From: Shigella phage SH7
Sequence record: KX828711
DNA: 64,000 bases
Reading direction: 5' to 3' (one strand)
The first letter of the stretch is position 1, and each line of letters opens with the position of its first letter. The notes under the pieces were generated by a model, which saw only the letters and a list, made by a program, of their open reading frames with translations, had not been told where the DNA came from and did no database searches. Of this stretch, positions 1-64,000 are shown one piece after another. Position numbers and translations under genes: made by a program.

Positions 1-1
1 C

Positions 2-850
2 AACGGTTCCACCGATAACCCATGGAATGAAATGGGCTTCCGTATCGATAAGCAAGTTATTGAAGCTAAATCTCGCCAGCTGAAAGCTGCTTACTCTATC
101 GAATTAGCACAGGACCTCCGCGCTGTTCACGGTATGGATGCTGATGCTGAACTGTCTGGTATTCTGGCTACCGAAATCATGCTGGAAATCAACCGTGAAG
201 TTGTTGATTGGATTAACTACTCAGCTCAGGTTGGTAAATCTGGTATGACCCTGACTCCGGGTTCTAAAGCTGGTGTATTTGACTTCCAGGATCCGATTGA
301 TATTCGTGGTGCTCGCTGGGCGGGTGAATCCTTTAAAGCTCTGTTGTTCCAGATTGACAAAGAAGCAGTTGAAATTGCTCGTCAGACCGGTCGTGGTGAA
401 GGTAACTTCATTATCGCTTCCCGTAACGTAGTTAACGTTCTGGCTTCAGTTGATACCGGCATTTCTTATGCTGCACAAGGTCTGGCTACCGGCTTTAACA
501 CTGATACTACCAAGTCAGTATTTGCTGGTGTTCTGGGTGGTAAATACCGTGTATATATCGACCAGTATGCTAAACAGGATTATTTCACTGTAGGTTATAA
601 AGGTCCGAACGAAATGGATGCTGGTATTTACTATGCTCCATATGTAGCTCTGACTCCGCTGCGTGGTTCCGATCCGAAGAACTTCCAACCGGTAATGGGG
701 TTCAAAACTCGTTACGGTATCGGTATCAACCCATTTGCAGAATCCGCTGCTCAGGCTCCGGCTTCTCGCATCCAGAGCGGTATGCCTTCTATTCTGAATA
801 GCCTTGGTAAAAACGCTTACTTCCGCCGTGTATATGTTAAAGGTATCTAA
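2..850 (+). CDS. 23: Major capsid protein gp23, C-terminal part (gene starts upstream of window)
   Basis: Frame is open from position 2 with no start; C-terminus ...GKNAYFRRVYVKGI matches T4 gp23; terminator and gene 24 follow as in T4. Confidence 0.93.
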   Translation, partial: NGSTDNPWNEMGFRIDKQVIEAKSRQLKAAYSIELAQDLRAVHGMDADAELSGILATEIMLEINREVVDWINYSAQVGKSGMTLTPGSKAGVFDFQDPIDIRGARWAGESFKALLFQIDKEAVEIARQTGRGEGNFIIASRNVVNVLASVDTGISYAAQGLATGFNTDTTKSVFAGVLGGKYRVYIDQYAKQDYFTVGYKGPNEMDAGIYYAPYVALTPLRGSDPKNFQPVMGFKTRYGIGINPFAESAAQAPASRIQSGMPSILNSLGKNAYFRRVYVKGI

Positions 851-865
851 TCTTTGACGATTTAA

Positions 866-881
866 GGGACCTTCGGGTCCC
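866..881 (+). terminator. Rho-independent terminator after gene 23
   Basis: GGGACC-TTCG-GGTCCC hairpin (UUCG tetraloop) followed by T-rich tract. Confidence 0.75.
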
Positions 882-898
882 TTTAGTTGTTTTTATGG

Positions 899-906
899 TA
901 TAAATA
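899..906 (+). promoter_or_regulatory. Late promoter for gene 24
   Basis: Exact TATAAATA 27 nt upstream of the gene 24 ATG. Confidence 0.75.
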
Positions 907-933
907 AATCATATAAACCAAAAGGAAAGCGCA

Positions 934-2217
934 ATGGCTAAAATCAACGAACTTCTGCGCGAATCAACCACAACGAATAGCAACTCAATCGGTCGCCCAA
1001 ATCTCGTTGCTTTGACTCGCGCTACCACTAAATTAATATATTCTGACATTGTAGCAACGCAAAGAACTAATCAACCTGTTGCTGCTTTTTATGGTATCAA
1101 ATACCTTAACCCAGACAATGAATTTACATTTAAAACTGGTGCTACTTATGCTGGCGAAGCTGGATATGTAGACCGAGAACAAATCACAGAATTAACAGAA
1201 GAGTCTAAATTAACTCTCAATAAAGGCGATTTATTCAAATATAATAATATCGTTTATAAAGTATTAGAAGATACACCATTTGCTACCATTGAAGAAAGCG
1301 ATTTAGAATTAGCTCTTCAGATTGCAATTGTTCTTTTAAAGGTTCGTCTATTTTCTGACGCAGCGTCAACGAGCAAATTTGAAAGCTCTGATAGCGAAAT
1401 TGCGGATGCTAGATTCCAGATTAATAAATGGCAAACCGCAGTTAAATCTCGTAAACTTAAAACTGGCATCACAGTTGAATTAGCACAAGATTTAGAAGCA
1501 AATGGATTCGATGCTCCTAATTTCTTGGAAGATTTGCTTGCAACTGAAATGGCAGATGAAATCAATAAAGATATTCTGCAGTCTTTGATTACAGTATCAA
1601 AACGTTATAAAGTTACAGGAATTACTGATACTGGATTCATTGATTTGAGTTATGCATCTGCACCTGAAGCTGGTCGTTCATTATACCGAATGGTGTGTGA
1701 AATGGTTTCACATATCCAGAAAGAATCAACTTATACAGCAACGTTCTGTGTTGCTTCAGCTCGTGCTGCTGCGATTCTTGCTGCATCAGGTTGGTTAAAA
1801 CATAAACCAGAAGATGACAAATATCTTTCACAAAATGCCTACGGGTTCTTAGCTAATGGTTTACCGCTTTATTGCGATACTAACAGCCCATTAGATTATG
1901 TAATCGTTGGTGTAGTAGAAAATATCGGTGAAAAAGAAATTGTCGGATCAATTTTCTATGCTCCGTATACAGAAGGTCTTGACTTAGATGACCCTGAACA
2001 TGTAGGTGCATTTAAAGTTGTAGTTGACCCAGAAAGCTTACAACCATCTATCGGTTTATTGGTTAGATATGCTTTATCTGCAAATCCTTACACTGTAGCA
2101 AAAGATGAAAAAGAAGCAAGAATAATTGATGGTGGAGACATGGATAAAATGGCTGGTCGTTCAGATTTGTCTGTTTTATTAGGTGTTAAGCTACCAAAAA
2201 TTATTGTTGATGAATAA
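934..2217 (+). CDS. 24: Capsid vertex protein gp24
   Basis: 427 aa, same length as T4 gp24; MAKINELLRESTTTNSNSIGRPNLVAL N-terminus; lies just downstream of gene 23. Confidence 0.93.
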   Translation: MAKINELLRESTTTNSNSIGRPNLVALTRATTKLIYSDIVATQRTNQPVAAFYGIKYLNPDNEFTFKTGATYAGEAGYVDREQITELTEESKLTLNKGDLFKYNNIVYKVLEDTPFATIEESDLELALQIAIVLLKVRLFSDAASTSKFESSDSEIADARFQINKWQTAVKSRKLKTGITVELAQDLEANGFDAPNFLEDLLATEMADEINKDILQSLITVSKRYKVTGITDTGFIDLSYASAPEAGRSLYRMVCEMVSHIQKESTYTATFCVASARAAAILAASGWLKHKPEDDKYLSQNAYGFLANGLPLYCDTNSPLDYVIVGVVENIGEKEIVGSIFYAPYTEGLDLDDPEHVGAFKVVVDPESLQPSIGLLVRYALSANPYTVAKDEKEARIIDGGDMDKMAGRSDLSVLLGVKLPKIIVDE

Positions 2218-2223
2218 AACAAA

Positions 2224-2239
2224 GGGACCGAAAGGTCCC
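2224..2239. terminator. Bidirectional terminator between convergent genes 24 and rnlB
   Basis: GGGACC-GAAA-GGTCCC hairpin flanked by A-run upstream and T-run downstream. Confidence 0.7.
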
Positions 2240-2249
2240 CTTTGTTTAT

Positions 2250-3254
2250 TTAGCTCACCAACTCAATCCAAGCTGGACGAAGTACATCTTGTACCATTTT
2301 AACTAATTCCTTCTTAATCAAAGAAGGATTATCCGCTTGAGTTAGAGTAATACCTTCACGAGAAGTTTCTTCCAAAATATCTTGAACAGTTAGTCCCATC
2401 ACCTTTCCAAAATCTTTAGGACCAATTTCACCAATTTTAGAAATAACGTTATTTACTCGGTTCAGTGTAACGTAACAAGCTAAAATTCCTACCAATTTGT
2501 TATCAGCTTCTGATAGTTCAACTTTAACTTTAATAGGCTTATCAGACTTTTTCTTTTCACTAAATTTGGAATTCTTGCATTTAATTGCTACACGATTGCC
2601 ATTAGGCATCCAAGAAGGATAACAAGGTTTCAATACATATCCTTCAGCGGTAAATACTTCGCCTTTTGCTTCGGCATTCCAAACGCATTTATTTGCATCA
2701 ACTAATCCAGCATGGTCTACTGTAAAATTATAATCTTGGACGACAGAATCTAAATCATTTGGCAATTTAATAAGCTCTTCAAATTTACCGCGACCTAAAA
2801 GTGGAGCAATTTTAAATTTAAATGTATTGCAGAATGATTCCATCATATAATCATCGACATAAGTCACGTCACCACTTTCCATAGTAACAATAATGTCAAA
2901 TACATAGAAATCTTTATCACCATAATCAACATTCTTCTGAATGCCAGGCCCAGCGAATTCACCAAAGACTTGATAAGATACAACTGCTGAAGTTTCCATA
3001 ATATCTTGTACTGCTTTAATGGAATCATCGTAATTCTTTAGAATAATTTCATACCCAAAGAAATCTTCAGCAGGAAGAATCGGTCCAGTACGTTTAGCGC
3101 AAGTTACTTTATCACGCTCGATAATTAGTGAAAAGTTTGTGCCGTGAATCTTTTCACGAGCTACCCACTCCCCACCAGTCAATCCCAGGCTATAAAGTTT
3201 TTCAATAAATTTAGAGTTGTAATGATTTTCAAGACTGCTATACTTTTTAAACAT
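2250..3254 (-). CDS. rnlB: RNA ligase 2 (Rnl2)
   Basis: 334 aa as in T4 Rnl2; [16 protein letters not shown]...EKIHGTNFS with ligase lysine motif KIHG. Confidence 0.92.
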
Positions 3255-3263
3255 AATTAATCC

Positions 3264-3542
3264 TCAAAATGTAATTTCTAACCAATCACCATCACGCTGA
3301 TCACTATTGACTTTAAAGCTGAATCCTTCTTTTCTCAGCCAATCACCAATTTCTTCAGTAATCAATTTATCACGAGCAATACAATAATAATTAAAATGTG
3401 TTTTACCTTGTTCAGCTGCTTTATTAGCAAGTTCCGAAAAATCTTTAATAAAACACTCTAGTTTAAACTGTTTACTTTTAAGTGCTTTTTCGCGCAATTG
3501 ATTAGCAAAAGATTCATTTTCATAAAGATCATACTGTTCCAT
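3264..3542 (-). CDS. Hypothetical protein (position of T4 24.2)
   Basis: 92 aa ORF between rnlB and hoc. Confidence 0.6.
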   Translation of the reverse strand: MEQYDLYENESFANQLREKALKSKQFKLECFIKDFSELANKAAEQGKTHFNYYCIARDKLITEEIGDWLRKEGFSFKVNSDQRDGDWLEITF

Positions 3543-3744
3543 TTTTCACCTTTTTATTGATATGTCTTTTTCTATAGACAACTTTTTCTCGAGTTTCAAA
3601 TTTATTCTTAGCAGTCATAGCTCGAGCCCATAATACAGCCACTTCTTTTGCCTGTAAGTTTAATTCACGAGCAATTTCAATGAATGACTTTCCAGACTCA
3701 TGAAGAGTAAACACCACAACCTCAGTTCTCATAATCAATCTCAT
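3529..3744 (-). CDS. Hypothetical small protein, possible helix-turn-helix (position of T4 24.3)
   Basis: 71 aa ORF; segment SFIEIARELNLQAKEVAVLWARAM resembles an HTH. Confidence 0.5.
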   Translation of the reverse strand: MRLIMRTEVVVFTLHESGKSFIEIARELNLQAKEVAVLWARAMTAKNKFETREKVVYRKRHINKKVKNGTV

Positions 3745-3813
3745 GTTATCGAGTTGATGCCATTATATACATCGTTTTCTGATTGTGTTTTGTGTGCTTT
3801 CAAAATGAAGAAA

Positions 3814-3827
3814 GGGGCCGAAGCCCC
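3814..3827 (-). terminator. Hairpin terminator downstream of hoc
   Basis: GGGGC-UUCG-GCCCC in transcript sense, 6 nt past the hoc stop. Confidence 0.6.
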
Positions 3828-3832
3828 TGAGA

Positions 3833-4963
3833 TTATGGATAAGTATAGATGATACCAGTTTCTAAAGCAGTTTTATGAATGATGTATCCATTACGTGATT
3901 CTTGAACATCAACTTCTGGATAGTCTTTCATCATTTTCTGAAGAGTGTAACGGTGCAAGTAGTACTTACTATCTGGGTCGTCAGTTTTCCAATCTTTACC
4001 TTCTTCAGTCATTTTTTGGATTTCATCCATAACCCACCAACCGCACCAGATATAAGCTGAAGTACGATGTGGAAGAGGATGAACATAAGGCAATTCACCT
4101 TTTGGTTCCGTAGCAACTTTATCAGTTACCTGAACTTGACCTGTTGTTTTAACTGTTTTGCTATCATAGTCAGTTGCTGTAACGACAGCAGTAACTTCAA
4201 TAGTTTGACTTCCAACAGATGAGGTATCAACAGTATATACGTTAGTTGACCCTTCTACAGGAGAAGAATCTTTCTTCCATGAATAAGTAATTTGCGCTTC
4301 TTCTGGAGCATCAGTGACATTAGCAGTAAATGTAGCCGAAGCATCTTGCTGAACATTAATAGAAGGAGGAGTCAATGTAACCTGTGGATTCATTGTCTTT
4401 TTATTAACCGTCAGTGACACTTCATTAGAAGTAACGCTCAGTGCATCATAATCTGTCGCAGTTACTTGAGCTATGCACTTGATTTTTTTAACTCCGCTTG
4501 TGTCAGGAGTGTAATTGAATGTAGCAGAAGTTGCTTCGCCCACAGGAGAACCGTCAACGTACCATTGATACGTAGCAGATGCACCTGATGGCTGCGAAGC
4601 CAAAGCAGCGGTAAATTCAATAGCTGTTCCGATTACTCCAGCGTCAGGGCTATTAGGAGTTACAGCTAAGGTGGTCGTTTGTGTCTTATTTTGAACTGTG
4701 ATAGTTGTTGTCGCTTCAGCCGTTTCCGGGCCTCCTTCAGAAAGTGTATTTGTTGCAACTACTTTAATAGTCTTTTGACCGGCAGGTCCTTTTAGTACAT
4801 AACTAAAAGTTGCTTCAGCTCCATCTTGTGGAGCATCATCTACAGTCCAAGCATATGTAATAGTTCCGCCTCCAGTTTCACCACTGGGTGTAGCAGTAAA
4901 CTGCTGAGTCTGATCTATAACTCCAGTAGGTGTTTTAGGAGTTATATCAACTGTAAAAGTCAT
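3833..4963 (-). CDS. hoc: Highly immunogenic outer capsid protein Hoc
   Basis: 376 aa as in T4 Hoc; repeated Ig-like segments; syntenic position. Confidence 0.85.
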   Translation of the reverse strand: MTFTVDITPKTPTGVIDQTQQFTATPSGETGGGTITYAWTVDDAPQDGAEATFSYVLKGPAGQKTIKVVATNTLSEGGPETAEATTTITVQNKTQTTTLAVTPNSPDAGVIGTAIEFTAALASQPSGASATYQWYVDGSPVGEATSATFNYTPDTSGVKKIKCIAQVTATDYDALSVTSNEVSLTVNKKTMNPQVTLTPPSINVQQDASATFTANVTDAPEEAQITYSWKKDSSPVEGSTNVYTVDTSSVGSQTIEVTAVVTATDYDSKTVKTTGQVQVTDKVATEPKGELPYVHPLPHRTSAYIWCGWWVMDEIQKMTEEGKDWKTDDPDSKYYLHRYTLQKMMKDYPEVDVQESRNGYIIHKTALETGIIYTYP

Positions 4964-4972
4964 AAGTTATCC

Positions 4973-5653
4973 TTATTTTAATGTTACGAAAGAAGAATTG
5001 CGTGTTTCACGAATTAAAACTGATCCATCGCGATTAATGTAATAAATTAAGCTAAATAAAGTTTGGTGCGCTGACGCATGTTCAAAACTAGTTGGGTGAG
5101 ATTTCCAATCCGGAGTTTCAGCAATCCATTGATAAATCCACCAAGGAACAGTACAGAATCCTGGATTTTTTCCAATCAGCTGAAGATTCGGACTAAAGTT
5201 TTCTGGAAGAGTAAATACAGACGGCTTTTCAGATTCAATAATCTCAGCTACAGCCTGTTCAAACTTTTCTTCAACAAAGGGAGTATCTTCAATCAAAACA
5301 TAGGTATTTTCAGGAATTTTATCCGTTTCTACTACTTCAATTTTAATGTCAGATTTAACTGGAGAATCAATCAGAAGTGCTGCTTCTGGATTGACTTCTT
5401 CATCGTCATATTTTAATCCCTCTGCGGCATCAGCAGCATCAATTAAGTCTTTAATAGATAACCCATCAGTCTCTGGCATAGGTTCACTAGCGAGCTTCTG
5501 GAGGGCTTCTTCAATATCAGCAACGATATTATCAAAAGATTTATTCTTTTTGACCTTTATACCAAACTGTTCAGCATATTCAGCTAATTTAGCTTTAGCT
5601 TCTTTGTTATCATCAAGAGCCTTCAGCTCTGCAATATAATCTTTATCTATCAT
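4973..5653 (-). CDS. inh: Inh, inhibitor of prohead protease (by position)
   Basis: 226 aa acidic protein between hoc and uvsW, the T4 inh position. Confidence 0.6.
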   Translation of the reverse strand: MIDKDYIAELKALDDNKEAKAKLAEYAEQFGIKVKKNKSFDNIVADIEEALQKLASEPMPETDGLSIKDLIDAADAAEGLKYDDEEVNPEAALLIDSPVKSDIKIEVVETDKIPENTYVLIEDTPFVEEKFEQAVAEIIESEKPSVFTLPENFSPNLQLIGKNPGFCTVPWWIYQWIAETPDWKSHPTSFEHASAHQTLFSLIYYINRDGSVLIRETRNSSFVTLK

Positions 5654-5666
5654 AATATTTCCTCAG

Positions 5667-5674
5667 TATAAATA
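5667..5674 (+). promoter_or_regulatory. Late promoter for uvsW
   Basis: TATAAATA 30 nt upstream of the uvsW ATG. Confidence 0.7.
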
Positions 5675-5703
5675 TAGATATATTTATTACATGGTATTTA
5701 GAC

Positions 5704-7215
5704 ATGACTGACATTAAAGTACATTTTTATGATTTTAGTCACGTGAGAATTGATTGTGAAGAAAGTACATTTCATGAACTCCGTGATTTCTTTAGCTTTG
5801 AAGCTGATGGGTATCGTTTTAATCCGAAATACAAATATGGCCACTGGGATGGACGAATCCGTCTTTTAGATTATAATCGCCTTCTTCCATTCGGCTTAGT
5901 CGGGCAAATTAAAAAGTTCTGTGATAACTTTGGCTATAAAGCCTGGATTGACCCACAAATTAACGAAAAAGAAGAATTATCAAGAAAAGATTTTGATGAA
6001 TGGCTTTCTAAATTAGAAATCTATTCAGGAAATAAAAGAATTGAACCACACTGGTATCAAAAAGATGCAGTGTTCGAAGGATTAGTTAATCGTCGTAGAA
6101 TTCTTAATCTTCCAACATCCGCCGGTAAATCTTTAATTCAAGCTTTGCTTGCACGTTATTATTTGGAAAATTATGAAGGTAAAATTCTTATCATTGTTCC
6201 AACAACTGCTTTAACAACTCAGATGGCTGATGACTTCGTTGACTATCGTTTATTCAGTCATGCAATGATAAAGAAAATCGGTGGAGGAGCATCAAAAGAT
6301 GATAAATATAAAAATGATGCACCAGTCGTTGTTGGTACATGGCAAACTGTAGTAAAACAACCAAAAGAATGGTTCTCACAGTTTGGAATGATGATGAATG
6401 ATGAATGCCATCTTGCTACAGGAAAAAGTATTTCATCTATCATATCAGGTTTAAATAACTGCATGTTCAAATTTGGTCTATCTGGTTCATTACGTGATGG
6501 CAAAGCCAATATCATGCAGTATGTTGGAATGTTTGGTGAAATATTTAAGCCAGTAACGACTTCTAAGTTAATGGAAGATGGACAAGTAACTGAGCTAAAA
6601 ATTAATAGTATTTTTCTTCGCTATCCCGATGAGTTCACTACTAAATTAAAGGGAAAAACTTATCAAGAAGAAATAAAAATTATTACGGGGCTTAGTAAAA
6701 GAAATAAATGGATCGCTAAATTAGCTATTAAGCTTGCGCAAAAAGATGAAAACGCTTTTGTCATGTTTAAACATGTATCGCATGGTAAAGCTATTTTCGA
6801 TTTAATTAAAAATGAATACGATAAAGTTTATTACGTATCAGGAGAAGTTGATACCGAAACCCGCAATATAATGAAAACCTTAGCTGAAAATGGTAAAGGA
6901 ATAATTATAGTAGCTAGTTATGGTGTATTTTCTACTGGTATTTCAGTTAAAAATCTGCATCACGTTGTTTTAGCGCACGGTGTTAAATCTAAAATTATTG
7001 TATTGCAAACAATCGGTCGTGTATTACGTAAGCATGGTTCTAAGACAATAGCAACAGTCTGGGACCTCATAGATGATTGTGGCGTTAAGCCAAAATCTGC
7101 TAATACGAAAAAGAAATATGTTCATTTGAACTATCTTTTAAAACACGGCATTGATCGTATTCAGCGCTACGCAGATGAAAAATTTAATTACGTAATGAAA
7201 ACAGTTAATTTATAA
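5704..7215 (+). CDS. uvsW: UvsW DNA/RNA helicase
   Basis: 503 aa; helicase motifs LPTSAGKS (Walker A) and MMMNDECH (DExH-type); T4 UvsW N-terminus MTDIKVHFYDFSHVRID. Confidence 0.93.
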   Translation: MTDIKVHFYDFSHVRIDCEESTFHELRDFFSFEADGYRFNPKYKYGHWDGRIRLLDYNRLLPFGLVGQIKKFCDNFGYKAWIDPQINEKEELSRKDFDEWLSKLEIYSGNKRIEPHWYQKDAVFEGLVNRRRILNLPTSAGKSLIQALLARYYLENYEGKILIIVPTTALTTQMADDFVDYRLFSHAMIKKIGGGASKDDKYKNDAPVVVGTWQTVVKQPKEWFSQFGMMMNDECHLATGKSISSIISGLNNCMFKFGLSGSLRDGKANIMQYVGMFGEIFKPVTTSKLMEDGQVTELKINSIFLRYPDEFTTKLKGKTYQEEIKIITGLSKRNKWIAKLAIKLAQKDENAFVMFKHVSHGKAIFDLIKNEYDKVYYVSGEVDTETRNIMKTLAENGKGIIIVASYGVFSTGISVKNLHHVVLAHGVKSKIIVLQTIGRVLRKHGSKTIATVWDLIDDCGVKPKSANTKKKYVHLNYLLKHGIDRIQRYADEKFNYVMKTVNL

Positions 7216-7229
7216 GGGCTTCGGCCCTT
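7214..7229 (+). terminator. Hairpin at the uvsW 3' end
   Basis: AAGGGC-TTCG-GCCCTT overlapping the uvsW stop; weak T-tract. Confidence 0.5.
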
Positions 7230-7240
7230 TGGAGAAAAAG

Positions 7241-7471
7241 ATGTTACTAGAATTTAAACAATTTCTTTATGAAGCTTCTATTGATGAATTTATGGGTAAA
7301 ATTGCCTCTTGTCAAACATTAGAAGGTTTAGAAGAACTTGAAGCTTATTATAAGAAAAGAGTTAAAGAAACTGAATTAAAAGATACTGATGACATCTCTG
7401 TGAGAGATGCTTTGGCAGGAAAAAGAGCTGAATTAGAAGATTCAGACGATGAAGTAGAAGAAAGCTTTTAA
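7241..7471 (+). CDS. uvsW.1: UvsW.1 small acidic protein
   Basis: ATG at 7241 (ORF track begins at an upstream TTG); 76 aa; immediately downstream of uvsW. Confidence 0.7.
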   Translation: MLLEFKQFLYEASIDEFMGKIASCQTLEGLEELEAYYKKRVKETELKDTDDISVRDALAGKRAELEDSDDEVEESF

Positions 7472-7480
7472 ATTAAAAAA

Positions 7481-7503
7481 GGCCCAACCAAAAAGGAAGG
7501 GCC
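7481..7503 (-). terminator. Putative terminator for the minus-strand uvsY-region transcript
   Basis: GGCCC/GGGCC 5 bp stem with 13 nt loop, followed on the minus strand by TTTTTT. Confidence 0.4.
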
Positions 7504-7526
7504 AAAACTATAGACTAAAGGTCACA

Positions 7527-7694
7527 CTATAGCAAAAGTTGTGTTTCATTTAATTGTTCTTCCGAACTTTCTGAAACTGGTAGTTCTTTAATGTAATTAT
7601 AGCAAGGCCCAGGATGTACAGGACCTTTGTCTGTTTCAACAACCAATGCAGAATCGATTGGAGTTTTACAGACAACACAAATCTTATCTGACAT
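7527..7694 (-). CDS. Small hypothetical protein with Cys pairs (uvsY-upstream ORF, missed by ORF track)
   Basis: 55 aa ORF MSDKICVVCKTPIDS...GPCYNY; ATG at 7694, TAG stop at 7527; late promoter upstream. Confidence 0.4.
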   Translation of the reverse strand: MSDKICVVCKTPIDSALVVETDKGPVHPGPCYNYIKELPVSESSEEQLNETQLLL

Positions 7695-7719
7695 GATTGT
7701 CTCCTCTGAATTATATATC

Positions 7720-7727
7720 TATTTATA
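7720..7727 (-). promoter_or_regulatory. Late promoter (minus strand) upstream of the uvsY-region small ORFs
   Basis: Minus strand reads TATAAATA about 25 nt upstream of the ATG at 7694. Confidence 0.5.
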
Positions 7728-7817
7728 ACCCCATCTTAAAACGCATTTCTTGTACACGCTTTAAACATGCTTCCATTTCTGCTAAAAGTCTAAATACTTC
7801 TTTATAATTTGTCATAT

Positions 7818-8045
7818 TTACCCCATATCTCTCATATGCATATCAATGCCCATATCTTTAGAATAAAAATATTCATCAAGATATCCGGCAAATTTTCCTT
7901 TAATATAAAGGACATCTTCACCACATGGGTGATCGGCCAGGATACGAATATCCTGACGCTTAAGATTATGCTTTTTCATTAAGAATTGAATTTCCGTTTC
8001 AAATTCTTCTTCATAATTAAAAGCATCATCAATGCTATATCTCAT
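7818..8045 (-). CDS. Hypothetical protein (uvsY-upstream ORF)
   Basis: 75 aa ORF ending at the uvsY start. Confidence 0.55.
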   Translation of the reverse strand: MRYSIDDAFNYEEEFETEIQFLMKKHNLKRQDIRILADHPCGEDVLYIKGKFAGYLDEYFYSKDMGIDMHMRDMG

Positions 8046-8458
8046 TATTTTCCAGCCTCAAATGCTCGCATGTCTTGAATATGCTTAATAGCAAATCCGC
8101 GTGATTTGATAGCATCAAGAGCTCCGCTACAGAAATCCAATAAAATTCCCCAATATTGTAATGAAGTATCAACTTTTAAAACATCCTTATCAGCTGATAG
8201 AACTGTCTTCATTTCTGATTTCTCATAGCGGTCCATACTAAATTCATCACCATCTCCTCGTCCCGAGTAGTAGTCTAATTTAGCTTTAAGAGCAACTTTT
8301 TTCTGTGCATCAATTCTAAGCATTTCCTTTTTAATACTTGAATGCTTATTAAGCCATTTACTATATAACATCACATTATTAGCTGCTTCATACTGTAATT
8401 TAGTCGAATCTATAAACACATCTTTCTTCAATTCTTCTTGAAGATCTTCTAATCTCAT
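8045..8458 (-). CDS. uvsY: UvsY recombination mediator
   Basis: 137 aa as in T4 UvsY; syntenic; MotA-dependent promoter upstream. Confidence 0.9.
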   Translation of the reverse strand: MRLEDLQEELKKDVFIDSTKLQYEAANNVMLYSKWLNKHSSIKKEMLRIDAQKKVALKAKLDYYSGRGDGDEFSMDRYEKSEMKTVLSADKDVLKVDTSLQYWGILLDFCSGALDAIKSRGFAIKHIQDMRAFEAGK

Positions 8459-8498
8459 ATTGTTCTCTATTCAATTGTTATTGGATGGACTTAGATTC

Positions 8499-8526
8499 AT
8501 TATACCACGTTTATACGTGAAGCATT
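8499..8526 (-). promoter_or_regulatory. Middle (MotA-dependent) promoter of uvsY; candidate oriF-type origin promoter
   Basis: Minus strand AATGCTTCA (MotA box) then 13 nt then TATAAT, about 35 nt upstream of the uvsY ATG. Confidence 0.65.
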
Positions 8527-8923
8527 ATACTCTATTACTGGAAGCCAGCTGCAGTTTTATCTGCTCAATATCATCAGGATTATCGATGACCGAAAAGCGT
8601 ATTTCTACTATCAGAGTATAATCATCATAAACTGGTATCACATTAACTGATAATTTATCAATACGTGGCTCATAGTTTCTTACTGCGCTTTCGATATTGC
8701 GCTCAACTGTGTCAGCAGTAAGAGGAGTCATATTTTCAAAAAGTTGGTCTGATAAATCACATCCAAATTCAGGGTCAAACGGTCTTGAACCTTTTCTTGT
8801 TGTAATAATTCCCAAAAGGCTATTTTTAATTGACCTTAATCCAAGGGATCTAGAAACGTCTTTGTCCCAATCCATTTTCATTTCTGGGTCGATGTCAGAA
8901 TAAAGCTTATTAATATTTGCCAT
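8525..8923 (-). CDS. 25: Baseplate wedge protein gp25
   Basis: 132 aa as in T4 gp25; syntenic. Confidence 0.9.
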   Translation of the reverse strand: MANINKLYSDIDPEMKMDWDKDVSRSLGLRSIKNSLLGIITTRKGSRPFDPEFGCDLSDQLFENMTPLTADTVERNIESAVRNYEPRIDKLSVNVIPVYDDYTLIVEIRFSVIDNPDDIEQIKLQLASSNRV

Positions 8924-9549
8924 TATAGTAACTCAAAGAACTCTTTGAGGCCTCTTATTACATGAGCATGGGTTTTTCCACACTCTGGACATTTAATTGG
9001 AACAGCCAAATAAACGGTAGGCTTTAAAAGCATATCTTTTATAGCCACAATATCTGACTCTGTGATGATAGAATATAAATCTTCTAGTTCCTTTTCATTT
9101 AAGTCTTCAACTGGAATGCTTTCCCCGTTAGCATGAATCGTTTCTATGCATGATACTATCATGTGGGCTATATTTTTATCATCAAAAATTTTAGGGTATC
9201 GGAATTTAATTTTAATGTCACCCAGTGTATACCAGAGGTCTTCTGGTGCATCTATTTGTGTATGTAATAGATTTATATGGGTCGGTATTTCAGTTCCACA
9301 GGTGCACTTCCAGGAGTTTTCGTGATTAACTTCGCCGAGAGAATGTGCCCATAAATGAATCAACAATAGTTCTGATTCTTGGCGGTTTAAATCTTTTGCA
9401 TTTGTGCAGTCTTTGATTAGCTTTTTAACAATTACTTCTACAGAACCATTATTTTTGGCAGTAATAAGTTCTAGATATTCTTTAAGCGTGAATGCGCGAC
9501 AATTGATTATTTTAGAACCAACTCTCACATCAAATTTGTATTCATACAT
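8923..9549 (-). CDS. 26: Baseplate hub protein gp26
   Basis: 208 aa as in T4 gp26; divergent from gene 51. Confidence 0.85.
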
Positions 9550-9570
9550 ATTTAGCTCCTTTATTTATCA

Positions 9571-9582
9571 TATTTATAAATA
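9571..9582. promoter_or_regulatory. Palindromic divergent late promoters for genes 26 (-) and 51 (+)
   Basis: TATTTATAAATA is its own reverse complement and holds TATAAATA on both strands, about 20 nt from each start codon. Confidence 0.75.
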
Positions 9583-9599
9583 GAATAAAAGGAGCATCT

Positions 9600-10349
9600 A
9601 TGGCAAACATTATTCGTTGTAAATTACCAGATGGTGTTCATCGTTTTAAACCATTTACGGTAGAAGATTATCGAGATTTTTTGTTAGTTCGAAACGATAT
9701 AGAACATCGGTCACCACAAGAACAAAAAGAAGTAATTGCTGATTTAATTGCTGATTATTTTGGAGACTATCCAAAGACTTGGCAACCATTTATATTTTTG
9801 CAGGTATTTGTAGGGTCAATAGGTAAAACTAAAGTACCAGTCACATTTGTATGTCCAAAATGTAAAAAAGAAAAGACAGTTCCATTTGAAATATACCAAA
9901 AAGAATTAAAGGAGCCTGTTTTTGATGTAGCTAATGTTAAAATTAAATTAAAGTTTCCTTCTGAGTTTTATGAAAATAAAGCAAAGATGATTACTGAAAA
10001 TATTCATTCTGTTCAAGTAGATGAAATATGGTATGATTGGAAGGAAATTAGTGAATCAAGCCAAATAGAACTTGTTGATGCCATCGAGATAGAAACATTA
10101 GAAAAAATTCTCGATGCAATGAATCCTATTAATTTAACATTGCATATGTCCTGCTGTGATAAGTATGTAAAAAAATACACTGATATAGTAGATGTGTTTA
10201 AGCTATTAGTTAACCCAGATGAGATATTTACTTTTTATCAAATTAATCACACACTCGTAAAAAGTAATTATAGCTTAAATTCAATAATGAAAATGATTCC
10301 TGCCGAGCGCGGATTCGTATTAAAACTGATTGAGAAGGATAAACAATAA
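9600..10349 (+). CDS. 51: Baseplate hub assembly protein gp51
   Basis: 249 aa as in T4 gp51. Confidence 0.85.
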
Positions 10350-11524
10350 TGAGTATGTTGCAACGCCCCGGATATCCAAATCTCAGCGTTAAATTATTTG
10401 ATAGCTACGACGCTTGGAGTAATAATAGATTTGTTGAATTAGCTGCTACTATTACCACATTAACTATGCGTGACTCTCTTTATGGTCGAAATGAAGGAAT
10501 GCTACAATTTTATGATTCTAAAAACATTCATACAAAAATGGATGGAAATGAAATAATTCAGATTTCTGTAGCTAATGCAAATGATATTAATAATGTTAAA
10601 ACACGAATTTATGGATGTAAGCATTTTTCCGTGTCAGTAGATTCAAAAGGTGATAACATCATTGCTATTGAATTGGGAACTATTCATTCTATAGAAAATC
10701 TTAAATTTGGTAGACCGTTTTTCCCTGATGCAGGTGAATCTATAAAAGAAATGCTTGGTGTCATTTATCAGGATCGCACATTATTAACTCCAGCAATAAA
10801 TGCTATAAATGCTTATGTTCCTGATATTCCATGGACTAGCACATTTGAAAACTATTTGTCCTATGTAAGAGAAGTTGCTCTAGCTGTAGGAAGTGACAAA
10901 TTTGTATTTGTATGGCAAGACATCATGGGAGTTAACATGATGGACTATGATATGATGATAAATCAAGAACCATATCCAATGATTGTCGGCGAGCCATCTT
11001 TAATAGGTCAATTCATCCAAGAATTAAAATACCCATTAGCATATGATTTCGTTTGGTTGACTAAATCGAATCCTCACAAACGTGACCCAATGAAAAATGC
11101 TACTATCTATGCGCATTCATTTTTAGATTCTTCATTGCCAATGATTACTACAGGAAAGGGTGAAAACTCTATTGTAGTGTCAAGGTCAGGTGCTTATTCT
11201 GAAATGACTTATAGGAATGGATATGAAGAAGCTATTCGTCTTCAAACTATGGCGCAATATGATGGCTATGCTAAATGTTCTACTGTCGGTAATTTTAACT
11301 TGACTCCTGGTGTTAAAATTATTTTTAATGATAGTAAAAACCAATTTAAAACAGAATTTTACGTTGATGAAGTTATCCATGAATTATCCAATAATAATTC
11401 AATAACTCATCTATATATGTTCACTAATGCAACGAAACTGGAAACAATAGACCCAGTTAAGGTTAAAAATGAATTTAAATCTGATACTACCACTGAAGAA
11501 AGTAGTTCTTCCAATAAGCAATAA
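10349..11524 (+). CDS. 27: Baseplate hub protein gp27
   Basis: 391 aa as in T4 gp27. Confidence 0.9.
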
Positions 11525-12002
11525 AGAAGTTTCTATTCCTAAAATGGGTCTTAAACATTATAACATTTTAAAAGATGTTAAAGGTCCTGATGAAAATTTA
11601 AAACTTCTTATTGATTCTATTTGTCCGAATTTATCACCGGCAGAAGTTGATTTCGTTTCTATTCATTTATTGGAATTTAATGGAAAGATTAAATCTCGTA
11701 AAGAAATAGATGGTTATACTTATGACATTAATGATGTTTATGTGTGCCAAAGATTAGAATTTCAATACCAAGGAAATACATTTTATTTTAGACCTCCTGG
11801 AAAATTTGAACAATTTTTAACGGTGAGCGATATGTTATCCAAATGCTTGCTTAAGGTCAATGATGAAGTTAAAGAAATTAATTTTCTTGAGATGCCAGCA
11901 TTCGTTTTAAAATGGGCAAATGATATTTTTACAACTTTAGCAATTCCTGGCCCTAATGGTCCAATAACCGGAATTGGCAATATTATTGGATTATTTGAAT
12001 GA
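11469..12002 (+). CDS. 28: Baseplate hub distal subunit gp28
   Basis: 177 aa as in T4 gp28; overlaps the 3' end of gene 27. Confidence 0.8.
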
Positions 12003-13771
12003 AAAAGCCACAAGAAATGCAAACGATGCGTAGAAAAGTTATTTCAGATAATAAACCGACACAGGAAGCGGCTAAATCCGCTTCCAACACTTTATCTGGG
12101 CTTAATGACATTTCTACAAAATTGGATGATGCTCAAGCTGCTTCTGAATTAATTGCTCAAACTGTCGAAGAAAAATCGAATGAAATAGTTGGAGCAATTG
12201 ACAACGTAGAAAACGCAGTGAGTGATACTACTGCTGGTTCTGAGTTAATTGCCGAGACCGTTGAAATTGGCAATAATATCAATAAAGAAATAGGCGAATC
12301 ACTCGGAAGCAAATTAGATAAATTAACGAGTTTATTAGAACAAAAAATTCAGACAGCTGGAATTCAACAAACAGGAACCAGTTTAGCTACGGTTGAAAGT
12401 GCTATTCCTGTTAAAGTTGTTGAGGATGATACAGCTGAATCTGTGGGTCCTTTATTACCGGCTCCTGAAGCAGTTAATAATGATCCTGATGCTGATTTTT
12501 TCCCTACCCCTCAGCCAGTTGAACCCAAACAAGAATCACCAGAAGAAAAACAGAAAAAAGACGCATTTAACTTAAAATTATCTCAAGCTTTAGATAAATT
12601 AACGAAGACTGTTGATTTTGGATTTAAGAAATCCATTTCAATTACTGATAAAATATCAAGCATGCTATTTAAGTATACTGTCAGTGCTGCTATTGAAGCC
12701 GCTAAAATGACTGCAATGATATTGGCTGTTGTTGTTGGAATAGACTTGTTGATGGTTCACTTTAAATACTGGTCAGATAAATTTTCGCAAGCCTGGGACT
12801 TGTTTAGTACTAACTTTACTAAATTCTCTAGCGAAACCGGAACATGGGGTCCTTTATTACAGAGCATCTTTGATTCTATTGATAAAATTAAACAGCTTTG
12901 GGAAGCTGGAGATTGGGGTGGATTGACAGCAGCTATTGTTGAAGGACTCGGAAGTGTTCTTTTTAATTTAGGTGAACTTATTCAATTAGGTATGGCTAAA
13001 TTATCTGCAGCAATTCTTCGAGTCATTCCTGGCATGAAGGATACTGCTGATGAAGTAGAAGGAAGAGCACTAGAAAATTTCCAAAATTCTACTGGAGCAT
13101 CTCTCAATAAAGAAGACCAGGAAAAAGTTGCAAATTATCAAGATAAAAGAATGAATGGAGACCTTGGTCCGATAGCAAAAGGATTAGACAAGATTGCGAA
13201 CTGGAAAACTCGCGCATCTAACTGGATTCGTGGTGTTGATAATAAAGAAGCACTAACTACCGACGAAGAACGTGCAGCAGAAGAAGAAAAATTAAAGCAA
13301 CTTTCTCCTGAAGAAAGAAAAAATGCTTTAATGAAGGCTAATGAAGCTCGAGCCGCGATGATTCGTTTTGAAAAATATGCTGATTCAGCTGATATGAGTA
13401 AAGACTCAACGGTTAAATCAGTTGAATCTGCCTACGAAGACCTTAAAAAACGGATGGATGACCCGGATTTAAATAATTCACCGGCAGTTAAAAAAGAACT
13501 TGCTGCTAGATTTTCTAAAATTGATGCTACTTATCAAGAGCTCAAGAAAAATCAGCCTAATGCCAAACCTGAAACTTCTGCTAAATCACCAGAAGCAAAA
13601 CAAGTCCAGGTAATAGAAAAGAACAAAGCACAACAAGCTCCTGTTCAACAAGCATCTCCTTCGATCAATAATACTAATAATGTTATTAAGAAAAATACTG
13701 TCGTTCATAATATGACACCTGTCACAAGCACAACTGCTCCTGGTGTATTTGATGCGACTGGAGTTAATTAA
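11999..13771 (+). CDS. 29: gp29 baseplate hub / tail-length determining protein
   Basis: 590 aa as in T4 gp29; internal repeats (ASELIAQTVE / GSELIAETVE). Confidence 0.9.
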   Translation: MKKPQEMQTMRRKVISDNKPTQEAAKSASNTLSGLNDISTKLDDAQAASELIAQTVEEKSNEIVGAIDNVENAVSDTTAGSELIAETVEIGNNINKEIGESLGSKLDKLTSLLEQKIQTAGIQQTGTSLATVESAIPVKVVEDDTAESVGPLLPAPEAVNNDPDADFFPTPQPVEPKQESPEEKQKKDAFNLKLSQALDKLTKTVDFGFKKSISITDKISSMLFKYTVSAAIEAAKMTAMILAVVVGIDLLMVHFKYWSDKFSQAWDLFSTNFTKFSSETGTWGPLLQSIFDSIDKIKQLWEAGDWGGLTAAIVEGLGSVLFNLGELIQLGMAKLSAAILRVIPGMKDTADEVEGRALENFQNSTGASLNKEDQEKVANYQDKRMNGDLGPIAKGLDKIANWKTRASNWIRGVDNKEALTTDEERAAEEEKLKQLSPEERKNALMKANEARAAMIRFEKYADSADMSKDSTVKSVESAYEDLKKRMDDPDLNNSPAVKKELAARFSKIDATYQELKKNQPNAKPETSAKSPEAKQVQVIEKNKAQQAPVQQASPSINNTNNVIKKNTVVHNMTPVTSTTAPGVFDATGVN

Positions 13772-13779
13772 GGAATAAT

Positions 13780-14874
13780 ATGGCAATTGTTAAAGAAATA
13801 ACTACTGATTTAATTAAAAAGTCCGGTGAGAAAATTTCAGCTGGACAGAGCACTAAATCAGAAGTAGTAACTAAAACATACACTGCCCAGTTTCCAACTG
13901 GGCGTGCTAGTGGTAATGACACTACAGGGGACTTCCAGGTAACAGATCTATATAAGAATGGATTATTATTTACTGCATACAATATGTCATCTAGGGATTC
14001 TGGAAGTCTTAGATCGATGAGATCTAACTACTCTTCTTCATCTTCGAGTATTTTACGTACAGCCAGAAACACTATTAGTAGTACAGTATCAAAACTATCA
14101 AATGGATTAATATCAAATAATAATTCAGGAACAATAAGTAAAGCTCCTGTCGCAAACATTCTTTTACCGAGATCTAAATCTGATGTTGACACATCATCGC
14201 ATAGATTTAACGATGTTCAAGAAAGCCTTATCAGTAGAGGCGGAGGTACTGCTACTGGTGTGCTAAGTAATATTGCTTCAACTGCAGTATTTGGTGCACT
14301 GGAAAGTATAACACAAGGTATAATGGCTGATAATAATGAACAGATTTATACGACAGCCAGAAGTATGTACGGCGGTGCTGAAAATAGAACTAAAGTGTTT
14401 ACATGGGATTTGACTCCACGTTCAACAGAAGATTTAATGGCTATTATTAATATCTATCAGTATTTTAACTATTTTTCTTATGGTGAAACAGGTAAATCTC
14501 AATATGCTGCTGAAATAAAGGGGTATTTAGATGATTGGTATCGTTCTACATTAATTGAACCTTTATCTCCGGAAGACGCAGCTAAAAATAAAACACTATT
14601 TGAGAAAATGACAGCAAGTTTAACGAACGTTCTTGTAGTTTCAAACCCGACAATTTGGATGGTGAAAAACTTTGGTGCAACATCTAAGTTTGATGGAAAA
14701 ACGGAAATATTTGGTCCATGCCAAATACAAAGCATCAGATTTGATAAAACGCCTAATGGTAACTTTAACGGATTAGCTATTGCTCCAAACCTCCCTAGTA
14801 CATTTACTCTCGAGATTACTATGAGAGAAATTATCACGTTAAACCGTGCTTCTTTATATGCGGGGACTTTTTAA
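13780..14874 (+). CDS. 48: Baseplate tail-tube junction protein gp48
   Basis: 364 aa as in T4 gp48. Confidence 0.9.
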   Translation: MAIVKEITTDLIKKSGEKISAGQSTKSEVVTKTYTAQFPTGRASGNDTTGDFQVTDLYKNGLLFTAYNMSSRDSGSLRSMRSNYSSSSSSILRTARNTISSTVSKLSNGLISNNNSGTISKAPVANILLPRSKSDVDTSSHRFNDVQESLISRGGGTATGVLSNIASTAVFGALESITQGIMADNNEQIYTTARSMYGGAENRTKVFTWDLTPRSTEDLMAIINIYQYFNYFSYGETGKSQYAAEIKGYLDDWYRSTLIEPLSPEDAAKNKTLFEKMTASLTNVLVVSNPTIWMVKNFGATSKFDGKTEIFGPCQIQSIRFDKTPNGNFNGLAIAPNLPSTFTLEITMREIITLNRASLYAGTF

Positions 14875-15839
14875 TGTATTCTTTAGAGGAATTTAATAAT
14901 CAAGCAATAAACGCAGATTTCCAACGTAATAATATGTTTAGCTGCGTTTTTGCGACAACTCCATCAACTAAAAGCTCATCGTTGATAAGTTCAATTAGCA
15001 ATTTTTCTTATAATAACTTGGGTCTAAATTCAGATTGGTTAGGATTGTCTCAAGGCGATATTAATCAGGGAATTACAACGTTAATTACAGCTGGCACACA
15101 AAAACTAATAAGAAAATCAGGAGTCAGTAAATATCTTATTGGTGCCATGAGTCAACGTACTGTCCAGAGTTTATTAGGCTCATTTACAGTTGGTACATAT
15201 TTAATTGACTTCTTTAACATGGCATATAACTCATCTGGATTGATGATATACTCTGTAAAAATGCCAGAGAATAGATTATCCTATGAAACTGACTGGAACT
15301 ATAATTCTCCTAATATTCGTATAACTGGAAGAGAATTAGACCCTTTGGTTATTTCATTTAGAATGGATTCAGAAGCTTGTAACTATCGTGCAATGCAAGA
15401 CTGGGTTAACGCTGTTCAAGACCCAGTAACTGGATTGCGTGCTTTACCGCAAGATGTCGAGGCAGATATTCAGGTCAATCTTCATTCTCGCAATGGATTA
15501 CCACATACTGCGGTGATGTTCACTGGCTGTATTCCAATATCTGTGAGTGCTCCTGAGTTATCATATGATGGAGATAACCAAATAACTACATTTGATGTTA
15601 CTTTCGCTTATAGAGTCATGCAGGCTGGAGCAGTTGATAGACAAGCTGCCCTTGAATGGCTTGAATCTGCTACTATAAATGGTATTCAAAGCGTTCTCGG
15701 AAATAGTGGAGGTGTTACTGGACTATCTAATTCGCTTTCACGACTTAGTAGATTAGGGGGAACTGCAGGAAGCATTTCAAATATTAATACTATGACAGGA
15801 ATTGTCAATTCGCAAAGTAAAATATTAGGAGCAATATAA
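14874..15839 (+). CDS. 54: Baseplate tail-tube initiator gp54
   Basis: 321 aa (T4 gp54 320 aa); syntenic. Confidence 0.9.
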   Translation: MYSLEEFNNQAINADFQRNNMFSCVFATTPSTKSSSLISSISNFSYNNLGLNSDWLGLSQGDINQGITTLITAGTQKLIRKSGVSKYLIGAMSQRTVQSLLGSFTVGTYLIDFFNMAYNSSGLMIYSVKMPENRLSYETDWNYNSPNIRITGRELDPLVISFRMDSEACNYRAMQDWVNAVQDPVTGLRALPQDVEADIQVNLHSRNGLPHTAVMFTGCIPISVSAPELSYDGDNQITTFDVTFAYRVMQAGAVDRQAALEWLESATINGIQSVLGNSGGVTGLSNSLSRLSRLGGTAGSISNINTMTGIVNSQSKILGAI

Positions 15840-15843
15840 CAAT

Positions 15844-15861
15844 GGGGACCGAAAGGTCCCC
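15844..15861 (+). terminator. Rho-independent terminator after gene 54
   Basis: GGGGACC-GAAA-GGTCCCC hairpin followed by ATATTTTTATTT. Confidence 0.75.
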
Positions 15862-15867
15862 ATATTT

Positions 15868-16158
15868 TTATTTACGGAATGAAATAAAGGCAGCAACTGA
15901 AGCAACAGAGGTTTCTTCAATATAAACCTCAATTTTTACCGGAGCTTCTGACTCAAATTTACCTGTTACTACACCTTGGAAAATACTTTCAGTCTGTTCT
16001 GGCTTTGAAAAATTTTCAGAAGGAAAAATTCCAAACTTTTTATCGGTTCCGAAAATTTTAATAAATTCATCGTAAACTGCTTCATTAAAAGCATTATCAG
16101 CAGGAATAACGCCTTCAACTACAAGTTCTTGACCTAAAAAGCGCAAAGAAGATTTCAT
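15868..16158 (-). CDS. Hypothetical protein downstream of the alt genes
   Basis: 96 aa ORF behind a strong early promoter and an AGGA ribosome-binding site. Confidence 0.6.
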   Translation of the reverse strand: MKSSLRFLGQELVVEGVIPADNAFNEAVYDEFIKIFGTDKKFGIFPSENFSKPEQTESIFQGVVTGKFESEAPVKIEVYIEETSVASVAAFISFRK

Positions 16159-16165
16159 TTTGTGT

Positions 16166-16219
16166 TCCTCATGTTATGTCAGTAAGACTACTATAACACA
16201 ACACGAGGGACTTGTAAAC
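16166..16219. repeat. 54 bp direct repeat, copy 1 (early promoter plus leader; copy 2 at 31935-31988)
   Basis: 53 of 54 nt identical to 31935-31988. Confidence 0.85.
16190..16219 (-). promoter_or_regulatory. Early promoter for the 96 aa ORF
   Basis: Minus strand GTTTAC then 18 nt then TATAGT, followed by an AGGA RBS and ATG. Confidence 0.65.
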
Positions 16220-18276
16220 TACATTTTGAACTTTTTAGACATTCCGTTAATGTTAACCAAAGAAGCTAAGATTTGAGAAACTTCGTTTTCCTCTTCTTTT
16301 GATTCTTCTACAAGGAATTGATTAAATCCAGCCATTGGACGAACTTCACCAGTTTCCATTAGATGGTCGCCATCATATACTGATTCTTCTAATTGTTCAG
16401 AAGGAGGAACGATTGTACCTTCGATTAGATACTTGTTATAAGCAGTTTCTTTCATAAAGTAAGTACTTACTTTATTAATCTTCAGTAAAATTCCACGTGG
16501 TAGAATAACTTCAGCTTCTGATGGAAATCCTGATAAATGACCCGGAACGATAACTTTAACTCGTTCAGCTCCTTTAATTACCATACCCACGCTAGTTTCA
16601 GCATCTTCATTAGCATATGTAGAATGACTACCCATATGCATCAAATCTTCTGCATCAACGGAACCTTCTCCTTCACCAGAAAATACTGCTCCGGAATCAT
16701 CTAAGGCCATATAATTTTTACCATACTCACCAAAGATATTTGGTTTAAGTGATGTAGATACGAAGTTCTTGAAATAGAACATTTTATTTTCAATGTTATG
16801 ACGCAAAGTTTTAAAAGTAACTTCTTGTCCACGGTAAAGTGTAGTTCCTGGAGGAAGAACTGAACCTTTAGCAAACGCAGAATCCATAGTCTCGATGTGC
16901 TTAATAGCGCGCTCCATGTATTCTTCACGTGTAGAATCAGGTTTACCTAAAAGGAATGAGTTCATTTCAACATACGAATCTGCACAATAATCTTCAATTA
17001 CATCAGATTCAGCCTGAGTCAATCCTTTTGGAGTTACTTCAGTGCTTGCATATTCATACGCCTGAGCAGCGGATTCATCAATTAATTTATAAATGCCATT
17101 CATGACAAATTGAATAATAGCTGTCTTTTCATCTGGCGTAGCTTTAGAACCTTTAACTAAATCATTGACAATTTTCTTAATAACATCAAAGCTATTAGAA
17201 ATATTAATGTCAGCAAGATCGCTTAAAATTTTATCAGTTTTATAATCAAAAAATTCTTTATTCTTTAAATATTCTTGAGAACTTTGATATGTTATATCGC
17301 TCTGCAACTTGATAGATGGATCACGTAAACGTGCATGGGCTAATGCAATATGACTTCGGAAGCTTTCTAGTTCATAATCACTAGATTTAAAACGAGAAGC
17401 ACTCCTCATATCACCGATAGCTCCTTTGCCGAAGTTTGAACCAATCTGAATAACGCCAGAGTTCATTGGTCCTTCTGCTTTATATACCGGAACTTTAGAT
17501 TCAAACTCTTGATATTTCTTAGCAGCAAAGCTATCACCCTGAAGTGAAGCATCAACAGTAGAATATTGAGCTTGTGCTGCTAATCGACGACTAATTTTAG
17601 TTTTCTGAATAACAGCTTGATCCGTACGCTTATCATTTTCTAAAGCAATAGAAGCAGCAACTGCGACAGCTTTAGGAACAGCATTACCTGTTTTAACGTC
17701 TACATAAACATCACCGACTTTCGATTCAACTTTTGTGAATAACTCAGTTGAAATAGGAGGTACACCTGGAATGTCTTCTAAATTGGCATTTTTACGGTAA
17801 ACCATAATATATGCATATTTCTTATCATAGTCCCAGATTTCCTTTAAAAGAACATATCGACCTGCTCCTTTAGTACGTACTAAACGGTCAGCAATAACTT
17901 GCATTTGACGAGCAGCGCCATTTGTTTTACTTTTTAGTACGCGGAATAGGCATGCATCAATTTTATACTGTTTCATTGTTTGAAGAGCAGTATCAAAAAC
18001 AGCATTAATGACGCCAATTGGATTTCCACCCAAGTTTTTAAGCTTAACTAATGATAATTTTTCATTAACACCTATCATTACGATATGCATCATTTTGTCG
18101 CCTGGCTTAACGTTTTTATTCGTATCACCGCCAGAGGTGTATGTACAAAATCTAAATCCAGGAAGCACGCTTTCTTCACCGGCTTGAATAGCAAAAATTT
18201 GTGGTATTTTATGCTTAGGATTTAAGTTAACAACCGGCGCCGAAGCGCCGTCAAATAATTCTGTAATAAGTTCCAT
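16219..18276 (-). CDS. Alt-family ADP-ribosyltransferase paralog
   Basis: 685 aa; shares MELITELFD... N-terminus and conserved blocks with the adjacent alt product; ExE-type motif SEAEVILPRG; central region diverged. Confidence 0.8.
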   Translation of the reverse strand: MELITELFDGASAPVVNLNPKHKIPQIFAIQAGEESVLPGFRFCTYTSGGDTNKNVKPGDKMMHIVMIGVNEKLSLVKLKNLGGNPIGVINAVFDTALQTMKQYKIDACLFRVLKSKTNGAARQMQVIADRLVRTKGAGRYVLLKEIWDYDKKYAYIMVYRKNANLEDIPGVPPISTELFTKVESKVGDVYVDVKTGNAVPKAVAVAASIALENDKRTDQAVIQKTKISRRLAAQAQYSTVDASLQGDSFAAKKYQEFESKVPVYKAEGPMNSGVIQIGSNFGKGAIGDMRSASRFKSSDYELESFRSHIALAHARLRDPSIKLQSDITYQSSQEYLKNKEFFDYKTDKILSDLADINISNSFDVIKKIVNDLVKGSKATPDEKTAIIQFVMNGIYKLIDESAAQAYEYASTEVTPKGLTQAESDVIEDYCADSYVEMNSFLLGKPDSTREEYMERAIKHIETMDSAFAKGSVLPPGTTLYRGQEVTFKTLRHNIENKMFYFKNFVSTSLKPNIFGEYGKNYMALDDSGAVFSGEGEGSVDAEDLMHMGSHSTYANEDAETSVGMVIKGAERVKVIVPGHLSGFPSEAEVILPRGILLKINKVSTYFMKETAYNKYLIEGTIVPPSEQLEESVYDGDHLMETGEVRPMAGFNQFLVEESKEEENEVSQILASLVNINGMSKKFKM

Positions 18277-18279
18277 GAT

Positions 18280-20340
18280 TTATCCTTGAACGAACTTGTA
18301 AGGCATGTTTGTAATATCTATGCAAGACGCAATAATTCCAAGAGATGATTCTACTTTCTGTTTAACATTTGATGAAACAAATGATGCAAAGTCAACTCTG
18401 TCTTCTATTTCAATATCACCTGTCATTGCAACCAATTCACCAGTTTCCATTAGACGGTCACCGTCATAAATGACTGATTCGGTGAGTTCTTCCGTAGTCA
18501 TAACTTCAGCTTGAATAAGCTTGTTGTTAGTTTTGACTGTTCCATCATTGTAAGATGCATCAGTTATTTTATTAACTTTGACCATTAATCCACGTGGCAA
18601 AATGACTTCCATTTCATTTGAAGGCGCTAAACTTCCGCCTGGTAAAACAACATTGACTTTATCAGCCCCAGTAATAACCCATCCAATTCCGACTAAATTA
18701 TCGCTAGAATTAACAAGCCCTTCATCATTTTTATCGATAGAAATGTTTAGACGCTTTTCATCTGGTAAAACACCAACAGCTGAATCAGTCATCCAAGTAC
18801 CAAAAATGTTTGGATATAATGATGTTGATACAAAATTTCTAAAATAAAAAACTCGATTTTTTACCAATGCTTCATATATTGAAGGTAACATTCGCTGTGA
18901 ACGATATAAAGTAATACCCTTTGGCAATCGATCACCATTTTTAAAGGCTGAATCTAAATTATCGATGGCTTGTTCTATTTCAGGTGCTGTTAAAATACTT
19001 GTACGCTCATCTGGATTATATAATCCCAAAAGAGCATTATTCATGTCTACATATCCTGAACCTACATATTCACGAATTCCGCGTTTTTGCGCTGGCGTGT
19101 ATTTAGATGAATCTTTATTTTCGACTATAGAATGCAATGACCATCCAACAGTAAGAGCATATCCACGTAATTCTCTTCGAATAATCTTTGTTTTTATTGC
19201 ATTCCAAGAATTTTGCACTAACTCATTATTCGCAGTGTCTTGATTTAAATGCGAATGCTTGTTAATATTTCTTTCTAACCAAGCACCTTTATATTTTTCT
19301 AAAGTATCATCGACTATAGAAGCAATAGTTTCTAAAGTTTTTATTGAAGTAATAGATTCTTTTCGTAATCTTTCTAAAGCTTTATTTTTTATTTCTGTAT
19401 TAACATCAGATTCTTTATCTTCAGGAATTATAGAAGCTTCTCTGAATGCCATTCCAGCTGTAACACTATTAAGAGCATTCTCTAATGCAAATCCTGAAGT
19501 AGAAATAACAGTTAATTCATTAGCATCAGAAATTAAAGGAGCGTCAGCGGGTTTATTTAATTCTGCTGCTGAAGCCTCAAATTTTTGAAACATCGGCGTT
19601 TCAAATCTAGAAGATTCCAACGACTGACTTTGTGCAATTGCTCTACGGGAAATTTTAACTTTAACGATTACAGCTTGGTCAGAACGTTTATCATTTTCTT
19701 GTGCAATAGATGCTGCAATTGCCTCATTTTTAGTTACTTGGGCTCCAGTATCTTTATTGATATAAACATCACCGACCTTCGATTCAACTTTAGTAAAGAG
19801 CTCGGTACTAATTTCCGGAACTCCTGGAATGTCTTCTAGTGATACATTTTTGCGATGTATAAGAATATATGCATACTTTTTATCATAATCCCAGAGTTCC
19901 TTAAGAAGGACGTATCTGCCACCTGAACGACTACGGATAAGTCTATCAGCAATAACTTGAATTTGTCGAGCTTGGCCAGCAGTTTTAGACTTAAGAATAC
20001 GAAGCATACAAGCATCAATTTTATACTGACGCATCGTTTGCATTGCAACAGTAAAAACTGAATTGATATAATTAATTGGGCTTGGACCAAGACCTTTTAA
20101 TTTAGCAATTGAACCTTTAGCAGTTAATGTAAAAGGAACAATATGCATCATTTTATCGCCCATTTTTAAATCGCGATTAGTATCACCTCCAGATGTATAG
20201 GTACATAAACGAAAGCCTGGTTGTTCAATTGCGTCATCGACATGAACTGAAAAAATTTGTGGTATCTTCTTCTTTGGATTTAAGTTTGTAATCGGAAGAG
20301 TAGTATCTTCGTCAAATAATTCTGTAATAAGTTCCATCAT
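18280..20340 (-). CDS. alt: Alt ADP-ribosyltransferase (virion-packaged)
   Basis: 686 aa (T4 Alt 682 aa); MELITELFDEDTTLPITNL N-terminus; NEMEVILPRG ExE motif; immediately downstream of gene 30 with own late promoter. Confidence 0.85.
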   Translation of the reverse strand: MMELITELFDEDTTLPITNLNPKKKIPQIFSVHVDDAIEQPGFRLCTYTSGGDTNRDLKMGDKMMHIVPFTLTAKGSIAKLKGLGPSPINYINSVFTVAMQTMRQYKIDACMLRILKSKTAGQARQIQVIADRLIRSRSGGRYVLLKELWDYDKKYAYILIHRKNVSLEDIPGVPEISTELFTKVESKVGDVYINKDTGAQVTKNEAIAASIAQENDKRSDQAVIVKVKISRRAIAQSQSLESSRFETPMFQKFEASAAELNKPADAPLISDANELTVISTSGFALENALNSVTAGMAFREASIIPEDKESDVNTEIKNKALERLRKESITSIKTLETIASIVDDTLEKYKGAWLERNINKHSHLNQDTANNELVQNSWNAIKTKIIRRELRGYALTVGWSLHSIVENKDSSKYTPAQKRGIREYVGSGYVDMNNALLGLYNPDERTSILTAPEIEQAIDNLDSAFKNGDRLPKGITLYRSQRMLPSIYEALVKNRVFYFRNFVSTSLYPNIFGTWMTDSAVGVLPDEKRLNISIDKNDEGLVNSSDNLVGIGWVITGADKVNVVLPGGSLAPSNEMEVILPRGLMVKVNKITDASYNDGTVKTNNKLIQAEVMTTEELTESVIYDGDRLMETGELVAMTGDIEIEDRVDFASFVSSNVKQKVESSLGIIASCIDITNMPYKFVQG

Positions 20341-20360
20341 ATCCTCTCTAGTGTTTATTC

Positions 20361-20368
20361 TATTTATA
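20361..20368 (-). promoter_or_regulatory. Late promoter for alt
   Basis: Minus strand TATAAATA about 20 nt upstream of the alt ATG. Confidence 0.7.
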
Positions 20369-20374
20369 AAATTA

Positions 20375-20390
20375 AAGGCCCGAAGGCCTT
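20375..20390 (-). terminator. Hairpin downstream of the gene 30 operon
   Basis: AAGGCC-UUCG-GGCCUU in transcript sense, overlapping the stop of the 62 aa ORF. Confidence 0.6.
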
Positions 20391-20578
20391 TAGTAATCTA
20401 GTGGTAAGAGAGTACGATATATTTCAAACTTTGGTCCTTTTTCATAGGCATCAAATGTTTCTGTAAATTTATTGTAAGCGTATGCATCTACAAATTCGAG
20501 AATGACTTGTGATACAGAAGTAGAAACATCTCCACCTTCTTTTTGAGCAATGACAATTGTTTCTAAGTAAGCTTTCAT
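20390..20578 (-). CDS. Hypothetical protein between gene 30 and alt
   Basis: 62 aa ORF; its start overlaps the gene 30 stop (ATGA). Confidence 0.55.
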   Translation of the reverse strand: MKAYLETIVIAQKEGGDVSTSVSQVILEFVDAYAYNKFTETFDAYEKGPKFEIYRTLLPLDY

Positions 20579-22038
20579 AAACCAGTTACCTCATGAAAAT
20601 CACCAAATACATCCTCGAATGTATTAGCTTTAGTTTTATCTTCACGTAAACGAATCGCAATCGGAAGAAATAATTTAACGTAATCGGTGCGGCCATCAGA
20701 TTTTAACCAACCGTTGCATTCGCACTCTAGAATTTTTCCAATATAATAATTTTGGTTTTCCATAATGCGAGTACGGTCAAGTTCATGCGATTTTACACCG
20801 GCTTTATCTTTTAAGCCTGAACCAGCATTTACTTTAATTTTTCCACACTCTGACTCAAGAATAAATCCACCAGCTTTAGTAGGGTCTTTACGGTGAGGAT
20901 AAATTCCTACAATTTTTAAATCAACATCAATTACTTCTTTAAATTTATAAAGATTTTTTGAACGAGCATTTTCCCATAATCCATCGGTATTTTTGAGAAT
21001 AATACCTTCAAGACCTTGGTCAATATACTTTTTGTAAATTACCTTAGCTTCATCTAGGTTATTTACTAGCTGGTTTTCAATTAAAATTACTTTATCATAG
21101 CCTGATGTCATTTGTTCTAGTTTAGAAAAACGTACATCATACTTTAAACGAAATGCAGGAAGACCATATATTTCTACTAATGGAACATAGTCCCAGACCT
21201 GAAACTTCATGCATTGAGCTTCTTTTTCTGAAATAGTTCCCTTTAAAGATTTATTAGCGATTCCATTAGAAGCAGTACGTGATTCAGCTACTTCGGCGAA
21301 TTCTTTAGCTTTACTAATTTCAGGATAAGCATCAAAAAGAAAATCTAGGCCTTCTGGCTCCTTTTTAACTTGCTCATGGTATACCAATTCGCCATCAATT
21401 AACACACCTTCTGGATGAATCTGGCGAGCTTCTGCAGTCATTTTAATTAACTCTTCCTTAAGAAGATCTAATCCTAGATATTCATTACCAGCTCGTGATA
21501 AAAGACGAACATCATCTAATTCATCACCTCTGACTTCAGCAAAGCACCGAGCTCCATCAGCTTTTAATTGGGCAAAGGCTGGAAATTTGATATTCTTATT
21601 AATGCCTTTTTCATCATAAGAACTTGCCAGCATTTGAGGTTGTTCAGGAATTAAACCTGGCCAAACTTTGTTTGCAATAGATACTGAAGCACCGCATTCA
21701 AGGTCTCGCATCATCACCCGACGCAAAACTTCAACATCATCTTTTTTACCGTCAGTAATATATCCAGTTAATTCCTCAATTGCCGCATTTCCGGTCAATT
21801 TCCGAGTAGCTAACGTGAATTCAATGAAGTCAAGCATATCGGTAAGAGTTAACATTCCAAAACTCTGGGTAGCAATACCCGGTTTAGGCCATTTCTTGAT
21901 ATAATACTGTAACCCACGAGAATAAGTCAGACGATATACTCGTTTAAGCAATTCATTATCTTTATTCTTTTCAAGAATTGCTTGCTTCTGTTTAGTTGAA
22001 CCAATAGATGCTATTTCATTCAGAATTTTAAGAATCAT
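20575..22038 (-). CDS. 30: ATP-dependent DNA ligase gp30
   Basis: 487 aa as in T4 DNA ligase; adenylation motif K-x-DG (AQLKADGARC). Confidence 0.95.
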   Translation of the reverse strand: MILKILNEIASIGSTKQKQAILEKNKDNELLKRVYRLTYSRGLQYYIKKWPKPGIATQSFGMLTLTDMLDFIEFTLATRKLTGNAAIEELTGYITDGKKDDVEVLRRVMMRDLECGASVSIANKVWPGLIPEQPQMLASSYDEKGINKNIKFPAFAQLKADGARCFAEVRGDELDDVRLLSRAGNEYLGLDLLKEELIKMTAEARQIHPEGVLIDGELVYHEQVKKEPEGLDFLFDAYPEISKAKEFAEVAESRTASNGIANKSLKGTISEKEAQCMKFQVWDYVPLVEIYGLPAFRLKYDVRFSKLEQMTSGYDKVILIENQLVNNLDEAKVIYKKYIDQGLEGIILKNTDGLWENARSKNLYKFKEVIDVDLKIVGIYPHRKDPTKAGGFILESECGKIKVNAGSGLKDKAGVKSHELDRTRIMENQNYYIGKILECECNGWLKSDGRTDYVKLFLPIAIRLREDKTKANTFEDVFGDFHEVTGL

Positions 22039-22304
22039 TGTTCATCCTTTAGAGTTTGGTTTACAGCTCTATTATAAATCAATTCATCATTAAGCTCAGG
22101 CAAAGACCTATGATATGTAGTTCTAACTTTATTTCCTTGCATCCAGTGCTTGACGTAAATGAAACCTTGCTCTACACATTTTTTAAAAATTCGTTCGTCT
22201 TTTTGAGCTCGAAATTCTGGATTGCATCTAAAAAATTGATTTACGTGACCGTAATCACGTGTAGTATTACCTTCATTTTCATAAATAGTGTGAACAACAA
22301 ACAT
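22035..22304 (-). CDS. Hypothetical protein (position of T4 30.1)
   Basis: 89 aa ORF overlapping the gene 30 start by 4 nt. Confidence 0.6.
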   Translation of the reverse strand: MFVVHTIYENEGNTTRDYGHVNQFFRCNPEFRAQKDERIFKKCVEQGFIYVKHWMQGNKVRTTYHRSLPELNDELIYNRAVNQTLKDEQ

Positions 22305-23143
22305 TAGAATGCTCCTTGGAAAATATTATCACCACCAGTAGGTCTATTATACAAATACTCTATGCCACCAGGTTTAATATAGTTCCATGTCTGAAACGGA
22401 TGTGTCTGATATGGATGATATAGATGATTATAAGGATTAAATCCAGGAGTTCTCCAGGTAGTGTTCCAAGGAAAAGAATCGTTTTTAACCATCTTCTCAA
22501 TTAAATCTTTTATAGCTTTTTCACTATCAAAACTTTCTTTATTTTCCTTCGATGGAAAAAGCTTATTCTCTACATCATTCCATGTATAAACTCGCTGCGC
22601 AGTTTTTGGAATACTGTCACGCTCCCCTCGAGCCATCCAATAAACAGGAACATTTAATATTTCACTCGCGTGATCGCAGTGGTGAGCGAGATCGTCAATA
22701 TAACAAATTACGTTATATTTCTCTTTTGCCTTTTTGAACAACTCTTCTTTTGAAGAATCATGACCACACATCAATACTTCTGAGAAGGCACCAGGAAAAA
22801 GAGCATTCAAATTAAATTGACGATTTAGCAGAGCGTCAATAGAATCACCCAATGCTGTAACAGCTACAAAATTATAATCTTCTTTTAATTTGTTAATTAC
22901 ACACAGGGCATCTTTATACGGAGACAAGTAACGAATAAAATCTGAACGATTGTATTTTTCAATTAACTTGACACCAAGTTCTTCATCGCAATTAAAGAGC
23001 TTACCAGGAGAAATAAATTTTTCGTCCTGAATCATTTTTAAAATATGTTCCAACGGAAGATTATATTTTTGGGCAAAATAAGGAAGACCTGATTGCCAGC
23101 TTAAACATACACCATCAATATCAGTTAAAATAGTAGGCTTCAT
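22304..23143 (-). CDS. HAD-superfamily-like hydrolase (position of T4 30.2)
   Basis: 279 aa; N-terminal ILTDIDGV (HAD motif I DxDxV) and YIDDL (motif IV). Confidence 0.6.
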   Translation of the reverse strand: MKPTILTDIDGVCLSWQSGLPYFAQKYNLPLEHILKMIQDEKFISPGKLFNCDEELGVKLIEKYNRSDFIRYLSPYKDALCVINKLKEDYNFVAVTALGDSIDALLNRQFNLNALFPGAFSEVLMCGHDSSKEELFKKAKEKYNVICYIDDLAHHCDHASEILNVPVYWMARGERDSIPKTAQRVYTWNDVENKLFPSKENKESFDSEKAIKDLIEKMVKNDSFPWNTTWRTPGFNPYNHLYHPYQTHPFQTWNYIKPGGIEYLYNRPTGGDNIFQGAF

Positions 23144-23604
23144 AGAGAGTCTCTTAATAGGTTTAACACATCAATAAATTCAGCTTCAGTTAGTATTGTA
23201 TCATCTTTTGTTAGACCACTAGCCATGCTGTGCTTCAAAACTTTTCCTTTCGAGGCTTGTAATGCATCACGAAAGCCCTTGTTTTGGATCGCTGCCTCAA
23301 AATACGCATTTGTGTATAATTCTTTCCAGGCTGGGGAGTATCTTGAAAACGGAACTCCAAGCCAGAAGAGGGTCCCACGGTCCTGAGCTCTAGTATAAGA
23401 CCTTCCAGCTTGTTGGGCGGCAAGCCCGGATAACCCAAATATACGTCTTTGTTGTTCAACATTTTTCACCTTACATCCTTGGAGGAATCCTTCGAGACCT
23501 CCAAATTGAATGCCATCCATAACGAAAGGCCAATAGGCGAAATTACTTAATGCACATGATGGCCACCTAAAATTACTTCTAATCTCTAACTCAGACATTT
23601 TCAA
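23140..23604 (-). CDS. NADAR/YbiA-like (DUF1768) protein (position of T4 30.3)
   Basis: 154 aa; LSNFAYWPF...DGIQFGGLEGFLQGCK pattern resembles the E. coli YbiA FSNFA.WP...DG..W.TSEHYFQA.K signature. Confidence 0.6.
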   Translation of the reverse strand: MKMSELEIRSNFRWPSCALSNFAYWPFVMDGIQFGGLEGFLQGCKVKNVEQQRRIFGLSGLAAQQAGRSYTRAQDRGTLFWLGVPFSRYSPAWKELYTNAYFEAAIQNKGFRDALQASKGKVLKHSMASGLTKDDTILTEAEFIDVLNLLRDSL

Positions 23605-23797
23605 TGCTTATAATTTCAACATCAGCCCAATGACCATAGTTTGGTAGACGAAATTCAACTGGCCAGTCACTGCCTTTTTCTAATATAATAGACTTAACTT
23701 GCGGTTCTTCATGTTCATCAGTATATGGATTTTTATCTGTTACTTTATATGTGACCTTAATGTACTGAATTCCAAAAATCTTATTAATTATATTCAT
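23591..23797 (-). CDS. Hypothetical protein (30.x cluster)
   Basis: 68 aa ORF in a tightly packed co-oriented array. Confidence 0.55.
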   Translation of the reverse strand: MNIINKIFGIQYIKVTYKVTDKNPYTDEHEEPQVKSIILEKGSDWPVEFRLPNYGHWADVEIISIENV

Positions 23798-23991
23798 ACT
23801 AATTCCTTTAATCCGTAAATAGGAGATAATTCATCACCCATACGAAGGTCTTCATTTCCATCTACCCAGGAAACAATATAAGCCTCTTTTATTTGAACAC
23901 CACTCCATTTAAATGGAGGTAGAACCTTAGAAATTAATCCAGGTATACCAACTCCCTTTAATTCAACAGTTTGACCTAAAAAGAATTTCAT
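23794..23991 (-). CDS. Hypothetical protein (30.x cluster)
   Basis: 65 aa ORF, 4 nt overlap with neighbours. Confidence 0.55.
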   Translation of the reverse strand: MKFFLGQTVELKGVGIPGLISKVLPPFKWSGVQIKEAYIVSWVDGNEDLRMGDELSPIYGLKELV

Positions 23992-24278
23992 CAGAACCTC
24001 ATCTGAAAGCCGTGTGATTTAACATTACCGCCGCCAATATCAGAAATATTAATTTCACGCGCAATTGAAGGGTCAATGTCAATTTCACGATTAAGTTTAG
24101 CGATAGCTAAAGTATCACGCCCATTTACTGTACGGAATTCTAAAGGACAAACCACATCAACATAATTTTTAATCGATTCACTGGTAGGTTGCAAATGAGC
24201 AGGAAGGTCTTTAGGCGCCTTAGAGAAAACAACTTCACAGAAATTTTTGCGGGTATCAAAATAAGTAGTCATAAACAT
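23991..24278 (-). CDS. Hypothetical protein (30.x cluster)
   Basis: Start trimmed to the ATG at 24278 (MFMTTYFDT...), which follows an RBS; the ORF-track start at 24329 would run through an intergenic hairpin. Confidence 0.55.
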   Translation of the reverse strand: MFMTTYFDTRKNFCEVVFSKAPKDLPAHLQPTSESIKNYVDVVCPLEFRTVNGRDTLAIAKLNREIDIDPSIAREINISDIGGGNVKSHGFQMRF

Positions 24279-24295
24279 AGTATTTTCCTCAGTAA

Positions 24296-24309
24296 GGGGC
24301 CGAAGCCCC
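24296..24309 (-). promoter_or_regulatory. C(UUCG)G RNA hairpin between two 30.x genes, just upstream of an RBS
   Basis: GGGGC-UUCG-GCCCC in transcript sense; no T-tract after it on the minus strand, so not a classic terminator. Confidence 0.5.
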
Positions 24310-24318
24310 TGTTTTATT

Positions 24319-24684
24319 TTAAATATCAAATTCGTTAAGAACTACATCAAAGATTGCTTCAAGATGCTCAGGTTTAGCTCTGTTACTCAGAATATGACGA
24401 ATCCAAGTTTTAACCAGAAGCTTACGATTAACGCCATTCCAGCAAGGATGAGTCCCTAAATCACGTTGACGAAAATCATCATCCAAAGCGATTTTGAAGT
24501 TGGAGCCTTCCATTGTGATTGAAACCGTGATGCCATTTTCAAATCGCATATAAACGTAGTTAGGAGTCATATACTGTTCAATTTCGCATACTGATCCATT
24601 TTGATGTTTCCAAAGGCAGATAGTATCAATAGAACCTGCAATACCATTAGAAACATATTTACGTTCAAAGTTGATGTAGTTCAT
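24319..24684 (-). CDS. Hypothetical protein (30.x cluster)
   Basis: 121 aa ORF with its own early promoter. Confidence 0.6.
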   Translation of the reverse strand: MNYINFERKYVSNGIAGSIDTICLWKHQNGSVCEIEQYMTPNYVYMRFENGITVSITMEGSNFKIALDDDFRQRDLGTHPCWNGVNRKLLVKTWIRHILSNRAKPEHLEAIFDVVLNEFDI

Positions 24685-24721
24685 TTTTATTCTCCGAGAT
24701 GTTTAATTGCGGTACAGGTAT

Positions 24722-24750
24722 ATAATATCATATCCTGTACCAAAGTAAAC
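24722..24750 (-). promoter_or_regulatory. Early promoter for the 121 aa ORF
   Basis: Minus strand GTTTAC then 17 nt then TATTAT; the -10 is bracketed by the 8 bp inverted repeat GGTACAGG/CCTGTACC (24711-24741). Confidence 0.55.
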
Positions 24751-24752
24751 AA

Positions 24753-25085
24753 TTATTTTACTACTTTCCAATGCTTCATATCAAGTTTACCAACTTTTTT
24801 CATCTTCTCAATTAAGCGTTCGGCACGTTGGCGAGCTGTAACATAATACCATTCACCTAATTCATTTTGTTCAATTTTTCCAACGATTACTGTATTCAAT
24901 TCATAAATCCAACCAGTAAAGAAATTATGAACTTGAATTGTAAAGGTGAAATCTGTTCCCATACCTTCTGTTGTTTCTACTTCAATAATATCACCTTCAA
25001 CTGCCATTAAGAACCACATAGTTTCATCATATTTACCAGTGAAGCATTTAGTTTTAACTGCAGCGTTCAGATTAATCGTTTTCAT
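24753..25085 (-). CDS. Hypothetical protein (30.x cluster)
   Basis: 110 aa ORF. Confidence 0.6.
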   Translation of the reverse strand: MKTINLNAAVKTKCFTGKYDETMWFLMAVEGDIIEVETTEGMGTDFTFTIQVHNFFTGWIYELNTVIVGKIEQNELGEWYYVTARQRAERLIEKMKKVGKLDMKHWKVVK

Positions 25086-25112
25086 TTTATTCTCCTTTGT
25101 TTGTGTAAGATA

Positions 25113-25142
25113 ATACTATCACAAAGGAACCATACTGTAAAC
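25113..25142 (-). promoter_or_regulatory. Early promoter for the 110 aa ORF
   Basis: Minus strand GTTTAC then 18 nt then TAGTAT. Confidence 0.5.
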
Positions 25143-25172
25143 AACTTTATGCAATCTTTGGAAAATAAAAAA

Positions 25173-25190
25173 GGACTCCCGAAGGAGTCC
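25173..25190 (-). terminator. Rho-independent terminator after the 58 aa basic ORF
   Basis: GGACUCC-UUCG-GGAGUCC in transcript sense followed by TTTTTTATTTT. Confidence 0.7.
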
Positions 25191-25195
25191 TCAAC

Positions 25196-25372
25196 TTATG
25201 CTTTCTGCTTACCAAAACGAGAAGCATCATCTCGAAGAACCGCACGTGCTCGACGCATGATCTTCTCAACAGTTTGATTGATACGAGAGTTCGACCCACG
25301 CTTGTAGCCAGCGCGTTTAGAATCACCAACTTTCTTTTCAACTGCTTTCTTTGCTTTAACTTGTTTTGCCAT
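25196..25372 (-). CDS. Small highly basic protein (position of T4 30.9)
   Basis: Start trimmed to the ATG at 25372 (MAKQVKAKKAVEKK...), 58 aa; the ORF-track start lies in the non-coding region. Confidence 0.5.
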   Translation of the reverse strand: MAKQVKAKKAVEKKVGDSKRAGYKRGSNSRINQTVEKIMRRARAVLRDDASRFGKQKA

Positions 25373-25618
25373 TATAAATTCTCTTTTAAATGAAAATGCA
25401 GGACTTATTGGCATTGCCTGCGCAAGCCCTCAAGGGGAACATAGGTTTTTTGGATATTTAACGACCAGGATAACCATAAACCCGTCATCATTCACATTCA
25501 AGAGGTACACCGTAAAACTGCCGGGGTCTTAAAACTATAATGATTCGCAAATCATTAATCAGACAGTTCGACGGCTCCTCGATTTTAGCTCACGCTAATG
25601 CAGTGAATCTCCAATAAA

Positions 25619-25867
25619 TTACTTCAATGTTACCACAAAGTGACGAACTGCTTTTCGTGCAGCAGAAGCCAAAGGCTTAGCATATTTAAGTTCATCTTTT
25701 TCCTGAAGCTCAGCAGCTAATGCAGTTTGAGCAGGATTCAGATGTTTGAAATAACGCAGGATTTCAAGAGCTTCGGCTTCAACATCAATAGATGCACCAT
25801 AGTTTTCGTGACCATTATTCCATGCGTTTCGTTGCAGTTCAAGAGCGTGTTGTAATTGTTTAATCAT
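25619..25867 (-). CDS. rIII: rIII lysis-inhibition accessory protein
   Basis: 82 aa as in T4 rIII; lies just downstream of gene 31. Confidence 0.85.
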   Translation of the reverse strand: MIKQLQHALELQRNAWNNGHENYGASIDVEAEALEILRYFKHLNPAQTALAAELQEKDELKYAKPLASAARKAVRHFVVTLK

Positions 25868-26006
25868 TTAAAAATTCTCGTTAGAGATTAAAACTCGGTA
25901 GTCACGTTCTTCTGAATTTCATCTTCTTTCGACAGATCTCTCAGTTGTAGACTACCACGTAGAATTGTTCGGTTAACTTATTATTCCGACACCCAATTCA
26001 TATTAT

Positions 26007-26014
26007 TATTTATA
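26007..26014 (-). promoter_or_regulatory. Possible late promoter between gene 31 and rIII
   Basis: Minus strand TATAAATA directly after the gene 31 stop, about 140 nt upstream of rIII. Confidence 0.4.
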
Positions 26015-26350
26015 TCACTTATAAAGACATGGAATAGCTTTATAGTGACAAGTAACGAATTTTTGTTTAATTTCTTTTGGCTGCTTAAGACCCAGAGCTA
26101 CAAAAGGATGCGGAACATTTCGAATTTGACCAACTGGAAGAGAAGTCAAATCACCAACTTCGCAGAAACCTTCAGGAACATCAGGACCGACAGAGTGAAC
26201 TACACACAGTTCAGGAACTTCACCTTGAACACGTTTACCGATAATAAGTCCTGATTCTGTAACTTCTTCATCACCGGCTTGTGCAGGTTCAGAAACTAAA
26301 ATAACATATTCACCGACAGCACGAATTGGTAGCTGTTGTACTTCAGACAT
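26015..26350 (-). CDS. 31: gp31 co-chaperonin (GroES-like)
   Basis: 111 aa as in T4 gp31; [20 protein letters not shown]-terminus. Confidence 0.93.
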
Positions 26351-26380
26351 CGTTTTTCCTTTTTGTTAACAGATGAATTA

Positions 26381-26407
26381 ATAATAACAAATAATTCTTA
26401 AAGCATT
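26381..26407 (-). promoter_or_regulatory. Middle (MotA-dependent) promoter of gene 31
   Basis: Minus strand AATGCTTTA MotA box then 12 nt then TATTAT, about 30 nt upstream of the gene 31 ATG. Confidence 0.65.
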
Positions 26408-26715
26408 TATTTACCAATAAATTGAAGCAAATGCTCAACTTTCATACCATTAACAGAAATCAATTTGTCAATAGAAAAACCTCGCCATGCACCAAGTTCA
26501 ACATCAAATACTGGAATCATATCCGTAGATTCTTTCCGAGTAGATTCAGTCAATTTACCAGTTTGCATGGTTGGCATAAAATCTGCATCACGAGTACCTT
26601 CCATAGTACGAATAGTACCATCAGACTTTTCAAAAACTACGTTTGAAACACCCATGGACAGTTTAGTTTTCAAAATTTCACGAATTGCTACTTTCTGCTC
26701 AGTTGTCAGTTTCAT
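26407..26715 (-). CDS. Hypothetical protein (position of T4 31.1)
   Basis: 102 aa ORF. Confidence 0.6.
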   Translation of the reverse strand: MKLTTEQKVAIREILKTKLSMGVSNVVFEKSDGTIRTMEGTRDADFMPTMQTGKLTESTRKESTDMIPVFDVELGAWRGFSIDKLISVNGMKVEHLLQFIGK

Positions 26716-26952
26716 TTATTTACCTATTACAGTTTTAATATGAGTTGTTCCACGTTCTTTAAGAGTGGAAAGCAATTTTTGGCATTTTTCTAAATCAGAT
26801 TTCCAACTATACGGACTATCAATACAAACCCAGTTTGACTTATAATACTGCTTCCATTTAGAGAAAAAATACTTCTTATACTCTACAGCAAATGAAATAT
26901 TCTCGTTGGAATAAGAACTAATTGCTGTGAGTTGTACCAAACGAAATTTCAT
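26716..26952 (-). CDS. Hypothetical protein (position of T4 31.2)
   Basis: 78 aa ORF. Confidence 0.55.
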   Translation of the reverse strand: MKFRLVQLTAISSYSNENISFAVEYKKYFFSKWKQYYKSNWVCIDSPYSWKSDLEKCQKLLSTLKERGTTHIKTVIGK

Positions 26953-27533
26953 TATTCACCACAGAATTCGTTGATATTTTCCCAATTTAACTTATTCAAG
27001 TTTTTCTTAGGAACATTAAACACTTCAATACCCGCATTTCGCAGAATATCATCCCAGCCAGGTTTATTTTTATCGTATGTTTCACAATAAACCAACTTTT
27101 TAATACCAGATTGAGCTATCGCTTTTGCACAATCTGGACAAGGAGAAAGTGTTACATACATAGTAGCACCTTCAATAGAAGAACCATTTCGTGCAGCAAA
27201 CAAAATTGCATTTAGTTCAGCATGAATTTCATTTTTAGACGACCATTCAGAGTGAGCGCTACGGTGTTCTTTCGCCAAGACAAAACGATCAGTTGAACCA
27301 AATGATACACATTCAGGCTTATGACCTTGAATGATAGTATGTTTAGGCTTATTCAGCAACCAACCTTGCTCGGCAGCATAATCACAGCAATTCACACCGC
27401 CTGCAGGCGAACCGTTATATCCAGTAGAAATAATACGTCCATTCTTTTCAATTACTGCTCCTACCTTCCAGGAGCAACATTTGGATTCTTGTGATACTAA
27501 ATATGCAATTTGAAGTACTGTACTCGCTTTCAT
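26952..27533 (-). CDS. cd: dCMP deaminase
   Basis: 193 aa as in T4 Cd; zinc-binding deaminase motifs HAELNA and PCPDCAKAI. Confidence 0.95.
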   Translation of the reverse strand: MKASTVLQIAYLVSQESKCCSWKVGAVIEKNGRIISTGYNGSPAGGVNCCDYAAEQGWLLNKPKHTIIQGHKPECVSFGSTDRFVLAKEHRSAHSEWSSKNEIHAELNAILFAARNGSSIEGATMYVTLSPCPDCAKAIAQSGIKKLVYCETYDKNKPGWDDILRNAGIEVFNVPKKNLNKLNWENINEFCGE

Positions 27534-27868
27534 TTCATAATCACCAGATAAGCAGATTTAGCAGTTTCAACACGATAAATTTCGTGACGAAGTTTAGTTA
27601 TACTTTTAATAACAGAACTAATTATATTCTGCCCGTCTTTAAAGCGGTTTTTCTTATCAATAAAAACTGCGCCAACCATCTTTTTGTGAAGCTCAACTGG
27701 ATACTTCGTCACAATAATAGCATCATACACAGAAGGATGAATACTATTCACCAGAGTATCATTCATTAAAGTTATTCTAATGAACTGTGCTGTTTCAGAA
27801 TCAAGCGCTCTATGATCGCCAGTATCATTTTCAAGACAATTATCAATTATATCAGTTAAATTCATCAT
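27530..27868 (-). CDS. Hypothetical protein (cd.x cluster)
   Basis: 112 aa ORF. Confidence 0.6.
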   Translation of the reverse strand: MMNLTDIIDNCLENDTGDHRALDSETAQFIRITLMNDTLVNSIHPSVYDAIIVTKYPVELHKKMVGAVFIDKKNRFKDGQNIISSVIKSITKLRHEIYRVETAKSAYLVIMK

Positions 27869-28104
27869 AGTACGCCATACACCCTTTGTGCTTCAACTAA
27901 TCCATCAAAATCCAGTTTAAGATGCGATATTTGATCGCCATCACCTGGATTCACAATTACTAATACTGAACGAGGAGTTTCGGTAATAACACGAACCGAT
28001 GTTTCAGGAAATCGTTCAGAAACCTTATTTACTAATTCCTGGGCAAATAGTTTAACTTTTTCTTGGAATTCTTTAACAGTAATTGGTTTTTCACTTAGCA
28101 GCAT
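27865..28104 (-). CDS. Hypothetical protein (cd.x cluster)
   Basis: 79 aa ORF. Confidence 0.6.
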   Translation of the reverse strand: MLLSEKPITVKEFQEKVKLFAQELVNKVSERFPETSVRVITETPRSVLVIVNPGDGDQISHLKLDFDGLVEAQRVYGVL

Positions 28105-28268
28105 GTTGATCCCAGCTCCTTACTTTCAACATTTTTAACTAATTTGACAGAAACTAATTCAGCATCTTGGGTAATCATTACCGGACCTTCTTCATACTCT
28201 TCAAGATATTCTAGAGCTTTCTTTTTAGCTTCTTCCTTCGTATCAGTTTGAGCATAGATATAGAACAT
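28095..28268 (-). CDS. Possible small ORF (cd.x cluster; below ORF-track size cut-off)
   Basis: 57 aa from the ATG at 28268 (MFYIYAQTDTKEEAKKK...), filling an otherwise non-coding 240 bp gap. Confidence 0.35.
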   Translation of the reverse strand: MFYIYAQTDTKEEAKKKALEYLEEYEEGPVMITQDAELVSVKLVKNVESKELGSTCC

Positions 28269-28346
28269 ACAACCAGTAATACCTACTACTTTCCACTTAA
28301 TTTCTTTATCAGTTTTAATTTCAAATTTACTTACAGAATCATCTTT

Positions 28347-28625
28347 TCAAACTTCTTCGAAAAAAGAATATTCTAACATATAAGCAATTGAAAATAACGG
28401 GCTAACTTTATAGGATTCACCCATTACATCAACAGCTTTATACCAACAATCATCAATTTCGCGTTTAATGCTAATAACATTTTTCGCAGGATCTATTTTT
28501 ACTTTAAATGAATTTTCTCCAATAAACTGAGCAATTCGTTTATTAGCCCCGCAAGTTTCATTAAAAATATCTTTATATCCAGCTTTAAAGCGATAAACCT
28601 TATCTTCTTCAAACCATTCGCTCAT
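28347..28625 (-). CDS. Hypothetical protein (cd.x cluster)
   Basis: 92 aa ORF. Confidence 0.6.
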   Translation of the reverse strand: MSEWFEEDKVYRFKAGYKDIFNETCGANKRIAQFIGENSFKVKIDPAKNVISIKREIDDCWYKAVDVMGESYKVSPLFSIAYMLEYSFFEEV

Positions 28626-28687
28626 TTCAATTTCCTCGTTTGTTTTGGTAGAGCTATAATATCACAACTCTACCGTAAAGTAAACTA

Positions 28688-28963
28688 TTAAATTGCTTTG
28701 AATTCTGCTGTCTGCGATTCAAAACGAATATCGCCTTTGATAACTAGCTCAGCATCAAGACCGAATACAACAATGATATGCGCGGAACCTGGATACAACG
28801 TAATGGCAATAGAATCCACCTGATCTGGAAGCAAAGTATTCAATACATGAGTCACTTGAGCATGAATTCGAAGCTCAGCTGCGTTATCAAGTTTTTCAAA
28901 CATATTATTAGCGATAATTTGGCTAAACACTACTTCTACGATTTTAGAGTAAGTCGGAAACAT
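28688..28963 (-). CDS. Hypothetical protein (cd.x cluster)
   Basis: 91 aa ORF. Confidence 0.6.
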   Translation of the reverse strand: MFPTYSKIVEVVFSQIIANNMFEKLDNAAELRIHAQVTHVLNTLLPDQVDSIAITLYPGSAHIIVVFGLDAELVIKGDIRFESQTAEFKAI

Positions 28964-28965
28964 AT

Positions 28966-29158
28966 TTACCTCACATAATTTTCTTCAAGCCAATCAATAA
29001 CATCCAAAGCGTTATCAAAAGTTGAACCATCTACTCTGTCTTCTGTTTCATAATCAAGAACATCTAAGCCTACTCTTCCATCAACAATAGGCCATAAACA
29101 AAATAGATATTTCTTTTCTTTTTCAATTTTATCACAAAGATGATAAATCTTTTCTAGG

Positions 29159-29166
<8 letters not shown>
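28966..29166 (-). CDS. Hypothetical protein
   Basis: 66 aa ORF. Confidence 0.5.
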
Positions 29167-30556
<1,390 letters not shown>

Positions 30557-30560
<4 letters not shown>

Positions 30561-30787
30561 TTATTTTTCTCAACTAATGATTGAATATAATCATGCAGGT
30601 CTTTAGATGCTTTACCCCACTTATTTTGGTATTCATTTTTAAGATTAGCACGTGATTGAGCTAATAAAACATCATTAGTTGGAGGTAAAGATTCTAACCG
30701 CTGAATCTGACGTCCATAAATCATTGCAGCCATCTCGGATTCATAAATCAATCCTTTGAGATGTTCAAATTGATGACATGAAATCAT
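30557..30787 (-). CDS. Hypothetical protein
   Basis: 76 aa ORF. Confidence 0.55.
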
Positions 30788-31083
30788 TTACATTTATCCT
30801 CTTTTAGCTCTTGACGATAATAACATATCATAGTTTTCTGATCATGTACATATCGTTTTACATCATTAAGCCAAATACGAAATTCCTGAGAATCTTCAAA
30901 TGGCATACCGACCCAAGCTTTACCATCGATAACTTTAACTTGCCAAGATAATTTAGCTTCGTCATATGACTTTATTTGTACAGGCCAATTAGGATGAACT
31001 GTTTCTTTCTTTACTTCTAGAGGCTTTGTCGAACAACCAGCTAGAAGACCAATGGATAATATTACTGCTGATAGTTTAATCAT
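30784..31083 (-). CDS. pseT.2: Outer-membrane spanin (o-spanin lipoprotein)
   Basis: 99 aa; signal peptide with lipobox LLAGC; overlaps the i-spanin gene by 4 nt. Confidence 0.7.
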   Translation of the reverse strand: MIKLSAVILSIGLLAGCSTKPLEVKKETVHPNWPVQIKSYDEAKLSWQVKVIDGKAWVGMPFEDSQEFRIWLNDVKRYVHDQKTMICYYRQELKEDKCK

Positions 31084-31433
31084 TTAGAAAGGTCCTGGAT
31101 GTCTTCTGCGAACTTGTTGAAGGAGTTGTTGATTTGTTTTTCAACCAATCCTGGCTTATGAGCCACCACATCCGCCTTCTTTGCGTCTTTGCGCAGCTTT
31201 TCATTTTCACGCTCAATAGCAGCAATTGCCTCACGATTTTTAGTATTCATCGCATCAATATAATTATACTGAATTCGCAAATTATTTAATGCTAAAGCGT
31301 TTTCATTGGCCGTTTTTGTAATTTCTACAACAGACGTTTCTAATCTTTCTACCTTATTTTTTAAAATAATAGATGTTCCGCCCAATGCTATTACAATTAA
31401 TAGCAAACCTGCTGTCGTATTACTTAATTGCAT
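31080..31433 (-). CDS. pseT.3: Inner-membrane spanin (i-spanin)
   Basis: 117 aa; N-terminal transmembrane helix (GLLLIVIALGGTSIIL) then coiled-coil-like periplasmic domain; paired with the lipoprotein. Confidence 0.7.
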   Translation of the reverse strand: MQLSNTTAGLLLIVIALGGTSIILKNKVERLETSVVEITKTANENALALNNLRIQYNYIDAMNTKNREAIAAIERENEKLRKDAKKADVVAHKPGLVEKQINNSFNKFAEDIQDLSK

Positions 31434-31930
31434 AAAGTTTTAATAACCTCTACAATATCGTCTTGAGAAAGACCGTTAATTAAAATATGATGTTCAGCCG
31501 GAGATTTAGAAATTTTAAAGCATGCCTCAACATCTTCTGCCATATCCGATGCGCTACGATTTGGATTACTAATTCCAAGGCGGTGTTTTCCCGTCAAAGG
31601 ATTAACAATAATGTAGCATTTACAGCTATTGATATGAACATTAGGCTGAGTCTGATTAATGAATACTTCACAATCGTATTTCGCAAGCTGATTTTCTAAA
31701 AAGACTTTCATCTCCTCAACTGCATCAGGAAGCATATCACGGGCTTGCTCAAGACGACGATTTCGATATTCTTTAATGGTCGTTTTCCGCTTGACTTGCT
31801 TTGCTAAATCTTTCTTAAGATCAGTGATATATCCAACTCGACGATTTCCTTTGAATACAGAAATCCCATCTGTAGTATCACCGTATGCTTCAACGACCAT
31901 TTCAGTAGTAATAAGCTGTAAATCCATCAT
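31424..31930 (-). CDS. alc: Alc transcription terminator / host transcription unfolding protein
   Basis: 168 aa (T4 Alc 167 aa); upstream of the spanins and downstream of rnlA; strong early promoter. Confidence 0.8.
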   Translation of the reverse strand: MMDLQLITTEMVVEAYGDTTDGISVFKGNRRVGYITDLKKDLAKQVKRKTTIKEYRNRRLEQARDMLPDAVEEMKVFLENQLAKYDCEVFINQTQPNVHINSCKCYIIVNPLTGKHRLGISNPNRSASDMAEDVEACFKISKSPAEHHILINGLSQDDIVEVIKTLCN

Positions 31931-31934
31931 AAAG

Positions 31935-31988
31935 TCCTCATGTTATGTCAGTAAGACTACTATAACACAACATGAGGGACTTGTAAAC
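31935..31988. repeat. 54 bp direct repeat, copy 2 (early promoter plus leader of alc)
   Basis: 53 of 54 nt identical to 16166-16219. Confidence 0.85.
31959..31988 (-). promoter_or_regulatory. Early promoter for alc
   Basis: Minus strand GTTTAC then 18 nt then TATAGT, followed by an AGGA RBS. Confidence 0.65.
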
Positions 31989-31991
31989 AGC

Positions 31992-33579
<1,588 letters not shown>

Positions 33580-33606
33580 AATAAAATGGGCCTTACGGCC
33601 CACTCC

Positions 33607-34785
33607 TTAAAAATATTTTTTAAAACTCATCATAACTTTATCATCAACATCATTATCAATCTGTGCAACAAGGTAAGATGACAGTTCTACTTCTTGTGGC
33701 GCGGATTGAACATTATCAGAATTAAGATATTCACGAATCCAAGGATATGGATGTTTAACCGGAGCATCGGTAATTGGGCATGGAAGACCACACTGTTTCA
33801 TACGAGATACAGTTAAGTAATCAATAAAGCTCCACATGCTATTTGTATTTAATCCAGGAACATCGCCATCTTTAAATAAATGAACTGCCCAATCTTTTTC
33901 TTGGCGGTTAACTTCCATGAAAATATCAACTGCTTCTTGTTCACACTCTTGAGCAATTTTAACCCATTCATCACCATCAGTACCGGATTGAAGTTGACGA
34001 ATAATATATTGAGTGCCTTTAAGGTGAAGCTGCTCATCACGTGCAATGAACTTCATAATCTTGGCATTACCTTCCATGATTTCCATGTTCTTATGGAAGT
34101 TAAAGGTACATGCGAAAGATACATAAAAACGAATAGCTTCTAGGGCATTAATAACGTGCAAACAGAGGTAAAGAGAACGCATTAGTTCGTATTTGCATTC
34201 TTCTACATGCATAAGGCTATTTGAATATGCGTCCAAATCATATTCATTCTCTGAAAAACACCTAAAAATTTCTTTTGCGTTTTCCCATTCACGAGTTTTC
34301 TCAATAACATCATCATAATAACGACCAATAGATTCAGCACGTTTCATGATAGCTTTATCTAATACAATCTCATCAAATACCTTCGATGGATCAGTATAAA
34401 GATTTCGCATGATATGTGTATATGAACGGCTGTGAATAGTTTCACTAAAAGTCCACGTAGCAACCCATGTATCAAGGCTCGGGTCTGAAATTAATGACAT
34501 AAGTACAGCAGACGGTGCACGACCCTGAATGCTATCCAAAAGTGATTGATACTTCAGGTTATTAGTAAAAATATTTTGCTGATACTGAGGAAGCTTATTA
34601 AACTGTGCAGCATCCATCATTAAGTTTACTTCTTCAGGACGCCAGAAAAATGATAATTGCTTTTCGGTCAAATCTTCAAAAACTTTATGGCGTTGAATAT
34701 CATAACGCGCAATACCAAGACCTGAACCGAAGAACATAGGTTCTTTTAAAACATCAACTGGATTTGTATTAAAAACTGTAGACAT
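33607..34785 (-). CDS. nrdB: Ribonucleotide reductase small subunit NrdB (intronless)
   Basis: Continuous 392 codons from MSTVFNTNPV; di-iron ligand motifs present; no interruption where T4 carries its group I intron. Confidence 0.93.
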   Translation of the reverse strand: MSTVFNTNPVDVLKEPMFFGSGLGIARYDIQRHKVFEDLTEKQLSFFWRPEEVNLMMDAAQFNKLPQYQQNIFTNNLKYQSLLDSIQGRAPSAVLMSLISDPSLDTWVATWTFSETIHSRSYTHIMRNLYTDPSKVFDEIVLDKAIMKRAESIGRYYDDVIEKTREWENAKEIFRCFSENEYDLDAYSNSLMHVEECKYELMRSLYLCLHVINALEAIRFYVSFACTFNFHKNMEIMEGNAKIMKFIARDEQLHLKGTQYIIRQLQSGTDGDEWVKIAQECEQEAVDIFMEVNRQEKDWAVHLFKDGDVPGLNTNSMWSFIDYLTVSRMKQCGLPCPITDAPVKHPYPWIREYLNSDNVQSAPQEVELSSYLVAQIDNDVDDKVMMSFKKYF

Positions 34786-35516
34786 TAATTTTTCCTCTTT
34801 AAAATTCTGCCGTGTTTCCAACCTGGCGGTATAATATCATCTTTACCTATAAGCGTGCATTCACTTCCATTATTAATCCATTTCTTACCGCGGATTCCTT
34901 TATAATCTCTTGGTTTTATTTTGTCAAACTTTGCATCAAGTTGATATGACCATCTAAATCCATAAGCATATTGAAATTTACCCTCGGCACAATATTTGAT
35001 ATTTGACCCGTTTCCATTAACTGACCGGGACGCTGCCGCAATAGAGTGAAAGGTTTCTATGAAATCCCCATCTAATGAGAATTTATGTATTTCTACAGAT
35101 GGGCACGCATATCTATTCACGTTAGATACATGCTGTTTAGTTTCGTTTTTATGATGCTTGCCTAGCATCCCTTTAGGATGAGGATTATTTTTCCAATATT
35201 TCTTAAAGAACTCAGAATTAGCTTTAGCAAATAATTTTCTGTGTAAGCTGTACAATCTGTTATTAATTCTATTGCCAGCTTTATCTGTTGCCATTAACGT
35301 TAACGCAGAGGCAAGACCAAAATGACCTTCATTTATCTTACATAGTAATAGATGAGCTATAAAATGTTCTCTGGCTGTTAATTCAACTAAATTTTCCTTA
35401 TCATCAGAACCTCCCATACATTTAGGGATTATATGATGTGTCTCTTTATATTCTAGTAAAGATTCCCGAGCCTGAGCTCGGGAAATTAGGTCGTTATAGA
35501 TTTTTTGATAATTCAT
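34785..35516 (-). CDS. HNH homing-type endonuclease (MobE-like position)
   Basis: 243 aa; HNH motif HHIIPKCMGGSDDKENLVELTAREHFIAH; start and stop each overlap the neighbour by 1 nt (TAATG at both ends). Confidence 0.8.
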   Translation of the reverse strand: MNYQKIYNDLISRAQARESLLEYKETHHIIPKCMGGSDDKENLVELTAREHFIAHLLLCKINEGHFGLASALTLMATDKAGNRINNRLYSLHRKLFAKANSEFFKKYWKNNPHPKGMLGKHHKNETKQHVSNVNRYACPSVEIHKFSLDGDFIETFHSIAAASRSVNGNGSNIKYCAEGKFQYAYGFRWSYQLDAKFDKIKPRDYKGIRGKKWINNGSECTLIGKDDIIPPGWKHGRILKRKN

Positions 35517-37780
35517 TACAATTTACACGCTGCGCAATCATCGGCTTTTGGAGTTTCTATTTCATAATCATCAGTACCGGAACCATCACGAGTATTATGA
35601 TAATAGAAGTTTTTAATGCCATAATACCATCCGTATAGCATGTCATCAATCATTACAGACATTGGAACCTTTCCTTTTGGAAAAATCTGCGGGTCATAAT
35701 ATGTATTCGCTGAAGCTGATTGACATACCCATTTAAGCATAATAGCTACCTGCGTAAGATAAGGTTTATTACCTTTCTTAGCTAATTTCCACGTATAATC
35801 ATATAGGTCTATGTTATGCTCAATATTGGGCACGACTTGATTAAAGGAACCCTCTTTTGATTCTTTAACAGAGACTGGTCCACGTGGAGGCTCGATACCG
35901 TTTGTACTGTTAGAAACTTGGGAAGATGACTCACATGGCATAAGTGCTGATAATGTGCTATTACGGATGCCAAAGAGCTTAAGGTCTTCCCGCAGCGACG
36001 ACCAGTCACAAACGTATTTTGGAGCTGCGATTTGGTCAATCTTTTTATTGTACCAGTCGATAGGTAATTCGCCTCGAGACCAACGAGTGTCTGAATAATA
36101 TTCGCAAGGTCCTTTTTCTTTGGCGAGCTTAATGGATGCTTTAATGAGTCCATACTGTAGTCTCTCAAATAGTTCATGTGTTAAATCGTTAGCATCTTCA
36201 TAAGAAGCAAAATTACTTGCCAGCCAAGCTGCATAGTTAGTAACACCTACGCCAAGGTTTCGACGCTTTTTAGCTTTTTCTGCTTCAGGAACTGGATATC
36301 CTTGGTAGTCCAAAAGATTATCAAGAGCACGAACTTGGACTTCTGCTAATTCATTAATTTTATCTTGGTCTTGCCAATCGAAGTTATCCAACACAAATGC
36401 AGATAACGTGCACAATCCAATTTCAGCATCAGGACTATTCACATCATTTGTTGGAATAGCAATTTCACAACACAAGTTACTCTGGCGAATAGGTGCCTTT
36501 TCGCGAATAAACGGAGTATAGTTATTCGTATTATCAATGAACTGCACATAAATCCTTGCTGTTCCTGAGCGTTCAGTCATGAGTAATTCAAACAGTTCAC
36601 GGGCTTTAATACGCTTTTTACGAATATTAGGGTCTTTTTCTGCGGCTTCGTATAATTCGCGGAAACGGTCTTGGTCTTTAAAATAAGAATAATAAAGTTC
36701 GCCACCCATTTCATGTGGACTGAACAAAGTAATGTAATCATTCTTTCCGAATCGTTCCATCATCAAATCATTCAGTTGAACGCCATAATCCATATGACGG
36801 ATACGGTTTTCTTCTACGCCTTTGTTATTTTTCAAAACGAGAAGATTTTCAACTTCCAAATGCCAAATAGGATAATAAGCAGTAGCAGCGCCGCCACGAA
36901 TTCCGCCCTGTGAGCATGATTTAACAGCAGTCTGAAAATGTTTCCAAAAAGGAATAACACCGGTATGGCGTACTTCACCTGTGCCAATCTTAGAACCTTC
37001 AGCACGAATCATACCAACGTTAATACCAATTCCAGCACGTTTGGAGATATATTCAACAATCGAAGCGGAAGCCTTATTGATAGACTTTAATGAATCACCT
37101 GCCTCAATAACAACGCATGAACTAAACTGCCGAGTTGGAGTACGGCAACCAGCCATAATAGGGGTTGGCAGTGAAATCTGTCGAGTAGATACTGCTTCAT
37201 AAAAACGAATAACATGTTTTAATCTATCAACAGGTTCATCTTGATGCAATGCCATTCCAATAGTCATAAATGCAAACTGTGGAGTTTCATAAATTTGACC
37301 AGTGGTTTTATCTTTAACTAGATATTTTTCTTTTAATTGCATCGCCCCGGAATAAGTAAATTCCATATCCCGTTCATGCTTAATTTTTGATTCTAAAAAT
37401 GTAATTTCTTCTGCTGAATATTTTGACAACAATTCAGGGTCATATTTACCTTCATTTACGCAGTAAGAAATATGGTCAATAAATGAACGTGGTTCATACT
37501 GTCCATAAACATGCTTACGAAGAGCGAACATTAAACAGCGTGCAGCTACGTATTGATAATCAGGCTCTTCAACTGAAATAGAATTCGCAGCAGCCTTAAT
37601 TACAATGGTTTGAATGTCATCAGTTGTCATTCCATCACGGAGATATGATTTAATATTTTCATATAATTCATAAGGATCTACAGATGTTCCTTCAGCTGCC
37701 CAAGATAAAACTTTAATAATTTTTTGTGGGTCAAAGCTCTGAGAAACACCACTACTTTTGATAACATTAATTAATTGCAT
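35516..37780 (-). CDS. nrdA: Ribonucleotide reductase large subunit NrdA
   Basis: 754 aa as in T4 NrdA; class Ia RNR features including the C-terminal Cys pair. Confidence 0.95.
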   Translation of the reverse strand: MQLINVIKSSGVSQSFDPQKIIKVLSWAAEGTSVDPYELYENIKSYLRDGMTTDDIQTIVIKAAANSISVEEPDYQYVAARCLMFALRKHVYGQYEPRSFIDHISYCVNEGKYDPELLSKYSAEEITFLESKIKHERDMEFTYSGAMQLKEKYLVKDKTTGQIYETPQFAFMTIGMALHQDEPVDRLKHVIRFYEAVSTRQISLPTPIMAGCRTPTRQFSSCVVIEAGDSLKSINKASASIVEYISKRAGIGINVGMIRAEGSKIGTGEVRHTGVIPFWKHFQTAVKSCSQGGIRGGAATAYYPIWHLEVENLLVLKNNKGVEENRIRHMDYGVQLNDLMMERFGKNDYITLFSPHEMGGELYYSYFKDQDRFRELYEAAEKDPNIRKKRIKARELFELLMTERSGTARIYVQFIDNTNNYTPFIREKAPIRQSNLCCEIAIPTNDVNSPDAEIGLCTLSAFVLDNFDWQDQDKINELAEVQVRALDNLLDYQGYPVPEAEKAKKRRNLGVGVTNYAAWLASNFASYEDANDLTHELFERLQYGLIKASIKLAKEKGPCEYYSDTRWSRGELPIDWYNKKIDQIAAPKYVCDWSSLREDLKLFGIRNSTLSALMPCESSSQVSNSTNGIEPPRGPVSVKESKEGSFNQVVPNIEHNIDLYDYTWKLAKKGNKPYLTQVAIMLKWVCQSASANTYYDPQIFPKGKVPMSVMIDDMLYGWYYGIKNFYYHNTRDGSGTDDYEIETPKADDCAACKL

Positions 37781-38097
37781 AAGTCCTCAACTTGAAAATC
37801 GTCTTTAAACAATCGGTTAACTATATGAGCTATTATATCACCATGACACGGCTTCGGTTTACATGTGCATCCTAGCCTCATTCCACGTAAAGGCTCTAAA
37901 TGTGCTTTAGTTATTTCTCCGGATTTAATTCGACGTATAAAATCTTTTTTGAATAATTCAATGGCAGCCTCCCGGCTGCCAGCATCTTTACCGACGTAAT
38001 TTCCCCAAAATGTACCACGGTGAATATTAACATCAAAGTCGGATTTATATTTATTCACTACCTGGCATAGACGGCCCGCGCGGTGATAATTCGTCAT
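37771..38097 (-). CDS. Hypothetical protein (nrdA-upstream ORF)
   Basis: 108 aa ORF overlapping the nrdA start. Confidence 0.55.
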
Positions 38098-38326
38098 ATT
38101 GTTGTTCCGTTAAAACAGTAATATCATAATAACAATCAGAAGAAGTTTTAACTGTGGAAATTTTATTATCAAAATACTCACGGGTCATTTTATGAGTATA
38201 ATATTTTTTGCCATAAATGATAATAGGCTGATTTGGTCCTGGAACTTCTAACTCACTTGGATTAGGAAGTGTAAAAAGAACGACACCAGAAGTATCTTTA
38301 AATCGTAAAATCATATATCCTCGCAA
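38051..38326 (-). CDS. Hypothetical protein (between td and nrdA)
   Basis: 91 aa ORF; start may be an internal Met. Confidence 0.5.
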
Positions 38327-38337
38327 TTAAATTAAAA

Positions 38338-39198
38338 TTACACCGCCATCTTTCCTTTAATTGGCGGGTGAGATACATAGTTTTTAAGAACAAAATCATG
38401 TGGCTTTGCGAATTGACTCAACCAAAATACCTGCGATTCTGTGTTCCATTCATCAAATTCATCTGGAAATTTTAATTGTAATTCGCATAAATCCATAGGT
38501 TCACGACGCAAAATTTCTTTACATTGTTCTACGTGATTCATATAGATATGAGTATTACCACCAGAAAATATCAAATCTCCTGGAATAAGATTACACATCT
38601 TAGCTACAATATGAACTAACGTAGCATATGATGCAATATTAAATGGAAGACCGAGGAAAACATCTACCGAACGTTGATACCACTGCAAATCCAAATAGCC
38701 ATTACGCACATTAAACTGATAGAACATATGACAAGGTGGTAATGCCATATATTTAAGTTCAGCTGGATTCCATGCAGAAACAATTTGACGCCTATCATTT
38801 GGTAGTTTTTTAATACGATCAACAACTTCTATAATTTGGTCTACACCACCAAAATCGCGCCATTGTTTTCCATAAATTGGACCAAGTTCACCACTATGGT
38901 ATCCTAAATCTTTTGCTTGATTTTCGTAATTTTCATCCCAGACTGTTTTGCCTTGAATTAATGAATCATGTTGAATTAATCGCAAATCATTGACATTTGT
39001 GCTTCCCGATAAAAACCATATTAGCTCAGCAATGCAAGCTTTCCAGGCGAGCTTCTTAGTCGTTACTGCAGGAAAACCTTTAGTTAAATCCCAGCGCAAT
39101 TTAGTACCGAACAAAGCAATTGTTCCTGTGCCTGTTCGGTCATCGGTTTCATAGCCATTTTCCAGGATATCTTTAATTAAAAATTGGTATTGTTTCAT
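38338..39198 (-). CDS. td: Thymidylate synthase (intronless)
   Basis: 286 aa from MKQYQFLIKDI as in T4 TS; uninterrupted reading frame; catalytic segment ALPPCHMFYQF. Confidence 0.93.
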   Translation of the reverse strand: MKQYQFLIKDILENGYETDDRTGTGTIALFGTKLRWDLTKGFPAVTTKKLAWKACIAELIWFLSGSTNVNDLRLIQHDSLIQGKTVWDENYENQAKDLGYHSGELGPIYGKQWRDFGGVDQIIEVVDRIKKLPNDRRQIVSAWNPAELKYMALPPCHMFYQFNVRNGYLDLQWYQRSVDVFLGLPFNIASYATLVHIVAKMCNLIPGDLIFSGGNTHIYMNHVEQCKEILRREPMDLCELQLKFPDEFDEWNTESQVFWLSQFAKPHDFVLKNYVSHPPIKGKMAV

Positions 39199-39401
39199 TA
39201 GTTCATCCAAGAATATGTAGAAGGATATTTGGCAAAGTTAGGCTTATATCCTAATTTAACCATTTGTTTTGCTTTGCGAGTAAATCCTAAAGAACGCTCA
39301 CCTTTAAGATATTTTTTTTGGTGTCATAGGCCCTTGATGCATCTGCCGACAAATAAAAAGGGCCATAGCATTAGGAACATCCTTAACTTTTAATTTATTG
39401 C

Positions 39402-40227
<826 letters not shown>

Positions 40228-40243
<16 letters not shown>

Positions 40244-40587
40244 TGAAAAGGGTCATGAGCATATCCGCTAGCGTCAATCATTTTAACTAAAGTTACCATT
40301 CCTCTGTTAACTGCTTGTGCGATTTCATCAAAAACTTCGTCACTATCGTCGTAAAGGTCATTAAAAAGTTCTAATACGTTCTTCTGAACTTTTAATTTAC
40401 GGCCGACAATTTCGCCTACAGTAAATTCGTTTCCGCCAAATCCAGTGTAAAATGTAATTACACCCATTAACTGGCTTTCACGGGAATCTATGTCGTGTGA
40501 TAAATTAATAAAAGCCGTCCCAGGCGCGGTTTTAAGTTGGCAACGAATTTTTACTTGGGTAATTCCAGTTATATGAATGTTAGACAT
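40228..40587 (-). CDS. Hypothetical protein (position of T4 frd.2)
   Basis: 119 aa ORF. Confidence 0.6.
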
Positions 40588-40597
40588 AATATTTTTC

Positions 40598-40840
40598 TCA
40601 AACAGACTTTTTCACAATTTTCCAATCAGCTTTAAACTGTTCAACGTCAGAATGGTAAATCCAGAATCCTGCGCTTTCTCCATCCTCATAAAGAGGGCAT
40701 CCATCACATTCATCTTCCCATCCCATATCACGCAAAAGACGTTCAGCTTTTTCAACAAGTTCAGAATCTTTACCGATGATATTAAAATACCATTTACCTC
40801 TAACTTCTGAATCTTTAATGCTCTGACGTTGTAATCTCAT
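40598..40840 (-). CDS. Hypothetical protein (position of T4 frd.3)
   Basis: 80 aa ORF. Confidence 0.55.
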   Translation of the reverse strand: MRLQRQSIKDSEVRGKWYFNIIGKDSELVEKAERLLRDMGWEDECDGCPLYEDGESAGFWIYHSDVEQFKADWKIVKKSV

Positions 40841-40894
40841 TTTATTCTCCTTAGTTAATAAGGCTATAGTATCACTACTATAGCCTGTTGTAAA

Positions 40895-41260
40895 CTACTT
40901 TTTGAAAGTTTTTCGCAAAATTTCAATGATTTCATCTACATTGTTTTCGTCAACAATGCAGTGAATTTTCGTTACGCCAGAAACCTTGTCTTTAACTTCA
41001 TCTTCTTCAGAAGTTGGTTCTTTATACTCACGAAAACAATGAAATTCATCTTCGCAGACGTTAAAGTAAAAATGCTTTCCATTTGCGCATTCAATGTGTT
41101 TTATTACTTTAAATCCGTCAGCAAAGAAAGATTCTTTAACTTCAAACCATCCGCCATTTTCTTGAATAATTTTAACTATTGATGAATTAGAACGTGGGCG
41201 ATAACTAATAAATGTATCAATAAGTCTTGGAACAAGCTCATACTTTTTGCCATTATACAT
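40895..41260 (-). CDS. Hypothetical protein
   Basis: 121 aa ORF between the frd.x ORFs and gene 32. Confidence 0.6.
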   Translation of the reverse strand: MYNGKKYELVPRLIDTFISYRPRSNSSIVKIIQENGGWFEVKESFFADGFKVIKHIECANGKHFYFNVCEDEFHCFREYKEPTSEEDEVKDKVSGVTKIHCIVDENNVDEIIEILRKTFKK

Positions 41261-41304
41261 TACGTTTTCCTCATTTTAATAGGGGCTATAAAGCCCCTTG
41301 ATAA

Positions 41305-41532
41305 TTATTGTTCAATCAGTCCCATGTAAAATTCTGCGTCTTCGGAATCCATACCATCACAATATTCATTAGCCATAAAACGAGTGAGGTCTTCAAGAGG
41401 ACCTTCAATAACGATTTGAATACTCCAAAAATTAGAATCTTGTACGCTTGTGATACTAAGTTCAGGATAACGATTACGAATAACTTCTTCAATATATTCA
41501 AAATCAACGATGTCAATATCAACTTTAGCCAT
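41305..41532 (-). CDS. Hypothetical acidic protein
   Basis: Start trimmed to the ATG at 41532 ([11 protein letters not shown]...), which follows the RBS AGAGGAAAA and an early promoter. Confidence 0.5.
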
Positions 41533-41575
41533 ATTATTTTCCTCTTTAATCATCAGCAGTATTGCCGATAGTTGT

Positions 41576-41605
41576 ATAGTACCACAGTCCTTGTGGTATG
41601 TAAAC
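41576..41605 (-). promoter_or_regulatory. Early promoter (part of a terminator-plus-promoter cassette)
   Basis: Minus strand GTTTAC then 18 nt then TACTAT with an AT-rich upstream element; near-identical to the cassettes at 58270-58299 and 61923-61952. Confidence 0.6.
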
Positions 41606-41636
41606 CGTTTTGTGAAAAAATTTTTGAAATAAAAAA

Positions 41637-41655
41637 GGGGACCTCTAGGGTCCCC
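41637..41655 (-). terminator. Rho-independent terminator after gene 32
   Basis: GGGGACC/GGTCCCC hairpin followed on the minus strand by TTTTTTATTT. Confidence 0.75.
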
Positions 41656-41677
41656 AATTAATTAGTAATATAATCTA

Positions 41678-42586
41678 TTAAAGGTCATTCAAAAGGTCAT
41701 CCAGGTCCGTGTCATCAACACTAGATGAACTGCCAGAGCTTGAGCTCATAAAATCATCTTCAGTTTTTGTATTGAAGTCATCAACATTGAATGCATCCAA
41801 ATCATCAGCAACTTTATCAGCTTTCTTAGCGGCAGTCGCTGCGGCACCGCCCATAGCAGCAGTTCCCATAACTTGACTGAATTTAGTGCTCAGTTCTTCA
41901 AACGATTTGAATTTATCTTTAGAAGTCATTTCAGAAAGGTCAACCATTTGTTCGAACAGTTCTTTCTGGAAAGATTCATCATCAATGTTTGGAATCGCAG
42001 ATTGATTCAGGAATTTAGATTCGTCGTAGTTACTAAAACCAGAAACTTGTTTAACTTTCAGTACAAAGTTAGCACCTTCCCACGGACAAGTTACATCAAC
42101 CGGAGTTTCACCCATTTCAACATCAACTGCAATCATTGCATTGATTTTATCCCAGATTTTCTTACCGAAGCGGTATTTAAATACTTTACCTTCATTTTCT
42201 GGAGCAGCCGGGTCTTTTACTACAAGAATGTTAGCCCAGTAAGAAGTTTTACGTTTAACAAGACCGTACTCTTTATTGTCAGTGTTATACAAATCATTTT
42301 TACTGATGTACTGACATACTGGACAAGAATCGTAATCACCGTGGGTAGATGAACAGTTTTCAATATACCATTTACCATTTTTCTTGAAACCGTGATTTAC
42401 AAGAATTGCAAATGGTGCTTGTTCATCATTTTTAGACGGAAGAAAACGAATTACTGCTTGACCGTTACCCGCATTATCGAGTTTCAGTTTCCACTCGCCT
42501 TTATCTTCAGAAGAAAAACCACCTTTATTTCCAGCCAGTTTAGCCATTTGTGCAGCGAGTTCAGCAGTAGATTTACGTTTAAACAT
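41678..42586 (-). CDS. 32: gp32 single-stranded DNA-binding protein
   Basis: 302 aa (T4 gp32 301 aa); [18 protein letters not shown]-terminus and acidic Ser/Asp-rich C-tail. Confidence 0.95.
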
Positions 42587-42685
42587 TTTTATTTCCTTTT
42601 TAATTTAATTAACAGTTGGTGCTATGACGATGTATGACCTCATAGCTGGTCAGTGAGATAATTATAATCTATTTATAATAAGCAA

Positions 42686-43339
42686 TTAATACTTGCAAGA
42701 TTTCACAGTTTCAATGAAAACACTTTTAGCTTTCTGCGAATCAATATTTAAAATTTTTCTATAAGCCTTTAACTTTATAGAATAATTATTCCAGACTAAA
42801 TTATCAGTCTGTTCATCATGTTTATCAATTATATTTAAAAACGAATCAAGCAAGATAAACGTCTCAAACGAAATTATATTCGATTGAAGTAGTTTAAAAA
42901 TATAACTTGATTGAACTTTTGGATTATACTCAAAGATTTCTTTAAAAGCAGAAACTTCAACTTTTTTACTAAAATAATAAATGTTGCGAATATCTTCTTC
43001 AAACTTAAATTTAATTTGCTTTAAGCGTCCGATATATTCACGATAAAACACAAGTGCATCAGCGTCAGAGATGTCACCAATCCAAGCATCTTGGTTAGCA
43101 ACCAGATTGCTTATAAAGATTAAAGCAAGTTCCTTTAATTTATATTTTTCTGATAACTTCTGGAAAAAATACTTATCCCTTCGCTTTTGATAAGCGGCAT
43201 CAGACACCCGCATGCACCAATTATACTTAATTACATCATACTTTCCATTCATATGCTGTTTTATCATTAAGTATAATTTATAAACTGATTTACCATCAAT
43301 ATATCTTTCACCACCAGCAGGCATGCGGAGTTTAATCAT
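42686..43339 (-). CDS. 59: gp59 helicase loader
   Basis: 217 aa as in T4 gp59; syntenic between 33 and 32. Confidence 0.93.
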   Translation of the reverse strand: MIKLRMPAGGERYIDGKSVYKLYLMIKQHMNGKYDVIKYNWCMRVSDAAYQKRRDKYFFQKLSEKYKLKELALIFISNLVANQDAWIGDISDADALVFYREYIGRLKQIKFKFEEDIRNIYYFSKKVEVSAFKEIFEYNPKVQSSYIFKLLQSNIISFETFILLDSFLNIIDKHDEQTDNLVWNNYSIKLKAYRKILNIDSQKAKSVFIETVKSCKY

Positions 43340-43674
43340 AGTAGAAAATCTAATGTATTAGTTTTTTCACAACGAACAACAGAAGGACGTAAAAGATTTT
43401 CGTCAATAGCTTCTGACTGAATTTTTTCAATTATACCCGAAGGAATAAATTTAGCAAATTGAGTTTCAGGAATAGAATTTTCTTCTAAGAATGCTGTTGT
43501 AGCTTCAAGATAACTCATTCCAAACTCTTCTACCATTTTTTCAATAATAAATCCATTTTCTTGGCGGTCAAGAAGCTTTGCAATTTCATCCTTTTCTTTC
43601 TTAATTGAAAGTTCTTTTTCTGAAAGACCGGTCTCATCGACCGGACGAATATCATTTAGAGAAAACTGTGTCAT
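43336..43674 (-). CDS. 33: gp33 late transcription co-activator
   Basis: Start trimmed to MTQFSLNDIRPVDE (112 aa as in T4 gp33). Confidence 0.9.
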   Translation of the reverse strand: MTQFSLNDIRPVDETGLSEKELSIKKEKDEIAKLLDRQENGFIIEKMVEEFGMSYLEATTAFLEENSIPETQFAKFIPSGIIEKIQSEAIDENLLRPSVVRCEKTNTLDFLL

Positions 43675-43921
43675 AAAGTTCAACTACCTCTTCAGTTTCA
43701 GCTTCAAACACATCACGGTTATCTTTATGATACAAAGCTAACAGACGATTAAACATCTTACCATCAACGCCAAGTTCATCTTTGGCACGAATTCGAATAT
43801 CTTTAATCAATTCATTATAACCAGAAATTTTCAGTTTATGATCAGATGCTTCTTTAATAAATTTAGCCAAATCTTCGCCATGGATAGCTTCATCAAATTC
43901 AACCATTTCTTTTTTAGCCAT
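43652..43921 (-). CDS. dsbA: DsbA double-stranded DNA-binding protein
   Basis: 89 aa as in T4 DsbA; overlaps the gene 33 start. Confidence 0.9.
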   Translation of the reverse strand: MAKKEMVEFDEAIHGEDLAKFIKEASDHKLKISGYNELIKDIRIRAKDELGVDGKMFNRLLALYHKDNRDVFEAETEEVVELYDTVFSK

Positions 43922-43929
43922 TATTCACC

Positions 43930-44847
43930 TCAAAATTCATTAATGCTATTAGTTAATTTAGAAAGACCCGCTTTTACAAAATATGAATAAATTTTGCCAC
44001 GTGGTGGTAATTTATATGAATTATAGTAATTCACGATGTTTGAAGCAATATTATCAGGAATATAATCAAAATCAATTAGAACTAAATTTTCTTTATAACG
44101 ATTATATTCAGATTCAGTGAGAAGCACCTTAGCTTGCTCGCGGTCATTAGCAATAGCTTCGACAATAGATGTTTTCATTGAAGGAGTTCGTTCACCTTCA
44201 ACTCTGGTAAACCAAAAGTCAGATCGTACTTTAACTGAAGCAACGTTATCCTTTTTGTCACCTTTAAGGATTTTAGTCATACAGTCAATTTCAGCAGAAC
44301 CGCTTTTAATTTTAACCCATTTCTTGTGCATCGGTGACCATTGCTTAACATTTGGGTATTTGTGAAGTTGAGTAAAGTCACCGTCCGATGAAATGATTAA
44401 AATCTTATGTCCTTCTAAAGAGAACTTTTTAACAAGAATAGCAATATGGTCATCTGCTTCATACTTATCAATATCCATAACGATGTATGGCATATAAGCT
44501 TTCAGTTCATCTATAACTTTATGACTGGATTCAAAATAACCTTCCCAATCCCAAGTAGATTCTTCTCGTGCTTTTCCACGGTTTTTCTTATAATAATAAG
44601 CAAAATCACGACGCCAGTATCCAGATTTCGCGTTATCAATACACAGTACAATTTTAGTGTATCCAAGAGTTTTTGCTTTTTTGACATTAAACTTAATTGA
44701 GTTCAATATCAAATAACGAACCATTGATAAATTAATTTTTTCTTTATCTGGAAAGTTTACCAAAGCAGTTGAAAGCGCAATCTGACTAAAGTCAATTAAG
44801 CAGATTCCTTCTTTGTAATCTTCATCCAGCATCATTTCTAAATCCAT
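43930..44847 (-). CDS. rnh: RNase H (5'-3' exonuclease, FEN family)
   Basis: Start trimmed to MDLEMMLDEDYKEG (305 aa as in T4 RNase H). Confidence 0.93.
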   Translation of the reverse strand: MDLEMMLDEDYKEGICLIDFSQIALSTALVNFPDKEKINLSMVRYLILNSIKFNVKKAKTLGYTKIVLCIDNAKSGYWRRDFAYYYKKNRGKAREESTWDWEGYFESSHKVIDELKAYMPYIVMDIDKYEADDHIAILVKKFSLEGHKILIISSDGDFTQLHKYPNVKQWSPMHKKWVKIKSGSAEIDCMTKILKGDKKDNVASVKVRSDFWFTRVEGERTPSMKTSIVEAIANDREQAKVLLTESEYNRYKENLVLIDFDYIPDNIASNIVNYYNSYKLPPRGKIYSYFVKAGLSKLTNSINEF

Positions 44848-44876
44848 ATGAACCTCGTTCAATTAGTGAGATTTCT

Positions 44877-44906
44877 ATTATATACTATCCAAATCTTAAA
44901 GTAAAC
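44877..44906 (-). promoter_or_regulatory. Early promoter for rnh
   Basis: Minus strand GTTTAC then 18 nt then TATAAT, about 30 nt upstream of the rnh ATG; divergent from the gene 34 late promoter. Confidence 0.6.
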
Positions 44907-44909
44907 AAG

Positions 44910-44917
44910 TATAAATA
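44910..44917 (+). promoter_or_regulatory. Late promoter for gene 34
   Basis: TATAAATA 34 nt upstream of the gene 34 ATG. Confidence 0.75.
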
Positions 44918-44951
44918 CTTATTATTGAAAACACAATAGGAGCCCGGGAGA

Positions 44952-47900
44952 ATGGCCGAGATTAAAAGAAAGTTCAGAGCAGAAGATGGTCTGGACGCAG
45001 GTGGCGATAAAATAATCAACGTAGCTTTAGCTGATCGTGCCGTAGGAACTGACGGTGTTAACGTTGATTACCTAATTCAAGAAAACACAGTTCAACAATA
45101 CGATCCAACTCGTGGATATTTAAAAGATTTTGTAATCATTTATGATAACCGTTTTTGGGCTGCTATAAATGATATTCCAAAACCAGCGGGAGCTTTTAAT
45201 AGCGTACGCTGGAGAGCATTACGTACTGATGCTAATTGGACAACTGTTTCATCAGGACCTTATCAATTAAAGTCAGGTGAATCAATTTCAGTTAATACTG
45301 CAGCAGGAAATGATATCACATTTACTTTGCCAACTTCTCCAATTGATGGAGATACTATCGTTCTTCAAGATATTGGTGGAAAACCCGGAGTTAACCAAGT
45401 TTTAATTGTAGCTCCAGTGCAAAGTATTGTAAACTTTAGAGGCGAACAAGTACGATCAGTACTAATGACCCATCCAAAATCACAGATAGTTTTAATTTTT
45501 AGTAATCGTCTGTGGCAAATGTATGTGGCTGATTATAGCAGAGAAGCGGTAGTTGTGACGCCAGCAAGTCTCTACCAGGCGCAGTCAAACGATTTTATCG
45601 TGCGCAGATTTACTTCTGCTGCACCGATAAATATTAAACTTCCGAGATTTGCTAATCATGGCGATATTATTAATTTCGTTGATTTAGATAAATTAAATCC
45701 TCTTTATCATACAATTGTTACTACATATGATGAAACTACATCAGTACAAGAAGATGGAACTCATTCCATTGAAGGCCGTACATCTATTGATGGTTTCTTG
45801 ATGTATGATGATAATGAGAAATTATGGAGATTATTTGACGGGGATAGTAAAGCACGTTTACGTGTTATAACAACTAATTCTAATATTCGTCCAAACGAAG
45901 AAGTTATGGTATTTGGTGCGAATAATGGAACAACTCAAACAATTGAACTTCAGCTTCCGACCGATATTTCCATTGGCGATACTGTTAAAATTTCCATGAA
46001 TTACATGAGAAAAGGCCAAACAGTTAAAATCAAAGCTGCCGGTGAAGATAAAATTGCTTCTTCAGTTCAATTGCTGCAATTCCCAAAACGTTCAGAATAT
46101 CCGCCTGAGGCTGAATGGGTGACTGTTCAAGAATTAGTTTTTAACGGTGAAACTAATTATGTTCCAGTTTTACAACTTGCTTATATAGAAGATTCTGACG
46201 GAAAATACTGGGTTGTACAGCAAAACGTTCCAACAGTTGAAAGAGTCGATTCTTTAAATAATTCTACTAGAGCAAGATTAGGCGTAATTGCTTTAGCTAC
46301 ACAAGCTCAAGCTAACGTCGATTTAGAAAATTCTCCACAAAAAGAATTAGCAATTACCCCAGAAACATTAGCTAACCGTACTGCTACAGAAACTCGTAGA
46401 GGTATCGCAAGAATAGCAACTACCGCCCAAGTGAATCAGGATACTACATTCTCTTTTGCTGACGATATTATCATCACTCCTAAAAAGCTGAATGAAAGAA
46501 CTGCTACAGAAACTCGTAGAGGTGTTGCTGAAATTGCTACGCAACAAGAAACTAATACAGGTACTGATGATACTACGATCATCACTCCTAAAAAGCTTCA
46601 AGCTCGTCAGGGTTCTGAATCATTATCTGGTATTGTAACTTTTGTATCTACTGCAGGTGCTACTCCAGCTTCTAGCCGTGAATTAAATGGTACGAATGTT
46701 TATAATAAAAACACTAATAATTTAGTTGTTTCACCTAAAGCTTTGGATCAGTATAAAGCTACTCCAACACAACAAGGTGCGGTAATTTTAGCAGTTGAAA
46801 GTGAAGTAATTGCTGGACAAAGTCAGGAAGGATGGGCAAATGCGGTTGTAACACCAGAAACGTTACATAAAAAGACATCAACTGATGGAAGAATTGGTTT
46901 AATTGAAATTGCTACGCAAAGTGAAGTTAATACAGGAACTGATTATACCCGTGCAGTCACTCCTAAAACTTTAAATGACCGTAGAGCAACTGAAAGTTTA
47001 AGTGGTATAGCTGAAATTGCTACACAGGTTGAATTCGACGCAGGCGTCGACGATACTCGTATCTCTACACCATTAAAAATTAAAACCAGATTTAATAGTA
47101 CTGATCGTACTTCTGTTGTTGCTCTATCTGGATTAGTTGAATCAGGAACTCTCTGGGACCATTATACCCTTAATATTCTTGAAGCAAATGAGACACAGCG
47201 TGGTACACTTCGTGTAGCTACACAGGTCGAAGCTGCTGCAGGAACATTAGATAATGTTTTAATAACTCCTAAAAAGCTTTTAGGTACTAAATCTACTGAA
47301 GCACAGGAAGGTGTTATTAAAGTTGCAACTCAGTCTGAAACTGTGACTGGAACATCAGCAAATACTGCTGTATCTCCAAAAAATTTAAAATGGATTGTGC
47401 AGAGCGAACCTACCTGGGCAGCTACTACTGCGATAAGGGGATTTGTTAAAACTTCATCTGGTTCAATTACGTTCGTTGGTAATGATACAGTCGGTTCTAC
47501 TCAAGATTTAGAACTGTATGAGAAAAATAGCTATGCAGTATCACCATATGAATTAAACCGTGTATTAGCAAATTATTTGCCATTAAAAGCAAAAGCTGTA
47601 GATAGTAATTTATTGGATGGTCTAGATTCATCTCAGTTCATTCGTAGGGATATTGCGCAGACAGTTAATGGTTCACTAACCTTAACCCAACAAACGAATC
47701 TGAGTGCCCCTCTTGTATCATCTAGTACTGCTACGTTTGGTGGTTCAGTTTCGGCAAATAGTACATTGTCTATTTCTAACACTGGAACGACTTCTTCTCG
47801 ATTTACATTTGAGAAAGGTCCTGCTTCTGGTAGTAATGCTGATTCTGCATTGCATGTTCGTGTATGGGGTAATAAGTACAGCGGCGGTTCTGATGTAACT

Positions 47901-48824
47901 CGCGCAACGATTATAGAATTCTATGATGCTTCCGGCACTCATTTCTATTCTCAAAGAGATACGTCAAATAATGTGTTGTTCAACATTTCAGGTACGATGC
48001 AATCAGTCCATGCTAGCGTTCGTGGTGTTCTGAACGTTACAGGTGTCTCAACGTTTAATAGTTCAGTTACAGCCAATGGTGAATTCATTAGCAAGTCTGC
48101 AAATGCATTTAGAGCAATTAGTGGTGATTATGGATTCTTTATCAGGAATGATGGTGGCAGCACATATTTTATGCTTACTGCATCAGGCGATCAGACTGGC
48201 GGATTTAATGGATTACGTCCTTTAGCTATTAATAATGCATCCGGTCAAGTAACGATTGGTGAAAGCTTAATCATTGCCAAAGGTGCTACTATAAATTCAG
48301 ATGGTTTGACTGTTAACTCGAGAATTCGTTCTCAAGGTGTTAAAACATCTGACTTATATACCCGTGCGCCAACATCTGATACTGTAGGATTCTGGTCAAT
48401 CGATATTAATGATTCAGCCACTTATAACCAGTTCCCGGGTTATTTTGAAATGGTTGAAAAAACTAATGAAGTGACTGGGCTTCCATACTTAGAACGTGGC
48501 GAAGAGGTTAAATCTCCTGGTACATTGACTCAGTTTGGTAACACACTCGATTCACTTTACCAAGATTGGATTACTTATCCAACGACTCCAGAAGCACGTA
48601 CCACTCGCTGGACGCGTACATGGCAGAAAACCAAAAACTCTTGGTCAAGTTTTGTTCAGGTATTTGATGGAGGTAACCCTCCTCAGCCATCTGATATCGG
48701 TGCTTTACCATCTGATAATGCTATAATGGGGAATCTTACTATTCGTGATTTCTTACGAATTGGTAATGTTCGCATTATTCCTGACCCAGTGAATAAAACG
48801 GTTAAATTTGAATGGGTTGAATAA
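44952..48824 (+). CDS. 34: Long tail fibre proximal subunit gp34
   Basis: 1290 aa (T4 gp34 1289 aa); MAEIKRKFRAEDGLDAGGDKIINVALADR; internal repeats. Confidence 0.95.
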   Translation: MAEIKRKFRAEDGLDAGGDKIINVALADRAVGTDGVNVDYLIQENTVQQYDPTRGYLKDFVIIYDNRFWAAINDIPKPAGAFNSVRWRALRTDANWTTVSSGPYQLKSGESISVNTAAGNDITFTLPTSPIDGDTIVLQDIGGKPGVNQVLIVAPVQSIVNFRGEQVRSVLMTHPKSQIVLIFSNRLWQMYVADYSREAVVVTPASLYQAQSNDFIVRRFTSAAPINIKLPRFANHGDIINFVDLDKLNPLYHTIVTTYDETTSVQEDGTHSIEGRTSIDGFLMYDDNEKLWRLFDGDSKARLRVITTNSNIRPNEEVMVFGANNGTTQTIELQLPTDISIGDTVKISMNYMRKGQTVKIKAAGEDKIASSVQLLQFPKRSEYPPEAEWVTVQELVFNGETNYVPVLQLAYIEDSDGKYWVVQQNVPTVERVDSLNNSTRARLGVIALATQAQANVDLENSPQKELAITPETLANRTATETRRGIARIATTAQVNQDTTFSFADDIIITPKKLNERTATETRRGVAEIATQQETNTGTDDTTIITPKKLQARQGSESLSGIVTFVSTAGATPASSRELNGTNVYNKNTNNLVVSPKALDQYKATPTQQGAVILAVESEVIAGQSQEGWANAVVTPETLHKKTSTDGRIGLIEIATQSEVNTGTDYTRAVTPKTLNDRRATESLSGIAEIATQVEFDAGVDDTRISTPLKIKTRFNSTDRTSVVALSGLVESGTLWDHYTLNILEANETQRGTLRVATQVEAAAGTLDNVLITPKKLLGTKSTEAQEGVIKVATQSETVTGTSANTAVSPKNLKWIVQSEPTWAATTAIRGFVKTSSGSITFVGNDTVGSTQDLELYEKNSYAVSPYELNRVLANYLPLKAKAVDSNLLDGLDSSQFIRRDIAQTVNGSLTLTQQTNLSAPLVSSSTATFGGSVSANSTLSISNTGTTSSRFTFEKGPASGSNADSALHVRVWGNKYSGGSDVTRATIIEFYDASGTHFYSQRDTSNNVLFNISGTMQSVHASVRGVLNVTGVSTFNSSVTANGEFISKSANAFRAISGDYGFFIRNDGGSTYFMLTASGDQTGGFNGLRPLAINNASGQVTIGESLIIAKGATINSDGLTVNSRIRSQGVKTSDLYTRAPTSDTVGFWSIDINDSATYNQFPGYFEMVEKTNEVTGLPYLERGEEVKSPGTLTQFGNTLDSLYQDWITYPTTPEARTTRWTRTWQKTKNSWSSFVQVFDGGNPPQPSDIGALPSDNAIMGNLTIRDFLRIGNVRIIPDPVNKTVKFEWVE
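46378..46600 (+). repeat. Tandem repeat of about 120 bp inside gene 34
   Basis: CTGCTACAGAAACTCGTAGAGGT recurs at 46381 and 46501; ATCATCACTCCTAAAAAGCT recurs at about 46470 and 46578. Confidence 0.6.
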
Positions 48825-48832
48825 GAGGTATT

Positions 48833-49948
48833 ATGGAAAAATTTATGGCAGAGTTTGGACAAGGATATGTCCAAACGCCATTTTTATCGGAAAGTAATTC
48901 AGTAAGATATAAAATAAGTATAGCGGGTTCTTGCCCGCTTTCTACAGCAGGACCATATGTTAAATTTCAGGATAATCTTGTCGGAAGTCAAACATTTAGC
49001 GCAGGTCTTCATTTAAGAGTTTTTGACCCTTTCACTGGAGCATTAGTTGATAGTAAGTCATATGCTTTTTCGACTTCAAATGATACTACATCAGCTGCTT
49101 TTGTTAGTTTCATGAATTCTTTTTCAAACAATAGACTTGTTGCTATATTAACTAGCGGAAAGGTTAATTTTCCTCCTGAAGTAGTATCTTGGTTAAGAGC
49201 AGCAGGAACATCTGCTTTTCCATCTGATTCTTTATTGTCAAGATTTGACGTATCATATGCTGCCTTTTACACTTCTTCTAAAAGAGCTATCGCACTAGAG
49301 CATGTTAAACTGAGTAACAGAAAAAGCACAGATGACTATCAAACTATATTAGATGTAGTATTTGATAGTTTAGAAGATGTTGGAGCGACAGGATTTCCTA
49401 AAAGAACATATGAAAGCGTTGAGCAATTTATGTCAGCAGTCGGTGGAACTAATAACGAAATTGCACGTCTACCTACAGCATCTGCAATAAGTAAACTTTC
49501 TGACTATAATTTAATTCCTGGAGATGTTCTTTATCTTAAAGCACAACTATATGCTGATGCTGATTTATTAGCGTTGGGAACTACTAATATTTCAATTCGT
49601 TTTTATAATGCGTCGAATGGATATATTTCCTCGACACAAGCTGAGTTTACCGGACAAGCTGGGTCTTGGGAATTAAAAGAAGATTATGTAGTTGTTCCAG
49701 AAAATGCAGTTGGATTTACGATATACGCACAGAGAACTGCACAAGCGGGTCAAGGCGGTATGAGAAATTTAAGCTTTTCTGAAGTGTCAAGAAATGGTGG
49801 CATTTCAAAACCTGCTGAGTTTGGCGTCAATGGTATTCGAGTTAATTATATCTGTGAATCTGCTTCACCTCCGGATATAATGGTACTTCCTACGCAAGCA
49901 TCGTCTAAAACTGGTAAAGTGTTTGGACAGGAATTTAGAGAAGTTTAA
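48833..49948 (+). CDS. 35: Long tail fibre hinge protein gp35
   Basis: 371 aa (T4 gp35 372 aa); follows gene 34. Confidence 0.85.
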   Translation: MEKFMAEFGQGYVQTPFLSESNSVRYKISIAGSCPLSTAGPYVKFQDNLVGSQTFSAGLHLRVFDPFTGALVDSKSYAFSTSNDTTSAAFVSFMNSFSNNRLVAILTSGKVNFPPEVVSWLRAAGTSAFPSDSLLSRFDVSYAAFYTSSKRAIALEHVKLSNRKSTDDYQTILDVVFDSLEDVGATGFPKRTYESVEQFMSAVGGTNNEIARLPTASAISKLSDYNLIPGDVLYLKAQLYADADLLALGTTNISIRFYNASNGYISSTQAEFTGQAGSWELKEDYVVVPENAVGFTIYAQRTAQAGQGGMRNLSFSEVSRNGGISKPAEFGVNGIRVNYICESASPPDIMVLPTQASSKTGKVFGQEFREV

Positions 49949-49953
49949 ATTGA

Positions 49954-49971
49954 GGGAGCCTTCGGGTTCCC
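49954..49971 (+). terminator. Hairpin terminator after gene 35
   Basis: GGGAGCC-TTCG-GGTTCCC followed by TTTTTCTTT. Confidence 0.65.
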
Positions 49972-49979
49972 TTTTTCTT

Positions 49980-49987
49980 TATAAATA
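49980..49987 (+). promoter_or_regulatory. Late promoter for genes 36-37-38
   Basis: TATAAATA 23 nt upstream of the gene 36 ATG. Confidence 0.75.
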
Positions 49988-50010
49988 CTATTAAAATAAA
50001 GGGGCATACA

Positions 50011-50667
50011 ATGGCTGATTTAAAAGTAGGTTCAACAACTGGAGGCTCTGTCATTTGGCATCAAGGAAATTTTCCATTGAATCCAGCCGGTGACGATGTA
50101 CTCTATAAATCATTTAAAATATATTCAGAATATAATAAACCACAAGCTGCTGATAACGATTTCGTTTCTAAAGCTAATGGTGGTACATATTTAAATAAAG
50201 TAATTTTTAATAAAGGAATGACTGTTCCTGGTGCTGGGTCAGGTGACAACGGTATTTTTGCCGGTCCTGGTGATAATGCTACATATGATACTACAAATAT
50301 GGATATTGTTTCATGGTATGGTATCGGCTTTAAATCATCACAAGGGGCAGCAGGTAGAACTGTAGTAATTAACACACGAAACGGAGATATTAGCTCAAAG
50401 GGTGTAATTGAAGCATCACAAATACGCGCAACTTCGTTATCACCAGTAAATAATTATGACCTTACGAGAAAAGATTATGTTGATGGAGCAATAAATATTG
50501 TTACAACAAATGCAAACTCTAGAGTATTACGCTCTGGAGACACTATGACAGGAAATTTAACTGCGCCAAACCTTTTTTCACAGAATCCTGCATCTCAACC
50601 CTCGCATGTTCCGCGATTTGACCAAATCGTAATTAAGGATTCTGTTCAAGATTTCGGCTATTATTAA
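50011..50667 (+). CDS. 36: Long tail fibre distal connector gp36
   Basis: 218 aa (T4 gp36 221 aa); syntenic. Confidence 0.85.
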   Translation: MADLKVGSTTGGSVIWHQGNFPLNPAGDDVLYKSFKIYSEYNKPQAADNDFVSKANGGTYLNKVIFNKGMTVPGAGSGDNGIFAGPGDNATYDTTNMDIVSWYGIGFKSSQGAAGRTVVINTRNGDISSKGVIEASQIRATSLSPVNNYDLTRKDYVDGAINIVTTNANSRVLRSGDTMTGNLTAPNLFSQNPASQPSHVPRFDQIVIKDSVQDFGYY

Positions 50668-50675
50668 GAGGACTT

Positions 50676-53600
50676 ATGGCTACTTTAAAACAAATACAAT
50701 TTAAAAGAAGCAAAACGGCAGGTCAACGTCCAGCTGCTTCAGTATTAGCCGAAGGTGAATTGGCTATAAACTTAAAAGATCGTGTACTTTTTACTAAAGA
50801 TGATCAAGGAAATATTATTGACTTAGGTTTTGCTAAAGGCGGTAGTATTGACGGGAATGTTATTCATAAAGGCAATTATAACCAAACTGGCGATTATACT
50901 TTAAACGGTACATTCACCCAGACTGGTAATTTTAATTTAACCGGTATTGCTCGAGTAACTCGTGATATTATTGCTGCTGGGCAGATTATGACTGAAGGCG
51001 GAGAACTTATTACAAAAAGTTCAGGAACGGCACACGTTCGTTTTCATGATTCCGCCGACCGTGAACGCGGTATTATTTTTTCTCCTGCTAATGACGGTTT
51101 AACTACACAGGTAGTTAACATCAGAGTTCAAGATTACAAAGCTGGTTCAGAAAGCACTTTCGCTTTTAATGGAAATGGTTTGTTTTCTTCACCAGAAGTT
51201 TTTGGGTGGAAATCTGTATCAACTCCGGTAATTTATACCAATAAAGTTATCACCAATAAAAAAGTTAAAGATGATTATGACATCTATTCGACGGCAGACA
51301 ATGTTCCATTGTCTGAAAGCACTACTGCTATTAATCATCTTCGTGTTATGCGTAATGCAGTTGGTTCTGGTATTTTCCATGAAGTTAAAGATAATGATGG
51401 AATAACATGGTATAGTGGAGATGGATTAGACGTTTATCTTTGGTCATTTACTTGGAGCGGCGGAATTAAATCAAGTCACTCAATTTCCATCGGTTTAACA
51501 CCCGGACCTAAGGATTACTCAATATTAGGACCGTCTAGTATCGCTTTAGGAGATAATGATACTGGATTTAAATGGCATCAAGACGGATATTATTTCAGTG
51601 TTAACAATGGCACAAAAACGTTTTTATTTAGTCCCAGCGAAACAACTAGCCTAAGAAAATTTGTAGCTGGATATTCTACTAACGGAACCGATTTAACTAC
51701 TCCTCCAACTGAAAATTATGCTCTTGCTACTGTAGTGACATACCATGATAATAACGCGTTTGGGGATGGTCAGACTCTTTTAGGATATTATCAAGGCGGT
51801 AACTATCATCACTATTTCCGCGGTAAAGGTACCACAAACATTAATACTCACGGTGGTTTGTTAGTTACTCCTGGTAATATTGATGTTATTGGCGGTTCTG
51901 TTAATATCGATGGTAGAAATAATGCTTCTACAGCGATGTTTAAAGGTAACACAACAGGTAGTAGTTCTGTGGATAACATGACAATTTCCGTTTGGGGCAA
52001 TACGTTTACTAATCCTAGTGTAGGTAATCGTAAAAACGTCATGGAAATTTCTGATGCAACTAGCTGGATGAGTTATATTCAAAGACTTACAACAGGTGAA
52101 GTAGAAATGAACGTTAACGGTTCATTTGAATCATCTGGTGTTACTGCTGGAAATAGAGGAGTTCACACAACGGGCGAAATTTCATCTGGGGCTGTGAATG
52201 CGCTTCGTATTTGGAACGCAGATTATGGAGCTATTTTTAGACGTTCAGAAGGCAGTCTTCATATTATTCCAACTGCTTACGGTGAAGGTAAATATGGCGA
52301 TATCGGTCCACTTCGCCCGTTTAGTATGGCTTTAGATACCGGTAAAGTTACTATTCCAGATTTACAATCAAGTTACAATACGTTTGCTGCTAACGGTTAT
52401 ATTAAATTTGTTGGTCATGGAGCGGGTGCCGGCGGTTATGACATTCAATATGCTCAAGCGGCTCCTATTTTCCAGGAAATTGATGATGATGCTGTAAGCA
52501 AATATTATCCTATTGTTAAACAGAAGTTTTTAAATGGTAAAGCTGTTTGGTCTTTAGGTACTGAAATTAGTTCAGGTACATTCGTTATTCATCATCTGAA
52601 AGAAGATGGTTCACAAGGCCATACGTCTCGTTTTAATCAAGACGGTACTGTTAACTTCCCAGATAACGTTTCTGTCGGCGGCGGTGAAGCTACTATTGCT
52701 CGCAATGGTAATATCTGGTCTGATATCTGGAAAACGTTTACTTCAGCAGGCGACGTAACTAATATTCGCGATGCAATAGCTACTCGTGTTGCTAAAGAAG
52801 GTGATACGATGACCGGTAGGTTGACTTTATCTGCTGGAAATGATGCCCTTGTTTTAACTGCAGGCGCGGGTGCTTCATCGCACATCCGTAGTGATGTAGG
52901 TGGTACAGGTAACTGGTATATAGGCAAAGGCGGCGGCGACAATGGTCTAAGTTTTTACAGTTACATTACACAAGCCGGTGTGAACATAACAAATAACGGC
53001 GAAATAGCGCTTTCTCCTCAAGGACAAGGAGCGTTTAATTTTAATAGAGACCGCCTTCATATAAACGGTACACAATGGGTTGCGCATAAATCTGGCGCCT
53101 TTGGTGACCAATGGAGTTTAGAAGCTCCGATATTTATAGATTTTGGTAGTGTCAGTAATGACTGCTATTATCCTATTATTAAAGGAAAATCTGCTATTAC
53201 TAATGAAGGATACATATCTGGTGTTGATTTTGGTATGCGTCGTATCACTAATAACTGGGCGCAAGGTATTATTCGTGTAGGTAACCAGGAAAACGGTTCT
53301 GACCCACAAGCTGTATATGAATTTCACCATAACGGAACTCTGTATGTTCCTAACATGGTTAAAACTGGAGCAAGATTATCAGCTGGCGGCGGCGACCCGG
53401 TGTGGACTGGGCCATGTCTTGTTATTGGTGATAATGATACTGGTTTAGTCCATGGCGGTGATGGCCGAATCAATATGGTTGCCAATGGTGTTCATATTGC
53501 TTCATGGTCATCTGCTTATCATCTCCATGAAGGTCTTTGGGATACTACTGGTGCTTTGTGGACTGAGCAAGGAAGAGCTATTATTTCTTTTGGTCATTTA

Positions 53601-53987
53601 ATCCAACAGAGTGATGCCTATTCTACATTTGTCCGTGATGTTTATGTCCGTTCTGATATTCGCGTTAAAAAAGACCTCGTTAAATTTGAAAATGCTTCTC
53701 AGAAGCTTTCTAAAATTAACGGTTACACTTATATGCAGAAGCGAGGCCTGGATGAGGAAGGTAATCAGAAATGGGAACCTAACGCTGGTTTAATTGCTCA
53801 AGAAGTTCAAGCTATTTTACCAGAATTAGTTGAAGGCGACCCTGATGGTGAAGCTTTACTTCGTTTGAACTATAACGGTGTAATTGGTTTAAATACAGCT
53901 GCAATCAATGAGCATACTGCAGAAATTGCGGAACTTAAATCAGAAATTGAAGAACTTAAAGCATTAGTTAAATCATTGTTAAAATAA
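50676..53987 (+). CDS. 37: Long tail fibre distal subunit gp37 with C-terminal intramolecular-chaperone-like domain
   Basis: 1103 aa; last ~110 aa (from S993, [10 protein letters not shown]...) resemble the self-cleaving chaperone domain of phage fibre and endosialidase proteins; T2-type arrangement with the gene 38 adhesin. Confidence 0.88.
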
Positions 53988-53991
53988 TAAG

Positions 53992-54007
53992 AGGGGCTTC
54001 GGCCCCT
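53992..54007 (+). promoter_or_regulatory. C(UUCG)G hairpin between genes 37 and 38, next to the gene 38 RBS
   Basis: AGGGGC-TTCG-GCCCCT directly after the gene 37 stop; no T-tract; GGAGG RBS follows. Confidence 0.5.
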
Positions 54008-54018
54008 TGGAGGTTTAT

Positions 54019-54813
54019 ATGGCAGTAACAGGACCGTGGGTAGGATCGTCTGCAGTAGTTAATACAGGACAAAATTGGATGGGCGGCGCGGCCCAACGAT
54101 TAAGAATGGGTGCTCCATTTTGGATGAGTAATATGATAGGTCGATCTGTTGAAATAATTCACACGCTTGGAGCAGACCATAACTTCAATGGTCAATGGTT
54201 CCGAGATAGATGTTTTGAGGCAGGTAGTGCACCTATAGTGTTTAATATCACCGGAAATTTGGTATCATATTCCAGAGACGTTCCTTTATTCTTCATGTAC
54301 GGAGATACACCTAATGAATATGTTCAATTAAATATTGGTGCTGGAGCTCATATGTGGGGTAGAGGTGGACAAGGTGGATGGACTCATTCTGGTGGAGATG
54401 GTAATGGTCAACAGGGTGGACATTGTATTCAAAATGACATTGGTGGTCGATTAAGAATTAATAACGGCGGAGTAATTTGTGGCGGTGGTGGCGGTGGTGG
54501 CGGTATCGCTTATCGTCCTCACTCTGGTGCAAACTGGCAGGATATTGGTGGCGGTGGAGGAAGACCATTTGGCCCAGGAGGTGGCGGTGGTTATTCAGGA
54601 GGTGCTGCTTCTTATGACGGCCCAGGAGGTGGTTATAATTATGGTAATGCTCATTCTGGCCAGGGCGGTGATGCTGGCGCAAATGGACAAAATGCCTGGC
54701 ATGATGGCGGTAAAGTACTAAAAGTCGGTGCTGGCGGGGCCGCAGGTTATGCTGTCATAGGGTCTGCTCCAACATGGCAAAATGTTGGAATAATATATGG
54801 TCCAAGAGTATAA
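54019..54813 (+). CDS. 38: gp38 receptor-binding adhesin (T2-type, glycine-rich)
   Basis: ATG at 54019 ([20 protein letters not shown]...; ORF track begins at an upstream TTG); several Gly-rich motifs ([22 protein letters not shown]). Confidence 0.85.
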
Positions 54814-54843
54814 TTTGAATAAATATCCTTAAAAGGAGGGTCT

Positions 54844-55500
54844 ATGGCAGCACCTAGAATATCATTTTCGCCCTCTGATATTCTGTTTGGTGTTCTAGAT
54901 CGCTTGTTCAAAGATAACGCTACCGGGAAAGTTCTTGCTTCCAGGGTAGCTGTCGTAATTCTTTTGTTTATAATGGCGATTGTTTGGTATAGGGGAGATA
55001 GTTTCTTTGAGTACTATAAGCAATCAAAGTATGAAACATACAGTGAAATTATTGAAAAGGAAAGAAATGCACGCTTTGAATCTGTCGCCCTGGAACAACT
55101 CCAGATAGTTCATATATCATCTGAGGCAGACTTTAGTGCGGTGTATTCTTTCCGCCCTAAAAACTTAAACTATTTTGTTGATATTATAGCATATGAAGGA
55201 AAATTACCTTCAACAATAAGTGAAAAATCACTTGGAGGATATCCTGTTGATAAAACTATGGATGAATATGCAGTTCATTTAAATGGACGTCATTATTATT
55301 CCAACTCAAAATTTGCTTTTTTACCAACTAAAAAGCCTACTCCCGAAATAAATTACATGTACAGTTGTCCATATTTTAATTTGGATAATATCTATGCTGG
55401 AACAATAACTATGTACTGGTATAGAAATGATCATATAAGTAATGACCGCCTTGAATCAATATGTGCTCAGGCGGCCAGAATATTAGGAAGGGCTAAATAA
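54844..55500 (+). CDS. t: Holin T
   Basis: 218 aa as in T4 holin; one transmembrane segment (VAVVILLFIMAIVWY) and large periplasmic domain. Confidence 0.93.
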   Translation: MAAPRISFSPSDILFGVLDRLFKDNATGKVLASRVAVVILLFIMAIVWYRGDSFFEYYKQSKYETYSEIIEKERNARFESVALEQLQIVHISSEADFSAVYSFRPKNLNYFVDIIAYEGKLPSTISEKSLGGYPVDKTMDEYAVHLNGRHYYSNSKFAFLPTKKPTPEINYMYSCPYFNLDNIYAGTITMYWYRNDHISNDRLESICAQAARILGRAK

Positions 55501-55773
55501 TTATTTGTTTGTATACATCTCTAGATATCGATATACACCCTCAAAACCCTCGTTGAATTCGTCGATGAGGGTTTTCTTATCTTCTTGAGTTAATTCAGAA
55601 ACAATTTTACGGAATGAATTCTGATTTAATTTTCTACCTTCATGCGTTACTCCAATCTCATTCAGAAATGCAATAAAATTAGCACGATTTTCAACAATAT
55701 CTTCTCTGGAAAATTTAATTAAAATAGACGCAACAGTAATAATTTCACGAACTGTATCAATATTTTTATTCAT
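55501..55773 (-). CDS. asiA: AsiA anti-sigma-70 factor
   Basis: 90 aa as in T4 AsiA; MNKNIDTVREIITVASILIKFSRED. Confidence 0.93.
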   Translation of the reverse strand: MNKNIDTVREIITVASILIKFSREDIVENRANFIAFLNEIGVTHEGRKLNQNSFRKIVSELTQEDKKTLIDEFNEGFEGVYRYLEMYTNK

Positions 55774-55785
55774 TAACTATACCAC

Positions 55786-55938
55786 TCAATTAGTTGACTT
55801 TGTTATAATATCATCAGACGCTTGATTTGTAAACTGGTCTGTGTTATTTTCTTCAAAAATTTTTTCTACGAATTCCTTGAACGACTCGCGTTCCTGAGCT
55901 ACATTATGCTCGATTACTTTTTCAAGATTATGACTCAT
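55786..55938 (-). CDS. Possible small ORF between arn and asiA (below ORF-track cut-off)
   Basis: 50 aa MSHNLEKVIEHNVAQERESF...; its ATG overlaps the arn stop (ATGA). Confidence 0.35.
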   Translation of the reverse strand: MSHNLEKVIEHNVAQERESFKEFVEKIFEENNTDQFTNQASDDIITKSTN

Positions 55939-56213
55939 TCGAAATAATCTTCAATTTCATAATCATGGACATAAATCATTATAGTTTTTAATACATCATC
56001 AATACTTTTTCCTGGAGCTGGAATTACGTAAAAATATCCTGCTTTTGAGAGGTCTTTATAAGTTCCAATCAAGAAATCATTATTCTCAAGATGCAGTTCT
56101 TCAACTAATTCATTAACAATTGAGTGGTATAAATTTGGTAAAAACTTATATAGCTTTTCTAGAATATCAATTTTGATTGTGTATTGAACCACAGACTGAG
56201 AATCAATAATCAT
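55935..56213 (-). CDS. arn: Arn anti-restriction protein (by position and length)
   Basis: 92 aa acidic protein downstream of asiA, as T4 Arn. Confidence 0.7.
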   Translation of the reverse strand: MIIDSQSVVQYTIKIDILEKLYKFLPNLYHSIVNELVEELHLENNDFLIGTYKDLSKAGYFYVIPAPGKSIDDVLKTIMIYVHDYEIEDYFE

Positions 56214-56296
56214 AGACCTTCCCCTTATGTTTCTGTTTGCGATTAGATTCTTTAAACGCTTTCTTCTTATCCTTATGGACAGAAGCTTTATTAAAA

Positions 56297-56515
56297 TTAT
56301 GTTTTGCGACTAAATTGTTCATAGTGCTGAATTACCTCTCTCAAACATTTGCATGTGAATGAAAACTTTTTAGCTACACCACATTCAAATATATGTTCTC
56401 TTAAATCACGTGTGTCAGTATATCCCATCTCAACAATAAAATGTCGTATTAAATTTTTATCTTTATCATTGAGAGAATTAAAATAATCGGATTTTGAATT
56501 AATTTCCCTGGCCAA
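56297..56515 (-). CDS. Hypothetical protein (arn-motA interval)
   Basis: 72 aa ORF. Confidence 0.5.
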   Translation of the reverse strand: MAREINSKSDYFNSLNDKDKNLIRHFIVEMGYTDTRDLREHIFECGVAKKFSFTCKCLREVIQHYEQFSRKT

Positions 56516-56795
56516 ATTGAATCACCTTCAGTTGACGTTTTAGCTCTTTTATCATTTCTTCGTTCATCGCAATATAAAGATCGCGTAAAGCAGGTTTTAG
56601 CATTCCATTTATTGGGGAACTAAATGGACATACATAATCTTTTCCTACGAGCTTTTTAGTGAATTCAATATTACAGAACTGAAATGCCGGCTCATTGGTA
56701 TAAATTCCCCAATTAGTTGACATCATTTTATTGGCATATTCCAGTGCCTGGATTTGATTCATAATTCCATCAATTTGAAACTGTTTAATATTCAT
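56499..56795 (-). CDS. Hypothetical protein (arn-motA interval)
   Basis: 98 aa ORF. Confidence 0.55.
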   Translation of the reverse strand: MNIKQFQIDGIMNQIQALEYANKMMSTNWGIYTNEPAFQFCNIEFTKKLVGKDYVCPFSSPINGMLKPALRDLYIAMNEEMIKELKRQLKVIQFGQGN

Positions 56796-57256
56796 TAGTA
56801 AAGGTCCTCAGAGTAAAGTTCTTTTTCACTACCACCACGTTCAATACGTACTTGTCCAGCGTAAGTTGCAATAATCATTGCTTCTTCACGTGTCCAATAA
56901 TTACTGTATTGGTCAATAAACCCTTGGTCATCATCACAAACTTGTTGAGTAACTAATTGAGGTTTAACTACATCTAAAACTTCTGCCATATCTTTAGAAT
57001 AATGACGAGCACCTGGAATAATAAGAGTTCGTCCATCTTTTAATTTAAAACGGTTGGCTGCGCAAACAATTCGTCGTTGATACTTTTGATTTTCGTCCCA
57101 ATATGCAGACTGCCAACAGATTTCAGGAACTTCTTTCAGAATATCTTCTTCTGTGCATTTATAACCATGTGCTTTAAATTTTTCAACAAGACTTTCTGGA
57201 GTTTCACGAGATAAAGGCACATTCAGCATTTTTAAACGATTAATAAATGGGTTCAT
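56795..57256 (-). CDS. Hypothetical protein (arn-motA interval)
   Basis: 153 aa ORF; no recognisable motif. Confidence 0.6.
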
Positions 57257-57582
57257 TTAAACCATCCTTTAATACGCTGCCACAAAGTTTTCTGTTGAGC
57301 TTTGTTAACACCAATTGAGCGAATAACTGGTTGAGATTCCTGGAATTCTTTATAATCAGCAAGGTAAATTTCGTAAGCTGCATCCGTAAATGAACTTATC
57401 GCCGCCATAAAATTATTGCGAATACCTACTGGAGCATCTTTACTTTCACGAATAATCATGTATTTACCAGTCTTAATCTTTACGATAGTTCCAAGATAAG
57501 CTCCATGATACCAGATGTCCCACCCCTCTTGAGTGGGTTCTGCACAACGACGAAGTTCATTGACAATTTCTAACTTGTTCAT
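57253..57582 (-). CDS. Hypothetical protein (arn-motA interval)
   Basis: 109 aa ORF. Confidence 0.6.
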
Positions 57583-57592
57583 TATTTATTCC

Positions 57593-58228
57593 TCACAGTT
57601 CAGATGCTACAGTGATTACAGCTTCAATGTTTTCTGCCGAGCGTTTAATGTCAAGATACACATTACCGTTTTTAGCGATTTTACATGACATTCCGATATC
57701 AGTAAATTTCTGAATATGATGTTCCATCATTTTGTATCCAAAAATTCGCATATTTCCATTGTTGTTAATTTCAAAATTACGAATTCCGTGAGTGCGTTTT
57801 TCTAAAATAGCGAGATAATTACTACGATAAGTTTCAACCTTTTTAAGAACAAATCCATTTTCATCTAAAAGTTTTAACATGAGGTCTTTATCTTCTTCCA
57901 TATCGGAAGTAATCTCGCGAGCTTTACGAGTTGCTCGTTTTTTCAGCAGTTCCGGAGCATTTTCCTGTGCATATAAAGTTGCTGCATTTGAAATAATATC
58001 CTGAGCTTCACCAGTAATGATTAATCCATCACCAGATTTCTCCACCAGGCCTTTTTTAATCAATACCCCAATATTACTATTAACTACTGCGTTACCTAAA
58101 TCTGGATGCACCTCACGAACTTCTGCAGCTGTAATGAAATCTTTCTTAGCAATGGTAATTAAAATCGTAGCAGTTTTTTCATTCAGAACATCGTTAGAAG
58201 CTTTGATGATGTAAGTTACTTTAGACAT
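57593..58228 (-). CDS. motA: MotA middle-transcription activator
   Basis: 211 aa as in T4 MotA; MSKVTYIIKASNDVLNEKTATILITIAKKDF. Confidence 0.93.
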   Translation of the reverse strand: MSKVTYIIKASNDVLNEKTATILITIAKKDFITAAEVREVHPDLGNAVVNSNIGVLIKKGLVEKSGDGLIITGEAQDIISNAATLYAQENAPELLKKRATRKAREITSDMEEDKDLMLKLLDENGFVLKKVETYRSNYLAILEKRTHGIRNFEINNNGNMRIFGYKMMEHHIQKFTDIGMSCKIAKNGNVYLDIKRSAENIEAVITVASEL

Positions 58229-58269
58229 TTTCTAATCTCCGTAATTCTGTATCAGTAGTTGATAGTTGT

Positions 58270-58299
58270 ATAGTACCACAGTATGCTTTGGTTGTAAAC
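58270..58299 (-). promoter_or_regulatory. Early promoter for motA (terminator-plus-promoter cassette)
   Basis: Minus strand GTTTAC then 18 nt then TACTAT with the conserved upstream TTTTTCACAAAAC element. Confidence 0.6.
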
Positions 58300-58329
58300 C
58301 GTTTTGTGAAAAAATTTTTGAAATAAAAA

Positions 58330-58349
58330 GGGAGAGCCAAGGCTCTCCC
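58330..58349 (-). terminator. Rho-independent terminator after the gene 52 operon
   Basis: GGGAGAGCC/GGCTCTCCC 9 bp stem followed on the minus strand by TTTTTATTT. Confidence 0.7.
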
Positions 58350-58354
58350 TAAAA

Positions 58355-58504
58355 TTACTGCATGACTGTGATAACTGTCATGATAACACGTTGAATTCCG
58401 AATGCAAGAAGACCTCCTGCTACGGCTGGAACAACACCTAAACCCGCCAGTAAAATGCTACCAGATACTAATGCAGTGCTTGTAATACCTATGAATGGAC
58501 TCAT
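58355..58504 (-). CDS. Small hydrophobic membrane protein (below ORF-track cut-off)
   Basis: 49 aa MSPFIGITSTALVSGSILLAGLGVVPAVAGGLLAFG...; ATG overlaps the gene 52 stop (ATGA). Confidence 0.45.
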   Translation of the reverse strand: MSPFIGITSTALVSGSILLAGLGVVPAVAGGLLAFGIQRVIMTVITVMQ

Positions 58505-59829
58505 TTGATTTCCTCTAAATCTTTAGTGTATTCAGTAACTACATCAGTAGTTTTCCAATATTCGTTTTCTTCTTTTTTAGCTTTAGCTTCTTCAGCAAGT
58601 TTCTTCGCTTCATCGGAAGTCATATGAAAAATATTCATTCCAACTAGTTTATCAACATAAGAAGAATACATATCGATTTTCGAAAGTTCTTCGGTCAGTT
58701 CTTTACGAGTTTTACCCTGTACAACAATTTCACCTGAAATTACTTTCTTAATGAAATGTGCCTTGGCAAAGGCTAAACGAAATGCTGATTCAGTTTCTTT
58801 AATTTTGTTATCAATTCGTTTTTGGACATAAGTTTTACGAACTTCAACGAAGTCTTCAATTAAATCGACTACGTTATCGTAAACTTGTAGTTTTCCTTTC
58901 TCATTAATAACCGTAATATTCTGAGAACGACGCTCAATCAACCCGAAGTCTTTCATAATTTTTGCATGGCGTTCTTCTTCGTTATCGCTCAAAGAATATT
59001 CTTTACGGAATTTAACTTTAAAGCCAAAACCATGCTCACCACAAGCATCATCCCATGTAATGAAGCCTTTATCTTCAAGCGGGTCTAAGATTTTACTCAC
59101 ATAAGTTTCACGATCATACTTATACGGAATCTCGGTGATATGCATTTGAGTTCGTGAAGTAAACTTGTACGTTCCACGAATTTCATATTGACCATCAATT
59201 TCAACGACTTCACCGCGAAATTCTGGGAATTCTACCTTCGGTTTAGTTACTTTCTTTCCTTGAAGAGCTTGTAGTACAGCTTTCTTGACAGAAGAAACAC
59301 TATGAGGAAGAATGTAAGTTGCATAACCGGTTGCAATACCGGAAACACCATTAAGAAGAACAGTAGGAATAATAGGCAAATAGAAAGCAGGCGGAATGTG
59401 TTCTTTATCTTGATGTACTGGAGCATATTCAGTATCTTTATATACGTTATAGAAATTTTTACTTACACGAGCAAAAATATAACGACTAGCTGCTGCCTTT
59501 TGGACAGTACGAGAACCAAAGTTTCCTTGACCATCTAACAGAGGAAAATTATTATTCCAAGTGTTAGCCATTAAAGCTCCCGCATCTTGCGCAGAGTTTT
59601 CACCATGATGATATCCAAGGTCCGCTACACCACCTGCAATAGAAGCGAGTTTGTGAAACTTATCTTTATTTCCTCGTGCCAAATCAAGAGCTCGAGCAAT
59701 AACAAATCGTTGAACTGGCTTAAATCCATCAATCATATTTGGAATAGCACGATTTTCAACCGTGTACATAGCATAAGCCAATGCTTCATTATCAATGATA
59801 CTTTTTAAATCGCGATTATTCAGTTGCAT
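58501..59829 (-). CDS. 52: DNA topoisomerase II medium subunit gp52
   Basis: 442 aa as in T4 gp52; gyrase-A-like N-terminal region. Confidence 0.95.
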   Translation of the reverse strand: MQLNNRDLKSIIDNEALAYAMYTVENRAIPNMIDGFKPVQRFVIARALDLARGNKDKFHKLASIAGGVADLGYHHGENSAQDAGALMANTWNNNFPLLDGQGNFGSRTVQKAAASRYIFARVSKNFYNVYKDTEYAPVHQDKEHIPPAFYLPIIPTVLLNGVSGIATGYATYILPHSVSSVKKAVLQALQGKKVTKPKVEFPEFRGEVVEIDGQYEIRGTYKFTSRTQMHITEIPYKYDRETYVSKILDPLEDKGFITWDDACGEHGFGFKVKFRKEYSLSDNEEERHAKIMKDFGLIERRSQNITVINEKGKLQVYDNVVDLIEDFVEVRKTYVQKRIDNKIKETESAFRLAFAKAHFIKKVISGEIVVQGKTRKELTEELSKIDMYSSYVDKLVGMNIFHMTSDEAKKLAEEAKAKKEENEYWKTTDVVTEYTKDLEEIK

Positions 59830-59833
59830 AAAT

Positions 59834-59974
59834 TTACCATACTAGTGAATGTAGTGCCATAATAACATCAGAAATGAAAAGCACGACTTGAATCAATCCG
59901 AACATTACTCCATAATATAGTGCTACTAATAAAGTAGCAAGGGCTAATGAATAGCCCAAGATTTTCTTAATCAT
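59834..59974 (-). CDS. Small hydrophobic membrane protein (below ORF-track cut-off)
   Basis: 46 aa MIKKILGYSLALATLLVALYYGVMFGLIQVV...; reading frame closes cleanly. Confidence 0.4.
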   Translation of the reverse strand: MIKKILGYSLALATLLVALYYGVMFGLIQVVLFISDVIMALHSLVW

Positions 59975-60125
59975 TAGTAGATAACAACACAAATGTTAAA
60001 TATGCACACATACCCTGGGCTAAAGCCTGTGAAAACACACTGCTAGCATCGATACAGATAGTTAAAACACATGCTACTATCCAACAAATAAATGAAATAA
60101 CTCCTAATAATTTTGCAATATTCAT
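59967..60125 (-). CDS. Small hydrophobic membrane protein, possibly Ac-like
   Basis: 52 aa MNIAKLLGVISFICWIVACVLTICID...; T4 ac lies at this position with similar size. Confidence 0.4.
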   Translation of the reverse strand: MNIAKLLGVISFICWIVACVLTICIDASSVFSQALAQGMCAYLTFVLLSTND

Positions 60126-60132
60126 ATTTTCC

Positions 60133-60213
60133 TCACTGGCGTCCGAAGACGCCTTTAGTTTTAAGATTATTACGATAGAACTGCATCACGTGTTCGTTGT
60201 GGAAATTACTCAT
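60133..60213 (-). CDS. stp: Stp peptide (activator of host PrrC anticodon nuclease)
   Basis: 26 aa [29 protein letters not shown] matching T4 Stp; start overlaps the ndd stop (TAATG); absent from ORF track because of size. Confidence 0.8.
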
Positions 60214-60671
60214 TAATATGCCTGCAAAACGAATTTAAAGTTATCAGCCAACATACGGTTCATTTCTTCAAGTGTTTGATACTCAGAATGATGATTACGA
60301 GTAAACGCTAAAGCTAACTGTCCTTTTCCAAATCCCGTCGTCAGAGGTTTCATCTTAGAAGCAGGCAGATAAAATACTGTGTATGGAACATTGTTATTTG
60401 CAATAGTACGCGCAAGCTGAGACCGACGTTGACGAATATGACTTAGAACTGCACTGAATCCTTGCTTAGAACGTTGATTACCTACATAAAATCGTGCTGA
60501 CACACATGGATTACTAAATGGATGACCATCTAATTTACTTACTAAAAAGTAAAATCCAGGTTTAGATAAAATATCTTTATGCGGAGTTCCCAAAAACCAC
60601 TCACCACCCTTGATTGTACCAATAACAGTAGCACCTGCATTATTCAGATCAGTAACAGTCATGTATTTCAT
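60213..60671 (-). CDS. ndd: Ndd nucleoid disruption protein
   Basis: Start trimmed to [18 protein letters not shown] (152 aa; T4 Ndd about 151 aa). Confidence 0.9.
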
Positions 60672-60731
60672 ATTGATTTCCTCTAAATTATTTTCTACTC
60701 CAAGGCCGCATGAATTCATACGGCCGATAGA

Positions 60732-60947
60732 TTAATCGTCGCAGTCGACGCTCAATTCCCAAAACTCTTCTACAGTATAAGTTTCAGTATCATTTTCAAT
60801 ACAGAAACGTTCATTACTGTTATTTGCTAAAGTAGCGTTAACTGTCATTTTCTCGCTAGTGCTCTTAAGAGGTGAAATACGAATTAACTGATCACCATTA
60901 TCTAAACAAAAAATTTCACCAACTTTTACATCTTTAAAAATTTTCAT
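60732..60947 (-). CDS. Hypothetical protein
   Basis: 71 aa ORF. Confidence 0.55.
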   Translation of the reverse strand: MKIFKDVKVGEIFCLDNGDQLIRISPLKSTSEKMTVNATLANNSNERFCIENDTETYTVEEFWELSVDCDD

Positions 60948-61062
60948 AATTCACCTCAGGGAGTATAAAATCCAAATGCAGTTGTTGACCATCCCATCCA
61001 ATATGGGATATTTGCGCCAATGTAAAATACAAGAATATAAAACCAAATGCTTAGTAAATTCA

Positions 61063-61281
61063 TTATTTTACACCATTCCAAATTGTTTCAACCACAGATT
61101 TCAAACCATTTTGGTGAATATCCATTCCGACAACTGCCATTAAATAAATTCCAACTACAACTGAACCCAAGGCGAAAATCAACATGAAAATGAATAAAGC
61201 CGGAAAAATATTATCGAAAAACCATTCCATAAATGTAAAAGCACTGCGTTTACGCTTCATATTTTCCTCACATAAATCCAA
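61063..61281 (-). CDS. Hypothetical membrane protein
   Basis: 72 aa; hydrophobic segment FPALFIFMLIFALGSVVVGIYLMAVVG. Confidence 0.5.
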   Translation of the reverse strand: MDLCEENMKRKRSAFTFMEWFFDNIFPALFIFMLIFALGSVVVGIYLMAVVGMDIHQNGLKSVVETIWNGVK

Positions 61282-61381
61282 AGTAAGCGTTTAATACATC
61301 AATCATTAAAACGATTGGGAATATACTCAAAACTATTAATATTATAACTACATTCCATATAGCTTTAACAATCTTTTTCAT
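61268..61381 (-). CDS. Small hydrophobic membrane protein
   Basis: Start trimmed to the ATG at 61381 (MKKIVKAIWNVVIILIVLSIFPIVLMID...), 37 aa; the ORF-track extension covers the promoter. Confidence 0.4.
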   Translation of the reverse strand: MKKIVKAIWNVVIILIVLSIFPIVLMIDVLNAYFGFM

Positions 61382-61409
61382 TTTGTGTTCCTCCGTAGTT
61401 GATAGGGTA

Positions 61410-61439
61410 ATACTACCACGGAGGAACAGTCTTGTAAAC
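61410..61439 (-). promoter_or_regulatory. Early promoter for the 37 aa membrane ORF
   Basis: Minus strand GTTTAC then 18 nt then TAGTAT; 9 bp inverted repeat TTCCTCCGT/ACGGAGGAA (61388-61426) brackets the -10. Confidence 0.55.
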
Positions 61440-61624
61440 AACTTTTTTAAAAATATTCGTAATAAATGTGAATACCAACTACTACCGCTGAAACCTGTGC
61501 AACCCACCACGCACAAGCAATAAGTACAGAATTCAAAATTTTCATAATAACCTCATCACAAAAGTAAATGTTAAACAAATTACTGGAATACTAATTAACC
61601 AAACAAAACACCACCATAATGAAC

Positions 61625-61888
61625 TCATAGTTCAATCTCAGCGATTTTCATTTCATTACTATTAATAGCCGCTTTAAGACTATCTGAAAGAATTACATTC
61701 CAGTGGTCATTCATATGGCCATTAACTAAGCGTGTAATTTCTTCAGGAGTTGAAAAATAAGGTTGATCAGACTCCCAATGTGATAATCCTAAGCGAGTAT
61801 AAATCATGCCTTCATCATCGCTAGAATATTCAACTGACACAAACTCATCAGTTATTTTATGTTTAGCGTAATAAAATTTAAATTTCAT
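61625..61888 (-). CDS. Hypothetical protein
   Basis: Start trimmed to the ATG at 61888 (MKFKFYYAKHK...), 87 aa; the ORF-track extension to 61987 covers the promoter. Confidence 0.55.
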   Translation of the reverse strand: MKFKFYYAKHKITDEFVSVEYSSDDEGMIYTRLGLSHWESDQPYFSTPEEITRLVNGHMNDHWNVILSDSLKAAINSNEMKIAEIEL

Positions 61889-61922
61889 TTTATTCTCCAA
61901 ATCCATATCAGTTGATAGTTGT

Positions 61923-61952
61923 ATAGTACCACGGTCCTTGTGGTATGTAAAC
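61923..61952 (-). promoter_or_regulatory. Early promoter (third copy of the conserved promoter cassette)
   Basis: Minus strand GTTTAC then 18 nt then TACTAT, near-identical over about 60 nt to the promoters at 41576-41605 and 58270-58299. Confidence 0.6.
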
Positions 61953-61968
61953 TGTTTTGTGAAATTTT

Positions 61969-62526
61969 TTAAATGGAAAGATACCATCCGTTGTAGTTGC
62001 TTTTTCTTACAACCTTACGAAGGTCTTCTCTGTCACCGATGAACTTCGGAGTGTACTGGATGACACCTGGATGAATTTCTTTAGTGTTGAATATAATTAT
62101 ACAGTCAGCGACTTGATGATTTAGAATGGGTCCTAGATTTATTCCAGAACCGTATGGATACTCTCCGCTGCATCCTGTTGTTACAGAAATCCAACGTGAG
62201 TCAGTTTGGTGTGTCTTAACTTCTACACGAAGCCCGCAGTATCTTGGATGCGCCAATACATCCCATGCGTATGTATACGGGTCATTAACATCTTCTTGAC
62301 CTTTATTGACATATCCGCTTAGCCAATCTGCCACAAAAAACTCTGCGTACACAGCGATACGGCATCTTTCGATAACTTCTGCTTTATCCTGGTTCGGGTT
62401 TTGTTTTAAAGAGTATCTTGCTGTATCAGCAATTTTGACCTTCATTTCACTAGTCAAGTCACTGTTCGATAGGGTAAATGTCGGAATCTGAAATAGTCTC
62501 TGTAAACCCGGATTCGTTTTCTGCAT
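61969..62526 (-). CDS. denB: Endonuclease IV (DenB)
   Basis: 185 aa as in T4 DenB; lies between rIIB and ndd. Confidence 0.9.
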   Translation of the reverse strand: MQKTNPGLQRLFQIPTFTLSNSDLTSEMKVKIADTARYSLKQNPNQDKAEVIERCRIAVYAEFFVADWLSGYVNKGQEDVNDPYTYAWDVLAHPRYCGLRVEVKTHQTDSRWISVTTGCSGEYPYGSGINLGPILNHQVADCIIIFNTKEIHPGVIQYTPKFIGDREDLRKVVRKSNYNGWYLSI

Positions 62527-62788
62527 TTAGACTTTCCTTTTTACCGCTAAGATAGGCGTTATATACTTTAAGAGTGCCATAATAAATTCGGTCATTTTCA
62601 TCTAAAGACTCGCGGTCGAGTTCATCGAGCTCCTTTTTATCCATGACTATAACATCATTACAGTAAAGAAACCCAAGTTTTTCATGCCCAAACTCGAATT
62701 TATTGCAGTACACAATATTAGCGTAATGATTACCATGTAGAGAAATTTCTTTTATGTCGGTGTCACCGATATTCATACAATAAATCAT
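62459..62788 (-). CDS. Hypothetical protein (denB-upstream ORF)
   Basis: Start trimmed to the ATG at 62788 (MIYCMNIGDTDIK...) behind the RBS AAGGAAAATT; 109 aa. Confidence 0.55.
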   Translation of the reverse strand: MIYCMNIGDTDIKEISLHGNHYANIVYCNKFEFGHEKLGFLYCNDVIVMDKKELDELDRESLDENDRIYYGTLKVYNAYLSGKKESLNAENESGFTETISDSDIYPIEQ

Positions 62789-62806
62789 AATTTTCCTTAA
62801 AACAAA

Positions 62807-62820
62807 AGGGCCGAAGCCCT
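62807..62820 (-). terminator. C(UUCG)G hairpin terminator
   Basis: AGGGC-UUCG-GCCCU in transcript sense followed by TTTTGTTTT. Confidence 0.55.
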
Positions 62821-62823
62821 CTT

Positions 62824-63018
62824 TTACTTGAATTGTGCAATTCTTTTCTCTAGACATTCAGCATAAGATTTCATTGAGATGAACTGTGAAAGCAGCAGTT
62901 CTTGCTCAACTGCGCTAACTGTTAGAAACTTTGCGCTTTCTAAAAATTTACTCAGTGCATTAATTTTGAGCATTAATTGATCGTATTCTTCTTTTACTCG
63001 TGCTTGATAACCTAACAT
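62824..63018 (-). CDS. Hypothetical protein (rIIB-downstream ORF)
   Basis: Start trimmed to the ATG at 63018 (MLGYQARVKEEY...) behind the same RBS AAGGAAAATT as its neighbour; 64 aa. Confidence 0.5.
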   Translation of the reverse strand: MLGYQARVKEEYDQLMLKINALSKFLESAKFLTVSAVEQELLLSQFISMKSYAECLEKRIAQFK

Positions 63019-63050
63019 AATTTTCCTTAATGTGATAAGGGCCAAAGCCC

Positions 63051-63989
63051 TTATTTAAATTGTTCAGTAACGTCTTCAACTACTTCGTATTGGCAGGTAC
63101 GCATTTTAGCGTCGTTGTAATCAATCGGAATTGATACTACATCGCGAGGATGTACTTTAACTTTTACAACTCGACTAGTTGAACTGCCAAAGTGACGAAT
63201 ATAAGATTTAGAACACACATGCAGACCACGAGAACAAGTTTGTGTATCATCGTCATTCACACGAGTACGTGGCATTTTAACTACTTTACCCGGACTGTTA
63301 TCAAAGGTATTTGAGTGACAGTCAAAGTAATTGCTGCGAACTACTTTCCAAGCATAGAAGTAGCCATCTTCTGTAATTTCAATATCGTTTGCTACCAAGA
63401 AATCAAAGAGTCGAGATACCGCTTTTTGGCTTGGGTTTTCCAACAGATTTTCCAAGAACGGAAAATAAAATTCAAAGTTTTCGCCTTTTTCCATCGAGTC
63501 AAGAATACGATCAACTAAACCAGATCGCAATTCAATATTTTGATAGAACAAGCTTCCACCTTCAATTCGAACATCGCCGGAAATATATTTTTCAACAGCG
63601 CGACGAACATTAATTTTTTGTGCAGCTTCTTCCAGCTTATCTGCTACAAGCAGATTAAGAATTTCCTGGAAGTTTGAATGAGTATTAGGAGTTGCGTTAT
63701 AAGTTACACCGTCAACAGTAATTGAAATGAATTTTTTAGAAGCATTCCAAATAATATCAGATTTAGCAACTGGAGCAATAGCTACATCGCTATTAACTTT
63801 AACTGTAATGTCACCGCTAATAGTAACTGTAGAGCGTTCTGCTTCTTCAGCATTTTTCAAAACACGACGGATTGTGTCAACCGATACACCTTGCCAATCA
63901 GCCAATTCCTGTTGAGTGTAATTACCACTTGAATATAGTTTAACAATTTCAGCTTGTTCGTTTTTGGTCAGGCATTTAATATTGTACAT
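63051..63989 (-). CDS. rIIB: rIIB rapid-lysis protein
   Basis: 312 aa as in T4 rIIB; terminal gene of the T4 map on this side. Confidence 0.9.
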   Translation of the reverse strand: MYNIKCLTKNEQAEIVKLYSSGNYTQQELADWQGVSVDTIRRVLKNAEEAERSTVTISGDITVKVNSDVAIAPVAKSDIIWNASKKFISITVDGVTYNATPNTHSNFQEILNLLVADKLEEAAQKINVRRAVEKYISGDVRIEGGSLFYQNIELRSGLVDRILDSMEKGENFEFYFPFLENLLENPSQKAVSRLFDFLVANDIEITEDGYFYAWKVVRSNYFDCHSNTFDNSPGKVVKMPRTRVNDDDTQTCSRGLHVCSKSYIRHFGSSTSRVVKVKVHPRDVVSIPIDYNDAKMRTCQYEVVEDVTEQFK

Positions 63990-64000
63990 AATTTTCCTTA

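Follow-up and report, generated by a model that had tools for sequence, protein, structure and literature searches.

The reading frame at positions 60133–60213 on the minus strand of Shigella phage SH7 (sequence record KX828711) belongs, with a probability of roughly 97 %, to a T4-like phage of the genus Tequatrovirus and is its stp gene, whose product Stp would trigger the host nuclease PrrC, with the products of pseT and rnlA repairing the tRNA-Lys that PrrC cuts. The frame lies in a 64-kb (64 000 nt) stretch of SH7 DNA, which constituted the whole of the sequence analysed and is referred to here as the window. Direct translation yielded an intact ORF of 26 codons, from ATG through to CAG TGA, confirming the proposal of a first-pass annotation, which had omitted the strand. 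The encoded peptide was identical to T4 Stp (NP_049878) at 26/26 residues. It also matched the Pfam family PF08133 (anticodon nuclease activator, Nuclease_act) end to end, with residues 1–26 aligned to model positions 1–26 (E = 2e-21, 75.3 bits, cutoff 25), as well as PHROG 6763 ('activator of host PrrC lysyl-tRNA endonuclease'; E = 4.4e-21). Sequence, core residues and genome position all placed the peptide within PF08133. At the nucleotide level, stp in the window was identical to that of RB27, and only two changes, both synonymous, set it apart from that of T4 (His CAT to CAC; Asn AAC to AAT). Nothing in the sequence speaks against the identification.

Genomic context and expression of stp

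The window shared the arrangement 52 / 52.1 / ac / stp / ndd / ndd.1 with the annotated T4 and RB27 records. The T4 reference record carries stp at 165505–165585, between ac and ndd, and in the window the gene was found on the early-gene strand, directly downstream of ndd, with ac following it. The features of this neighbourhood are as follows.

60133–60213, minus strand: stp, translation identical to T4 NP_049878, PF08133, PHROG 6763
60211–60215, minus strand: TAATG junction of ndd and stp, read from the sequence and the same in T4 and RB27
60213–60671, minus strand: ndd (nucleoid disruption protein), PF06591 (E = 1e-94), 98 % identical to T4 Ndd
59967–60125, minus strand: ac (acridine resistance membrane protein), PHROG 2501, synteny with T4 and RB27

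As had been noted previously, the stp start codon overlaps the ndd stop: the ATG (60213–60211) and the TAA (60215–60213) share one base within TAATG. Upstream of the start, at a distance of 7 nt, there was a weak AGG. The overlap and the weak AGG together suggest translational coupling of stp to ndd, the upstream gene transcribed in the same direction. The downstream gene, ac, was identical to T4 Ac at 51 of 52 aligned positions. A dedicated stp promoter was rejected, as no MotA-box middle promoter was found nearby and sigma-70-like sites within 59.7–61.4 kb were at the level of shuffled sequence (10 versus 8.6 ± 3.2, no excess). Because no such promoter was found, we only infer co-transcription with ndd: stp is probably transcribed together with it from upstream early promoters and translated from the overlapping ATG, which would give the 26-residue peptide. 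Expression of stp is listed as delayed early (PMC3014915). The longest ndd ORF extends over 60213–60719 (minus strand), with a start (MKYMTV...) that precedes the one in T4 by 16 codons. The RB27 gene is annotated in this long form, and the T4-type start at 60671 is preceded by a good GAGG Shine–Dalgarno sequence.

The first-pass annotation attributed the absence of stp from the ORF track to its size, which is plausible because the ORF appeared only when the threshold was lowered to 20 aa. It also described the gene as unannotated. That holds for many GenBank records, but not for T4, the RB phages, ACG-C40 and the BASEL phages, in which stp is annotated explicitly (as 'type IC restriction inhibitor' in BASEL). 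Among close Tequatrovirus matches, inspected as an evenly spaced sample of tblastn records, the majority have ndd as the sole annotation at the position of the Stp match. The omission of stp is a common gene-caller artefact, not a knowledge gap. Since gene callers with a length threshold skip a gene of 26 codons, automated inventories of counter-defence genes can be expected to under-count stp. The gene itself is already known and identical to the T4 prototype, making this a correct but ordinary annotation fix. The gain lies in annotation quality only; the window carries stp, pseT and rnlA, the set that is standard for T4.

Selection on the peptide and the RNA hairpin in its tail

The Stp peptide was used as a tblastn query to assess retention, which the earlier annotation had suggested should be checked across relatives. 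Matches were returned from 816 phage records, 610 of which covered at least 80 % of the peptide, whilst 421 were at least 99 % identical to it. We then aligned ten homologues extracted from four lineages. Residues ~1–18 were largely conserved in the ten phages and the C-terminal tail was variable, with the distant homologues displaying conservative substitutions at about eight core positions. The core can be approximated as M-S-[NS]-[FWH]-H-N-[EG]-H-[VI]-M-Q-[FWL]-[YH]-R-x-x-[LI]-K. In T4, loss-of-function suppressors cluster at residues 4–14, residues 1–18 hardly vary among T4 relatives, and deletion of the last 8 codons only moderately decreased both activities of Stp (PMC3014915). The conserved core and variable tail seen here match that published mutational map (PMC3014915), and residues 1–18 of the window peptide, including positions 4–14 to which the suppressors map, were identical to those of T4.

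Comparison with individual phages revealed the same pattern. T4 Stp shares its 26-residue sequence, length, strand, position between ndd and ac and TAATG overlap with the window gene, and the two genes differ by 2 synonymous and 0 replacement changes. The first 18 residues of Stp in T2 and TOPO13 were the same as in the window, with synonymous changes only (3 synonymous and 0 replacement differences over the first 18 codons for T2). In contrast, Stp of VR7 (Gaprivervirus) carried three replacements in residues 1–18 (F12W, Y13H and N15H). In T2, TOPO13 and VR7 stp occupied the same position after ndd as in the window, but their tails differed from that of the window peptide (T2 type, NFGILGFKK and NFGILGSKNS; VR7, LTGVFGRP). 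In the Kagunavirus K1ind2 homologue, 9/18 of the first codons differed and 9/9 of these differences were synonymous. Judged by these substitutions, selection on stp is acting at the peptide level.

These comparisons bear directly on whether the frame might be a small ORF that arose by chance in the AT-rich ndd–ac interval, without a functional product. Short ORFs are abundant in this region, where 48 ORFs of at least 20 aa overlapped the 3.5-kb stretch around stp, and the Shine–Dalgarno sequence upstream of stp is weak, consisting of AGG only. Given this abundance, the case for stp rests on sequence comparison. A chance frame would not be expected to encode a product identical at 26/26 residues to a genetically and biochemically characterized peptide, to score 2e-21 against a Pfam family, to differ from T4 and K1ind2 by synonymous substitutions only, or to be kept in more than 600 phage records at a coverage of at least 80 %. 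The chance-ORF explanation was rejected on the grounds of identity, family score and the synonymous-only substitution pattern, and we regard it as exceedingly improbable.

Folding of the region identified one local structure of interest, located in the stp tail.

60138–60153, minus strand: GGCGUC-UUCG-GACGCC hairpin, present in the minimum-free-energy, centroid and local folds; stp codons 21–26

The hairpin comprised a 6-bp stem closed by a UUCG loop, with a free energy of -11.5 kcal/mol in the local fold, and ended 2 nt before the ac Shine–Dalgarno sequence (GAGG). On the plus strand, a T-rich run follows the stem, and the structure appeared terminator-like in a terminator scan. The stp gene of VR7 keeps the stem (with a UUUG loop) despite changed flanking residues, whilst neither T2-type stp nor the homologues of Rtp and K1ind2 had the hairpin. 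Rtp and K1ind2 retain the GVFG residues without the hairpin, and T2-type stp has neither. Across the whole window, CTTCGG occurred 28 times versus 13.7 ± 3.3 in dinucleotide shuffles, an approximately twofold excess that 0/100 shuffles reached. Twelve copies, including the one in stp, closed the loops of 4–9 bp stems, mostly just after genes (e.g. 864–883, 3813–3828, 7214–7229, 20373–20392, 25171–25192, 49952–49973, 53991–54008 and 62804–62823). This pattern fits the C(UUCG)G hairpins of T4 that were reportedly described by Tuerk et al. in 1988.

It could be asked whether conservation of the stretch chiefly reflects an RNA element, serving mRNA stability or control of ac translation, with the peptide secondary. 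The stable 6-bp hairpin in codons 21–26 at 2 nt from the ac Shine–Dalgarno sequence would suit such a role, as would the twofold excess of CTTCGG with 12 copies in stems and the retention of the stem in VR7 where flanking residues change; the last 8 codons, moreover, are largely dispensable for Stp activity (PMC3014915). However, the hairpin is limited to the last six codons, whereas the conserved and mutationally sensitive part of the gene is residues 1–18, in which change is synonymous only, and the GVFG residues persist in Rtp and K1ind2 without a hairpin, whilst T2-type stp lacks both. Conservation mainly as RNA is thus very unlikely, and the stretch is best read as the peptide-coding gene stp. 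At most, the hairpin represents a second, local constraint on the stp tail and not a replacement for the peptide. Its role may be, for example, that of a barrier to 3'–5' decay or a modulator of ac translation.

The PrrC pathway, companion genes and genomic background

The two activities of T4 Stp, inhibition of restriction and activation of PrrC, are attributed to Penner et al. 1995 (J Mol Biol 249:857), the source cited by PMC3014915, PMC12707154 and PMC12409349. On prr+ E. coli, T4 mutated in pnk or rli is restricted, and stp is the gene defined by mutations that suppress this restriction (PMC3014915). Stp relieves restriction by the type IC enzymes EcoprrI and EcoR124I, not by the type IA enzymes EcoKI and EcoBI (PMC3014915). 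It acts on the Hsd complex, not directly on PrrC; PrrC activation needs GTP hydrolysis, with dTTP as co-activator, and the cut tRNA is healed by Pnk and sealed by Rnl1 (PMC3014915, PMC12707154, PMC12409349). The mode of EcoprrI inhibition by Stp is still described as unknown in PMC12707154. Since the window peptide is identical to T4 Stp, the window makes neither the inhibition of a type IC enzyme by a 26-mer nor the structure of the complex any more tractable. A search of the PDB by sequence identified no Stp structure at E <= 10.

For the window peptide, we infer anti-restriction and PrrC activation from its identity with the T4 peptide. By analogy with the scheme established for T4, Stp would target the type IC complex EcoprrI, and also EcoR124I, and thereby block DNA restriction. 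In hosts carrying prrC in the type IC locus, the interaction between EcoprrI and PrrC would be changed and PrrC unmasked, which would then cut tRNA-Lys 5' of the wobble base to leave a 2',3'-cyclic phosphate and a 5'-OH. These ends would be healed by the pseT product and resealed by the rnlA product, allowing infection to proceed. In common prr-less hosts, stp, pseT and rnlA would probably be dispensable.

Two statements in the first-pass annotation require narrowing in this light. It had Stp inactivate type I restriction; this is accurate for type IC, but too broad as worded because Stp is without effect on the type IA enzymes EcoKI and EcoBI (PMC3014915). It also had stp complete a tRNA cleavage and repair set. 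Stp does serve as the trigger of PrrC, but it is not a component of repair, as stp mutations rescue pnk- or rli- phage on prr+ hosts (PMC3014915).

The companion genes named alongside stp were examined for intactness and catalytic motifs.

29356–30261, minus strand: pseT, polynucleotide 5'-kinase / 3'-phosphatase, PF25109 (1.9e-57) and PF13671 (4.5e-24)
31992–33116, minus strand: rnlA (gene 63), RNA ligase 1, PF09511 and PF20819 (T4_Rnl1_C)
2250–3254, minus strand: rnlB, RNA ligase 2, PF09414 and PF18043

The coordinates previously given for pseT and rnlA were correct, and both genes were intact with their catalytic motifs. PseT, with its kinase and HAD phosphatase domains, displayed a P-loop (GCPGSGKS, residue 10) and DVDGT (residue 165), thereby combining the kinase P-loop and DxDxT phosphatase motif of a bifunctional Pnkp, and was 89 % identical to T4 PseT. 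Rnl1 was 98.4 % identical to its T4 counterpart and carried both the motif I lysine (K99, the adenylylation lysine, in KEDG) and the tRNA-specific C-terminal domain. Rnl2, likewise intact and with K35 in KIHG, was 97.9 % identical to T4 Rnl2. The RNA ligase 2 gene is therefore present as had been claimed, but its inclusion in the tRNA repair set did not stand: according to notes in the T4 record, it is rnlA that acts with PseT in repairing tRNA in prr hosts, and Rnl2 has no documented role in the prr pathway. With the relation to tRNA-Lys in mind, the 64-kb window was also searched for tRNA genes and none were found. Directly upstream of pseT, the place of T4 pseT.1 is taken by an unrelated 100-aa ORF (30258–30560, minus strand; phrog_2364, no Pfam match), the stop of which overlaps the pseT start.

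The window was colinear with T4 105661–168903 in a blastn map. That it might be T4 itself was rejected, as the nearest records in the collection searched were only 94–98 % identical and there were clear differences in gene content; it represents a different Tequatrovirus mosaic from T4. The T4 genes segD, segE and segG were absent with clean junctions in the blastn map, as were two T4 group I introns, the I-TevIII-containing one of nrdB and the I-TevI-containing one of td.

862–921, 5690–5710, 34109–34112, 38649–38650 and 42649–42685: junctions of the T4 seg and intron absences (blastn map)

Several further differences from T4 were observed. Two intact tandem genes for Alt-type ADP-ribosyltransferases were present at 16219–18276 and 18280–20340 (minus strand). 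The upstream gene product was 96 % identical to T4 Alt and the downstream paralogue only 42 % identical to the upstream one, occupying the site of the T4 remnants alt.-1 and alt.-2 (an old duplication). Between nrdB and nrdA, a 243-aa HNH/NUMOD1 homing-endonuclease-like ORF (34785–35516, minus strand) was found at the site of nrdB.1 and mobE in T4, its 3' end overlapping the 5' end of the listed nrdB ORF. Neither gene 38 nor the distal portion of gene 37 (50843–54818, plus strand) had a T4 DNA match, and gp38 (54007–54813, plus strand) was a T2-type tail-fibre adhesin (PF05268 and PF21721), which implies a receptor specificity different from that of T4. Also without T4 DNA counterparts were a 120-aa ORF between ndd.6 and denB (61625–61987, minus strand; phrog_2390), two ORFs near cd.2/cd.3 that match the two halves of phrog_3710 (28095–28625, minus strand), and an 86-aa ORF and a 119-aa ORF (DUF7247) upstream of frd (39983–40587, minus strand).

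Stp in other phages and comparable systems

Stp-like peptides were also identified in siphoviruses, namely in Drexlerviridae (Rtp rtp6, U136B_009 and P818), Kagunavirus K1ind2 and Caminolopintovirus STGO-35-1, some of them annotated as PrrC activators. These peptides have the core in common with the window Stp but an unrelated genome context. The K1ind2 copy is unannotated (1501–1578 of the extracted piece) and was 92 % identical over residues 1–25. In the extracted pieces of Rtp (1444–2524) and U136B (1501–2714), a 'polynucleotide kinase' gene lies within ~1 kb of the Stp-like peptide. A complete repair set in Stp-bearing siphoviruses was rejected for Rtp, the one genome scanned: its 'polynucleotide kinase' aligned only to the phosphatase half of PseT, and the genome contained no match to Rnl1 or Rnl2. 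Lacking the kinase half and the RNA ligases, Rtp is therefore missing the heal-and-seal partners present in the window.

Two separate readings seem to us rather unlikely: that the hairpin is a working RNA element and, given the spread of Stp-like peptides to siphoviruses and the absence of the kinase and ligase from Rtp, that Stp serves primarily as a type IC anti-restriction factor acting alone. Were the hairpin to work in this way, the dispensable GVFGRQ tail of Tevenvirinae Stp would be partly shaped by RNA structure; were Stp primarily a stand-alone factor, PrrC-type guardians should kill such siphoviruses. Neither reading alters the identity of the gene as stp.

Stp is a textbook phage anti-restriction factor that is sensed by a host 'guardian', PrrC. 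It is a 26-mer and bears no sequence relation to Ocr of T7, which mimics DNA and has about 116 residues. T7 Ocr with PARIS and the Ronin system follow the same logic, in that an inhibitor of type I restriction is sensed by the host (PMC12409349). In guardian systems of this kind, a tRNA-targeting or toxic effector is released upon sensing of the restriction inhibitor (PMC12409349), as PrrC is in response to Stp.
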